DNA of 64,000 nucleotides from assembly GCA_964016885.1 (NCBI GenBank), contig OZ024740.1, positions 97,526,001 through 97,590,000 of the forward strand. Reading direction: 5' to 3'. Under the pieces are notes generated by a model. The model saw only the letters and a list, made by a program, of their open reading frames with translations, was not told the DNA's origin and did not search any database. This document shows, piece by piece, positions 1-64,000 of this stretch. Numbering within the stretch: position 1 is the first letter of the stretch; the number at the start of each line of letters is the position of its first letter. This DNA is from Eledone cirrhosa. Taxonomy: Eukaryota. A program made the translations under genes and the position numbers.

Positions 1-140
1 ATCCAAAGTGGACTTACCATGAAAAGCCTAAATGTTAAATGCAATATGCTTGCGCTGCAAAAGCAACAGGGCATATAAACTCACATACACATGAAATAAA
101 TTCTATTGTAAACATTTTAAAACTTTCATGAGTCTAATTA

Positions 141-208
<68 letters not shown>

Positions 209-310
209 ATGTGTGATAAGTAAATTGAAAATAACACTGCAAAACAATGCAGTACATTCAAGATATATATATTAGTTTAATACTTGATATAATAGAAAAA
301 GAGTTTTAAT

Positions 311-1700
311 ATTTTGGGTGTTAGTCCTTCATCAGACAGACGATTGAATGAGAAATAAAAGAGGAAATAGAAAGATAGTAGAAAGTGAGAAGAGAAAGAA
401 ACAAAAAAATGTTGAAGGGAGTAACAACATGTGTGGTCAGAATATGTCTTGGATATTACAGAGATGTTTAATGAGAGAAAATCATTTTGTATTTCGAGTG
501 GACATGTGGATGTGTGAGTGTATGTATGTGCGTTTTTGTTTGTGCAAAACTATGAGTAATTGTAGACGTCTGACTGCACATGCATGCGTAAGCTGACAAA
601 CATAAGGAGTGATAGTGGGTAACCAGTCAGGTAGATATATAGGTGTACATATGTGCACATATTATCATCCAGTTACTCTGCTAGCAAGGTTTGGACAGGT
701 CATCACAGACTGTCTCAATACAAAACCAGGTCAACTGACCTCCTACATAAGTCAAGGGTCTGCATCCCATTTACATACAGTCCCATATGTATGTGTGTGT
801 GAGTGATCATCATTATCAACCACACAAGCTTTGCTTTGTTATGGGTCTTAGCTTGCTGTTTATTATGTTATTTTAGTGTTTGTGTTATTTTAGTGCATGT
901 TCAATGTCAGCTGTAATTTTATTGTGTGGCAAAGGCTCCTTAAGTGTTGTGTAATCGGTGATGTGTTTCAGTCTAGTGTATGGCTTATGATGTATTAATG
1001 AGTTGTTGCTATCTAACATCTTATATCAGTTATTGGTGTTGCAATGTCAGATATTGATTATGTAAGAACAGATGATGTGTTATTTTAAAGGGTGTATGTT
1101 GGGTGTCGAAACTACATTATTTGAGTTGTGCTATTGAATCAATATGTTGTGTCAGGTGTGGACTCTTTTTAACAGAGCTATTCTTTGGACACTGTGTAGC
1201 ATAGTGAACCATGGTATGGCTTATATGCTTTTGCTTATATATATTTTTAATAATAATTTGTGCTCCAATTGTTATTGGCACATTTTTTTTACCTTCAGGC
1301 CTAACATCTAGTTTATTTTGCTTTTGAGATTCTTGTATTTTGGTTGAATGTTTCTTACTTCATTTCAGGTAATATTTTGGCCTGAAGAAATCACAATGTC
1401 TATCAGTTTGCATGTTTTATTTTATTTTCAAATTTTTCAATTCTTTGATTATCAGATCTGGGCAGTTTGCTATTATCTCCAGACCAATATGGAGAGGCAT
1501 GTCTCTGATAACGGAGACTAGGTCATTGTTATGTACCATGTTTGGTATGTGTTTATACCACTTCTTGTTGACTTGTGTGTTTACACAGTGACATGTTGGC
1601 ATATTACGCAGTGGATATAGCTGCTGATTCAATCATTTCTGTGTAAATATTCAGACTTGGCAAGGACTAGGCAGCTGAGAATGATGCTTGGAATTGTCTC
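311..1700 (-). mobile_element. Heavily decayed Penelope-like element remnant with a degenerate hammerhead at its 3' end
   Basis: Minus strand 311-345 reads ctgt-CTGATGA-aggactaacaccc-aaaa, a decayed version of the motif at 41312-41347. The adjoining region has only fragmentary, stop-ridden frames. Boundaries approximate. Confidence 0.4.
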
Positions 1701-1777
1701 CTCATTGTGATGGTTACTGAGTCTGCATCTGATGTTAGAATTAGTTTTTATCTTACTTTTGTAATTGATTACAGCCA

Positions 1778-1925
1778 ATTATTATTATTATTATTATTGT
1801 TATTGTTATTCCTTGAATCTCAGTCATTGATGTTGGTTAACTGGAAAGTCCGTTGGATTGAATATCAAGCCACTACCTGCAGCCTCAGATATTCAGGACG
1901 TATCGGAGGGTTCTTGCCATTCCAA

Positions 1926-1984
<59 letters not shown>

Positions 1985-2123
1985 TTTGAGTCTCAGTCAT
2001 TGATGTTATTTAACTGGAAAGTTTGTTGAAATGAATATGAAGCCGTTACCTGCAGCCTCAGATATTCAGGACGTATCGGAGGGTTCTTGCTGTTCCCAGC
2101 AAGCATGCTTTTTGAAGTGTTCC

Positions 2124-2150
<27 letters not shown>
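1778..2150 (-). mobile_element. Two tandem 5'-truncated 3' ends of an R4/Dong-like non-LTR retrotransposon within (TAA)n
   Basis: 1813-1925 and 1985-2100 are near-identical. Minus strand encodes ...KACLLGTARTLRYVLNI*, a typical R4/Dong C-terminus, followed by a 3' UTR and (TAA)n tails. Confidence 0.65.
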
Positions 2151-2154
<4 letters not shown>

Positions 2155-2155
2155 A

Positions 2156-2818
2156 TGTAAGTGGATTGGCAGAATCAGTAGAGCGTCAGACACCCTGCTT
2201 TGCCACATAGAGTTATGGCCCTTTACGTTCTGAATTCAAATCCTGCCATGGTTAACTTTGCCTTCTATCCTTACGAACTCGATAAAATGATGTCCCAGTA
2301 ATGCACTGGAGTAATTGCAGGCCTTGTGCCTAAAGTAGAAACAAGTATTATTATAATTATTATAAAGGGCGGTGGTTTGGTAGTATTTATAAAGTGTCGA
2401 ATGTTATGCTTTGTGGCACATAGTAACGGCTTTTTACATTCTGAGTTCAAATTCTGTGGAGGTTAGCTTTGCCTCTCATCCTTACGGGGTCGATAAAATA
2501 AAGTATCTGTTATGTACTGGGGTTGATTTAGTTGACTTTTCCCTTTCCATTCAAATTGTTGGCATCGTGCCAAATAATAAAACAATTGTTATTATTATTA
2601 TTATGAGGGCAGTGGATTGGCAGCAGTATCGGTAGAGGGTCGGACGCCAAGCTTTGCAGCAAAGAGATACGGCCCTTTATGGTGTGAGTTCAAATCCCGC
2701 CGAGGTTAACTTTGCCTTTCATTCTTACGGGGTCGATAAAATAAAGTACCAGTAATGCACTGGTGAATTGCTCGCCTTGTGCAAAAAGTAGAAACAATTA
2801 TTATTATTATTATTATTG
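2156..2818 (+). mobile_element. Three tandem tRNA-derived SINEs
   Basis: Each copy has an A-box-like tggcag..ggtagag, B-box gttcaaatcc, body ctttgcctttcatccttacggggtcgataaaataaagtacc, and a gtagaaacaattattatt tail. Confidence 0.8.
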
Positions 2819-2959
2819 TTCATGTTTGTCAATCTCAGACATCATCGTCGATTAACTCTATTTTCCACACTAACATGATCTTAGATGTTAAATGAGCTGA
2901 ATATTTCTGTTAGGTAACAGTCAAAAACAAGTTGTTAAATTCCATCACTGCATCCTCTC

Positions 2960-4015
2960 CTCTGCCTTATATAGACACAATCTTTCATAAAATCCTTTCT
3001 GTATGAAGATGTGCCAAATTCTGCATGACCTGTAACCTAACATCAATACCAATTCTATTTAAATAATCCTCAAAACTGTCCGATATGCATCCCAATGGTC
3101 CAATCACCAGTGAAATCACTAAAACCTTCTTCATGCCTACTACTTTCCAACCTCGACCTTCAGTGGTTCTTACATCCCCATCTTTTGATGCTCTTTATCC
3201 TTCATTCTAATATCTCCTGGGATAGAAATATCGATAATTTGGGCCTCTTTTTTCTTATTTACAGCTAAAATGTCTGGCATCCTTGCCTCAATCATTCTAT
3301 CCAATTGAATCTTGAAGTCCCATAGAAACTTAAAATTTCATTCTCTAACACCTATTCAAGTCTCTGCTAATACAATTCTGTTGCACTAACAAATCCACAT
3401 TTCTCAGATATCATTTGATGGATATATTTCTGGCAACATTATCATGTCATCTTTTGTACTCTCACTGTTCCAACTTAACACATTCACTTACAAAATGGCT
3501 GACCATTTCTCCTTTTGTTCAACACATTCTACATAATGGTGATTTTATTGTTTTGCCAACATGATGTTTAATGGAGGTAGATCAAAGATTCTGCTCCTGG
3601 AGGTTTCACACCTTTTTAAGGCTCCAACAACTCTTACCCAACATTTTAAAATGTTCTATTTCAAGATCCTTGCACGTGGAACACATTGTTAATATCTTAC
3701 AAAATACATTGCAATCAGTACATTCTGCCATAACTATCATGAAGCACATTTTGTTTTTTTATCTTATATTATGATATCTGGTCTATTGGCTTTCGTTGTC
3801 TTGTCAGTGAGCATTGAAGGTGAGTTTATGACTTTATAACACACCTAGATATTTATATGCTACGTCTGTTTCAGGTGACCTTTTGACACCAGGTGCTAAT
3901 TCAATTCCATCGCATCTTCCCATCTTTCCCTTCTTTATATTTATCATTGCTAATTTTGAAATGTTAAACTCCGCCCCAATGACTTCAGAAATTACTCTGA
4001 TTGTTTGCACTAATC
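2960..4015 (-). pseudogene. R4/Dong-clade (restriction-like endonuclease) non-LTR retrotransposon relic
   Basis: Manual minus-strand translation gives YKYLGV (RT end), CRMC..EMVSHFVSEC (CCHC), HDNVAR, and LWDFKIQLDRMIEARMPDI..IIDISIP (RLE). Many stops and frameshifts. Confidence 0.75.
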
Positions 4016-4355
4016 TGAGAGCTGCTGATAGAAAGAAAACTAAAGAGACAACGAAGTCATAAGCACAATCAAACGGAATTCATTAGTAATACAACCCTCC
4101 AAGTACTTGGTGGGGAAAATTTTGTAGCTAATTTGTTCCGGAGATGACCGGGCTTACCTTGCTGAACCGTAGGACACCTGCCGAATGAGAGACTTCAACT
4201 TGAGGTTCCAGTCAGTCCTAATTACGCTGTTTTCTACATTCATTACAGATGGTAGGGTTGCAACTGTCAGAAGACCATCTCGACGACTGAAGATCCTGGA
4301 GTTCTGTGTTTTTTTTTTTTTTTTTTTTTAAACCATTTTCCAGGTTTCCCCTTCA

Positions 4356-4419
<64 letters not shown>

Positions 4420-4604
4420 CGTGAACACACCTATATATGTAGCAAATAGAATATGTACTAAAAATAGATTGTGGTGAATGAAAAGACGATGTAATGAAAA
4501 TAAGGCTTAAAATGCGATATATGTATGTGGGCAATGATTTAAAATATAGTATTACCATTTTTGTAATGAGATGGTGTTCGTTTTTCTGGGAGTGAGAAAA
4601 ACCA

Positions 4605-4713
<109 letters not shown>

Positions 4714-4841
4714 AAAGTTTTATTTAAAATTGTTGGGTTACAACGAGTAAATATTTAATAACTGATATGAAAGCACTCAACAGTTTCTGGAGTAGGTTTA
4801 CGATATTAAACAAATGGAAACTATATTTATAAAACCATATT

Positions 4842-4907
4842 TATTTCGTTATATATATTTCTGGGATATCATATTAAAAATATGGTATGCCTTCCTCAGA
4901 CAAAATA
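4842..4907 (-). ncRNA. Type I hammerhead ribozyme motif (inverted pLTR copy)
   Basis: Reverse complement of the motif at 7815-7880. Confidence 0.7.
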
Positions 4908-5271
4908 CAATACATAAGCTGTTTTATAAATAATTTTGACATACCTTATAATAATGCAACTTCCATTTAAAAAGTTGATTTGGTAGTGAAACTGTTATGA
5001 CAGTTATATAGAAAGAAAAACGAAGATGAAAAGAAGAAGATGAAGAGATGTATGTAAATAAAAAGAAGAAGATGAAGAGATGTATGTAAAGAAAAACAAC
5101 AGAGCGAGATAGAGAGAGAAGGAGATATGGGAGAGAGAAATACATTGAGGAAGTGAAAAAATATAGTAGGCAGCTTTTGGACAGATGATCATCGTATATG
5201 TGAGAGGTTAAGGAGGGAAGGGATACAGTTAAATTAGCCGACACATAAATCACGTCCAGAGGAGAAAAAAT

Positions 5272-6539
5272 ACTATGGGATCATCAGACTCAGCTCAGGT
5301 AACGGACCTTGTGGGCCTATTTATAATTAATTCGCTGCATAGGAAAATACCCGGTGTTACCTGAGGTTTATATAGAGATGACATGCTTTTACTTATTGAA
5401 AATAATAACTCTGAACTAAATAAGAAAAGAAAACAAATTATACAATTTTTTAATTACTTTAATCTAAAAATAGAAATTGAGAATAACCATAGAATAGTCA
5501 ATTTCCTAGACGTAACATTAAGTCTCAACACACGTCTTCACTATCCATTTCACAAGTTAAATGAAAACTTGAATTATGTCACTTTTAGCTCCAATCACCC
5601 CAGATCTGTCAAAAATACTATAGTGAACTCTGTTCAAAAACGTATCTCTAGAATCTCTTCCAATAAAAATATTTTTGACGAAAAAGCCCAGTATTATAAT
5701 GAAGCGTTAGCTAGAGCAGGATATAGTGATAAAATTATGTACATCGATAATAGACAAACTAACCAAAATAACAACAATTTTAATTACAGTAACAACTTTA
5801 ACAACTATAATAGAAAGCACTACAATAATTCCAAAAACCAGAAAAGAAATAGAACTAGAAATATAATATGGTTTGCCCCCCCCCCTTCTCACTAAACATT
5901 AAAACCCACATCGCTAAACTATTTTTTAATGCTCTTGACAAACGCTTCCCTAGAACACATAAGTATCACTCAATTTTCAATAGACATACTATAAAACTAA
6001 CGTACTCGTCCACCAAAAATTTAGCACAAAATATTAATAGAATAAATAATAGGAATCTAAAACCTAGCCAAAATACCGAAAATAGCCTAAACAATATTCA
6101 AGTAAAAAACTGTAACTGTAGAGATAGATCTAAATGTCCGCTAAATAACAATTGCTTAGTTAAAAATATAATATACAACTGTAATGTTAAAACTGATTTA
6201 AATTCTTTTACTTATGTTGGTTCCACCTCGACAGAATTTAAACTTCGCTATAATAATCACAAAAACTCTTTCACGGATCCAAATAAAAAATCTTCAACAT
6301 CGCTGTCAGGCTTACTCTGGCAACTTAAACATGATAAAGTTGGATATTCGATGGTTTGGAATATAGTCTCAAAAGGAATTCCTTTTAATTCCTCTTCTGA
6401 GACATGTGACCTCTGCGCGGGGGAGATATTCTTTATACTAAAATCTAAAAATTTCCTTAATTTACGAACCAATTTATTCAGCTGCTGCAGACATAGATTG
6501 AACTCAACTTTTAAATATAAATATAAATTTAAAATGTAG
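5272..6539 (+). pseudogene. Penelope-like RT C-terminal half plus GIY-YIG endonuclease (one stop, one frameshift)
   Basis: TMGSSDSAQVTDLVG, GLYRDD, FLDV, SNHP, then CNCRDRSKCPL, IIY..YVGST..RY..H and CDLC..CRH. TGA near 5362; frameshift in the poly-C at 5876-5885. Confidence 0.9.
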
Positions 6540-7814
6540 TATAAAATGTAGTATATTTACTTAAGATATTTAACTATTTATGAAACTTGGCGATAAATCT
6601 TTCGATTCCTTCAATTTTTTTTAAAACCTTTCTGCATGAATATATAATTAATGAGATTAAATAAACTACCCTAAAATTGGCGATGTTCCCAATCTTTTGA
6701 ATAAATTTTTAAGCTGGATAAACTTCTATAATAAATATAAGAGCATTTGTAGAATAAGTTTTGAATGATTTCTGCTAAATAAGGCTTGGTGAACAATTTT
6801 GGTTTTGTTTGCTTTTGATTCTGATTTTATGTGACTGATATGCGTGGCATACTATGTTCTATTGCGTCCCTAGATACTCTGTGGAGTGACGAAGATATTC
6901 TTGGCGTTTTTAATTTTTAATATTGATATCTGTTGTCTATTCTATGCTTGATCGATAATCATGCAAGTGAGGCAGGAATGTTACTTTAAATGTTAATGTA
7001 TATCTTATATATTTTATGTCTATATATGTGTATATATGTATGTAGATATATGTAGGGTGGAATATTTTGTAACGCAATGAAGATTTTCATGAAATATAAG
7101 AATCTGTGGAGCATATCACGTAAGTTCACATATGTGTCTATAATTATCAACTTGAATTTGAGATAACCTTCTCTTTTCTCTTTTTTCTTTTTTCATGAGA
7201 ATGCATATATACTTATGTTTGAAGTTTTGTCTCAGATTTTGCTTGTAGACCTAAGAATGTTTAAACTAAGCATGGGGTTATTTTTTCACACATTATGGAC
7301 ATGTATCTCATTCATGAATACTGATATTTACATTATAATACCTAATTTTACATTATAATACCTAATTCATAAAAATTGATAATTCAAATGGATGAGACAT
7401 GATATATTTTTAATATATTTTAAATATATCATCTTTCTTTCTTTTTCTTTTTCTCCTCTACACTGGACGTGATTTATGTGTCGGCTAGTTTAACTGTTTC
7501 CCTTCCCTCCTTAACCTCTCACATATACGATGATCATCTGTTCAAAAGCTGCCTACTATATTTTTTCACTTCCTCAATGTATTTCTCTCTCCCATATCTC
7601 CTTCTCTCTCTATCTCGCTCTGTTGTTTTTCTTTACATACATCTCTTCATCTTCTTCTTTTTATTTACATACATCTCTTCATCTTCTTCTTTTCATCTTC
7701 GTTTTTCTTTCTATATAACTGTCATAACAGTTTCACTACCAAATCAACTTTTTAAATGGAAGTTGCATTATTATAAGGTATGTCAAAATTATTTATAAAA
7801 CAGTTTATGTATTG

Positions 7815-7880
7815 TATTTTGTCTGAGGAAGGCATACCATATTTTTAATATGATATCCCAGAAATATATATAACGAAATA
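7815..7880 (+). ncRNA. Type I hammerhead ribozyme motif in PLE pLTR
   Basis: tattttgt-CTGAGGA-(stem II including catatt/aatatg)-GAAA-tatata-TA-acgaaata; 8-bp stem I and palindromic stem III. Confidence 0.75.
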
Positions 7881-7920
7881 AATATGGTTTTATAAATATA
7901 GTTTCCATTTGTTTAATATC

Positions 7921-8005
<85 letters not shown>

Positions 8006-8206
8006 AAAATGAATGAATAATAACAGGTAGACATCATAAAAAGGTAATTTATTCCACGGTGGTTGTACAGCCTAGTTAAGCCATGTGCAAATTTACAACT
8101 ATTTGCAAAACTCAATTATCAAATGCTGTGACCACTGTATCATCAGAGCAGAATGGTTAAAATGTACAATGTAAAAACCATTACTACATCTAGGGTAACC
8201 CTATAC

Positions 8207-8400
<194 letters not shown>

Positions 8401-9019
8401 ACCCACAGGGTCTGTGAGACAGTGAACTACAGTTCAACTGATTGAAATCATCCCTGCAACTATTCATGTTGACTCCGTTAGCTGGTATTTTTCAGAATCC
8501 ATCATTCTATCTCCGAAACCTGAGAATAGGCAGATGCCGATTTTTATATCAAAATCGTAGACATAGTGACGCCTAAAAAACGATTACAATAAGAAACTGA
8601 TCTATGAGGGCACACAGGGTCATGTTTTTGGTGGCCACAGATAGCGCGAAAGAAACCCTATTGAAGAGAGTATCAAATTACTGCTACATATCTATCGTTT
8701 CACTATTAACTGTATACAAAAACGATATAATCATAGTTTATATCAGTACGTCCAGTATTGAAATATTGTTTGTTCAATAGTTCCTAAAAATGCTCATATT
8801 ACTACAGTGCTTTCAAAGCGAAAGTATATAGTGCTACAATGCATTATCTAAATAAAAAGTTTGACGACTTCGAAATATATGTTTCTTTAACTTCTCAGTA
8901 CATCCAGTAATGAAATAACATTTATTACTTCATTGTGTAAATATGTAAACGATATAAAAGAAACCTACTCCCGAATAAAACAGCATGTGTAAAGTCAAAT
9001 AACCATTCTTTTTCTTTCA

Positions 9020-9155
9020 CTGATGTTAGCTTTGCCTTTCATCCTTACGGGGTCGATGAAATAAATTACCAGTAACGCACCGGGCCGATTTAATCAGCTT
9101 TTTCATCTGCTAAACTGTTGGTCCTGTGCATAAATCAGAAAGCATTATTGTTATT
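9020..9155 (+). mobile_element. SINE fragment (same family as 2156-2818)
   Basis: ctttgcctttcatccttacggggtcgatgaaataaattaccag body plus tail. Confidence 0.7.
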
Positions 9156-10242
9156 TCTATCATTATATATTCAGGCATAATACATCTAAGGCTATATTAT
9201 CAAATATTTATCCTTCCCTGTTTTACAAGACAGTAGTGTTTGATATCAGAGTGTTGGGTGCGATTTAAAGCATATCCGGTGCCAACATAAAAGTCATCTT
9301 ATTGGCTAGTTGTTGTTAGACTATTAGATTGTCAGGCAGAATGTTTTGCTATACATTGTTATGTCCGTTTACATTCTTCGTCCATACCTTGCCAATGTAA
9401 GCTTACTCCTTTCATCCTCATGGCATTGATAAAAATATGAACCAGAAAATTACTAAGTTTGATATATTTGATAGTTGTTCTTGTTACATTTCATAATATT
9501 TGTAGCAGTGAATGCTATATTTTCTTACATGTCTTTATTTGTATGTCCTAATGTCAAATCTCAATGAGGTGCACTTGTCATTTCACTCTTTAAAATTATT
9601 TTCCTCAGCACTGCCATCCCGTCGCGCACACACGCTAAAAGCACTTTGGATATTTTGCTCTTTAATATACTATGTCTATAAAAAGGCAAAAAGTCATGGT
9701 TGAAATCCTTTCATAAGATGTCTGCTCCTTGTTTAGAGTAGATCAGTGGTAGCAAACCAACTTCAATAACCTAAGACTTGTAGCTGTCCCCAATAACTGT
9801 ATTATGCTAAAATAACTTCAGAGAGTATACTTAGAACAGAAGCAAAGCATCATCCAACAGACCAAACAAATACGAAAACACACAAACAATCATGCTCAAA
9901 GATAATATGTGGCCATTTACTAATATAGGAAATCATTATTTATAGTGTTTGTATATATTTCCTTTGCTTAACATGCATCGAAGTGATTGAATATGTACCA
10001 GAGAGGTAGTGGAAAAGCCAGAGATTCAATATATATTCAAGAAATTGAGTAAACCTTTATGTCGCTGCTCAAAGCTGGAAACCAAGATACAAGAAGAGTT
10101 TGGTTTGAAATTGAATGATTGATTGAGTAAATTAAATCAATATATTTTAATCAGAACATTGTAACTAATAGTACTCTGCTACAGCTGTTCACTAAACAAA
10201 TAACTGTTCTCTAATGGAAGCTATGCATACATACATGTGTGT

Positions 10243-10345
<103 letters not shown>

Positions 10346-10492
10346 CGTGTGAATATATATATATATATATATATAGGTTGAAATAAAATGAAAACGAAAT
10401 TTCATTTCTCACTCTTAGTACGCCACTTACTTAAATGTAAGTATGTGTATATACGTACATACATATATGTATACAGACGTACAGTAGCATGC

Positions 10493-10595
<103 letters not shown>

Positions 10596-10703
10596 CATAC
10601 AGGTAAACATACGTATATGCACGTATCAGTTTAGCGGACGCTTATTATAACGCCGCTTTGTTCGTTTGTAAACAAACTGAACAACTATCTGGCAGATGGG
10701 TAT

Positions 10704-10746
10704 ACGGTGCTGATGATAGCTAACAAGCTTGAAACTAGTACATCGT
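10704..10746 (+). ncRNA. Minimal type I hammerhead ribozyme
   Basis: acggtg-CTGATGA-tagct aaca agctt-GAAA-ctag-TA-catcgt. Confidence 0.85.
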
Positions 10747-10923
10747 TCCTGTGTCAGTGTTGAACAAAAAGGTGACGTGGTTGCCTTAACACCGTACGGC
10801 ATAAAAAATTCAGGCTGTTCAGTTTGTTTACAAAGAAACAAAGCGGCGTTATAATAAGCGTCCGCTAAACTGATACGTGCATATATGTATGTGTACCTGT
10901 ATGTATATGTATATATATATATG

Positions 10924-10969
<46 letters not shown>

Positions 10970-11205
10970 TGCTACTGTACGCCTGTATACATATATGTAT
11001 GTACGTATACACACATACTTACATTTAAGTAAGTGCCGTACTAAGAGTGAGAAATGAAATTTCGTTTTCATTTTATTTCAACTTATCGTTTTCGGTATGC
11101 CTGACCGACTTAGCTCACTCCATATGCAAATTAGGCTGCTCAGCCGTTAATTTTCATAAGGAAAGTATATACTTTCGAACGTTCAACTATCTGGCAGATG
11201 GGTAT

Positions 11206-11248
11206 ACGGTGCTGATGATAGTTAACAAGCTTGAAACTAGTACATCGT
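11206..11248 (+). ncRNA. Minimal type I hammerhead ribozyme (second tandem copy)
   Basis: acggtg-CTGATGA-tagtt aaca agctt-GAAA-ctag-TA-catcgt; the C>T change in stem II leaves a U.G pair. Confidence 0.85.
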
Positions 11249-11438
11249 TCCTGTGTCAGTGTTGAACAAAAAGGTGACGTGGTTGCCTTAACACCGTACG
11301 GCATAAAAATTCAGGCTGTTCAGTTTGTTTACAAACGAACAATGCGGCGTTATAATAAGCGTCCGCTAAACTGATACGTGCATATATGTATGTGTACCTG
11401 TATGTATATGTATATATATATATGTATATATATATATG

Positions 11439-11474
<36 letters not shown>

Positions 11475-11526
11475 TGCTACTGTACGTCTGTATACATATA
11501 TTATGTACGTATACACACATACTTAC

Positions 11527-11586
<60 letters not shown>

Positions 11587-11853
11587 ATGAAATGAGATTT
11601 CATTTCTCACTCATAGTACGGATGATACTTAAATGTAGGTATGTATACGTACATACATATATGTTAAACAGACATACAGTAGTATGTATATATATATACA
11701 TACATGCACACATATATATATATATATATATGTATGTATGGGTTTACCGAACATTTATTATTTGTTAGGTTTGTTTGTAAACAAACAACCCGAATTAAGC
11801 CCTACAGTGTTCGGCAACCATCGTCGCCCTTTTCTTCAACACTGACAAAGGAA

Positions 11854-11894
11854 CGATAAACTAGTTTCAAGCTTATTAGCTATCGTCAGAATCG
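11854..11894 (-). ncRNA. Diverged hammerhead of the same family in the loop of a second fold-back (11638-11806 / 11904-12060)
   Basis: Minus strand: cgatt-CTGACGA-tagctaataagctt-GAAA-ctag-TT-tatcg. Confidence 0.65.
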
Positions 11895-12462
11895 GACACC
11901 TTCCTGTACGGCTTAATTCGGGCTGTTTGTTTACAAACAAACCGAACATTATAATAAATGTTCGGTAAACCCATACTTACATATATATATGTGTGCATGT
12001 ATGTATATATATACATACTACTGTACGTCTGTATACATATATGTATGTACGTATACATACTTATATATATATTTATATATACCCATATATAGACATTGCA
12101 TATTTTGAATATATAAAGTAACTCTACAAACTTCCCTGCTTCTATTTATTTTATCATTGCTCTAAGACCTACCAGTTTTCATTTTTTCTTTAGAGTTAAT
12201 GTATATTGTTGTGCTGGTACAACGACAAAAGTTACCCAGTACACTTGTAAGGTGGTCGTTTCAGTGTAACGATAAAAAAATCCATTGTAATGTAGTTAGA
12301 GCAAGGAAGGAGATCCAGCCATAGTAACTAAGCCAAAATAGTAACACGTTTCAGCAAGACGTGGTCTCTGGACCTGTCTTGTCTTATAACGTGACAGCTC
12401 GTCTAGCCTATTCAAGCATTGAAAGTGGACGTTGAACGATGAAGAGGATAATAATGATAATA

Positions 12463-12509
<47 letters not shown>

Positions 12510-12554
12510 TATATATATATATATATCAATATATATATATAGGGAAAAGTATGT

Positions 12555-12719
12555 CCCCATTTCGACGGCTATTTCTGGACGTCCACCAGAAATAGCCGTC
12601 GAGACGGCTTGAGCTCTGCCGTCGGGATCATACTTTTTCCTATTCACACTCTACTACCCTAAGTATTAAGTACTCTGGTGCGATATGGTCCATCTGGTTC
12701 CTTACCACAATTCCTTTGT

Positions 12720-12720
<1 letters not shown>
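12555..12720. repeat. Short hairpin-headed dispersed repeat (other copies 36988-37160 and 58615-58797)
   Basis: Shared tail actctactaccctaagtatt.agtact.tggtg.g.tatggtcca..tggt..cttaccaca, preceded by a fold-back. Confidence 0.75.
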
Positions 12721-12753
<33 letters not shown>

Positions 12754-12879
12754 TATATTTATTAAAATAACAGATTAAAGTTTAAGCATAAATCGCTGCT
12801 GTCACCCTTAACGGGATCTTCTGAAACTAACAAGTCAATCTTTGAACGCAGAAGTGAATATTTCAAAAAACGTTGCAAG

Positions 12880-13511
12880 TGGAGGTATATGATTTTTAAA
12901 GCGATGAAATACCAATGAAGGTTGGAAAATCACTGATGAAGGACTATTTTATCATATGTAACCCATGTGCAACCACGCAGTATTCATTCTTCTCATGTTT
13001 TCATATATATTTTCCCCAGCTGCGTTTGTCTGTTTCTCTCTTACTGCTTCCCCCCTCTCTCTGTTTCTCACCTTCTTTCGCCCCCTCTGTCAGTTACACT
13101 TTCTCTCGACTGGCCTCTTCCTCGCACTTCCACTCACCCACTCTCTGTTCCTCCCCTTCTCACTTCCTCCCGTTTTGCCTGAAGTGGGGTCCTTTCTTGC
13201 TCACACCTCACTCGCGTCGGACGGTCTGCTGTCTCTCGCTCATGAAATCCACACAGCTTATGCTGATCGGACTCCCATGTGCTTGTTTTTTCCTATCCTT
13301 GCGTTGTTATCCTTCTATGTTTGTTTATTTGTCTCGCTCGCTTTACGCGATTTACTTGTCCCAATAGCTTTATTTAGCTATTGCTCGCACCAACTGGAGG
13401 TATATGATTTTTAAAGCTATGAAATACCAATGAAGGTTGGAAAATCACTGGTGAAGGACTATTTTTATCATATGTAACCCATGTACAACCACGCAGTATT
13501 CATTCTTCTCA

Positions 13512-13516
<5 letters not shown>
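12880..13516 (+). mobile_element. ORF-less partial tandem unit (period 515) carrying hammerhead strands in permuted order
   Basis: 12881-13000 repeats at 13396-13514. Homologous to 57218-58105 on the minus strand. Confidence 0.7.
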
Positions 13517-13554
<38 letters not shown>

Positions 13555-13555
13555 A

Positions 13556-13596
<41 letters not shown>

Positions 13597-13599
<3 letters not shown>

Positions 13600-14070
13600 C
13601 GGATAAAATTCCCGGGATGCATGGGCGAGTTCTCTCCAGAGGTCTCTGTCCCTCATTATCGCTGCCATGTCCTGCGTCTCCAACAGACCAGTGTCTGTTC
13701 TTAGGGCATCAATATACGTTAACCTTGGTCTTCTTCTTCCCGTGTGTCCATGTAGGGGCTCCCACAGTGCACCGAGTGCAATGTCAGCTCCTGATGTCGG
13801 TGAGCATGTCCAGCTAACCTCAGTCTCCTCTCTGTCACTTTTGAGCTGTCTTTTGGGAGGCTCCCATACAACTCTGAGTTTTTCAACCTCAGTGTATATT
13901 GATTAATGTTCAAAGCCATCCTTAGCATGCTCGTGTAGCGCCCATCCACCATCTGAGTGAGTTTCTTGGTCAGTGTCCAAGACTCAGACCCGTACAGCAG
14001 CACAGACTCCACTACAGCAATAAAGAGGCGGATTTTCAGGTCTTTACGATACCGACTTCCACACCGATCT
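13597..14070 (-). mobile_element. RTE-like LINE 3' fragment
   Basis: [32 protein letters not shown] and MRDRDLWR motifs in the listed ORFs. Confidence 0.8.
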
Positions 14071-14125
<55 letters not shown>

Positions 14126-14131
14126 TATATA

Positions 14132-14178
<47 letters not shown>

Positions 14179-14184
14179 TATATA

Positions 14185-14231
<47 letters not shown>

Positions 14232-14236
<5 letters not shown>

Positions 14237-14428
14237 ATAAAAATAATAATTGTTTCTACTTTTGGCACAAGGCCAGCAAATACCCAGTGCATTACTGGTA
14301 CTTTATTTTATCGACCCCGTAAGGATGAAAGGCAAAGTTAACCTCGGTGGGATTTGAACTCAGAATGGCAAGAGCCGTAACTCTATGCGCCAAAGCATGG
14401 CGTCCAACCCTCTACTGATACTGCCAAA
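14232..14428 (-). mobile_element. tRNA-derived SINE
   Basis: Reverse complement of the 2156-2818 family, essentially full length. Confidence 0.8.
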
Positions 14429-14579
14429 TAATAATAATAATAAATGTGAAGACTAAAATCCAAAGAGGGCTCGATAAGGATAAATATATATCAAATATAT
14501 AAGAACCATAGAAGATCCCGTTAAGGGTGAAAGCAGCGATTCTTTGCTTAAACTCTAATCTGTTATTTTTCATAAATAA

Positions 14580-14712
<133 letters not shown>

Positions 14713-15553
14713 AGAATGCAAATTTTTTTTAGATCTCACTCAGGCAAAATATAGGAAAAAGAAGTTGAAAATCCAATTCGGGACTATGAGAATATTTACT
14801 AATAAATACTTTCGCGGTTTCGTGTTTTAATAGTTTTCAAAATTTAAGTGAGATAGAGAGCTGTGGGGCTATATGGTGATATGTCTTACAATATATGTTT
14901 CGATAATTTTTCCATTTATGGCGCTGATTGTTATCTCTTTAATGTACAGTTGGATTGTTTGTGGAAGATCATGTAATTAGATATAGAGCTGTGTTGTTTT
15001 TTTGCGCCCAAAATTGATCATCATATTATTAGGAATAACATTTTTCTGATAGATTTTGAGCTAAAATTTTTAAGTAACATATTTCAGTGAACATAGCTAG
15101 TGGCAATTTTAAAGGGAATTCACTTCTATGTTATTGTGTTAATTAGTCAAATCTGGGTAGAGATTAATTTGTGGTAATCCCCACTCCCCTCGCTCCATTT
15201 TTAAAAAAATGTATAGTAAGATTTATTTATGTTTGTGTGTGTGTATTAGTATGAATAATTTCTTGTTTCTTGCTTCGTCGAAATATAAAGGGGCACGTGA
15301 CAAGTAAAAAATAAATAAAATAAAATAAAAAATTATTATTATTCAATTAGCAAAATGAAAAAAAGTATTGTACGTGAGAGCGAATGTGTGGGGAGTAGCA
15401 ATTTGTCCTTTTCTCGGTTTGGGTAGAGAATGTCAGGTGATAACAATAATAGTGATCATAGTTGTTATATTAGTTCCATTACCAAAATGAACAAGTATGT
15501 TACGTGTGTGTGTGTGTGTGTGTGTGTTTGTGTGCGTGCGTGCGTGCGTGCGT

Positions 15554-15625
<72 letters not shown>

Positions 15626-15849
15626 TGCGTGTGTGGATTGTGTGTTTATTTGTGTTTGGTCTGTGTTAGTGACTGGAGAAAGATAAAGTGGAAATACTTG
15701 GAATTTGGGGGACTTATTTGTTGCACATCAGACTAAAGCCCACTAATCGAATCGGTTTTGTGGTGGGGTCTCGCAATTGTCATTCTGTTTCTGAGGTTGA
15801 GTTTGGGTTGCCCTAAGTAATTTTCGTTACATTTTATAATATATATTAC

Positions 15850-17450
15850 AATTTCTATGAACGAGTAAAATGATTTTTTACAAAAGATGATTGTCCTGAG
15901 TTAAATGAGGTCACAAACTTTTTCCAACGCTTTATTCTTACCAATTGTAGGATTGTAACTGCTTATGTTTAGTACAATTGACTCGTGACCATTTTCCTTG
16001 ACAAAAATTCCTCTGTTAGTCGTACGTTCCCACAGAGGTGTGAAATATCTTCCTGTATCGCATTGAGGTTAGAGTATTTTGGTGTTTGAGTGAATTTTAA
16101 TCACTATGAGAGGATTTTAATTTGTTTGGTTGAGAGAGTTATATTTGATAGATTGGTTATTTTCAGTTATTCATAGTTCGTTTATACCACCAAGTGACAT
16201 GGATTCGATCGACTTAATCTCAAAAATTATGCTCTTTTTTATTCATCATTTTATGGGTATTACCATAGCTGATGGCTTTTTCTCTGTTATTGTGTGGTTT
16301 TCTATAGTAACTTTGGATGTTCGTCGGTTCAGGCTGTTGCTGGTCCTGTTTAGGATATTTTGTGGGTTGTAGTTACTCTTCTGTTTATGTTGTGATCTAC
16401 AGTTTCAAAACAAGTACTGTCTTGAGAAAGGGAACACTTGGGTTATTCAAGTGGAGTTATTCCGCTCTCTAAATATGTTGGAATTATCAATATAGCTTTG
16501 ATGAATATAAGATTGGGATTTTGGTACATCTTTTGTTGGTTGTGAGTAATGTTTGTGAATGTGAACTTATTTCATGAATTGGTTATCGGTGGTGTTTGTT
16601 TTATAATTCCCTTTAATAATTGCTGAAACAAATAGCGTTTTTACCCATCGTTGGTGCGATGTTAATTTTTCATTTTCACATCTTTCTCTCCAATGCTTAA
16701 TAGTGGTTTCATGGAATACGCCTTCAAATAGTTTTGTAATTTCTATTTCCATTTGTTAGTCGAATGTTTTGAATTTTTCATCGTTGGAGTTGTCTCTTAA
16801 CCGTTATAAGTCTATCTTTTGTCTGTTGGTGTTGAGATTGTAGTGGGCAATTTGCCGTTGGTGAGTAGTCGTCTAAGGGATTTTGGTTGTCTTTAGCTTT
16901 TGATTATTTTATGTGTTCAAAGTGTTTTTCTCAATCTCTGGTCTTGTAACAAGAGTGAAATGTTCTTGTGGATAATGTTGTATACTTCTGTATTTCATGG
17001 GTTGCGTGTAGAATTTTGGACGTAACTGAAGCTTTCTTTTTATTTTTCGTAATTGCTTTCACACGTTCTATTCCGTTGCCTGTTAATAATGAAACTACTG
17101 CATTTCGAGTAGAATTTCTTTTTAATTATTGGAATCTTTCATTTTGAGTTTAGTAACTTAAAACAATTGTGCAAATGCTTCTCGCTGGATTAAATGGAAT
17201 ATTTGTCTTTGTGTGTTTTGGGATGGTTTGGAGTAAAGTACAAGTATTGTTTAGAGTCTGTTGATTTGTGGTGGATGTCACTTTCAATATTTGTGTCTGT
17301 TTTCATGATTATAATTTCCAGGAATAGCAATTGGACTCAACATCATTCCATTTTGAATTGCCTATTATTATTGATGCTGTTAATTAAGGTCTTGAATTCG
17401 TTGAGATCGTCGAATGTGTGCGTCCATATGATAAGCCGTATATATAGAGA
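15850..17450 (-). mobile_element. Decayed Penelope-like element (RT C-terminus recognisable)
   Basis: Minus strand 17190-17440 gives LIIWTHTFDDLNEFKTLINSIN..FLEI..DIHHKSTDSKQYLYF..NHP. Left boundary uncertain. Confidence 0.65.
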
Positions 17451-17678
17451 GATTTCAAATAATGCCATAGCTTGATACTTAAGCATGAGCATCATCGACA
17501 TGGCTTCGTAGTCCTGCTAGGGACTTACCTAAGGCCAGCGAAATCATACATCGCCAAAGATCTCAGATATCAAGTCATACCTGCGCTTGAAGCTTTTTTT
17601 AAGTGAAGAAAAGTATTGCACATGGCCAATCCCACTCTCTGAACATCGAATATATTTACCCAAAAATGAGAACATGTC

Positions 17679-17715
<37 letters not shown>

Positions 17716-18053
17716 CATCATCTTCGTTTAACGTCTATCTTCCAAACGAAGTCACGTGTTTTATCAGAGGGACCATCTAGAGAGATGGCTTAATGAAGAC
17801 TAGGAGTCTCTCCCTCAAAATAAGGAATATATATGGATACATATACACATACAAACACACACACATAGTTATATATATAAATTCGGTAGTAATTTATATA
17901 TACTAATATGTATATAAATAGTATATATGATATATACTGGCCTTGTATATATTAGTATATATATTATATATATATTAGTATATATTATATAGTATATATT
18001 ATATATACTGGCCTTGTGCCTCAAATAGAAACAATTATATATATATATATAAG

Positions 18054-18104
<51 letters not shown>

Positions 18105-18163
18105 TCTTTTACTCTTTTACCTGTTCCAGCCATCCGGCTGAGGCCATTCTATGGCACCGCCCT

Positions 18164-18248
<85 letters not shown>

Positions 18249-18730
18249 ACTAGAAATTGATTAACATATAAATAAACATGAATAATCACAGGAGTTAATT
18301 TTTACAAGTGTGTAAGCACACATAGCTAGGTAGGTAACTAAATAAAGATAACCAGAACTTCAAAAATAGATACCTTATAATATGATTAATCTTCCCTGTA
18401 TATATTCCATTAAAGAAATATATTTCACCAATTAATCGAATGGTAAACCATAGAGGCCGGTACTTGGATTTTCAACAAGGAAAAAGTCCAGCGATCTATG
18501 TTTACACTTCAAGTTCAAATCAGCGACTCGCCAGCAACACGTGCTGTATCTACTAGAAATACACACATCATACCAGCTTCGTCACAGTGGCGTGAATAGG
18601 GTTATCGACAACTAGAAACAGCAGTCAAATCCTTTCAACAGAGTTAGCTCTACAATTAAGGAGCCGTATTTATATATCTATATCCATGTCTTTCTGGCAT
18701 GACACCCATAATTTTGATTATCTTAATTTT

Positions 18731-18763
<33 letters not shown>

Positions 18764-18980
18764 AATATGTGATTATGCCATATTTGACTTAATAGAATTA
18801 GTTGGGATTTTTTAAAATCCTCAGAATGGAAAAAAGAATGAGTATTGACGTACATGGGACACGAACCCAGATCTTTTCAGTTTTTAAAATTTCAACTAAC
18901 TGACTAATTCTTCTTAGTCAAATACGATGAAATGTTACTGCCTACTTTTCAAATTCGCTAGCCGTTTTTTTAACAAAGCC

Positions 18981-19068
<88 letters not shown>

Positions 19069-19071
19069 CAC

Positions 19072-19152
<81 letters not shown>

Positions 19153-19202
19153 CAAAAAAATAATAAAAAATAAACCAAAGAAGCCTTCAATACATCAAAA
19201 GT

Positions 19203-19256
19203 CTTTATTAGCCAACAATGTTTCGCCCTAGTAAGGACTCATCAGGGCAAGTAAAG
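19203..19256 (-). ncRNA. Type I hammerhead ribozyme (sense to the PLE ORF)
   Basis: Minus strand: ctttacttgcc-CTGATGA-gtcc ttacta gggc-GAAA-cattg-TT-ggctaataaag. Confidence 0.85.
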
Positions 19257-20706
19257 CTACAAGAGGCATTATCGGCCAATACAAGCCAAAAACTCAGAAG
19301 AATACTATTAAAGCTTAGGAAAGATATCAAGGAAAAGTTGTCTAAGATTAAGAGTGAGCAGTTACAAACATAGATATTGACCAAATAGCAAAGAAGTGAT
19401 TAACATGTTGAACCCACACTGCAAATATTGTATAATGCAATAACTTGAAACACAAATGGTAATATAATGCGAGTATAATATAATATAATAGATGGTGATA
19501 ATAAAAAGCTTAATATATGTATATATATACATATATCTCTATACATATACACATTAATACACATACAAACTAACACTTATTAAGTATTTAAATATATATA
19601 TATATATTGTTTACAGTATAATTTAATAAAGATAAAAATAAGAATAAAATATAATATATAATTCCCTGTCAGTGTGCATAAACAATGTGGAAACATTATA
19701 ATAACATTATAATAACAATATTATAATATATTGGCATCAACAGATATACAAAAATACATCATACATATAATTTAAGGTTAACAAATAGTATAAAGTTTTA
19801 CACAGGGTAAGAAAAAATCATATAGAACTAAATTGTGTTGAAAAAATTGTGTTGAAAAAATATCTATACCATTGTAACAAATACACGGAGGTCAAGTCAT
19901 TTTACATTGGCATAAATATTACCAAAATATCACAAAATATTACAAAATATATTTACGTGGTTGACATACAGACATATATTAATGAAATTACATGGTCAGA
20001 CAAACAGCGTGTGGTAGTAAAAAAAATAAATAACATAAACGGAAGATCGAAAAACAAAAACAAGTATATTTACTTAGGTGTCACAAGCGGTTAAGTAAAA
20101 GAAAAAAGATAGAAATGTAGACGAGAGAGTTGACTAGAAAAACCTTTTTAAATTAATTAATATTTAAAGTATTTAAAATACATATTTAGTCACTTTAAAA
20201 TTGGCTATTGGTTAAGTCATCAAAACCGTATAAGTTTAAGATATCTCAATAAAATTATCAAGAATAGAGTAAAATATGCTTCGTTCAGTCGAATAACGTT
20301 ATCAAATAAAAGGACTCTAAATAGAACTATGGTAGACCAATGGGAACAGAAAGAAGAGAGGTTATGGAGGATAGGGAGGAGCATAAAATTAAAATCAATA
20401 TATTATATAATATCATAAAAGGAGCATAAAGGTGAAATTTATATATAGTGTAATAGAAGGGGCTGATATTAAGTGTGTAGAGAAGGAGGTACATTAGTTG
20501 AATGAGACTCCAACCAAAGTATTTAATAAGATATAAACCCATAAGGTGTTAGTAGTGAAACTATAATAATGCTTAAGATGATAGATAGGGCATGGTAGTC
20601 AAAAGACTATGAAAACTAAAATCGAAAAGTTATAAAAAAACTAATAATAATAAAGATGATGGTAATCAAAATGAACCTAAACAAAAAAGATAAGGAAATA
20701 TAGCAG

Positions 20707-23271
20707 CTAATGGATACGATTTAAACTACCAGAACTTTTAGGTCTATAATAGAAGAAAGAATTAGAAATGGCATGGGGGCAGGAAGAAAATATCTCAGAC
20801 TTTCTATTAAGCAAAACTTCCCTAGAGAAAATTATAGAGTGGGTCTCTAGGATACAGAGATTACAGAATTTAGTGTGTGCTGATAGGTTATTAGAGCGTG
20901 CTACTATACGCCAATTAAGGCTATATGGCATGCCTGCCCCTTTAAGATCCCAGATATGATGTGCTAAAGAAGTAGAGTTCTTAAACTTAACATGCTTAAA
21001 ATTAGAGATATGAGAATTAAACCTAGTTTTAAAAGTATTTGATGTGGAGCCTATATATGTGCTATTAGAAGAATCAGTCTTAACTTCACAAGCATAAACA
21101 ATGTTCCTAGAGAGGCAGTGACCATTTAAAGGGCAGTTAATACTTACTCTACAGTTACACCTCCTGGTGCTATTTACCGGCTGAATAAGTGATGCATTAC
21201 TTCTAGGGTTATTATAAGATAAGGTCTGCTCAGGTGGTAAGGCATTAATGGATCTATCAAGACTAGTAGTACGCAAAGAGGAGTAGCTGTCCCTAATTTT
21301 CTTATTGGTAGTGCTAGCTAAATGAGAACTAATATTAGGGGTGGCAGAGAATGATAGTTTAATTACATTTTTATTAAAAATATCATGGTATTTATTAGTA
21401 GGAGGGAAATCTTTCTCTAAGATAGAAAAGAAAGACCTAGGGATGTTAGTTAATACTTCATGATCATAAGGCAGGTTAAAATAAGTATTGAGTCTCCTCC
21501 TATTTCTATCCTTACGAACTCTACCGTTATCCAGTATCCCACTAATAGGATCAGGGTTACTACGAAGACTAGTTGAAACAACATTATTAGAAGCAGCCAA
21601 AACCCCATTGAGTCTCCTTCTGTTTCTACTTTTAGTATATCTACTGTTATCTGGAATCATATCAATAGGATTAGGGTTACTACCAGGATCAGTTGAAACC
21701 ACACTATTAGAATTAGTAAAAACATTACCACTGGGTGAGCGATCAGAGTGCCTAACTTGTTCCCTAGAACTAATCCCGAAAAGTGTACCATTAGACTCAC
21801 TATTACGATTACGGTAGCTTAACCTATGGATGGGTTCGGATACACCTATGGGATTTCTACGATTCTTATGCTTTCTACTCCCATTCATGGCCATATTATG
21901 GGAAATTACGTTATTATTACTATGGGTAAATGGAGACTTTCTAAGGTTGTTCTCATTATAATGTATTTTACCAGAGTAACCTGAGTTAGCTAGGGCATTA
22001 TTATAGTACTCTGCATGTGAATTAAATATTCCTATTTCCTTAGAGAGTGTGGAAATTCTATTAGATACACCGTTAATTATAGAGCTAATCATAGATTTGG
22101 AGTGGTTAGAATTGGGATTAACATAAGAGAGTATTTCATTAGGCTTATGGAAGGGTTTATAACTATTAGTGACCAAGTCCAAAGTCACATCTAAAAAGTC
22201 GACCGCTCTATCATTTCTATCAATCGTGATCGAAAGGTTAACACTTTTAAAAAAATTATAAAGTTTCTTCCTATTATGCTCAATATTGTTGGTGCTAGAG
22301 TTTATCACAAACAATGCATCGTCACGATAAAGTCCGCCTTTAAGGTGCGGAAAGGTAACATACAGTTCATTAAGGAGGAACAGCCCAACAAGATCAGTTA
22401 CCTGGGCCGAATCATTCGAACCCATTGTAACGTCGAAATTGTTGGGTGTGTTTTTACGCGTCCAAAGTGTATCCTCGAATTTGATGATAGTCCTACGGGC
22501 TGCTAGTATAACATTAATCTGCGGCCGTGTAAGGCTAGACACTCGCATGGCCATAATTAAGGCTTTATTAAGGAGGATAGGTGAAATCGACGTGTAATAG
22601 GCATCAATATCAAACTGGATAAACCTACTAGACCCAAGTTTATTAATACCAGAGAACCAATCTATAACATCCTTAGTGTTCCCCCATAAATTAAAATGAA
22701 CCTTTTCCCTAACGGCTGGTATAATCAGGTCAAGGATTTTCTTACTAATAATAGCTATATCCGACTTAGAAGGACTAATGAGTCTAACAGAAGGATTACT
22801 AATGAAGTCTACCTTATGATCCTTAAGAGTGAATCTCGGTTCCCCAGGGTAATATGGCTGGGTATACTTATCAAGGCCCAGGTCCGAAACTATCTTGAGA
22901 CACTCATTATTGATATGATCCAAATTATCTTGCGTTGTCTTTTTGTAATGTCTATGCAGCTCCTTATAGATAAAATTACGGTAAGCATTGTAATCCATAG
23001 AGTAAAGATACTTAGTCTTGTCAGCTGGGACAAGAATAGACTTATTCCCTTTAAAATCCTTAACGATATTCTTAAGTTTAGACTGGAACCTGTCGAACTT
23101 ATTATAGTTCCCATATCTATTATACGGCCTATACTTTATATTTTTGACAAGGGAAAGTAAATCGTTCTCAAAATTATCTAATAGAACATTATGCGGTGGG
23201 CTCTTATAAGTCTCTAAACCAAAGTTATTGAAACGAGTCCTATCCCGGGGATCAATCCCATTCCTACCAAT
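20707..23271 (-). CDS. Penelope-like reverse transcriptase + GIY-YIG endonuclease (5'-truncated at the inversion junction; first ATG at 22998)
   Basis: ADKT, KDHK, RLIS, FDIDAYYTSI, TMGS, YRDD, FLDV, SNH, CNC..CPL..C, IVY..YIGST..RF..H and CNLC..CPH. The frame stays open about 90 codons upstream of the listed 763-aa ORF. Confidence 0.95.
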   Translation of the reverse strand: MGRNGIDPRDRTRFNNFGLETYKSPPHNVLLDNFENDLLSLVKNIKYRPYNRYGNYNKFDRFQSKLKNIVKDFKGNKSILVPADKTKYLYSMDYNAYRNFIYKELHRHYKKTTQDNLDHINNECLKIVSDLGLDKYTQPYYPGEPRFTLKDHKVDFISNPSVRLISPSKSDIAIISKKILDLIIPAVREKVHFNLWGNTKDVIDWFSGINKLGSSRFIQFDIDAYYTSISPILLNKALIMAMRVSSLTRPQINVILAARRTIIKFEDTLWTRKNTPNNFDVTMGSNDSAQVTDLVGLFLLNELYVTFPHLKGGLYRDDALFVINSSTNNIEHNRKKLYNFFKSVNLSITIDRNDRAVDFLDVTLDLVTNSYKPFHKPNEILSYVNPNSNHSKSMISSIINGVSNRISTLSKEIGIFNSHAEYYNNALANSGYSGKIHYNENNLRKSPFTHSNNNVISHNMAMNGSRKHKNRRNPIGVSEPIHRLSYRNRNSESNGTLFGISSREQVRHSDRSPSGNVFTNSNSVVSTDPGSNPNPIDMIPDNSRYTKSRNRRRLNGVLAASNNVVSTSLRSNPDPISGILDNGRVRKDRNRRRLNTYFNLPYDHEVLTNIPRSFFSILEKDFPPTNKYHDIFNKNVIKLSFSATPNISSHLASTTNKKIRDSYSSLRTTSLDRSINALPPEQTLSYNNPRSNASLIQPVNSTRRCNCRVSINCPLNGHCLSRNIVYACEVKTDSSNSTYIGSTSNTFKTRFNSHISNFKHVKFKNSTSLAHHIWDLKGAGMPYSLNWRIVARSNNLSAHTKFCNLCILETHSIIFSREVLLNRKSEIFSSCPHAISNSFFYYRPKSSGSLNRIH

Positions 23272-24309
23272 TCTTGATAATTTTATTGAGATATCTTAAA
23301 CTTATATGGTTTTGATGACTTAAACAATAGCTAATTTTAAAGTGACTAAATATGTATTTTAAATACTTTTAATATTAATTAATTTAAAAAGGTTTTTCTA
23401 GTCAACTCTCTCGTCTACATTTCTATCTTTTTTCTTTTACTTAACCGCTAGTGACACCTAAGTAAATATACTTGTTTTTGTTTTTCGATCTTCCGTTTAT
23501 TTTATTTATTTTTTTACTACCACACGCTGTTTGTCTGACCATGTAATTTCATTAATATATGTCTGTATGTCAACCACGTAAATATATTTTGTAATATTTT
23601 GTGATATTTTGGTAATATTTATGCCAATGTAAAATGACTTGACCTCCGTGTATTTGTTACAATGGTATAGATATTTTTTCAACACAATTTTTTCAACACA
23701 ATTTAGTTCTATATGATTTTTTCTTACCCTGTGTAAAACTTTATACTATTGGTTAACCTTAAATTATATGTATGATGTAATTTTGTATATCTTTTGATGC
23801 CAATATATTATAATATTGTTATTATAATGTTATTATAATGTTTCCATATTGTTTATGCACACTGACAGGGAATTATATATTATATTTTATTTTAATTTTT
23901 ATCTTTATTCTTATTTTTATCTTTATTAAATTATACTGTAAACAATATATATATATATATTTAAATACTTAATAAGTGTTAGTTTGTATGTGTATTAATG
24001 AGTATATGTATAGAGATATATGTATATATATATACATATATTAAGCTTTTTATTATCACCATCTATTATATTATATTATACTCGCATTATATTACCATTT
24101 GTGTTTCAAGTTTTTGCATTATACAATATTTGCAGTGTGGGTTCAACATGTTAGTCACTTCCTTGCTATTTGGTCAATATCTATGTTTGTAACTGCTCAC
24201 TCTTAATCTTAGGCAACTTTTCCTTGATATATTTCCTAAGCTTTAATAGATGTATACTCCATATTCTTCTGAGTTTTTGGCTTGTATTGGCCGATAGTGC
24301 TTCTTGTAG

Positions 24310-24363
24310 CTTTACTTGCCCTGATGAGTCCTTAATAGGACGAAACATTGTTGGCTAATAAAG
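24310..24363 (+). ncRNA. Type I hammerhead ribozyme (inverted pLTR copy)
   Basis: ctttacttgcc-CTGATGA-gtcc ttaata ggac-GAAA-cattg-TT-ggctaataaag. Confidence 0.85.
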
Positions 24364-24517
24364 ACTTTTGATGTATTGAAGGCTTCTTTGGTTTATTTTT
24401 TATAATTATTCGGCTCTGTTTAATTACATTGAGCTATATCCTATACTGTCATTTCTATAATATAAAGAGGGTGTTTAACTCCAACACACTCTAGTATTTT
24501 AATTCTTATATATATAC

Positions 24518-24564
<47 letters not shown>

Positions 24565-24607
24565 CATATACATATATATATATATATGTATATATATATA
24601 CATATAC

Positions 24608-24692
<85 letters not shown>

Positions 24693-24764
24693 AATATGTA
24701 TATATATATATAAACTGACTAATTCTTCTTAGTTAAATACGGTGTAATGCTACTGCCTACTTTT

Positions 24765-24810
<46 letters not shown>

Positions 24811-24971
24811 AATTAGTATATCTACCAACATATATATACAGATGCATACCTATGCTAGCAAATATATAGGTTTTGTCTTAGTAACTTTGTGGTTCAATGC
24901 AAGGGGATGCAGAACAATTATATGAAAGACGTAAAATAAGAAAATTATAAAAATTAACTTACTAAAATTTC

Positions 24972-25056
24972 ACTCCAACTAATTAGTTTCTGAAAGGGAA
25001 TAAACATAGTTTCCGAATGGAACAACATGGCGAAAATCCTTTCGTCATCAGGAAGT
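24972..25056 (-). ncRNA. Type I hammerhead with long stem II (inverted copy)
   Basis: Reverse complement of the motif at 25534-25618. Confidence 0.75.
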
Positions 25057-25533
25057 CTATTCTCAGCTAAGTTTCCAGGCAATGTGTGAACACAGAGAAC
25101 TTATACAAAAATAATTCAGTGGATGGAAAAAAGCAAGCGAGGACTAAATTCCAGGACATTAAAAAAATCACTGCCTACGTGGTCGGTGGCAAATTTAAAA
25201 GAATCAATCACGTGACATTGGGGTTAATCAGTGAGGAGTGGGGTGCTAATTCTTTATAATTATCTACAAATTATTTTGTTGAACAAAAATGTTCCAAAAC
25301 TACTACTATGGTTCATAGTAATAGTCAGGCTACTGTCTTATTAGCACCCCACTCCTCACTGATTAACCTCAATGTCACGTGATTGAATATTTTGAATTTG
25401 CCACCGACCAAGTAGGCAGTGATTTTTTCAATGTCCTGGAATTTAGTCCTCGCTTGCTTTTTTCCATCTATTGAATTATTTTTGCATAAGTTCCTTGTGT
25501 CCACGCATTTCCTGGGAACTTAGCTAAGAATAG

Positions 25534-25618
25534 ACTTCCTGATGACGAAAGGATTTTCGCCATATTGTTCCATTTGGAAACCATGTTTATTCCCTTTCAG
25601 AAACTAATTAGTTGGAGT
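25534..25618 (+). ncRNA. Type I hammerhead with long stem II
   Basis: acttc-CTGATGA-c gaaagg...cctttc a-GAAA-ctaattag-TT-ggagt; palindromic stem III. Confidence 0.75.
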
Positions 25619-26064
25619 GAAATTTTAGTAAGTAAGTTAACTTTTATAATTTTCTTATTTTACGTCTTTCATATAATTGTTCTGCATCTCCTTGCATTGA
25701 ACCACAAAGTTTCTAAGACAAAACCTATATATTTGCTAGCATAGGTATGCATCTGTATATATATGTTGGTAGATATACTAATTCGTTATAATTATCTCCA
25801 AATTATTTTGTTGAGCAAAAATTTGCCAAAACTACCATTATGGTTCATAGTAATAATCAGGCTACTGTCTTATTACACCGCACTCCTCACTGATTAACCT
25901 CAATGTCACGTGATTGATTCTTTTGAATTTACCACCGACCAAGTAGGCAGTGATTTTTTCAATGTCCTGGAATTTAGTCCTCGCTTGCTTTTTTCCATAC
26001 ACTGAATTATTTTTGGATAAGTTCCCTGTGTCCACGCATTGCCTGGGAACTTAGCTGAGAATAG

Positions 26065-26149
26065 ACTTCCTGATGACGAAAGGATTTTCGCCATGTTGTT
26101 CCATTCGGAAACCATGTTTATTCCCTTTCAGAAACTAATTTGTTGGAGT
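26065..26149 (+). ncRNA. Type I hammerhead with long stem II (second tandem copy)
   Basis: Same motif 531 bp downstream; stem III reads ctaatttg. Confidence 0.7.
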
Positions 26150-26726
26150 GAAATTTTAGTAAGTAAGTAAATTTTTATAATTTTCTCATATTACGTCTTT
26201 CATATATATATATATATATATGCAGGCTCTGTTAAGAAACGGCTAGCGAATTTGAAAAGTAGGCAGTAGCATTTCACCGTACTTGACTAAGATGAATTAG
26301 TCAGTTTCTGTGTTCTTATATATATAATATATATATATATATACGTTATTATCTCTTAAGCTAACAATGCCTATATTTCAGGTGTCTATAAGATCGTTGG
26401 GGGTCAGTCATTGTTGATGGATTTAAAGAAAAGGGAAATTCTTTAAAAGCTAGTTCTTTAATTCTTTAATGTATGATTTCACATGCCGTCAAGTGCCAAG
26501 GAAAGATTGTCTTGTCTTTGACACAACTGAAGTATCCTTCCAAACCTCATTTTGGCAAGTTTTCTACTGTTGGCTGCCCTTCCTATCACCAACCACATTT
26601 TAGTGTGTGCCGACACATGATCATTTGTCACACCATGACAGTTAAAACAAAACTATATAGATTTGTGTGTTCTTGCATAGAGTTTGGTTTCGCCCCCTTG
26701 TAATGACCAAACATATATACACACAT

Positions 26727-26774
<48 letters not shown>

Positions 26775-26788
26775 GTGTGTGTGTATAT

Positions 26789-26863
<75 letters not shown>

Positions 26864-26903
26864 ATAATGTATATATATATATATGTATATATATATATAC
26901 ATG

Positions 26904-26937
<34 letters not shown>

Positions 26938-27065
26938 AATATACATGGATATATATATATATGTATGTATATATATACATGTATATTGCTTTTTTCCATC
27001 CACTGAATTATTTTTGTATAAATTCCCTGTGTCCACGCATCTTCTGGGAACTTAGCTGAGAATTG

Positions 27066-27146
27066 ACTTCTTGACGACGAAAGGTATTCTCCGTGTTCCA
27101 TTCGGAAACCATGTTTATTCCCTTTCAGAAACTAATTAGTTGGAGT
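27066..27146 (+). ncRNA. Hammerhead of the same family with core TTGACGA (C3U)
   Basis: acttc-TTGACGA-cgaaagg...cctttca-GAAA-ctaattag-TT-ggagt. Confidence 0.55.
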
Positions 27147-27869
27147 GAAATTTTAGTAAGTTAATTTTTATAATTTTTTTATTTTACGTCTTTCATATAA
27201 TTGTTCTGCATCCCATTGCATTGAACCGCAAAGTTACTAAGACAAAACCTATATATTTGCTAGCATAGGTATGCATCTGTATATTTATGTCGGTAGATAT
27301 ACTAATTCTTTACATGTAAATACATATAGATGCATACATATATATATGTATATACATGTATATATATATATATGTATTTACATATATATGATATGTTATG
27401 CTCTTACAGAGTGTAAACTTAAATATTATAACGTATCGGGCCACATCAACATTTCACTGCATACATATATGTATATATATATAAGGCTTTAGATCGTTAG
27501 GTAGACGCAGACACATGCACCTGTGTGTGTGTAAGTTTATTCTGGTAAAGAAAGAATTAGATTGAATGTGTTGGGAGTGACATCTACATTGAAATTTGTA
27601 TATATAGAGTCAACATACGCTAAGGATTTAGGTATATACACATATGTTTATAAAATGTTATATATACAACCATATCAATGCATAATTATGTGTGTAAGCA
27701 TGCACATCTTAATAAACACACATACATGTGTGTGTGTGTATAATCGTTATATATTATATATATCGACAGTCGATCGACATTCATCAAATCGGACTGAGGA
27801 AACAATGTTTCCATCGGTCTTTCCAATTGATAATACTACCTATCGGTAGCAACTCCAGGTAGAAGGAGC

Positions 27870-27980
27870 ATCGTGAAATAAAATGTCTTGCTCAAGCACA
27901 TAATCGCCTGGTCAGGGAATCGAACTCACAAACTCACAATTGCGAATCCAATTCTCTAACCACTGAGCCACGCGCCTTCA
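27870..27980 (-). mobile_element. tRNA-derived SINE head (second SINE family)
   Basis: Minus strand: A-box tggctcagtggttag, B-box gttcgattcc, then gtgcttgagcaagacatttta. Confidence 0.7.
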
Positions 27981-28002
27981 CATTACATATATATATATAT
28001 AT

Positions 28003-28107
28003 ATTCCCGCCAAGGTTAACTTTGCCTTTCATCCTTACGTGGTCGATAAAATAAAGTACCAATAACGTACTGAGAAATTGCTGGCCTTGTGCCAATAGTA
28101 GAAACAA

Positions 28108-28112
<5 letters not shown>
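28003..28112 (+). mobile_element. SINE 3' part (2156-2818 family)
   Basis: Sequence match to the family body and tail. Confidence 0.75.
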
Positions 28113-28178
<66 letters not shown>

Positions 28179-28225
28179 AAGTAAAAGCGAAGTAGTTTCA
28201 GATGTTCAAGTCCTTTAATAATAAT

Positions 28226-28477
28226 GGTGGGTATGGTGTGGCGTGCGGTGGCCGGAAGCGGGGGAGTGCTCGACCGGAAGGGTGCTCGGCCGGAGGGATG
28301 CTCGACCGGAAGGGCCAGCAGATGGCCCTCTCTAGTGGTGACCAGCAACGGTGTGGACGCGAGTTTTGGCAGCTCCCGGTGTTAAGCAGTTGGACGCACG
28401 TGGAAGAGAAGAGACCAGCAGTGGAATTTAGCGGCGCCTATGAAAAGCGGTAAGTGAGATAGCTTGTTCTAACCACA
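28226..28477 (+). repeat. 5' LTR
   Basis: Direct repeat of 32126-32378; ends in CA. Confidence 0.9.
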
Positions 28478-28595
28478 AGCTATTTCGGCACTGGAAACTG
28501 AGATCTGATTGAAAAAAAAAAAAAAAAATGCTACTGGAAAAACAGAGAGGAGTCTGTTGTTTTTTTTTATCACGTACCGCAAGACAAATTAGAAG

Positions 28596-29354
28596 ATGGC
28601 GACAAGACTATGAACAAGCGAAGCTATCAGGGTATTTACCGGGGAAGGTGATGTTGTCGCTTGGCTGCGAAAAGTCCGGGTCGTCACAAGCTTGCAGAAG
28701 ATAGATGCGGCTGGCCTAATGACACTGTACCTCGAGGGGGACGCGTTGATACTCTTCCTTGAGTTGGACGAACACAGCCAAAGTGATGCGCAAAAGATTG
28801 AGAGGCGCATGATAGAAGCTTTCGCAGAGGGACCATTAGCCGCTTTCGCTAAGCTGGCAAGAATTAGATGGAACGGTGAACGCGTTGACATTTTCGCAGC
28901 GGAAATACGGCGATTGGCCATGTTGGCTGGATATCAGGTGGAATGCGAACGCTCGGTGCGGTTGGCGTTAATAAATGGATTTCCAGACGACATAGCGGTG
29001 AAACTGCAGCAAGTCCTGGGTTACAAAGAAATGGAAATGCGTTCACTGGTGGAACAAGCACGGATCATAGCAGAAGATGCCAAAAAGAGTGTTGCGGCGA
29101 TAGCAACTACAGAGGCTCAAGACAGCTGGCAGCGAAATGGTGAAAGGGAGGCAACCACGGCACGCGGTCGCCCGCGAACGTTTAGAGGTCTCTGTTTTCG
29201 GTGCCAGGGCCCGCACATGGCTAGAGATTGCAGAGAGTCAAGGCCGGAAATAATATGCTACCGGTGTAAGTGCCCGGGCCACATCGCTATTAACTGCAAC
29301 CAGGGAAACGATCCAAGGGGAAATACTGCGCCGGTAGTTGCCCCTTACGAGTAG
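28596..29354 (+). pseudogene. gag: Gag with two zinc knuckles (one early in-frame stop)
   Basis: ATG at 28596 is in frame with the 28692-29354 ORF, with TGA at 28611. Knuckles CFRCQGPHMARDC and CYRCKCPGHIAINC. Confidence 0.85.
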
Positions 29355-29360
29355 AGGCGC
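29303..29360 (+). promoter_or_regulatory. -1 programmed ribosomal frameshift signal (G GGA AAC + downstream stem/pseudoknot)
   Basis: The heptamer is in gag phase and the -1 frame reads open into the ALVDTGC protease. Stem aagggg/cccctt follows after 5 nt; loop gcgcc is complementary to ggcgc at 29356-29360. Confidence 0.75.
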
Positions 29361-32112
29361 TGCCCGTGGTAGAAGTCTTCGTGAAGGGAAAGCCACAGCA
29401 AGCCCTCGTGGACACGGGCTGTACGACGACACTGGTGACCGCGGGGGTGACGCAGAGGTGGAGAGGGAAGAGCAGCGTAAGGGCAGTCGACGGCAGGAAA
29501 ATTGAATGCCGAGGTCGCAGCGAGATGCAAATAGCGGTACGGGGAAGGAAAATACGGCTTTCTCTGCCATCGTAGTAGACAGCGTGATGGATGGGATCGG
29601 CGTGGTTATGGGCATGGACGCAATATCCCGTCTAGGAGGCATCACAGTGAACAACGTCGGTGTGTCGTTTGGCGCCGCTGCATCGGTATGCGCTCTGAGT
29701 GCGCGACAGGAGAACCAGAAGGCCCACGAGGAGAAATACCCCACTTACACTGTGCAGGACAAAGACTTCAAGGCCGGGTTCGATGGGCAGCGATGGGTTG
29801 TTGAGTGGTACTGGAAGGGAGAACCACCAACACTGAAGACCAAAGTGGGCTGCTATCAACACACATTGAAGGGAAACATTAGGAGCGAGTTCGAGCGAGA
29901 GGTAGAGATGGATTGAAGAGGGCATACTGCTTCCCTGGAAAGAGGAGGTGAAATGCGGAGTATTGCCGTTAATGGCGGTGGCGCAACCCACGAAGAACAA
30001 GGTGAGGCCGGTGCTGGACTTTCGGGAGCTGAACCAGCACGTGTCATGCCACACGGGTGGCGAGGTCACGGATGTCTCGTGGGAAACCCTGCGTGAGTGG
30101 AGACACATGACGGGGGGTTCAGCAATCGTAGATCGAAAGTCGGCATACTTGCAATTGCATATAGATGAGAAGCTCTGGCAGTATCAGCTGGTCAAGTATA
30201 AGGGCCGGACATATTGCCTGACCATGCTCGGTTTCGGGCTGAGCTCCGCACCGAAAATCATGGCGGCGTTCCTCAAGACCATTCTGGAAAAGGCCGACAA
30301 GATGAAGAGAGCCACTAACTCCTATATTGACGACATCCTAGTAGACGAGTCTGTGGTGTCGGCGGCGGAGGTCACGAGCCATTTACAGGGGTATGGACGG
30401 GCTGCGAAGCCGTCAGAAGCGTTGGAGGGAGGAGCCGCGTTGGGACTTAGGCTACGGCGAGACAAGACGGGCATCTTCGTATTCGAGAGGGGAAATGAAG
30501 TTCCAGAACTGGGCCCAAGTATGAGTAGGCGGGAGCTTTTCTCGGTGTTTGGAAAGTTGGTGGCTCCGGACGGCATGCAGCTATGTCAAGAGACGAGCGG
30601 GAGGAGTGACAGAGTGGGAGAGAGGACGGTGGCCATGATGCAGGAGATCGTGGGGAGGGTGAAGGCCGACGATCCAGTGCGGGGACGCTGGTATGTTCCC
30701 AAATCACAGAGCGGGACCGTATGGTTCGATACCAGCAGCATAGCGCTGGGTGTCACGTTGGAGATAGGAGGTGTTGAGGTCGAGGATGCAGCCTGGCTTA
30801 GGAAGAAAGACGACTGCAACCATATCAATGTTGCCGGACTGGACGCAGTGTTGAGAGGGGTGAACCTCGCCCTGATGTGGGGACTGCGCGCCATCGAGAT
30901 ACGCACCGACTCGGCTACTGTACTCGGATGGGTGAGATCAGTGCTCACCAGTGAGAAGAGAGTGCGAACGAGGGTGGCGGCGGAGATGCTGATAAAGCGC
31001 TGCCTGGGAACTTTAGGAGGGCTGGCCACCGAGTTCGACCTGAGGTTGAGCGTAGTTTTCGTGCCCTCAGAGAAAAATAGGGCGGACATCTTAACTAGGG
31101 TGAAGAAAGCCTGGATGGAAGCGCCGGAGGAGGTTGAAGATGAAATAGTTGCCGTGTGTCGGATCTGAAAGGGTTGCATGACATGCACCACATGGGTGTG
31201 GATAGGAGCCTGTTCCTAGTCAGGAGAATCGACTCGGACGTTAACAGACACAGTGTTCAAAGGGTGGTTAGAGGATGCGTCCGATGTCAGTCCGATGATC
31301 CCACCCCGGGTGTACATGAAACGGGAAGCCTCCCGGTGGATCGCGACTGGAAGCGATTGGCGGTGGATGTAACGCACTACCGACAGGGAATACCTCTCGA
31401 TGGTCGACTGCGGACCAGGACGGATGGCGATATGGAGGGAGATGAAGACTGGAACGGCCGAGGAAATCATGCGGACGTTGAGAGAGGTGTTCTTGGAGCG
31501 GGGCCCTGTGGACGAACTGCTGATGGACAACAGCGCAGCGTTCCGCTTGGAGGCGCTGAGGAAGATGCTCGATGGATGGAAGGTGGACCCTTTCAAAAGA
31601 GCGGCGCACAGGCCGAGCGGGAATGGAATTGTGGAGCGACACCACCGGACGATCAAGGCAATGGCGGAGCGGGGCCATATCTCACCAATGGAGGCAGTGT
31701 TCTGGTACAACATGTCCCCTGGGTGGGACAGGTCGAGGAATCGGTGTCACACAGAGCAGTATTCAGATACGAGTGGCGGCACCCGTGCACGCCACCACAA
31801 CGGCCAGTGGGGAGATAGAGTGCATTCGTGCAGGTGGGCGAAGAAGTCTGGGTTAAGCCCCCATATGCACGTTGCACATCTCAATGGGGAAGGGGAATGG
31901 TGACGGCCGTAAATTCCCAGAACAATGTGTCCGGGGACGGAGTACCACGTCATGTCCTGGATGTCCGTAGAATCAATGTGTCAACGGACTCCGAGGAAGA
32001 GGACACCCAAAGTGCTTCCCCAACACTGCGGAGATCGCAAAGAAGTCGTAAACCACCAACCTGGACAGCAGACTTTTATATGCAGAAGGACGAGGGGGAA
32101 ATTGATCCTTGA
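29303..32112 (+). pseudogene. pol: Pol (protease, RT, RNase H, integrase), several frameshifts
   Basis: ALVDTGC; RPVLDFRELN, GFGLSSAP, YIDD; RNase H IRTDS and NRAD; integrase H..H..CVRC, AVDVTH, MDN and GNGIVER. Confidence 0.9.
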
Positions 32113-32125
32113 GATCAGGGGTGCG

Positions 32126-32378
32126 TGTGGGTATGGTGTGGCGTGCGGTGGGCCGGAAGCGGGGGAGTGCTCGACCGGAAGGGTGCTTGGCCGGAGGGAT
32201 GCTTGACTGGAAGGGCCAGCAGATGGCCCTCTCAGGTGGTGACCAGCAACGGTGTGGACGCGAGTTTTGGCAGCTCCCGGTGTTAAGCAGTTGGACGCAC
32301 GCGGAAGAGGAGAGACCAGCAGTGGAATTTAGCGGCGCCTATGAAAAGCGGTAAGTAAGATAGCTTTTTCTAACCTCA
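32126..32378 (+). repeat. 3' LTR
   Basis: TG...CA termini; direct repeat of the 5' LTR. Confidence 0.9.
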
Positions 32379-33194
32379 TATATTTCAATGACGACAATGG
32401 CCACACTGTTCTGTCTGCGAGTGTCGTGACATCATCAGACAGCTTGTTACATAATAAGGTTATGTTTCCGAGGCAATCCAAGTTGAATCGACATGGGGAC
32501 GGACGAAGTGTGTGCCTTTGGGTTCTTCATCCTTTCCCCTGTGAGTACCAATTCACCCCCACCGGTCTGCGCAGGCGCATGTCCGAAGGAAGGTGCCCAT
32601 TAGCTACCGCCGATTTCAACGAAATTCGCTTAGTCAGTTCACCCTCTCAGCCAAACAATGACCCATTTAGGCCTGTTACTCGTCCCGTCAGTGGCAGTCA
32701 GCCGAAAGCCAGAGGGGATGGGAGAGTGTTAGTTTTTACAAGTCACATACTACCTCTCACCAAGCATGGAAAGTACGACTGACCATCAACTCACAAGAGC
32801 AAATATACTTAATTCTAGGTATCATAGTTTTACGTTGGAAGTTATGAGTGATAGTTGGAAATAAAAATTAAAATCCTAAATCAAAAATTATAAATTAAAC
32901 AATTAAAAAATTAACAATTAGAAATAAAAAAAATGTTTCAAGTGTGAATCATGATTGAGGTGAGTAAAAAAACATATAGATTGAAGTAGGTAAATAAAAT
33001 GGAGAGAGATGTTTAAGTAAGAAGTTCTGAGAGGGGTTCCAATGTCACAGTTACACTATCCACATATTTAACGATAGTGCCGTACATTAGAACGGAGCGT
33101 AAACTACAGTATTCAAGGCAGCAGTCAATCTGGTGCACAGTCATAATTTCCATCACATGGAACAAAACCAAAGATATATATATATATATATCAT

Positions 33195-34075
33195 GACCAT
33201 CATCATCATCGTTTAACGTCCATGTTTCACGCTTGCATGGGTTTGGACTGGAATTATCCCACTTGAGGTAAGATTGGTTGTCTTGCTCGTATAGGACTGT
33301 CTGGCGGGTTTTCTACGGCGGGATGCCCTTCCTAACACCAACCACGTTTACAGTGTGGACTGGGAGATTTTTACTGTTATCTACACGGCCACATTACAGC
33401 GTGGACTGTGTGTTTTTTTGTCGTGACACCTACACGACCTCATTTATTACGGACTGGATGTTATGGTACCAACATAACTTACTTCGAAAGGGGTGGTATG
33501 GATGGAGTGGGGGTAGTGGGACGGGGGTGTATATTTGTTAAGAGGTGCCTACTGACTGTAGGTTTCGCTTTGTACTTAGGCAAGGCGGGTCTTCTGTATT
33601 ACTGTGTAGCGCCAAAGATCTCGGTCCAGTGACATTGTCTTGGAGAGGTGTTAGGTTTTTCTGGGTCTGCCTACACCGTGGCTACCGTCTATTTTTATCG
33701 CCCTGCACTTTTTTATACAGCTGTCGTCTTTCATGCGCATCACGTGACCATACCAACGTAGTCTTCTCTCGAGTAAACAACATCTGAGCCCTCTTATTCC
33801 TAATTTCACCCTTAGTTCATTTATGCTTTGCTGTTCCCGTATATTACAATTACATATCCAACGGAGCATGCAAGATTCGTTCCTCTCCAGTTTGCGTAAA
33901 TCCTCTGCACACACTGCCCAAGTCTCACTGCCATGTAACATTGTTGTTGTATGCAGGCATCATGCAGCCTGCCTTTCATTTTTAGAGAGAACCCTTTAGC
34001 GGCCAATAGTGGTATAATCTCTCTGAACTTTTTCCATCCCGTTCTGAATCTAGCTACTGTACTTTCAGAGCACCC
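33195..34075 (-). mobile_element. RTE LINE 3' fragment with 3' UTR and (ATG)n tail
   Basis: MLHGSETW..MLRWIC..RRLRWYGHVMR..GRPRKT; homologous to 50460-51240. Confidence 0.85.
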
Positions 34076-34204
34076 TCCCCCACTGTATAATTATACATAA
34101 ATGTATATTCATATATATAAATGTATGTATAAATATATATATATATATAAGTGATATAAGTGTATGTATGTATATATATATATATATAACTGTATGTATG
34201 TATA

Positions 34205-34284
<80 letters not shown>

Positions 34285-34427
34285 TATATGTTTAAATATA
34301 TATATATAAATGTATGTATAATTATACATATATATATATATATATAAATACATACATTTATATATATATATATATATATTTATACATACATTTACATATA
34401 TATATATGTATATATATATGTATAATT

Positions 34428-34460
<33 letters not shown>

Positions 34461-34494
34461 CATACATAAACTTATATCACATATATATATATAT

Positions 34495-34795
34495 GAGTTT
34501 AATTCTCAGACCGGGTGATGTGTTGTTTCCTTTAGCAAGACACTTTATTTCACATTGCTCCAGTTTACTCAGCTGTAGAAATGAGATGATAGGACTGGGG
34601 CCCATATCATTCCACTGTAAAGTGTTCATGGAGGTGCCACGTCAAAAAAGCCCCAGCACTCACTGTAAATGAGTTTGTTGTTAGGAAGGGCATCCAGCTG
34701 TAGAAATCAAGCCAGAATCAGTTCCCATCCCACCCTTGCAAGCAGGGAAAGCGGACGTAAAATGAAATGAAATGAAATGAAATGAAATGAAATGA
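34495..34795 (+). mobile_element. SINE with RTE-type 3' end and (GAAAT)n tail
   Basis: ttagcaagacactttatt body; aggaagggcatccagc..cccttgcaagcagggaaagcggacgt end shared with the RTE at 53955. Confidence 0.6.
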
Positions 34796-36179
34796 TTTAT
34801 ACATACATTTATATATATATGAATATATATATATCTACATACATTCATTTATATTTATATATATTCACATACATGCATACATACATACACATAGATCTAT
34901 GTGTATATGTGTGTGTGTGTGTGTGTATGCAGATGTGTTTGTGTGTAAACATAATGAATTGTGCAGTGCTTGTGTGTGTTGAGTAATATTTGTTTAGCAA
35001 TCCATGTATTCAGTGTATTGGCAGTCATATATAATCTGGTCCTGCTAATTATTCATCTACTACCAGTCAAACTAGTATCAAATTATATGGTAAAACTTCA
35101 TTGCTTTTTCAGGATGTAAACTACTTTGGTTGTTCTCTTTTCTTGCCAAATAACAATTTGTTTTCCTATGAGATTTATTAGACAAACGATATGTGTATAT
35201 ATGTATATTTGTTTACGTATGCATGCATATATATACATCTATGGATGTATATGTGTATAAGTTTGCATATATGTGTGAATGTGATTAACCTGTTTAACTT
35301 TTGCCTGTGTGGAAGTATATGCACATATAGAATTATATATAATTTGTACATAAAAATGAATATATGTGTATATATATTGTCAACTCACCCAGTGAAACAG
35401 ATTTTCCTGAAACTTCTACATAAAGATTTTTCTCTTTTGGTACGTCAGTTTATTTCTTTCCCAGACAGATTTCAATTATTTGTTCTATGTTTTATCAGTG
35501 AAATTAGATTTTGACTACAAACATCTTGTCTTTTGTAGCAGACAAAGTTTAGCTCCATCTCAAGAGATTATTTCTTAATTTGATCCTTAATCCGAAACGA
35601 TAACAGATTATTTCTATAATTACAGAATTTAATGAAAAGAAAACTGCTTTTATCACAAAAATAATGGTATCATCATCATCATCATCATCGTCATCATCAT
35701 CGTCATCCTCATCCTCATCATCATCATCATCATCATTTAATGTCTGTGTTTCCTGCAAGAAAGGGTTAGACAAGTTTTCACATGTCAACTATAGTATTTA
35801 CTCAAATTTACAGAGTTTGTAAATGAGTGAGAGTGCCGCGTCCGACTTACATACATTTTTGCACTCTACAGCATATTCCAAATGCATTTTATCATGACAC
35901 CAGCCCTCAGGACCTTTTTATATATTTGACACAACTAAAGATTCCTCTTGACCCTTTATATGATAAGTCTTCTAAGAATGGATTCTTTTCTTATCACAAT
36001 CCATTTAACTGAGTGTACTGAGTGAGATTTATCATGTCACCAGCAATAACAAATGAATTCTATTATCACTCCAATATTTTATATAGTAAAAATAATTTGC
36101 TGTTAAATTCACTCCATTGTGTAGAATATGAGACTTAGTCTATTTAGAATACAATGTTTAGAGAGGCTAAGTTGCATAA

Positions 36180-36290
36180 AATAATTGTTTCTACTTTTGG
36201 CACAAGGCCAGCAATTATTCCAGTACATTACTGGTACTTTATTTTATCGACCCCGTAAGGATGAAAGGCAAAGTTAACCTCGGCAGGATT
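36180..36290 (-). mobile_element. SINE 3' part (2156-2818 family)
   Basis: Reverse-complement match to the family. Confidence 0.75.
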
Positions 36291-36930
36291 AATGACTCCT
36301 AATATGTATATTGTAGCATCTATGGTCAGTTTGAATATTATAATTGTAGTGATATTTTTACCACATTTGTAGCAAATATTCTTTTTTTTTTTCTTTAATT
36401 TGGTTGATTGTTTGTTTGTGTGGCTTTGTTTATATATATATATATATATTTTTTTTTCTTTGAAAGCCACTCTGTTTTAGGGATATATATTAGAATGGTA
36501 CTGTTTCATTACATATTGTTTTATTGGATGATTTTGTGTAGATTCTCTGGCTCATGTTGCCAACTAGGTTTTTTTCTGATGGAAAGTGCAAGTTGATATA
36601 TCTGTTTATCTCATATAACATATCTTCATTTACATTTACAATTCAAAATGTTCAATGTATATATAATACTGAGATGCTGACAATTGTAATATAACAAAAA
36701 TTACAAAATACGGTACTTTGCTATTGAACATATTTTTGTGTATTTGAAAATCCAGTTCTATGGAGATAAAGAGATGTCAAATAAGGATGATGATATTATC
36801 TATCTATCACCATCATTATCACCATCATATAATGTCTGTTTCCCTAGTAGCAAAATATGAATGGGTCTTCACAGATTGAGTCAGTACTCAAATGGGTATA
36901 CTGATCTCTCAGAATGGCCAAGGCTCTTCA

Positions 36931-36990
<60 letters not shown>

Positions 36991-37156
36991 TGAGCTCAAG
37001 CCATTTCGACGGCTAATTCAGTCCAGAATTAGCCGTCAAAACGGCTTGAGCTCAGCCGTCGGGGTCCTACTCGTTCCTATTACCCACTCTACTACCCTAA
37101 GTATTGAGTACTTTGGTGCGTTATGGTCCACCTGGTTCCTTACCACATTTCTTTTG

Positions 37157-37202
<46 letters not shown>

Positions 37203-37424
37203 CGTTTCTGAATTTGTTTAGCAAGATTCTTTATCTGAAATCGTGTGTTGAAACCGATATTGTTATACTTTGGGAGGGTCATGTTGCCAATAAGAAACAC
37301 ACGCACCAGTTGCTTTCACTTCAATTTATTATATATTTATAAATTTATAAATTTACAAATCTACAAACTTATAAATTTCTGGTTGGTTGGTTGGTTCCAC
37401 AACCAGATAGTTGTTTATATATAT

Positions 37425-37469
37425 AGTCATAGTCCTTTCGTCACACACTCTGTGACCTCTTCAGTGACT
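37425..37469 (-). ncRNA. Minimal type I hammerhead
   Basis: Reverse complement of 37534-37578. Confidence 0.85.
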
Positions 37470-37533
37470 GGGGATTCCTTTCTGGCGTAGGATAGAAGAA
37501 AGGAAAGGCACAGAAACGAAGAAAGGAATCCCC

Positions 37534-37578
37534 AGTCACTGAAGAGGTCACAGAGTGTGTGACGAAAGGACTATGACT
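37534..37578 (+). ncRNA. Minimal type I hammerhead
   Basis: agtca-CTGAAGA-g gtcaca gagtg tgtgac-GAAA-ggac-TA-tgact. Confidence 0.85.
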
Positions 37579-37730
37579 ATATATATAAACAACTATCTGG
37601 TTGTGGAACCAACCAGAAATTTATAAGTTTGTAGATTTGTAAATTTATAAATTTATAAATATATAATAAATTGAAGTGAAAGCAACTGGTGCGTGTGTTT
37701 CTTATTGGCAACATGACCCTCCCAAAGTAT

Positions 37731-37771
<41 letters not shown>

Positions 37772-39887
37772 CCATAGAAATGATAATGTTTTGACATGAA
37801 TCCACATGAGCTGATTGATATTGGAATCAGGTCTATCACAGCACTAAAAACCTCGAGCCAGTCCTCTGTGAAACATATGTAACTTTCGACATGCAATAAA
37901 AACGTCTTAAAGTTGAACATCTTTATTACTCACACAATATATACACTATGCTATAACATTGAATGGTCATATTGGAGCCATCTCCAGTAATCAACAAAAT
38001 TTCTGAATATATATATATATATGATAATGTGTGCATGGAAGCATATTACTTAGTAGTTTGGGTGTTTAGCTCATGATCTTAAGGTCAGAATTTTGATTCC
38101 TGTTTGGATGCTGTGTTCTTCGATAAGACAATTCTTTCCTATTAATTTAGTTTACTTATCTGGCAAAAGTTAGTTGTTATTGTAGTTCAAAGAGCCAGCC
38201 ATGCCACTCATATGTCATACAGATACTCCCTGAGAACTATGCAAATGAAGAACATATCTGTAGAATGTTCAGCTACTAACATGTATATTTTATGAGCAAG
38301 TTGTTCTGTTGTTCAATTAAATGGAATATTCATCGATGTTCATGCTGTTATTATGCATTAATGTGGATGGAGTCATGGCAGCAGACTCATTTGATATTGA
38401 TCAGTTGTGCAAAAGTATCATTGCCTACATTAATGGGTAATTTTAAATAGCTCTGGTGTATCAGTGGAAGCGGCTGAAACACCTACTGAGTTACTTCACT
38501 GCTTAACGAAACATCAACTCCTGCATTTGGTGTTGGCATACTGTAACACACTCAACATGCATGTTTCTTAAACAAATATTTGACAAGTGTGATAGGAACC
38601 TGACAAGAGGAAGCGATATCCTCACTGGAGAGAAGAATACTCCTAACTGAAAGTAAAAGTACTCTTGACTGGACGGAAAAGGACATGTGGCAACATGATT
38701 TCCCACTGTATGGCTATTGCCATGCTGTCAGGTCACTGATGCAAAAGCTCCTTATACAAAAGAAAAAATAACAGAGATGTGAGCCTATAGCCCGGGAAAC
38801 AGAGGGATGGTAAGTGCTACTAGAAATCATGTTAATGAACCCTAAATGAACATGGACATGAAAAAGAACGTTGCTTTAAATGCATGCAATTCTCATATAG
38901 TTGAGCTAACATTTGTAGGAATCAATTTGGCACATTGAAAGGTCACCAAATTCACAGGACGATATGGTAAATGCAGAATCACAATGTCCATTATATGATG
39001 AGCATCAATAGTATCCAGGAAGCAGAACTCAAATGACTTTAACCATTCAATGGCAAATGATTTAATTTAATTTAATTTTGTACATATACATCTTCTCCAG
39101 AGTTTGGTTGTGGCTTGATTGACAGCTGGTAGGATGCTAAAAAAGGAGTACCATGTGATGAAACTACTGAATAAGTAGACAAAGTAAAGGAAGGGGGAAC
39201 CTGATCAAATGTTATTAGCAAGTACATGACAAAAATAGAAATAAAATAAAATGTAATTGGATCAGCGAGTAGTTCACTAAATAGCTTAGTTTGACCAACT
39301 AGATAGTTCATGTAGATAAACATAATGTTTATACATCTGGTTTCAACTGTTGTCTATTTCCATGTCCTATAACCTATATAATTAGTAAAGTTTTATAGCT
39401 CTGGTTGTATGTAAATCTAGTAGTGTCTCTACATCAGAGTCATTAATTCTATTTCAGTGTTTTAAATGGAGATCTACTGAGATTTCGTTTTGTTTGGGAA
39501 GAAATGAAATGAAGGATTCTAATGGTGTAAGAATTTTGTGAGGGCTCTTGGATGTGAGTTTTGTGTGGGTGATGTGTAATCTGGTGTTTTGTGAGATTGG
39601 TTAGAGTTTTGATAAATTAGATGGGTATTGCATGCATGTTGTGTAAGCCTTTGGTTTGTTATGTATTTTAGTTGGTTACTGTGAAATGCTGTATATGTTG
39701 GTGCTATCGTTATACCTTGCATTATGTATGCCTTACTTTTCAGGAATGGTTTTCGCAATATATGTGTAATAATGTTGTCAGGGTAATTATTGTGTGTGGT
39801 GGATTGTTAGTGTCATTTGTGGTTTCATCTAAGTGTTAATTCTTTTGTACCTTGGTTTGCAGTATGCCTTTAGTTATGTGTGTATGT

Positions 39888-40415
39888 ATCGGTAGAGGGT
39901 CAGACACCATGCTTTCCAGCATAGTTACGTCCCTTTACAATCTAAGTTCAAATCCCGCCGTGGTTGACTTTGCCTTTCATCCTTACGGGGTCGATAAAAT
40001 AAAGTACCAGTAATGCACTGGGTAATTGCTGGCCTTGTGCCTAAAGTAGAAACAATTATTAATGCTGCGGTGAATTGGCAGTATCGGTAGAGGGTCGGAC
40101 ATGCTTTCCAGCATAGTTACGTCCCTTTACGATCTTAGTTCAAATCCCGCCGAGGTTAACTTTGCCTTTCATCGTTACGAGGTCGATAAAATGTACTGGG
40201 TAATTGCTGGCTTTGTGCCAAAAGTAGAAACAATTATTATTGCTGGGGTTGGACGCCATGCTTTGCAGCAAAGAGTTACGGCCTTTTATGGTCTGAGTTC
40301 AAATCCCGACAAGGTTAACTTTGCTTTTTATCCTTATGGGGTCGATAAAATAAAGTACCAGTAATACACTGGATAATTGCTGGCCTTGTGCCAAAAGTAG
40401 AAACAATTATTATTG
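39888..40415 (+). mobile_element. Three tandem tRNA-derived SINEs
   Basis: Same family and arrangement as 2156-2818. Confidence 0.8.
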
Positions 40416-41311
40416 CTGGGGTGTATGGGAAGAATTTTGGCGCATTGTGATGTATTTGCCTTAATCTGAATGTTAGTCTATGGAAAATGTTTTGCTATTG
40501 GTACATCTGTTCTAATATGTAAACCATTCTATGGAAAATGTTTTGGCATTTTGGTTGGCTACATTTTATAGTTATGTAGGGATGTCTGAGTACTTTTCTC
40601 TTAGTAGATGTTATATCCAGGTATCCTTCACTTAAGTGTTGTTCCTGATGTTGAGTATGTGTTAGGTACAACTAGGGTGGTGTGTACCTCCAAACTATTA
40701 TGTGTTATTGGCTTTGAAGCACCTGGAGTTTAGTGGAGTGTGTGTGTGTGTATAATAATAGCAAATGGTGTCACCTTATGGGGTTGTTTACAGGTTTGAA
40801 TTTGAAGAAGGATTAATATATCCTGTGTCTACAAAATGCAAAGAGATTGGACTTTCTGTTGAGTAATTGTTCATTAGTGAACAGTATGTTTATGGTCTAC
40901 ATAGAGCAGAGTTTGCATAGATGACGCCCTTAGTGTATGGTTTGACCTTGGCCAAATTACTCCGTTGCATATTGAAAGAAATATTCTTTCCCAAAGTAGC
41001 GCAATAGGCTTGCTGCATTTATCCTGACTGGATTTCTAAAACTGTGTTGATGTTGGTAGGGTATTTGAATACAGAGACTTTGATATCACATTGCACTTAT
41101 ATACACATTTGTTAATGGTATTTGATGTTGAGTGGGTATTCATTTTGGCTAGTGTAGTAAGTATTATCTATAGTTATCAAATATTATTATAGTGTCTACA
41201 GTGTGGTTTCTATATATGCATATATGATCTCTCGCCAATAAATACTTTTTTTTCCATTTCTTCTTCCCACGTTCATCTATTTTTCTATTTCATCTTTTAT
41301 TTCTAATTCTT

Positions 41312-41347
41312 TCTTCTGAAGCAGGACTAACGTCCGAAACGTTAGGA
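41312..41347 (+). ncRNA. Degenerate minimal hammerhead
   Basis: tctt-CTGAAGCA-ggac taac gtcc-GAAA-cg-TT-agga; one core deviation. Confidence 0.55.
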
Positions 41348-42194
41348 CATTCTTCCTACTATATCAATCATCAAACTAATAGATATAGTCATTGAACTGT
41401 ATTGTTTTTCTGTGTTCGTATCCGTTTACATTTTGCACAGACACACACACATACACATATATATATATAGCCAAAAAGAAAGAGAAAGCAAGAAAGACGG
41501 CGAAGCAGAAATATATTTATATACACACATATACACCCACATACATAGTCACACACACACTTACAGAAGACTTATTTATATACATAACACACACCAACGT
41601 ATTTAAACACAACTATATAAATTATATATGCATATATGGGACAGTGGTCTAGAATATACACTTGAAATCATTTTAATATAAACATGAAATTCTTTGTTAT
41701 TTTTCTGTACGTATTCACTTATTCTTAACATGTAGTGATAAAATCTGTTCAGCTTCTTTTTATATAACTCATTATTCTCTAGAATTGTTTTTGAATTTGA
41801 GTTCAATTTTTAGTAAGGTCTGGCACTATGCATTCTTAATCTAACAGCTAGTGTCGACAAATCATAGCAGATTCTTATGTATGTATATAAAAACTGAATG
41901 TACGAGTATATTTTTTGTGTATATATGTGTGCATATATACAAAATACACAGAATATATAAGAATATATTTCATGTATATACATGTCTGTATATAATTGAT
42001 ATATGGATAGGTACATATATGTTTTTTTTTATTTTTATATATAAGGGTGCATTTGTGTGTGTTTGATTTATCTGCTATGAGATAGCACTTTTTTTATTAT
42101 TATATATGCACATGTATATATATATATATATATATATATACAAACACATACACATAGATATAAGTACATACACACACACACATACATACATATA

Positions 42195-42289
<95 letters not shown>

Positions 42290-44776
42290 TTGTAAATCTC
42301 ACTTGGATAACAAGTTGGGAAAATGGAAATAAACAAGAAATAAACTCTATAATTTATACCTTCAAGCAATTGTTGACTTACATCTTCAAGAAAGATTTTT
42401 GAATTATTGATTCATGTTTATCATAAAACATGGATATCTTTCAAGAATATCTTTGGAATGCAACCAAAATTCTGAAATAATTGTAAACATTCATAGCAAT
42501 GGGCTCTTTAATGCTTAAAGTATTTTTATTGTCAAACTGAGAACGATTCAACATAAATATTTGCAACTATTTTCTTCTCTGTAAGAACGATACTTAGAAG
42601 AATAATTTTATATAATTTTCTTACTCCATCAAAGTAGATAATTGAAGTTCTTGGCAGAAATATTTCTTTAAATGTAAAATGATATAACACTACATTACAC
42701 TGGTTTTTATGCAGTTAAATAATATTGGCAAATTGCCTTTAAAGATACCTCACCTGGCATAGAGACACCATATCTGTGATGCAATTGCTTTATTAGGTCT
42801 ATTTAGCCAGTTCAATATTCTACTTTATTTCTACTGGAAGTATCCTTCTTACCTTTCTTCAATATCAAGTCAGACTATTTATTGTATCTATAGACAATTA
42901 GTTTGTCTCTGAAATGGTGCCTTTACAATATTTCTTAATATATTTGACACAGAATTTGATTAAAAGTTACCTAACTGAAGGAATTTAATTTTATTAATCT
43001 GATGAAGGCAGGTAGCCGAGTGGTTAGAATGTTGACTTTATGATCAAAATGTTGTGTTTTGACTTTACAGATTAGGTAACATATTGTATTCTTCTGCAAT
43101 AAACTTCACTTCACATTGCACATGGTCACTCATCTGAAAATGAGCTGGGTGTTAGCTCCCTGTTGAATAGACATCCTATCCAAAGCGCTGTTTCGTACTC
43201 TTAGTCAACTAAAGCCAATGAAAATAAGATAAAGTCCATGCTTTATTTTATCTTTGTAAGTATAGAAAGACTGGCTTTAAAATAATAATTTTAACAACAT
43301 ATATTTTAACTATATGCATAAGTATGGCTCTGTTTCATTGCCACATGGTCCTCGTTTAGATATAATTGGGTAACACAGCTGACAAGTGTTTTCTATCATA
43401 GACTTGTGATAACAAATACGTTGTCGGTCAAATATAATAGGTAGAAATTGTGTAGAAGCCCATCATATATAAATATAGGCATGTTTGTGTATTTTGCTGA
43501 TGGATATTGACGAGAAATGTACCACGATGAAAATGGATTTAGGTGACCTACACTTGCAAACAGACACAAACACACTCTCAATCCTCTCCTTAATCCAGCA
43601 GAACGTCCAGGATGCGACAGATGGAAGGAGACAGTAGTATGTCTATACTGGACTGGTATATTTGCTATTGACCCTGATACAATGAAAGGCAAACTAGACA
43701 ATGGCCGTATTTGAACACAGAATGTAGAGAGCCCAAACAAATATCCAATACTCTAACAACTCTGTCAAACTGAATATCTTGTGAATTAAAACAAAAATAC
43801 ATTTTGGTATTTATACCACTCAAGCTGCACAGAGACTTCATTTTTCATTCTCACCAGTCAGAAAGAAATGAAGTGAACCAGTGATTGGCTTGTTAAAAAC
43901 CGATAACCAGCGAAGCAATTGCTTCCAAAATTGCATGACATAAATAAATATAAAATTATCCACAACTTTGCCTTCATTTGTATTATTTATATTCCAAATT
44001 TTGGGGAAAAAAGTCAGTTTCCTGAAATTAGTTTCTGTTTATGTGTCTTAATGTTATAGATTGATTTTTCTCACTATGCAATAAACTACGAAACAAGGAA
44101 ATAGAGAAAGTCATTAACATTATGCTCAATTATACTGTCAAACTCGACTGGCTATTTATTAAGACGTTTCATAACTCAATTCAATTTAATTCTTTCCAAT
44201 CATGGATATCAAACAAACATCACCTGTTTGAAATTACTGAAATGAAAACTCATTAGTAACATCTAGTTAAAAGTCAATAAGAATTCTATAAGTAAATCTT
44301 ACTACACACGCACACACACATGCACACATATATATGTACATATGCTACAACACAGACTTCGACACTTTTAAATCTATATATATGTATATTATGTTTTCTT
44401 TTATATTTTCTTTAAACACCCTCTACCTTTTTTTAATAATATATATTCAGACATTTTTAACATCATTGGAAAAACTAGCATTACAAGGAGATATTATCGA
44501 TACTATTAACCAATCAGAATAGACACTGGAATAATATTAGAGTGAAGCTTGTTTGTCGCACAAATAAACAGGATAAGCCAGATGTATGTTGTGTAACTCT
44601 CAAACATCCTTGATTTAGTAGACTTGGTAACAAGGGTTCTAGTGGTGATAATCTCAACATTCTCTTGCACAAGGTTTATCATAGACAATATTTTTCAATG
44701 GGTCACTGCTATTTTAAGATGATAAGGTATGATTTATTTGGCTGCTATTCCTAGTCAGTTAATCTATTATGTAGAT

Positions 44777-45600
44777 TAGTGGTTCCCAAACTTTTTTGCA
44801 TCATTAACCACTTTCACATGGAAATATTTTCCACTGCCCACCTGTATAATAATTATTTAAAAGTATACCAAAAATATTTGGTAAAGGTTTGTTACTGGTT
44901 TTTGAACTGACTTTCTATGATGTAGTTAAAAATACCATGGAGGTAATGTGGCTGCTGCTGCTAATACCGAATTAAATTTAATTATAAAAGATACAATTTA
45001 GTTTCATAGTTAGGGGTAGCGAATATGTCACTAAGGGGAACATATCACATTTTGAAGCAAGCAGAGAAGTGGATAGTGGAGTGCATTGAACAAATATATT
45101 CTTGTATCAAAGAGTTCGATAAAATGGACAACAAAGTTGCCTTTTGACAACCATTGTACTTCAGTATGGTACAAAAGTCCCACACAGTCATTATCATTAT
45201 CAAGGCACAGTTGACGGAAAATTCATAACGCTAGAGATTATGGATGAGTTGATGTTTGACATTGGTAGCCATTTCATCTATACGTCAAGAAGTTGTTTTA
45301 TTACTAAGCGGAATTGTCTTCATAATTTTGTCAGGCTTTTTATGCATTAAAGTTGAGAGAACTTCTTCAATAACAGGTCAAACTAATGTTTTTCCTATAG
45401 TGCTGTATTTACTGGCTTTTATGGCCAGTAATGTTATGTTGTACGATGTAATCATCCTGTTACATTGGTGGATAGTTGCTTTTTGAAGAGATCAACATTT
45501 TCTACTTTTCAAATGAGGTCTTTAGCTGTAAGATATATGACAAAGTTTTTCCTTCTACTTACAATATAAATGATACTTGAAGCTTGACTATGTCATGGCT
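44777..45600 (-). mobile_element. hAT (Buster/Charlie-type) DNA transposon relic
   Basis: Terminus tagtggttcccaaacttttt at 44777. Minus strand 45240-45450 gives SYNITLLAIKASKYSTIGKTLV*PVIEEVL..IPLSNKTTS*RIDEMATNVKHQL. Confidence 0.75.
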
Positions 45601-48600
45601 TTGTTGCTTAATGTTTTGTTGCAAATAATGCACATAGGTAATTGACTGCTGCGAGGAGAAGCAATAAACCCATAAGATAAATAATCACTGCTGTATTGGG
45701 AACAAATTTTATTAAATGGAGACATTGGGTTTTACAAATTGTATAATTCACAGAAAAACTAGTAGGAACAACATTTTCATTAGCCAAATAATATTGTTAT
45801 TTGAAGTCTGATTTCAATGATCCACAAATAGGAGACCAGAGGTGCATTGCACTCGCTTGCTTATCAATAAAATCCATCAACTTCAAGTGGCTACATAGCA
45901 TATGATAATTTATTTGCAAAATAACAACAAACTGTGATTTGTTGAACTGTCAAACATTAACAAATATGAGAAAGAGCTATCTACTCCTGAAGTGACTCAC
46001 TTTACCAGAAATCTGTTTTTCTGTGACAAGTTCAGTTACAAGCTCACACGCAATGCTCTACAGCTATTTGTTTATATGAGCATGCACATTGAGCTGTGAA
46101 AAGACCCAATTTGGGATTGTCATATTTTGTCTGGCATTGCCATCCATGCCCCTTTGTCTACAGTATCCCATCAGCGTTCTTAAATATCATCATCTGTCTA
46201 AATTATATGTGTGATCGCTTGGTGCTGGTGGTGTTGTCGAATTTATCATGAGTTCACTTCTCAATTTTACCAGCAAACTTTTTTGTGATCTCTCCTCCTT
46301 TTCTAATTTATATGCCCCCATAACAAAAGCAACAACAAAAAAATACAAACGATCTATATTTTGCCTGAAGAGGTATTTAAATGTTAATGAGCCTTCTGAA
46401 AACTAGAAAATGCCAAAATGTTCCTTGTTTGCAGGGATGTTTATACCTTATCTACAACAAATGGGGCACAGTTATTCACATTAAAGCGTCCTGTTTTTTT
46501 TTTATATACAATGTAGAGCATTGGCTACGATCTTGTAAAAGATGAACTGTTGGTGGCATTCCACTATTGCAGACTTGTTATTGGTCAGGAGAAAAATGGA
46601 CTTTTGTTGTGGTGGGTAACAAAACCTGAACTTCTTTGCATATATTTGAATATTTGTTTTGAATAGCATATATTGAAATACTTTAATACTCAAAATCCCA
46701 TATCACTTGTCAAAATTTCCAATTGTCCACTATTTTCTGTTCAGTTGCTCATCGCCCAGCCAACATTTGAAATCACCCACCAGTAAGCAATATTGATTAG
46801 GTTGGGAGATGCAGAGGTAGATGGTCATTTGATAGCTTGTGACTTTCTTAAATAAGGACTACCTCACTGACTTTCCAGCCTATAGCGCACAGTTATGTTG
46901 TCTCCTTCCTCTTCCCTTCTATAGTTACTTTGATGGTTAGTGGTTCTTGGAGCTTACTAGAGTTCATGCCATATCCATTCAGGTATTCTTAACTCACCTG
47001 TCTCTCAGCCTCTGATCATCCATATGTTATGATCTGTTATGCCTTATAACAACCATTATGACCTGTCCCTCCATCCAGGAACATTAGCCATCTGGTAATC
47101 TCTCCCTACTTATGTCTTTGCCAAAGGGATGGAGCTGTAAAAGTTTAAACAGAGCATAATCAAATATATAAATAACTCTGAAAGGGCCTCTGAAGGCCAT
47201 GAGCACATCCCTCATCCTCCAGACATAGCAAGTATATATAAAAACTTAAATAACTTTAATTGTAGGGCTGGAACCTGTTCAGTTATATCTTAGAAGTATT
47301 GATAACGGTAACAATGAAGACATTAAAATGTTCTATAATACCATGGAATGGAATGCATTGATTTTGAAGATGAGTATTGCACCTTTTTATTCAACATGTC
47401 AACCTGATTGTGAAATTATTATGCAAGGAGCTGAGCACAGGTACATGTACCCTTAATATAATCACCAGGAAGATTCAGCATGATACAGTGTGTAACAAGG
47501 TTAACCCATTGAATTATAGATACAGTCTCTCCAATGGGTTTCCAATCAGTTTCTGTCTACCATATTTTCCTCATAAAGCTTGTGCTGACTTGAGGTTACA
47601 GGGTAAAAATCATATGTTGTAGGCAAATCCTAATCTTCTGACTCTGTGCAAATATTGGATCTAATTATAACATACACAAGAAAGGCCTGCTAATCAGATC
47701 TGGGAAGACCTAAAGAGATGATTATTGATTATAATCCTTATTACTTTCAATCCTAAATGGTTGTTTTCATAGCACAAATGGATGATGGTGGAGCATGGAG
47801 TCTGGGCACTTTGTAAAGCAGACTCTACTTGCTTGGGTACCTGGGATTCTGTAGCTTCACTCGCTGTTGCACTATATTTCCTCAAAAGATACATATGTTG
47901 AAATCAAAGATGGCTGGATCTGATCACCATAATTAATCTTCATCTAAAACATCTCACACAGAGATTTTCCATTAGCTAATTACTATACCACACTCAGATT
48001 GGTATGGAAATTCTTCTTTTCTTGTCATCGTACAAGTCATCTTCAGGCAAGCTGGGAAACAGATGACCATATAATTCACATGCAGAAAGTTAACCTTTCA
48101 TCTGTAGGTTCTATGTGGTATGACTCGCATCCATTGTTTTATTGTTAATATTTCACTTTTTGGCAGTTGTTTCAATTCATTGTAAATATACAGATGGCTC
48201 TGATTGATTATAAAGTGTCTTCTTTTGTGAGAATTGCATGAACAGTGAATGAAGTAGTATTTCTTTCTCTAAGAATAATACTTACATGTAGAAACTCTAT
48301 TTCAGGTTAGTTTACACTGGTTTCATTTAGATAATCATCCTTACCATATTTTTAATATGAAGCAATCTGACCATGCCAGAAGTCAGAATCATCATCATAA
48401 TATATCTGATTTCCATACTCTGATAGGTTGGAGGTTTGTCACCATCTGAGTCAATTCTTATTCAGAGTTACTGTCCTTTTATATGCATCAGAAGACATCT
48501 TCCTTGTACACTCCTAATACCAAACACTTTAAAGATAGTACTGGGTGTGTCTTATCTTGCCAACAGCACTAAAGAGGTTGTCATGTTTTTGACACGAATA

Positions 48601-49030
48601 AAGTGTCAAGAGGACTACATTGCATTTGCTCTTTCACCAACGAATTTATGAAGTGTATAGGTGCATTTTATTGTGACACCAGGACTAATGAAGTTACCAT
48701 GTGTCTTGAAAGAATAAAAAGTTTTCACTACTCAATGTAGTCCCAATTTATTCAAGGCAACTTGAAGAGATTGAAACAAAGGAAGTGATGACAGATGAAG
48801 TAAGGTGAGTGAGCGAATGAATAGAGAGTATGATGAGCAAAACAGAGTTGTGGCAGTATGAAAATAGTAGAAAAGAGGAATTGAAGCATTCTTGAGTATA
48901 ATTAAATCTAGAGAAAATAGTGAATATAAATGACAGTTTTTTTGTTTTTATTTTTTCATTCTCCATCTCAATTTTTTTTAAATATAATCAGCAGCTTCCT
49001 ATAATGTACTGTTACAACACTCACAACAAC

Positions 49031-49073
<43 letters not shown>

Positions 49074-49712
49074 TTAATAATGATAATAAAGAGAAAAATC
49101 ACCCACATTTCCACACAGACAAAATTACAAAATAAACAAAAAAATATATATTTGCTTGCTAGAATTAGATGATAAATTATTTTCTAAAATATATATTTTT
49201 TTCCTATTTAACTCTTTTTCAGTAAAAATCAAACTGTTTGTGTAATGACTCATACATTATTAGTTTAAACATAGCTATTGTTATCATATTGACAGCCAGG
49301 GCTAGGCTAGTTGTTATTCTGCATGCTTCAGTAAACTGAACTGATAAAGCTATCCTTTATACCTCCTTTCAATCAAGCATGCATATAAATGGACAAAAAA
49401 TATCCAAATCTATTCTATCCGCCTATACTAGAATTACCAAAAATAAATTCTCACTATTATACATATGTATATATGTGTGTATGTGTGTGTGCGTGTACGT
49501 TTGTCTGTGTGTGTTTTTTTTTATGTATATATATAGATAGATACAATTTGACTTTCGTTGCTGCAGTGCAATTACAACTTCAATGTAATACATTAAATTT
49601 TACCTATATCTCTTTCTATGTATGCATAATTTATATCAAGTATTGTGAGATATGTAATAAAGAAAGTATTGGAGAAGCTGTTAGAATGCGATTATGAAAT
49701 ATAATAATAGAA

Positions 49713-50050
49713 CATGACAAAATGTGCTCAGTCCACTCTGTAAAGTGCTTGTGTTGGTGTCATGACAAAAGGTGCCCAGTCCACACTATAAAGTGTTCAT
49801 GCTGGTATCATGACAAAAAGTACCCAGTTCACAGTGTAAAGTGGTCATGTAGGTGTCATGATAAAAAATACCCAGTTCACACTTTAAATGTGGTTGACTT
49901 TAGGAAGGGCATCCAGCCATAGAAACAAAGCCAGGAATGATTCTGTATGAGCAAAACACTATTATCTGATCTGACTTGTCTCACAGTAGGACAACTCATC
50001 TGAACCGTGCTAGCCTAGAAAATGGATGTTAAACAGTGATGATGTTGATG
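49713..50050 (+). repeat. Four 48-bp tandem units leading into an RTE-type/SINE 3' end
   Basis: catga(c/t)aaaa starts at 49713, 49761, 49809 and 49857, followed by aggaagggcatccagcc. Confidence 0.8.
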
Positions 50051-50267
50051 AACTAGTGCAAAATAAAATCAGAATGACAAAAGAAAACAATATTTTTACT
50101 CATTGTCTTGTTATTATTATATATAGGTTAAAAATATTGTTGTTTCATATTTCTTATTTTACCCTACCCTAATATCTATCTTTATATTACCTATTCACAT
50201 TCTATCAACTTTTCCAAATCTTTCTTTATTACATACACACACGTATATATGTGTGTGTGTGTGTATA

Positions 50268-50366
50268 CAGGGTGTCCCCAAAAATGGTATACACACGTTG
50301 ATTACCTGTATGGGCAATATTTATTATAATGCTGTTGAAGTGTTTATATATTTTTGAGGCACCCTG
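50268..50366. mobile_element. Tc1/mariner-type MITE (99 bp)
   Basis: TA|cagggtgtccccaaaaat ... atttttgaggcaccctg|TA; imperfect TIRs with a TA duplication. Confidence 0.75.
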
Positions 50367-50459
50367 TATGTATGTATATATGTATGTATGTATATATATA
50401 TATATATATATATTTGTATATATATATATATGTATATGTATGGGTGTGTGTGGGTGGAT

Positions 50460-51240
50460 CATCATCATCATCATCATCAACGTTTAACGTCCGTGTTCCA
50501 CGCTTGCATGGGTTTGGACGGGGGTAGTCCCACTTGAGGCAAGAGTGATTGTCTTGCTCGCATAGGACTGTCTGGCAGGTTTTCTACAGTTGGATGCCCT
50601 TCCTAACACCAACCACATTTACAGTGTGGGTCTGGGAGGTTTTTACCGTGTTGCCTACACGGCCACATTACAGCGTGGACTGTGTGTTTTTTTGTCGTGA
50701 CACCTACACGATCTCATTTGTTTCGGCCTCGATGGCGCGGCACCAACATAACTTTACATAGAACGGGGTGGTGTGGATCGGGTGGGGGTGGGGGTGGTGG
50801 GACGGGGTGTATTTTGTTAGAGATGCCTACTGGCTGGAGTAGGTTTTACTATATATTTAGGTAAGGCGGGTCTTCTCTGTTACTGAGTACCGCCAAAGGT
50901 CTCGGTCCAGTGACATTGTCTTGGAGAGGTGTAAGTGTGTGATATCGGAGTTTATCAGCTCGTCCCAGGTTTTTCTAGGTCTGCCTATTCCGTGACTACC
51001 GTCTATCTTTATTGCCCTGCACTTTGTTATACAGCTATCGACTTTCATGCGCATCACGTGTCCATACCAACGTAGCCTTCTCTCGAGTAAACAACATCTG
51101 ATCCCTCTTATCTCTAATTTATTCCTTAGTTCGTTTATGCTTTGCCGTTCACGTATATTACTGTTACACATCCAGCGGAGCATGCAAGCTTCGTTCCTCT
51201 CTAGTCTGCGTATATCCTCTGCACACAATGCCCAGGTCTC
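50460..51240 (-). mobile_element. RTE LINE 3' fragment
   Basis: MLRWMC..RRLRWYGHVMR..GRPRKTW..DRDLWR; (ATG)n tail. Confidence 0.85.
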
Positions 51241-53954
51241 AGTGTATAGAAATAGAAAAATAAATTAATGGAATGTAAAGCTTATATGATTACAAGAGTG
51301 TTTGTTAATAACTACAATCTCCAGACTAAACAGCACTTTATCACAATGAAGCCAATGGTTTATTTAATTCTAATACAAAATAACGTTAGTAAAGCAGAAT
51401 AGCACATTTATCTAACACTTGTTCTTATTGTTGTAGTTATTGTAGAAAGACATTGGTTATATTTGATTGGACAGACTTGTGATCAAATAGATTCCAGACC
51501 ATCCTATATAGATAAGGTCTATCTTGATGGTTTGTGTCATTAAAATCATACACTGAACATTTAGTTTTTGGCTAAATTTTTATACTGTGGTTGCATAATG
51601 ACTGAATGGTTAAGAAGTTTGCTTTGTAATTAGATGTAATTAAATACAACTTGGGCAAGTGTCATTTACCATTTCTTCAGTTTCACCCAGGCCCCGTGAG
51701 TAAAATTGAGCAGATGGGAACTTTTTGTAAGCATGTCAGATGGACTATATCAATACTTCAAAGGGCCACTTGTCATAAACTGTGTCATGCTACATCTCAT
51801 GAGAATTACATGAAAGGTACATATGTCTGTTGAATGCTCAGCCATTTTTTCATTAACTTCACAGGCAAGCTGTCATATTGATCAAACGAGTGGAATACTC
51901 ATCAACAAATCAACTGAATTTCCACTACATTCCTTCCCATGCTGTATAACGAAGAAATGTCTGAGGAGGGAGAGAAAGGGGGAGGTGGTAGGCTGGGAGA
52001 TAGATAGATAGACAAAAAGATAGATAGATAAAGAGAAAGAGAGAAATAGTTTTGCAGTAAGAAAAAAACATGTATTCAGACTCACAAAATGTCTTGCATA
52101 TGTTATCTCAGACAAATCCTCCCATTAGTCAATTCAGATAGAAAGTTCTGTAGAGTACAGGGGCCTACACAAGTGACAACCTAAATGCTCCCTTGATATT
52201 TTGATGTGCTTATGTATGTATCTACAAACCATGACTAAATTCATGTGTAAGATCCATTACAGATCCAAGATTCCCACAAGAGCATGTCCACTAAATATGT
52301 TGTCACCCACCCCTTCTTCCGAATCACACCACTTCTACATTTGTCCTCAACAAACTACTACACACCTTATCTCATATTACAATATTCAATGTCTTCGTTT
52401 TTTTTTTAAATATAGTAAGATATGATTTTCAGGGTGATTTGGTTGCTATTTCTAGTAAGTCAAATAACCACATAGCAGTTTTTTTTATAGGCTTATATAT
52501 TTGCCAGTCGGTTGTCTATGTATCTGCTTGAGTTAAGGAATAGCAGTTTGTTAAGCAGTTCAATAAAAATGATTATATACCAGTTATTGTGTAGGTCTGT
52601 AATAACAGTAAGAGACTAATTAAATGACTTCACATACAGAAGTATATTACCAAAATGTGATACCTAGCACTTAAGCAAAAGCATGTAGTTTTTAAAATCA
52701 AAACCATATAATTGAAGTAGGAGACATATAGAATGTATCTAACATTACAATATGGAAAGCAGGCATAAAATGTCTCATTTTAAAATCAGATTTGTCATTT
52801 ACATTCATTTATATAACAGGCACGCATAGCATGGTTAGCATTCATGCAGAAAATGCTATTGTTTTCTACTTTCACATTTATGATTATATATATATATGTA
52901 TTATTTAGAACGAGTCTGGGCCTGACATCTTGCTGTTTTGATACCTAATTCCAGACTCAGTCACGCACTAATATTTTCAAAATCTACTATTCCAAGTATT
53001 GGGTACCTAGCTGAATAGTGGGCTTACTAATTTAAAACTGGTTAAATCCTGATACACACACACACATACACACGCGCACACACACACACACGCACACGCA
53101 CACGTACACATATACATATATAGGCAACACCTTCCTCAACCTTCTATCCTCTCTAATTCACCTCCCTTAGTCGTAACCATACTTCATCTACTACAATTTT
53201 CTCCAAGCTCCTCCATCCTTCCTAATCCCAAGACAAAGGTGCCCAGTCCACACTATAAAGTGATCATGTAGGTGTCAAACAAAAAGCACCCAGCACACAC
53301 TGTAACTGTTTTTGACATTAGGAAGGGCATCCAGCCATAGAAAACGAGCCAGAAACTTTCCTATATGAGCGAGACATGGTCACCCAACGCAACTTTCCTC
53401 TAAATGGGACAAACCCGCCTAACCCATGATAGCGTGGATGATAGATCTTAATCAATGATGATGATGATTACAGAGGCACTCTCATTGTCTTGTGAAGCAT
53501 GAGGATGATGGATTTTTCCATTACTTTTGTTAATGAGCATTCAGTTGTTTTATCAACTCAGTATGTAGTTTGCCAATTAATGTTTAAGTGGTTGCGTTTT
53601 ACCAAATGTGAACCCTAAACATGATTCCAAAATTGAATGAGCATGACAAATGTAACAAGGATTGAGTTGTTCTGCGGCTATGATAGAGCCCCTAGCTTGC
53701 GCAATATGTAATACAGTGGGATCAAATCTTGGACCTCATGATTACAGAATGAAAATCCTTAACCACTCAGGCATACGTCAGTTTAGAATATACCATACTT
53801 TAGGATAACATATAATAAAATATTTGTTCACAGTTTGCCCTAAAAATACGTTACAAACGAATGTGTAGTATTTGTGATACAATAATACAAAATATTATCA
53901 CAGCTGAGGCATGAGATGTATCTTCTTTCAGCAATATAGATTTGAGTGAAAATG

Positions 53955-55256
53955 TTAATTCATCATCATCATCATCATCATCATCATCCGCTTTTCCCTG
54001 CTTGCAAGGGTGGGACGGCTCTTATTCAGCACAGCATCTCTCCGCTCGTCACGGTCCCTCGTCATCTCCACCGTGAGCTTCAATGATCTGAGGTCTGTTC
54101 TCACCACCTCCGCCCATGTTTTTCGTGGTCTACCTCTACCACGTCTTCCTTCAACTGGCATTTCCTGGCACTTCTTCACCCATCGGTCATCCTCCATGCG
54201 CATCACATGTCCATACCACCTCAGTCTCCTCTCCCGTACACTACATTCTATCCCTCTCAGACACAGTTTCTCTCTCAACACATTTATGCTGGGTCGTTCA
54301 CGCACATTTACACTGCACATCCAACGGAGCATGCTTGCCTCATTTCTCTCCAGCTGTCGCATATCTTCTGCGGTTGCTGCCCATGTCTCACTACCATGCA
54401 GCATCGCGCTCCTCACAGAGGCATCATACAACCGGCCTTTCGTACGCAGGGAGAAACCCTTCTTCGTCAACAGAGGAAGCAGCTCCCTAAACTTCTTCCA
54501 ACCCGTCCTTATTCTAGATACTATGGCCTCGGAACACCCTCCTCCCATGCTAATCTGATCTTCTAGGTACCGGAAGCTATCCACCACTTCTATAGCGCCC
54601 TCTCGCATTTGAAAAATGTCTCTATCAGTGCGACTTCTACTGTCTAATTTCCCTGTACATCTACTGCATACATATTTCTCCCTACCTGATAGTTTGCCTG
54701 CTATCCCGCTACATCTCTTGTGTACCCAGGACCTGCATTGTGTGCATTTTATAGAATTTATGCCAGTTCCTTTTCAGCATATCGAACATGGCCATTTCCC
54801 TGGCGGAATCAGGGTTTTGTCCTCTTTTCTACTCATCAACACTTTTGTCTTAGCTAGATTTACTCTCAGTCCTCTTGCTTCCAACTGCTGTTTCCATAGC
54901 CGGAATTTATTCTCTAGCTCCTCTACTGATTCTGCCATAAGAGCCAGATCGTCAGCATAGAGAAGTTCCCATGGACAGCCAGTCTTAAACTCCTCTTTTA
55001 TGGCTTGGAGGACTATAATGAACAAGAGCGGGCTGAGGACCGAACCCTGATGTACTCCTACTTGTATCTGGAATTCCTCACTAAACTCCATTCCTACCCT
55101 GACTTCACTGAGAGTACCTCTGTACAAAGTTTGCACTGTCCTCACAAGCCATTCCTCAACACCCAGCTTCCTTAGGGACCACCAGATGACAGATCGGGGT
55201 ACCCTATCAAAGGCCTTCTCTAGGTCAACAAAGGCTAAGTATAGTGGCTTATTCAT
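53955..55256 (-). pseudogene. RTE-clade LINE, 5'-truncated RT with internal PHD-type finger; single in-frame stop
   Basis: FVDLEKAFDRV, GVHQGSVLSPLLF, YADD, KTKVL, C4HC3 finger, FRYL, RRLRWYGHV, GRPRKTW. The two listed ORFs share one frame, split by TGA at 54774-54776. Confidence 0.9.
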
Positions 55257-55286
55257 ATATATATATATATATGTTTTCTTATATAT

Positions 55287-55319
<33 letters not shown>

Positions 55320-55630
55320 AATTGGGATAATACTTAGGTATATCCTAATGTTTGTTGAGTGAGATGGAGTTGCTCGGAGTATCGCTTACGGCTTTCTCTG
55401 TTTATGTATTGTATATATATATATATATATTTATTAAAATAACAGATTAAATTTTAAGCAAAGAATCGCTGCTTTCACCCTTAACGGTGTCTTCTGAAAC
55501 TAAAAATATCAATCTATGAACGCTGAAGTAAATATTTCATAAAACGTTGCAACTGAAGTAAGACTGGAAGACGATACTTTGGTTCGTGGAAACGTTCCCT
55601 GGCAGAGAACGGAAAAAAACCGAAAATAAT

Positions 55631-55686
55631 TGTTTCTACGTTAGGCACAAGGCCAGCAATTACACAGTGTATTACTGGTACTTTAT
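55631..55686 (-). mobile_element. Very short SINE 3' end flanked by a ~19-bp target-site duplication
   Basis: ggaaaaaa(a)ccgaaaataat at 55611-55630 and 55687-55705. Confidence 0.7.
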
Positions 55687-55943
55687 GGAAAAAACCGAAA
55701 ATAATACATCATAATTAAGATCGGTGAAAACAATTACATGCAAAGACAAAACAACGTTTATGGTATAAATGAAGTCGTAGACTAATATTCTATAGGTGAT
55801 TCGTGGAGACGTTCTCTGGCAATGAACGGAAAAAACGAAGATAATAGGTGATGAAAACAATTAGACGCAAATACAAAACAAATTATTGGAGTAAATATAT
55901 ATAATATATTAACAAATGGAAACTATATTTATAAAACCATATT

Positions 55944-56009
55944 TAATTCATTATACATATTTCAAGGGCCACCAAGGCAAACTCTGGTGCGCTTTCATCA
56001 GATAAAATA
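55944..56009 (-). ncRNA. Type I hammerhead (inverted arm)
   Basis: Reverse complement of 56117-56182 with a few substitutions. Confidence 0.7.
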
Positions 56010-56116
56010 TAATACAGGTTAGTTTTATTAATAAATATTGACTGGAGATTCCAACCAGAATGGTTACATTTTTTCAGGGTATGTCAATATTTATTTATAA
56101 AACTAACCTATTATTA

Positions 56117-56182
56117 TATTTTATCTGATGAAAGCGCACCATAGTTTGCCTTGGTGGCCCTTGAAATATGTATAATGAAATA
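56117..56182 (+). ncRNA. Type I hammerhead
   Basis: tattttat-CTGATGA-aag cg cacca..tggtg gcc ctt-GAAA-tatgta-TA-atgaaata. Confidence 0.8.
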
Positions 56183-56313
56183 AATATGGTTTTATAAATA
56201 TAGTTTCCGTTTGTTAATATATTGTATATTTACTCCAATAATTTGTTGAGTGCTTTATATCAGTTATAAAAATATTTTGCTTGTTGTATCCCAACAAATT
56301 AAATATACACATC

Positions 56314-56348
<35 letters not shown>

Positions 56349-56350
<2 letters not shown>

Positions 56351-56448
56351 TGTTTAGCCTTGGCCTTCTAAGTTCTATTTCGCTGGCGTCTCTGACTTGC
56401 CTATCTGCTGGGTCATTTCTATGTTTAGATATTATTCTAACTTCTATG

Positions 56449-56480
<32 letters not shown>

Positions 56481-57188
56481 CATAGAAGTTAGAATAATAT
56501 CTAAACATAGAAATGACCCAGCAGATAGACAAATCAGAGATGCCAGCGAAATAGAACTTAGAAGACCAAGGCTAAACAGAAAAAATGAATGGAATAACAA
56601 CACCCAAACAAACAACACTGACCTAAGAGAAGTATTAATAAATAAATAAATAAATAAATACACAAGCACAATACAACAAACACATATAAACACACACTAA
56701 TAAACTAAGATAGATTACATTAACCAATACACAGTCACCCAAACAAGAACACAAATCAAACAAAACACTATACACACACGCAAACGCATGCGCAGAGAAG
56801 ACAAACAAAAATAAACAAATAAATAAATAAATAAACAGTTTAATAAAGATGGCGTAAGCATACAATGCAACGGGAGGAAACATAATAGCAACACTGACGA
56901 TGTTGCAGATGTGCAACGAAAGAACTTTGATAGACTATATATATGTGTTTGTATCTATATTGTATATGTATTTTTGACCGTTAGTCAGTCAATGGCAACA
57001 TTGAGGACCGAATAAATTAAATTAACCGATATAAAAGACACAGAAGCGAAAACCAACCAAACAGTGAGCGTGTTCTGTTATTAATTCTGGCAATATTATT
57101 ATACAAATATGACCCTCCCCAAGTATAACAATATTTGTTTCGACACACGATTTCATATAAAAAACCTCGCAAAACTAATTCATCGCCG

Positions 57189-57190
<2 letters not shown>
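56349..57190 (+). mobile_element. Penelope-like 3' end (GIY-YIG C-terminus + pLTR with hammerhead) with short 5' inversion
   Basis: 56349-56450 is inverted against 56479-56580. Frame ..DRQIRDASEIELRRPRLNRKNEW. The end 57105-57185 is homologous to 37201-37282 (minus). Confidence 0.7.
56891..56930 (+). ncRNA. Minimal hammerhead, homolog of 37534-37578
   Basis: ca-CTGACGA-t gttgca gatg tgcaac-GAAA-gaac-TT-tg; stem I is weak. Confidence 0.65.
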
Positions 57191-57217
<27 letters not shown>

Positions 57218-57221
<4 letters not shown>

Positions 57222-58100
57222 TAAAGTTAGTCCTTCATCAGTGATCTTCCAACCTTCATTGGTATTTCATCGTTTTAAAGACCATATACCTCCGGTTAGT
57301 GCGAGCAACGGCTAAAGAAAGTCGTTGGGACACGTAAATAAGGGGAAAGAGCGAGACTGTAAACAAACAAAGATGGTAAAGCAACGAAACGTGAGGAAGA
57401 AAGAGTCAAGTCCCAGATTTCCATGAATATAAGTTCGGTGAAATCGTGAACGAGAGAGAATAAAGACCATCAAACCTAGTCGAAATGTGAGCAAGGAGGA
57501 ATTCCGCACAGGTCAAACGGGAGGGAGAAGGAGTCTAGTCCCTGAATTCGGTGAACATAAGTTCTGTGAAATCGTAGACAAGAGAGAAAAAGGAACAACC
57601 AGCCTGGTCAAGCGTGCGCGAGAAAATAATTATGCACAGGTCAAACGGGAGGAAGTGGGAGAGGTAGTAGCAGAGAGAGAGTGAGTGAAGGGTGAGGAAG
57701 AGGCTAACAGAGAGAGTGACTGTTAGAGAGGGTAAAGATACAGAGAAAGAGGAAGCAGTAAGAACGAAATAGACGGGTCACACGCGGAAAATATATGTGT
57801 GAATATGAAAACAAACGTGCTGCGTGGTTGCAAATGGGTTACATATGAATAAAGTTAGTCTTTCATCAGTGATCTTCCAACCTACATTGGTATTTCATCG
57901 CTTTAAAGACCATATACCTCCGGTTGGTGCGAGCAACGGCTAAAGAAAGTTGTTGGGACACGTAAATAAGGGGAACGAGCGAGACTGTAAACAAACAAAG
58001 ATGGTAAAGCAACGAAAGGTGAGGAAGAAAGAGTCAAGTCCCAGATTTCCATGAATATAAATTCGGTGAAATCGTGAACGAGAGAGAATAAAGACCATCA

Positions 58101-58105
<5 letters not shown>
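57218..58105 (-). mobile_element. ORF-less partial tandem unit (period 628), permuted-hammerhead family
   Basis: 57218-57475 repeats at 57846-58103. Motif homologous to 12884-12946. (TA)n flanks. Confidence 0.75.
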
Positions 58106-58155
<50 letters not shown>

Positions 58156-58161
<6 letters not shown>

Positions 58162-58593
58162 AAAGGATAACAAGGAGGATTGGTTACTCCTTCATTACAT
58201 TTATTGGTAGGTGACGCGCATTTCGCAACTGATCAGCTCAAGGTTCGATCTGTATCGATCTTACCCGACTCAATAATCGTCAGCTCGACGGACCCTTTAA
58301 AATGCTATAAGATTTTTAAAAAAAAATTTTTTTTTTCTTATACCATTTTAAAGGGTCCGTCGAGCTGCCGATTATTGAGTCGGGTTAGATCGATACAGAT
58401 CGAACCCTGAGCTGATCAGTGGCGAAACGCGCGTCACCTACCAATACATGTAATGAAGGAGTAACCAATCGTCCTTGTTATCCTTTCAATATATTACAGC
58501 CTGTATAGCTCTACACGTCAAAACAGACTTGAACGTAAACATCGAGTGCTCACTTGGGTGAACCTGCAGTAACTCCAAGTTACACTCCCTAGA
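58156..58593 (+). mobile_element. Fold-back element with atypical hammerhead-like motif and unpaired tail
   Basis: 58156-58312 is inverted against 58336-58492. GAAAcgcgcgTC at 58424-58435. (TA)n flanks. Confidence 0.75.
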
Positions 58594-58835
58594 TATATAT
58601 ATATATAAGAAAACAGTCAGAACCCCAACGGGTGTGCTCTGGCCGTTTCGACAGCTAGATTCTATCTAGCTGTCAAAATGGCAGGAGCTCAGTTGTCAGG
58701 GTCCTGACTCCTTTCCTATTACCCACTCTACTACCCTAAGTATTGAGTACTCTGGTGTGTTATGGTCCACATGGTATCTTACCACACTCTCTTTGTTATA
58801 TATATATATATATAAATAAATATATATATATATGT

Positions 58836-59015
58836 AGAAATCTCAGTAGAAGGAAGACGCAGTAGAGGAAGACCAGGAAAAACAAACCTCAGATCGCTGA
58901 AGCTCACGGAAATTACAAAGGACCGTGATGAATGGAGAGATGCTGTGCTTAATAAGACCCGTCCCGCCCTTGCAAGCAGGAGAAAGCGGACCTAAAATGA
59001 TGATCATGATGATGA
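58836..59015 (+). mobile_element. RTE LINE extreme 3' fragment
   Basis: EGRRSRGRPGKT.. and a 3' end matching 53960-54160 (minus); (ATG)n tail. Confidence 0.75.
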
Positions 59016-59163
59016 TCTCTCTCTCTCTCTCTCTCTATGTGTGTATATATATATGTGTGTGTGTATATATATGTGTGTGTGTATATATATATATGTGTGT
59101 GTGTGTATATATATGTGTGTATATATATGTGTGTATATATATGTGTATGTATATATATATATA

Positions 59164-59194
<31 letters not shown>

Positions 59195-60039
59195 ATATAT
59201 ATGCGTAGATATATCTAAGGTTTTTGTTTTGTTTGTGGAATGATTTGTGCATGTAAGTGTATGCATAGATCTAAGTTGTCTAGAAAGTTGATGCTCGTTA
59301 GGGTTAGGGTTAGGGTGAAATCTTTATTAACTACTCCACAAACTAAATCACATCCACATGAATTCTTAACACCCAACTATAGTCTTTAAAAACCTAACAA
59401 ATAACATTAGCAAGAGAATCTAGAAACTTTCATCTAGTAAAGCGAGGTTTGATAGAGCTGCTCCAATTATAAGGACACCCATTATATCTAATATCATCAA
59501 CAACAACATTGTCATCATTATTATCCATCATACTATACTGATATTTTTGTTTATATACGCATATATGTTTATGTATGAATACTCATATATATATATATAT
59601 TCATATGTATATCAATATGAAATAATATAAGTGCATTATACACACATGTATGGCTATGTGTGTGTATATGTAGCTGCGAGTGTGTATGTAAGGGCTTGAC
59701 ATTATAGCCGCTTCTCTGTCTAGGAGTGAGGTAAATTAAGCCCATAGATAGAAATACCGATCAGATATGCTTCAGTAGAATTTAAGAAGCGTATCTAATA
59801 AATTGAATCATGATAGATTATTAAATTACCTTTATAACACAGCTTAAGGTGCAGCCTTGATGATAGAGTTAGCTGGGTCCTTTCCTTCAAATGTGTTTGT
59901 CTGATTAGCTGCTATAGGTGCTCACTGATGTGTTCAATATTATAACAACAACATTTTAACCTGTATTAGTGAATTGAATTTGATTACACAAATGTATGTA
60001 TGCATGCATCATGTATCTTTCTCTCTCTTTCTTTCTCTC

Positions 60040-60073
<34 letters not shown>

Positions 60074-60090
60074 CCTCTCTCTCTCTCTTT

Positions 60091-60140
<50 letters not shown>

Positions 60141-60156
60141 ATATATTTAGATATTA

Positions 60157-60193
<37 letters not shown>

Positions 60194-60809
60194 AATACAT
60201 ATATATATATATATATTTAGATATTAATATATGTATATAAATACATATATATATATAATAAAGTATGTGTTCCTACGTGTAAAAAATACATACAGGGATA
60301 CAAGTATTATCCAACCGTATACAAATATATATATACACATACACACGCACACATATATGTGTGTGTGTGTATATATATATATAAATATATATATATATAA
60401 TGATGTGAAAAACAGCACAAAATTGAAATATCACATAATACTTTATTGATTTGTAATATTTTTTATATAACTTATGAAGTGAAAAGATAAAATAACAGAT
60501 TTAGATAAACACACACACATACACACTGATGAATGCATGCATACATATGAATACATGTATGAATATTTAAATCTAATTATCGATATGTTCTTTTAAGTTA
60601 GAAAAATACGAAATAAATAACAACAATAAGAAGAACTGTATTATAGTGTAAATGTAGCAGAACAGGTTTTTGAGCAATTGCTTAATTTCTTGTCCAAAAC
60701 CATAGAATTTAACTTGGTTCTGCCTTATTACAATTCAAAAATCATGAGAGTAACGATAACAGTAACAACAACATAAATGAAAAACATATTAAATAATAAT
60801 AATGATGAC

Positions 60810-60858
<49 letters not shown>

Positions 60859-60859
60859 G

Positions 60860-60907
<48 letters not shown>

Positions 60908-60908
<1 letters not shown>

Positions 60909-60961
60909 GGACTTTCCAGTTAACCAACATCAATGACTGAGATTCAAGGAATAACAATAAC

Positions 60962-60985
<24 letters not shown>
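60908..60985 (+). mobile_element. R4/Dong-like 3' UTR stub within (TAA)n
   Basis: Reverse complement of about 1778-1853. Confidence 0.7.
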
Positions 60986-60993
<8 letters not shown>

Positions 60994-61168
60994 CAAGAAA
61001 TTCCACTTTGCTAATATTCCATTAATGTTTGCTTCTAGCTCCATTCATACTATAAAAAATATGTAATGAATAAATATGGAAATCAATAAATATATAGAAA
61101 ATAAATTGAAAATTAAAAAAAAGTATATCTGTATGTGAGTTTATGTATATGTATATGTATGTATGTAT

Positions 61169-61231
<63 letters not shown>

Positions 61232-63374
61232 GGGGGGGGGTGTATGTGTGTGTGTGTCTGTGTATGTATATATAGAAGACCAGACAGAGAAATTCTTTTT
61301 AAATATCTAAAAGATTCTCTCTTCATGCCTAGCAGCAAAAATATATTTGTGTGAATTTTTCTTTATTTTGTGTCTGAAATCTTTATTTATTTGTTCATCT
61401 ATTCATAATCTAAATATTTTTTATTTGTTTCATACGTTTCATTTTTTGTTTGATTTTGATATTTTTTTTTTACTCTATAATCAAGTAGTTTAAGTTTATA
61501 TTTATAAACTTTGAAATAATTTAAACAGAATTCTGTTTTTGTTTTAAATTATTTCATATATATTTATAAAAAAAGAATCTTCTTTATTCATTTTTACTGG
61601 TTATTGAGAGTTTAACTATTGTTGTTTATTATCCTCATTTAATAGTGTTTGATATACACATACAATCAAATGAGATTTTAGGGAAGGGAGAGATAGGCCA
61701 CTTGTAGGGGTTCTACAATGCTGAGGGAACTAGGCATGATAGTTCGCATGATTTTTCAAAATTGAGAGACCCTAAGGAGGCCAGTTAGCATTAGCCTACG
61801 ACTATGAGTGTGGCCAGATGGGGCAGTTATCAGAGCGCAACTATATTAATGCTCCTTGTTGGACTAGTTGCCATGAATCTCTACATTTAAGGGAGTCTAG
61901 GTGGGACAGTTTGCATGCATTGCAGTCTAGGTGGGACAGTTTGCAGACATTGAAGGGGCTTCAGTATTTAGAAGGCCAGTTGGCATGAGCCAAACATTAT
62001 GACATCGAGCACTACTCTTCTTATGTTTCAATTCTTATATTCCATGACATACAAATACATCATGTACACCACATTTACATATGTATACTTGTAACTCACA
62101 CATAAAACAAATGTATTTACCATTGATTACTAAAATACTCAATGAGTGATGTGAAATGGGGTTTATATTTCACATCTGTTCTGGGCTTTTTATTATTTTT
62201 TATGGGCTTGTAAATGATCAAAGACATTCCAGCTCTGCCAGACGTTTTTTCTTCATTTTTATAGCTACATACAATTACTTTATCCAGTTTATCCCATTTA
62301 TCAATGCGAGAGGGTATGATTTGAAGAAGATGCTGCTACTACATCTTGCATTTTAGAAAGTAGTATAGTGTTGATTAACAGTGAAATATTCAATACTATG
62401 CTCACTTTCATGACAATATAGATAGAGCTTTTGGATAAACAATGAAGATACATGGCGCTGTGATTTGAGTGTTGGGCTCATGATCATACTGTCATGAGTT
62501 TGATTTTTTCACTATATTACGTTATGTTCTGAAGTAAAACATTTCATTTCTCTTTTCACCAGTTAACACAGCTTACAATGAGCACCAGCTATAGCTATTA
62601 ACCCTGTGAAGGACTGATTTATTGATCGAGGGGTAAGTCTTGTGCTTTCATTTGCTTCATGTCAATGAAACCAGGATGAGGTTTGGGCAATTGAGTGTCT
62701 AGACTTGTGATAAGTTTTCAATTAACTTTGGATTTGCTAATGAGAGAATCTCTATGTGGTCACTAGAACTACTCACTAATAATAGTATACCTGTAAAACA
62801 TATTAGACAATGCAGTCATAGATATAAAAAAAAGGCTCAGATATTATTTGAAGGTTATGTGGATGTCATCTGAGATAACAATGTTTGATTAAAAGACTAA
62901 ACAGTAGTGATGGAAACATCTTTGCTAGTAAATTCTGCAAATCCTTAGAGCAGGGGATACAATTATTCACATTATATTCAGCAACTGCGTATTTGAAGTT
63001 CAAATCAAATTAACCTTTGTCAATAATCTTTTGGGCATTGATAAAATATAAATACCAGTCCAAAGTGGAATTGTTATCATATCAAATGCGATACCATGTA
63101 GTATTTGTTCCAGCTCTATACAGTCTGAGTTCTTTGACATTAGGCTTACATTATCACTTAGGCTCACATTAGGCTCACATTACCAACTGCTCCGGGAGAG
63201 GGGGGGGGGGCTTATAATAGGGTAAACGTTATAGCATGTACTTGGATTATGTCTCCAGTTTGTGGATAACTTCCTGTGTTTATCACAAATAGTATATACA
63301 TACACATACACCCATAGCCATATACTCATATATATATATACACCGATATACATTTGTGAGTTTTATATTGAATA

Positions 63375-63470
63375 ATAATAATTGATTCTACTTTAGGCAC
63401 AAGGTCAGCAATTACCTAGTGCATTACTGGTACTTTATTTTATCGACCCCGTAAGGATGAAAGGTAAAGT
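63375..63470 (-). mobile_element. SINE 3' part (2156-2818 family)
   Basis: Reverse-complement match to the family. Confidence 0.7.
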
Positions 63471-63479
63471 AATAATATT

Positions 63480-64000
63480 ATATTAACATTATTAATATTC
63501 GATTTGTTTGCAAGCAAACAGCCTCACAATGCCATGTGTTTTAGACAACTGTTGTCATCCTTTTATTCTAGCGTTATAAGAGAGAAGCATTCGACAACTG
63601 TTTCAGGGTTATTGAAAAATGCTTCTCTCATATATATACTCCCACAGATACACACATATATGCATCCCTAGATATATACACACACATCAATATATTTATG
63701 AAAGAGATACCAGATGAACCACTAGGTAGGATCATATATCTTATTAAAGAACAAATAAGGTGATGTGAACAATTAATTACTAATTCATTTCTAATATTCA
63801 AAGGATTTGGGAGCAGCATTGTAATTAAAAATGTATCCGAGAGACATAATTGGTAAGATTTCTTATTAGCGTTATACGGGATAGACTTATCTAATATTTC
63901 ACATTGAAGATTGTTGTTAGTTTTAGACTCAATTAGACTAGTCAGACACCTTGCAAAGTTTCTCATTTTTAAATGCGTAAGTGCGAACTATATCTGGTCT
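63480..64000 (-). mobile_element. Decayed Penelope-like 3' end (runs off the window)
   Basis: EILDKSIPYN..YQLCLS..LNIRNELVINCSHH resembles the EN C-terminus of the other PLEs here. Half-hammerhead at 63580-63629. Confidence 0.7.

Follow-up and report, generated by a model that had tools for sequence, protein, structure and literature searches.

A high-copy non-coding repeat of Eledone cirrhosa with a predicted four-strand hammerhead and a Naiad-like 3' end

Positions 12876 to 13526 of the window (the whole 64,000-nt stretch of Eledone cirrhosa DNA analysed here, from contig OZ024740.1) hold a truncated copy of a high-copy, non-coding repeat. On balance we favour the reading that this repeat is a likely non-autonomous derivative of the Naiad lineage of Penelope-like elements, and that its intact units would fold on themselves into a self-cleaving hammerhead assembled from four strands. 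Sequence comparison gives the RNA order as X1, a hairpin, X2, a stem III extension and then blocks S, G and C, the names used by Eckert et al. 2023, who validated natural SGC and CSG ribozymes from metatranscriptomes (PMC10085705). By the same comparison, block S pairs with both G, forming stem III, and C, forming stem I; upstream X2 pairs with the strand that precedes GAAA (helix IIb), and upstream X1 with the strand that follows CUGAnGA (helix IIa). Helices IIa and IIb and the hairpin would form a four-way junction replacing stem II, with X2 likely providing the strand stacked under the core. A kink-turn (K-turn) or a bulge would fold stem III back, its far end reaching the far ends of stem I and IIb through linkers of 1-5 nt. 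Cleavage is predicted after H17, at the equivalents in intact copies of window positions 12889 and 13404. To our knowledge, no natural hammerhead has strand exchange at stem II, and this counts against the four-strand reading.

The insertion and its repeat family

The window is AT-rich animal-type DNA, dense in microsatellites, from a 3.0-Gb genome. A first-pass annotation had reported hammerhead strands with exact stem I and stem III partners at 12884-12946, repeated at 13399-13461 with the core CTGGTGA, and the letters are as it described. Used as a genome pattern, these strands gave 7101 matches (3539+3562) against 1 (0+1) for the reversed control, so the pattern is not due to chance. Leaving the core blank gave 8643 matches, and a pattern for family C gave 591+513, each against 0 in the control. 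The annotation had also placed the strands in a 515-bp tandem. That holds for the window's family, in which units measure 500-522 nt (seven loci, L022 and L023 being one insertion), but the window itself contains an insertion of 1.26 units and no array; within it, duplication is confined to 12876-13010 and 13391-13526 (~135 nt, 94% identical), and the remainder of the 515-nt interval is single. Features of this insertion, and of a second one in the window, are listed in window coordinates.

12876..13526, plus strand: whole insertion, family A, 5'-truncated, 1.26 units of a 515-nt non-coding repeat unit
12876..12883, plus strand: remnant of copy 1, stem III extension and GA of the bend; X1 0/4 paired
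12884..12895, plus strand: copy 1 block S, with GGTAT (stem III), H17 = A at 12889, and TGATTT (stem I)
12896..12913, plus strand: copy 1 block G, with linker TTAAA, GCGA (partner of X2), W, GAAA and ATACC (stem III)
12914..12925, plus strand: copy 1, 3-nt bulge and GA (K-turn-like), then the 3' strand of the extension, GGTTGG
12927..12944, plus strand: copy 1 block C, with AAATCA (stem I), CTGATGA, a free N and GGAC (partner of X1)
13358..13361, plus strand: copy 2 X1, GTCC, pairing with GGAC at 13456-13459 (helix IIa)
13362..13383, plus strand: copy 2 junction hairpin, CAATAGCT/AGCTATTG; two-sided change in 4/8 pairs, also in the RNAalifold fold
13385..13388, plus strand: copy 2 X2, TCGC, partner of the strand before W-GAAA (helix IIb)
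13390..13398, plus strand: copy 2 stem III extension CCAACT and GGA of the K-turn-like bend; two-sided change in 5/6 pairs
13399..13459, plus strand: copy 2 blocks S, G and C; core A6 is G (13451), and one IIb mismatch (13418) gives GCTA for GCGA
13516..13596, plus strand: (TA)n tract at the 3' end of the insertion
57212..58030, minus strand: second insertion, sister subfamily, unit of 628 nt, motifs at 57959-57858 and 57331-57230

Stem III (GGTAT/ATACC, 5/5) and stem I (TGATTT/AAATCA, 6/6) are paired in copies 1 and 2 alike, and neither copy is intact. Copy 1, for which the predicted cut falls after 12889 at the triplet AUA, has lost X1, the hairpin and X2 through 5' truncation inside the stem III extension. 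Copy 2 carries the full-length motif and is likely inactive, given its A6 and IIb changes. The one-motif construct spanning 12884-12946 that had been proposed for cleavage assays is likely inactive as well, because three strands are absent from it. The second insertion has stem I TGGTCT/AGATCA and point changes in both motifs. Among family-A loci, picked by similarity, 20 of 29 have at least one copy whose core is intact and whose six helices are all paired. Family A is young. Compared with the genome, the whole insertion has 95-100% identity in the 40 scored of 2464 candidate matches.

Unit lengths are 445-643 nt in other A/B subfamilies and 753-804 nt in family C, and intermediate copies combine a family-B stem I with a family-C stem III, which makes the families one lineage. 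A single motif is present in 34 of 41 pattern-picked insertions. Copies have a common 3' part and scattered 5' cut points; several exceed one unit, and some have an adjacent inverted, truncated copy. (TA)4 lies within 160 nt after the motif in 39/41, 17/20 and 22/24 insertions, against a background of 34%, and the (TA)n tract in the window is likely the insertion target. The 3' ends of A/B copies fall at two main distances past the motif, 10-19 nt (10/39) and 50-69 nt (24/39), and these two classes match the pair of internal sites at which reverse transcription starts in the Penelope element of the anole (PMC11167929). All marks of non-autonomous Penelope-like elements were thus seen (5' truncation, partial tandems, inverted neighbours, two 3'-end classes and a microsatellite target), and they are those of the Penelope-like insertions described in PMC8557442. 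The repeat unit contains no ORF for a retroelement protein. Mobilisation would occur in trans, by a (TA)n-targeting Penelope-like enzyme that nicks (TA)n DNA and primes reverse transcription tens of nt downstream of the ribozyme; such priming would leave 5'-truncated, partial-tandem and inverted copies. A tandem transcript would be cut once per unit, or left uncut.

At 12762-12880 (compare 55453-55558 and 14510-14553), the 5' end of the insertion meets another repeat at a short common sequence. In locus L425 this neighbouring repeat continues through a similar GCAAC-GGAGG word. The junction suggests microhomology or template switching.

Strand order, helices and catalytic signature

The motif starts ~41-45 nt upstream of GGTA, beyond the interval of the first-pass annotation, which had judged stem II poor. 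Its missing partners, X1 and X2, lie upstream. Two alignments were compared. Alignment A1 holds 66 representatives of 103 distinct A/B copies (97.5% clustering, unfitted MAFFT), picked by a pattern fixing TCC, GGTATA and GA.GGA. Alignment A2 holds 34 copies of family C, made up of 32 of 36 pattern rows plus L347 and L362; L353 (unrelated), L346 and L354 (truncated) and one duplicate of L316 were left out. In A1, 95.7% of 2177 cells of the six helices are paired and 14 of 33 pairs have changed on both sides, with slid controls at 22-46%. Family C has other stem sequences, and the corresponding values in its 34 copies are 93.7%, 11 of 27, and 37-47%. Since a shuffle control keeps no relatedness, Watson-Crick switches were counted on a tree of the flanks only; the counts, which are minima on a rough tree of short flanks from 62 of the 66 copies, are 4+3+1 for stem I, 1+1+3+4+2 for the extension, 2+1+1+2 for the hairpin, 1 for IIa and 2 for IIb. 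RNAalifold, unaided, recovered IIa, the hairpin, the stem III extension and stem III. The sequence of stem III depends on the family (GGTAT/ATACC or GATGT/ACATC). A topology-only descriptor gave 137 distinct matches in the loci, which had been picked by core patterns, against 0 in 4.98 Mb of shuffled sequence.

Helix IIa is paired in 100% of cells; three of its four pairs, the inner ones, were largely fixed by the picking pattern, and the outer pair is G-C in 42, A-U in 23 and G-U in 1 of the 66 copies. Helix IIb, formed with X2, is paired in 92.4% of cells in A/B and 95.2% in family C. It is only 4 bp long in the window's family, where 2 of 66 copies have two-sided changes, both of which could stem from CpG decay. 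A rival register using the 3' strand of the hairpin pairs 250 of 264 A/B cells; it fails in a subfamily with an altered hairpin closing pair and is without an equivalent in family C. The evidence for IIb is the two alignments. In family C, the C immediately 5' of GAAA is paired with a G from X2, at the position of G10.1-C11.1 in ordinary hammerheads, and from this we infer that IIb likely takes the functional role of stem II. The GGTTGG strand of the stem III extension covaries with CCAAC upstream. The linker AA is invariant (66/66). Intact A/B copies have modest MFE z-scores (-0.7 to -2.0), and in their MFE structures stem III and its extension form a local hairpin.

A kink-turn consists of a C-stem ending in C-G, a 3-nt bulge, tandem G.A and A.G pairs, and a second stem. 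Stem III of A/B has a 3-nt bulge and tandem G.A pairs, with both pairs in 56/66 copies and L3 = U in 65/66, and by sequence this is the kink-turn signature. Family C has plain bulges and no K-turn.

Several other pairings for the stem II strands were rejected. Aligning the copies for covariation, as the first-pass annotation had advised for stems I, II and III, bore out stems I and III and left a direct stem II paired in 25-37% of cells: 34.2% and 24.8% in two A/B registers and 36.5% in family C, three registers overall. The proximal A-U pair that it had proposed dissolved in the alignment (N is A33/C13/G11/T9 and W is T37/A29 in 66 copies), and so did its distal tttta/taaag helix, the tested part of which is paired in 73.9% of cells with no covariation signal. 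An I-II helix of the type described by Eckert et al. (GGTTG with downstream TAACC or CAACC) was dropped because GGTTGG covaries with upstream CCAAC and many copies stop before the downstream partner. Rfam gave no match in the window at the gathering score, nor any hammerhead among 99 matches (E<=1) in six loci, where the ordinary type I motifs of L293 and L118 were missed too. Pattern matches in metagenome stretches (at least 119) and viral contigs (11) were chance matches, none of those listed having a 5-bp stem I.

Hammerheads cleave after an NUH triplet, with A15.1-U16.1 paired. Left unspecified and read by eye in the first 100 among the matches listed, the core has 6 scattered deviations in 600 CUGA-GA cells. 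In the same set, N7 is C in 14/100, the base after the core is other than A in 26/100, U16.1 is kept in 100/100, H17 is A in 64, C in 36 and G in 0, and 10 of 400 GAAA cells deviate, with GTAA occurring three times. A script run on 31 and 33 copies agrees with the by-eye core counts. With the family C triplets GUC, GUU and GUA, H17 overall is A, C or U and never G, and the triplets are AUA, AUC, GUC, GUU and GUA. The motif therefore has the hammerhead's core CUGAnGA and GAAA with N7 free, its NUH triplet and its covarying stems I and III, and lacks a direct stem II between the strand 3' of CUGAnGA and the strand 5' of GAAA. This core pattern is as expected if the copying lineages required a working hammerhead. 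Unlabelled public contigs, from four runs of unlabelled kind that look genomic and possibly come from the same organism as the assembly, have variants above 10% within the motif only at stem I pairs, N7, linkers and the K-turn flank, among the rows listed. Unit-to-unit joints in these contigs are uninformative about circles, and no run carrying the motif is on record as RNA. The 5' ends of the genomic copies are not concentrated at the predicted cut, as is also reported for the anole element, and this counts against cleavage: by eye, ~1 of the 35-40 distinct family-C junctions listed falls there, and a second set is likewise scattered.

Naiads and other known systems

Craig et al. 2021 described Naiads as lacking a canonical hammerhead; 9 of 54 were flagged HHR_core and 8 HHR_half_core, fitting no descriptor, with the second half 'on either side' (PMC8557442). 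Cephalopod Naiads are old remnants in that study, yet family A here is young. We parsed by eye the consensus 3' ends of a subset of the 54 (PMC8557442 File S5). At least 9 of the 54 end in the X1-hairpin-X2-S-G-C wiring: it is full in Naiad_Obim, Naiad_Ovul, Naiad_Amil, Naiad_Anas, Naiad_Aacu (two mismatches), Naiad_Plae and Naiad-2_Movir and in one Clytia and one arthropod element, and partial in Naiad_Bfor and Naiad_Esco. Hosts include Octopus, the coral Acropora, the jellyfish Morbakka and the acanthocephalan Pomphorhynchus. Naiad_Obim resembles families A/B in its hairpin loop TATTTT and its GA / AAT-GA bend, and the Octopus Naiad form has a 6-bp X2 helix directly before GAAA; judged from sequence, its motif is plainly related to that of A/B. 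Eight further Naiad ends, seven from nematodes and one from an arachnid, read by eye as type CSG with a direct stem II, and Naiads thus appear to use both non-circular orders, SGC and CSG. By eye, neither Naiad_CGi nor Naiad_EuTe has CUGAnGA at its 3' end, and no parse was obtained for Naiad-Ppla or for two Darwinula-region cores, so the motif is not universal in Naiads. The 3' end of the oyster element Naiad_CGi contains a GC-rich paired stretch, and bivalve Naiads may use another RNA motif.

No Naiad ORF lies beside the motif in 300 sequences (1.1 Mb). A narrow search of the E. cirrhosa genome with a degenerate RT pattern found none either, only two antisense chance matches, and a Naiad-type DNA pattern picked out a single old copy that has no ORF and is closer to the Octopus Naiad form. 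The window's element can therefore be a Naiad derivative at most: it shares the 3'-end RNA motif, by eye, and lacks an ORF combining GIY-YIG (N-terminal) with RT (C-terminal). The Penelope-like ORFs in the neighbourhood of the motifs were rejected as autonomous partners; they are nested neighbours with type I hammerheads of their own, and have weak Pfam matches to GIY-YIG and RVT_1 below the cut-off and no PDB match. Such ORFs, with type I hammerheads in 3' repeats, occur in L111, L115, L118 and L119, nested with other clades in (TA)n.

The order S1-S3-S2 reported by the first-pass annotation is indeed non-circularly permuted, and it has a precedent in type SGC, validated in 2023 (PMC10085705). 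What is known already is the S-G-C order; the four-strand wiring with upstream stem II partners is what appears to be new. Shared with type SGC (HRIMA-1 and SGC variants) are the order and the wiring of stems I and III, the short linker that joins stem I to the strand preceding GAAA, and the unpaired base after CUGAnGA. Type SGC has a direct stem II between blocks G and C, followed by a separate I-II helix, whereas here there are two upstream strands and a hairpin, and the G-C spacer pairs upstream as the stem III extension. No mention of a K-turn-like bend in stem III was seen for type SGC in the available part of PMC10085705. Of its 583 sequences, those seen in the published alignment are all metatranscriptome contigs, and here thousands of copies lie in an animal genome. 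Type CSG, known from two metatranscriptome sequences, has a direct stem II and an order unlike that of the window motif. In the literature covered (subscription journals and Repbase excepted), type SGC was met in Eckert et al. alone, and no paper was found to connect Penelope-like elements with permuted hammerheads, four-way junctions or K-turns.

Naiads (PMC8557442) share with these insertions the (TA)n target, 5' truncation, partial tandems, adjacent inverted copies and an optional 3' tail and, by eye, the 3'-end RNA architecture; the window's element differs in having no ORF. The C-G-S hammerheads of other Penelope-like elements, present in this genome too, also lie near the 3' end and have an unpaired base 5' of stem II, but they have a local stem II hairpin and a vestigial stem III that needs a dimer, in contrast to the long stem III and permuted order here. 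Metazoan non-LTR retrozymes are likewise non-coding units of a few hundred nt with one hammerhead each, in tandem or single (PMC7229834), and have been proposed to derive from, and be moved by, Penelope-like elements (PMC7229834; bioRxiv 10.64898/2026.07.22.740005). They are defined by type I hammerheads, the only models used in the retrozyme preprint of Li et al. (bioRxiv 10.64898/2026.07.22.740005), whereas here the motif is permuted and units of 445-804 nt occur mostly one or two per insertion. Background on retrozymes, one-base-pair stem II and pLTR is given in PMC7229834, PMC3088659 and PMC4209133, and hammerhead variants with additional helices are mentioned in PMC13725137.

The ribozyme reported missing from Naiads is likely the motif found here. 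Its supposed absence had supported the view of Penelope-like ribozymes as dispensable or parasitic (PMC8557442), a puzzle that would thereby be answered. A wider reading, which we hold to be evenly balanced, is that Naiads across phyla carry active hammerheads, all of them non-circularly permuted. Nematodes and a spider would have type CSG, and a seventh, four-strand wiring (X-S-G-C), with strand-exchanged stem II at a four-way junction and a K-turn closing the fold into a cage, would be that of molluscs, cnidarians, acanthocephalans and part of the arthropods. If so, non-circular RNA permutations would be common in animal genomes, with ~10,000 copies in that of E. cirrhosa, moving from rare metatranscriptome contigs to high-copy repeats; natural type-CSG examples would be added to the two known; and the K-turn would place a self-cleaving RNA under the control of host L7Ae-family proteins. 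Eckert et al. assume CUGAnGA to be inseparable from stem II (PMC10085705). The four-strand wiring would break this one-block rule, so that current hammerhead descriptors would all miss the class.

Alternative readings and neighbouring elements

The same ribozyme, with the same pairings, might be active only as a domain-swapped dimer across units or with a bound protein, either the element's own enzyme or an L7Ae-family protein on the K-turn. We regard this as unlikely. Covariation is blind to whether pairing is within or between units, 1-nt links between helix ends are sterically demanding, and minimal Penelope hammerheads have been proposed to act as dimers (PMC4209133), but the local hairpin of stem III and its extension in MFE structures differs from the dimer-forcing stem III of 1-2 bp. 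The kept bend and short linkers fit a single molecule, and single-unit natural type-SGC ribozymes cleave in vitro as monomers (PMC10085705). The need for a protein has its precedent in the anole Penelope hammerhead, which cuts only with its protein (PMC11167929). Of the two arrangements envisaged in the first-pass annotation, cross-unit assembly is no longer needed, and a pseudoknotted single-unit isomer agrees with the predicted fold.

A little less likely again is that a hammerhead-derived fold has been retained as a recognition or priming signal for a Penelope-type RT, with little or no cleavage in vivo. The fixed distances to the 3' ends and the scattered 5' ends would suit such a signal, as would the three GTAA variants in 100, and the anole element can insert in vitro without being cleaved, with no reads ending at its cut site (PMC11167929). 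A mere binding site would not be expected to keep catalytic rules (H17 never G, only N7 free, A15.1-U16.1 fixed) while every stem changed, nor to do so in Naiads of several phyla. We consider it very improbable that the motif is an ordinary type I hammerhead from which the downstream stem II-GAAA has been lost, chance or shared descent accounting for the pairings and the GAAA upstream. Family D, a look-alike, is exactly a type I hammerhead with an unrelated upstream GAAA, and in family B the core is followed by a local GGA-nnn-TCC hairpin. Stems I and III nevertheless covary in the permuted wiring across families and phyla, the topology-only descriptor had no match in shuffled sequence, and a family consensus with a downstream stem II-GAAA, which the first-pass annotation had named as a refutation, was not found in families A, B and C; the degenerate type I reading is already largely refuted. 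The self-folding four-strand hammerhead remains our preferred reading.

Family D (GAAACTTA), which accounts for most of 793+740 loose-pattern matches, was rejected as a relative; its type I hammerheads lie in 521-nt tandem units. Locus L363 (G000:C1:170796000-170802500) holds a separate type I family with a long stem II, a palindromic stem III and at least six near-identical 521-nt units in a row, a classic non-LTR retrozyme with a relative at window ~25040-25075 on the minus strand. Elsewhere in the window, 12540-12720 is a short repeat with the inverted repeat ATTTCGACGGCTATTTCT...AGAAATAGCCGTCGA, also seen in L114 and L119, where Neptune-like Penelope elements have it inside a hammerhead-like motif at their 3' ends. 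The imperfect inverted repeat at 58200-58640 is long (arms of ~150 nt, CTGACGA near the centre); found again in L334, it is either MITE-like or an inverted pair of another element. Two open frames at ~53960-55390, minus strand, encode a LINE-type reverse transcriptase. A short interspersed repeat containing AAGTACCCAGT-CAC, which we take to be an octopus SINE-like repeat, is present as copies and as a 48-nt tandem at 12200-12330 and 49713-49894.

Follow-up and report, generated by a model that had tools for sequence, protein, structure and literature searches.

The insertion near 57 kb of the window, by which the whole 64,000-nucleotide stretch of Eledone cirrhosa DNA analysed here is meant, is likely to represent the 3' end of a non-coding repeat with many copies in the genome, a non-autonomous Penelope-like element of the Naiad type that carries a predicted self-cleaving hammerhead of S-G-C order. 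It is very likely that this region folds into a genuine RNA structure that is under selection and contains a hammerhead core. The predicted ribozyme, as modelled, probably cleaves, and a Naiad-type origin is fairly likely. The features are listed in Table 1. Two minus-strand copies of the motif that runs from GGTATA to CTGATGA are located at 57863-57918 and 57235-57290 with a period of 628, where the initial annotation had placed them, and both lie inside the 267-nt direct repeat, whose copies are 96% identical. The longest ORF starting with ATG on the sense strand of the insertion encodes 52 aa. An inverted repeat of 159 nt (58154-58494, 95% complementary, spacer of 23 nt) adjoins the (TA)n tract at the 5' end.

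Table 1. Features of the 57-kb insertion, its ribozyme domains and the sister insertion (window positions)
Feature	Position	Strand	Remarks
Whole insertion	57212..58106	-	895 bp = 1.42 units; 267-nt terminal direct repeat; 5'-truncated; non-coding
(TA)n, element 3' end	57190..57218		
(TA)n, element 5' end	58104..58159		
5' ribozyme domain (helix A to A')	57858..57959	-	core intact; private mismatches in helix A (57861) and hairpin B (57951)
3' ribozyme domain (helix A to A')	57230..57331	-	core intact; private mismatch in helix C (57273)
Catalytic core words, 3' copy	57235..57268	-	GAAA (57265-57268) upstream of CUGAUGA (57235-57241); order S-G-C
Predicted cleavage site after A17 of AUA triplet	57284..57285 (3' copy); 57912/57913 (5' copy)	-	by analogy with hammerhead numbering
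Stem I, 7 bp	57242..57284	-	57278-57284 with 57242-57248
Stem III and kink-turn-type internal loop	57255..57293	-	57286-57290 with 57261-57265; loop 57291-57293 with 57255-57260
Helix A, 5' strand	57328..57331	-	pairs with 57230-57233, the strand after CUGAUGA + 1 nt
Hairpin B	57306..57327	-	abuts helix A without linker; double changes in 5/7 pairs
Helix C, 5' strand, substitutes for stem II	57301..57304	-	pairs with 57270-57273, one nt before GAAA
Helix D, 5' strand	57294..57299	-	pairs with 57249-57254, just before stem I 3' strand
Predicted 628-nt monomer between both predicted cleavage sites	57285..57912	-	66% pyrimidine; weakly self-paired
Internal 128-nt tandem duplication	57387..57655		2.1 copies, 77% matches
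Sister insertion, other subfamily	12876..13515	+	unit of 515 nt; (TA)n at end

From 5' to 3', the motif opens with a cleavage block, in which AUA lies between one strand of stem III and one of stem I; GAAA and the second stem III strand follow, and the second stem I strand with CUGAUGA comes last. The complete hammerhead core (C3-U4-G5-A6-N7-G8-A9, G12-A13-A14 and A15.1-U16.1) is present in both 57-kb copies, in agreement with the permuted hammerhead proposed in the initial annotation. At the 12.9-kb sister insertion, the first motif is 5'-truncated and devoid of the upstream helices, and the second has A6 replaced by G. Its unit is roughly 70% alike to the 628-nt unit; the two differ in length and sequence as had been noted, and most of the difference in length is accounted for by the internal 128-nt duplication. 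The exact pattern of the motif is matched 6,269 times in the genome and the reversed-pattern control 0 times. Searched with a sequence-free SGC descriptor, the window yields 3 hits, and neither 10 locally shuffled windows nor 120 viral loci containing both core words yield any. These results indicate that the motif has not arisen by chance. A strict descriptor of the four-way junction described below is passed by neither of the 57-kb copies.

Because the 51 copies of the first alignment were found through the core, a second sample was drawn without using the core. The first alignment was selected by hand from copies whose domain is complete, 46 out of a list of 79 and 5 from another list, and omits truncated, deleted and near-duplicate copies. 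The second, core-blind sample was anchored on helix A and hairpin B alone, which match 3,145 times in the genome (control, 0); the first 30 loci were taken and 25 of them were aligned (24 distinct rows), L202, L205, L223, L226 and L228 being dropped for large indels. A third alignment uses 11 of 20 loci. All 11 core letters are kept in 20 of the 25 core-blind copies. Position 17 is A in 13 and C in 12 copies (triplets AUA and AUC) and is never another letter, position 7 is T in 21 and C in 4, and all four letters occur after A9. The linker between stem I and the helix C strand is 4 nt long, and its first three nucleotides (TAA) are invariant in all 25 copies. GGTATA and GAAATACC are identical in the four copies of the window, as stated in the initial annotation, but GGTATA varies genome-wide at position 17.

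The ribozyme domain extends about 45 nt further upstream than was initially recognized and contains four more helices, A, B, C and D. Comparison of subfamilies indicates that the strand following CUGAUGA finds its partner about 100 nt upstream, and the two form helix A, which is paired in 96.6% of the cells and shows a G-C/A-U double change in 14 of the 51 copies. Helix C, which is 4 bp long in the window family, is paired in 96.1% of the cells with one double-change pair in the 51 copies, and in 88.5% with two such pairs in the core-blind sample. Helix D shows double changes in 5 of its 6 pairs in the former sample and in 6 of 6 in the latter, and stem I shows them in 4 of 7 pairs in both samples, which supports the earlier claim that the stem I pairing is under selection. 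Stem I of the 57-kb locus differs from that of the 12.9-kb locus, as claimed, by one double change from U-A to C-G and one change from A-U to G.U. The internal loop beside stem III carries a 3-nt bulge and all four G/A letters of the kink-turn consensus (G1b-A1n, A2b-G2n) in 38 of the 51 and 20 of the 25 core-blind copies, with a Watson-Crick 3b-3n pair in 1 and 3 copies, respectively. A possible helix between the ATGA bulge and a downstream TCAT involves letters that are claimed by the kink-turn.

The whole fold comprises 34 pairs, with 95.8% of the cells paired in the 51 copies and double changes in 17 of the 34 pairs, whereas partners that are slid against each other are paired in 26-44%. 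The double-change cells number 142, compared with 39.0 ± 6.0 after shuffling, and 59, compared with 19.8, in the core-blind sample (0 of 500 shuffles as high), where both figures count related copies from roughly ten subfamilies, not independent events. In the latter sample, 22 pairs (helices C and D, stems III and I) are 90.0% paired and 14 of them show double changes. The covariation noted among the four window copies therefore persists in larger alignments. Since related copies share changes by descent, the shuffles overstate the significance, and this shared descent is what can be said for a chance motif in an ordinary repeat. Such a motif is nevertheless extremely improbable, because it is rejected by the slid controls and by a second family that keeps all six helices with other letters, while the excess of exact matches over their control, both covariation samples and the descriptor controls are all against it. 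This second SGC family gives 220 pattern matches, most of the listed ones belonging to it (control, 2), and has other letters in every helix with 89.4% pairing on the identical fold. It shows no covariation of its own, with one double-change cell and 432 of 500 shuffles as high. The second family (L109-L127) is older; its helix C has 7 bp and adjoins GAAA directly, a bulge takes the place of the kink-turn, and many of its copies end in (TG)n, not (TA)n.

A canonical stem II, in which the strand directly following A9 would pair with the one that precedes G12, is rejected, a point that had escaped the initial annotation. Its five pairs are formed in 32.2% of the cells, which is no better than the slid controls, and helices A and C take its place. 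Position 10.1-11.1 is paired in 28 of the 51 copies. Nested minimum-free-energy folding gives z-scores of −0.97 and −0.57 for the window copies, which indicate no significant stability (range +0.68 to −2.57 over 7 copies), and the sequence of the domain is no better conserved than that of the spacer across subfamilies. The paired base predominates at the helix mismatch sites of the window copies in the contigs of runs X1 and X2, which are of unrecorded kind, derive from a single sample and are possibly those from which the assembly was made. At the two sites of the 5' domain, the family (paired) letter accounts for 87,756 of 88,131 and 24,976 of 26,155 of the summed contig depth of X1, and at the site of the 3' domain the paired base accounts for 115,586 of 116,242. 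In the contigs of X1 and X2 together, the paired base exceeds 99% of the summed depth at the helix A and helix C sites. The mismatches are therefore private changes of the window copies.

The arrangement of these helices suggests that the chain would be opened between A9 and position 10.1, and that the upstream strand (helix C) would make up for the absent strand of stem II. Helix A and hairpin B would clamp this break, in such a way that a four-way junction is formed on the A9-G12 pair. Helix D would connect stems I and II at their distal ends, and stem III would be turned back toward helix D by the kink-turn. Helix D, which covaries, is placed in the predicted fold so as to allow a contact between distal stems I and II. 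The type-SGC hammerheads (HRIMA-1), which derive from metatranscriptomes and cleave in vitro according to the passages of Eckert et al. 2023 (PMC10085705) that were available, resemble this ribozyme in the S-G-C order, the full core, a short linker between stem I and the strand before GAAA (about 3 nt, compared with 4 nt here) and an extra helix at distal stems I/II. They differ from it, as far as these passages describe them, in that block C is broken here and clamped by helix A and hairpin B, and in that thousands of chromosomal copies are present here; the kink-turn is not described in the same passages. The ribozyme would work like a type-SGC hammerhead, but is not a member of this type as defined, because block C (CUGAnGA and the stem II strand) is broken. 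In comparison with what is described of the kink-turns Kt-7 and Kt-23, the predicted one is part of a hammerhead, where it connects stem III with helix D, and one subfamily has U at 2n, unlike the consensus.

According to a rough estimate, 5 bp, the kink-turn and 6 bp are rather short for reaching distal stems I/II in a monomer. Eckert et al. 2023 flag the same geometric difficulty in the passages available (PMC10085705). If a domain-swapped dimer of two tandem copies were the active form, with pairings and chemistry unchanged, stem III would not need to bend back. The axolotl retrozyme hammerheads, as described in part of PMC7229834, cleave better as dimers, and stem III and helix D appear by eye nearly continuous, without a kink-turn, in the Naiad_EuTe consensus passage (PMC8557442). 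A dimer is quite unlikely, however, because most clusters hold a single motif (see below), because the frequent kink-turn consensus with its almost never Watson-Crick 3b-3n pair suits a monomer, and because the published SGC ribozymes, according to the same passages of Eckert et al. 2023 (PMC10085705), cleaved as single-copy constructs. It is also very improbable that the fold is a hammerhead-derived, non-cleaving signal for binding or priming by a retroelement protein. Such a signal would fit the rebuilt and weak stem II, the position at the 3' end, where priming signals lie, and the TAA linker, which is likewise invariant in the 25 core-blind copies, and its kink-turn could bind a protein of the L7Ae family; but the letters kept are those that hammerhead chemistry requires, and positions 7 and 17 vary as in active hammerheads.

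The first 100 of the 6,269 matches form 84 clusters, of which 69 contain a single motif, 10 are tandem, 4 are head-to-head and 1 is both. A tandem arrangement is thus found in 11 of the 84 clusters, none of the 15 clusters with several motifs is tail-to-tail, and no array with more than two motifs occurs among these matches. The initial annotation described two motifs per locus, which holds in the window but not genome-wide, and the pairs include inverted head-to-head ones as well as tandem ones. The units between tandem motifs are 470-644 nt long (13 units; a fourteenth, L136, may belong to another family). The 5' ends of the elements are variable, and recurrent 3' ends are found at unit position 79 or close to 128. 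A (TA)4 starts 10-50 nt past A9 in 43 of 108 copies, compared with 409 of 5,000 random places. The copies of the window subfamily are 88-96% alike. A (TA)n target, 5' truncation, partial tandems and an inverted 5' copy are all present in the repeat. In the accessible part of Craig et al. 2021 (PMC8557442), partial tandems and inverted 5' copies belong to the anatomy of Penelope-like elements and a (TA)n preference is given for Naiads; the repeat resembles Naiads there in all these features and in the tail, and differs from them in lacking an ORF. This anatomy is not specific to Naiads, because it is common to other Penelope-like clades.

Cleavage after AUA or AUC would trim partial-tandem or read-through transcripts to unit length near the 3' end, and the unit-length RNA would be copied in trans into (TA)n sites by a Penelope-like RT/GIY-YIG protein. 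A locus with two motifs, as in the window, would release a 628-nt monomer able to circularise. The repeat is not a classical retrozyme by definition, because it contains no type I motif (its order is S-G-C), but it may work like one. The animal non-LTR retrozymes, in the parts of PMC7229834 and bioRxiv 10.64898/2026.07.22.740005 that were available, likewise have a non-coding repeated unit, one hammerhead, a GC content of 44% and a proposed Penelope-like machinery. Their hammerheads are type I and were sought with type I descriptors only, according to the same parts, whereas the units here, of the lengths given above, are mostly single. A true circular-RNA retrozyme, in which two cleavages release a monomer that is circularised and copied by rolling reverse transcription, is compatible with a non-autonomous Penelope-like element, yet unlikely. 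The head-to-tail units, the helices that would hold the two ends of the cleaved monomer together and the Penelope-like origin proposed for animal retrozymes (bioRxiv 10.64898/2026.07.22.740005, in part) speak for it. However, head-to-head pairs are common, arrays with more than two motifs are missing among the first 100 matches, the ribozyme is not type I, and the monomer, with 66% pyrimidine, is 46% paired when folded as a circle, unlike the highly self-paired circles described in part of PMC7229834. The retrozyme-like monomer of the initial annotation is thus supported only in part: most loci are single, head-to-head pairs occur and the anatomy fits a non-autonomous Penelope-like element.

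The link to Naiads comes from the consensus sequences in the supplement of PMC8557442. The supplement lists 54 Naiads and was read by eye at CTGATGA places 1-52 of 62, at places 1-18 of three other forms and in the whole of part 19; the folds were drawn by eye, not computed, and line breaks can hide matches. Nine passages contain the full set of A, B, C, D, III and I, arranged as in this repeat but built from other letters, and thus the same 3'-end ribozyme fold as this repeat, as judged by eye. Six of them are named from adjacent headers (Naiad_Amil, Aacu, Anas, EuTe, Obim and Ovul) and three are without shown names (one in part 9 and two in part 12). Naiad_Bfor fits the fold with a stem I of just 2 bp. 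Kink-turn-type linkers are seen by eye in both Octopus passages and are absent from those of corals and the clam shrimp. In six further passages (Nbra-1, Nbra-2, Nbra-3, Hcon and two without names, from parts 13 and 16), the order is CSG and stem II is of the ordinary kind. The CSG passages in File_S5 parts 13-16, four of them named as nematode elements, read by eye as clean type-CSG hammerheads. No core is seen by eye in the 3' region of Naiad_Ppla and none in the bivalve part, and several cores in parts 16-19 fit no parsed fold. Naiads are reported in the accessible part of Craig et al. 2021 (PMC8557442) to lack a canonical hammerhead, some having a 'core' or 'half core' that fits no descriptor. 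Rare decayed motifs in the present genome (L121, L231, L232 and L108) are similar to the Octopus Naiad 3' end. L121 gives just 2 further matches, with no RT upstream within the stretch examined.

A broader reading, somewhat more likely than not, is that much of the Naiad clade across animal phyla has a non-circularly permuted hammerhead as its standard 3' ribozyme. Those of nematodes would be CSG with an ordinary stem II, and those of cnidarians, crustaceans and cephalopods would have a seventh topology with the opening between A9 and stem II, the four-way junction and, in some lineages, the kink-turn, their non-autonomous derivatives reaching many thousands per genome. SGC, CSG and GCS would be circular permutations of one another, and the new form would arise from a further opening between A9 and 10.1.

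No intact Naiad is found in the genome among the 150 candidates, out of 236, that were scored, for which the query was itself decayed. The same scoring gives 148 matches to Naiad-like RT remnants, whose open frames are shorter than 400 residues and mostly interrupted by stops. The motif is located at the end of 0 of 20 extended Naiad-like RT loci, a Naiad RT motif pattern gives 0 matches and a second such pattern 1, and the best 30 loci of a Pfam GIY-YIG search all have a C-terminal endonuclease or are not Naiad-like. The Naiad link therefore rests on the shared fold. A motif look-alike 414 nt past a Naiad-like RT (L149/L150) is rejected, as the aligned copies have no CUGAUGA there. The Nematis-like RT-EN elements adjoining SGC copies (L128, L129 and L145) are rejected as parent, because the element of L128 is equipped with a type I motif of its own and is separated from the SGC copy by a (TA)n tract.

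Other Penelope-like elements with long RT-GIY-YIG ORFs are present, sit in (TA)n and have their own type I motifs. Judged by clade motifs, they are Hydra-, Neptune- and Nematis-like. It is possible, but doubtful, that a ribozyme fold of Naiad origin or type is carried by a repeat which one of these clades now moves. The window-subfamily copies are highly alike whereas the scored Naiad-like RT matches are all decayed, which would be accounted for by such a mover, as long ORFs of other clades exist. On the other hand, the type I motifs of these elements are their own and (TA)n separates them from the SGC repeat, the repeat spacer is matched at 7 of 102 PLE-protein loci, solely where an SGC-family copy lies, and the Naiad scoring covered 150 of the 236 candidates with a decayed query.

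Several other elements of these kinds are observed. An uninterrupted 862-aa RT + GIY-YIG-like ORF without Pfam match is located at window positions 20707-23295 (−), and presumably belongs to a Hydra-clade Penelope-like element; it is flanked by inverted canonical type I hammerhead motifs at 19221-19245 (−) and 24321-24345 (+) and by (TA)n. Canonical type I hammerhead-like motifs are located at 10710-10734 (+), 11212-11236 (+) and 11865-11889 (−), with a tandem unit of about 500 nt, and four copies of a type I unit of about 500 nt at L098 (8068-9577) represent a classical retrozyme candidate missed at Rfam gathering thresholds. An inverted terminal-repeat pair with a minimal type I motif marks a Nematis-like RT-endonuclease element (window 37436-37567; L128, 2406-6224). 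Inverted type I-like hammerhead pairs are seen at 55960-56001 (−)/56125-56166 (+) and 4858-4899 (−)/7823-7864 (+). A CUGAUGA repeat with a period of 531 and one inverted copy is located at 25010-25051 (−), 25539-25580 (+) and 26070-26111 (+), with related words in L077, L133 and L186. A GC-rich RT/RNase H-like region (28614-32338) and a PHD finger with an RT region (53955-55385) represent other retrotransposons.

A literature search of titles and abstracts, which covered few subscription journals, gives no report of such a permuted hammerhead in Naiad or other Penelope-like elements. In the passages available of Eckert et al. 2023 (PMC10085705), the genomes of known organisms yield one GCS candidate only and no other permuted motif, type-CSG consists of just two metagenome sequences, and CUGAnGA is assumed to be always followed by a stem II strand, with six topologies. 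If the present interpretation is true, it would for the first time place non-circularly permuted hammerheads on chromosomes and in a biological context, and the topology would contradict the published rule that CUGAnGA and stem II are inseparable. It would also reverse the statement that Naiads lack hammerheads and restore the ribozyme link to nearly all Penelope-like clades. Rfam at gathering thresholds gives 0 matches in the 64-kb window, which indicates that present ribozyme counts in animal genomes miss this class. With its thousands of natural variants, the fold would be open to direct tests, among them how the contact between stems I and II is reached by stem III in SGC ribozymes.
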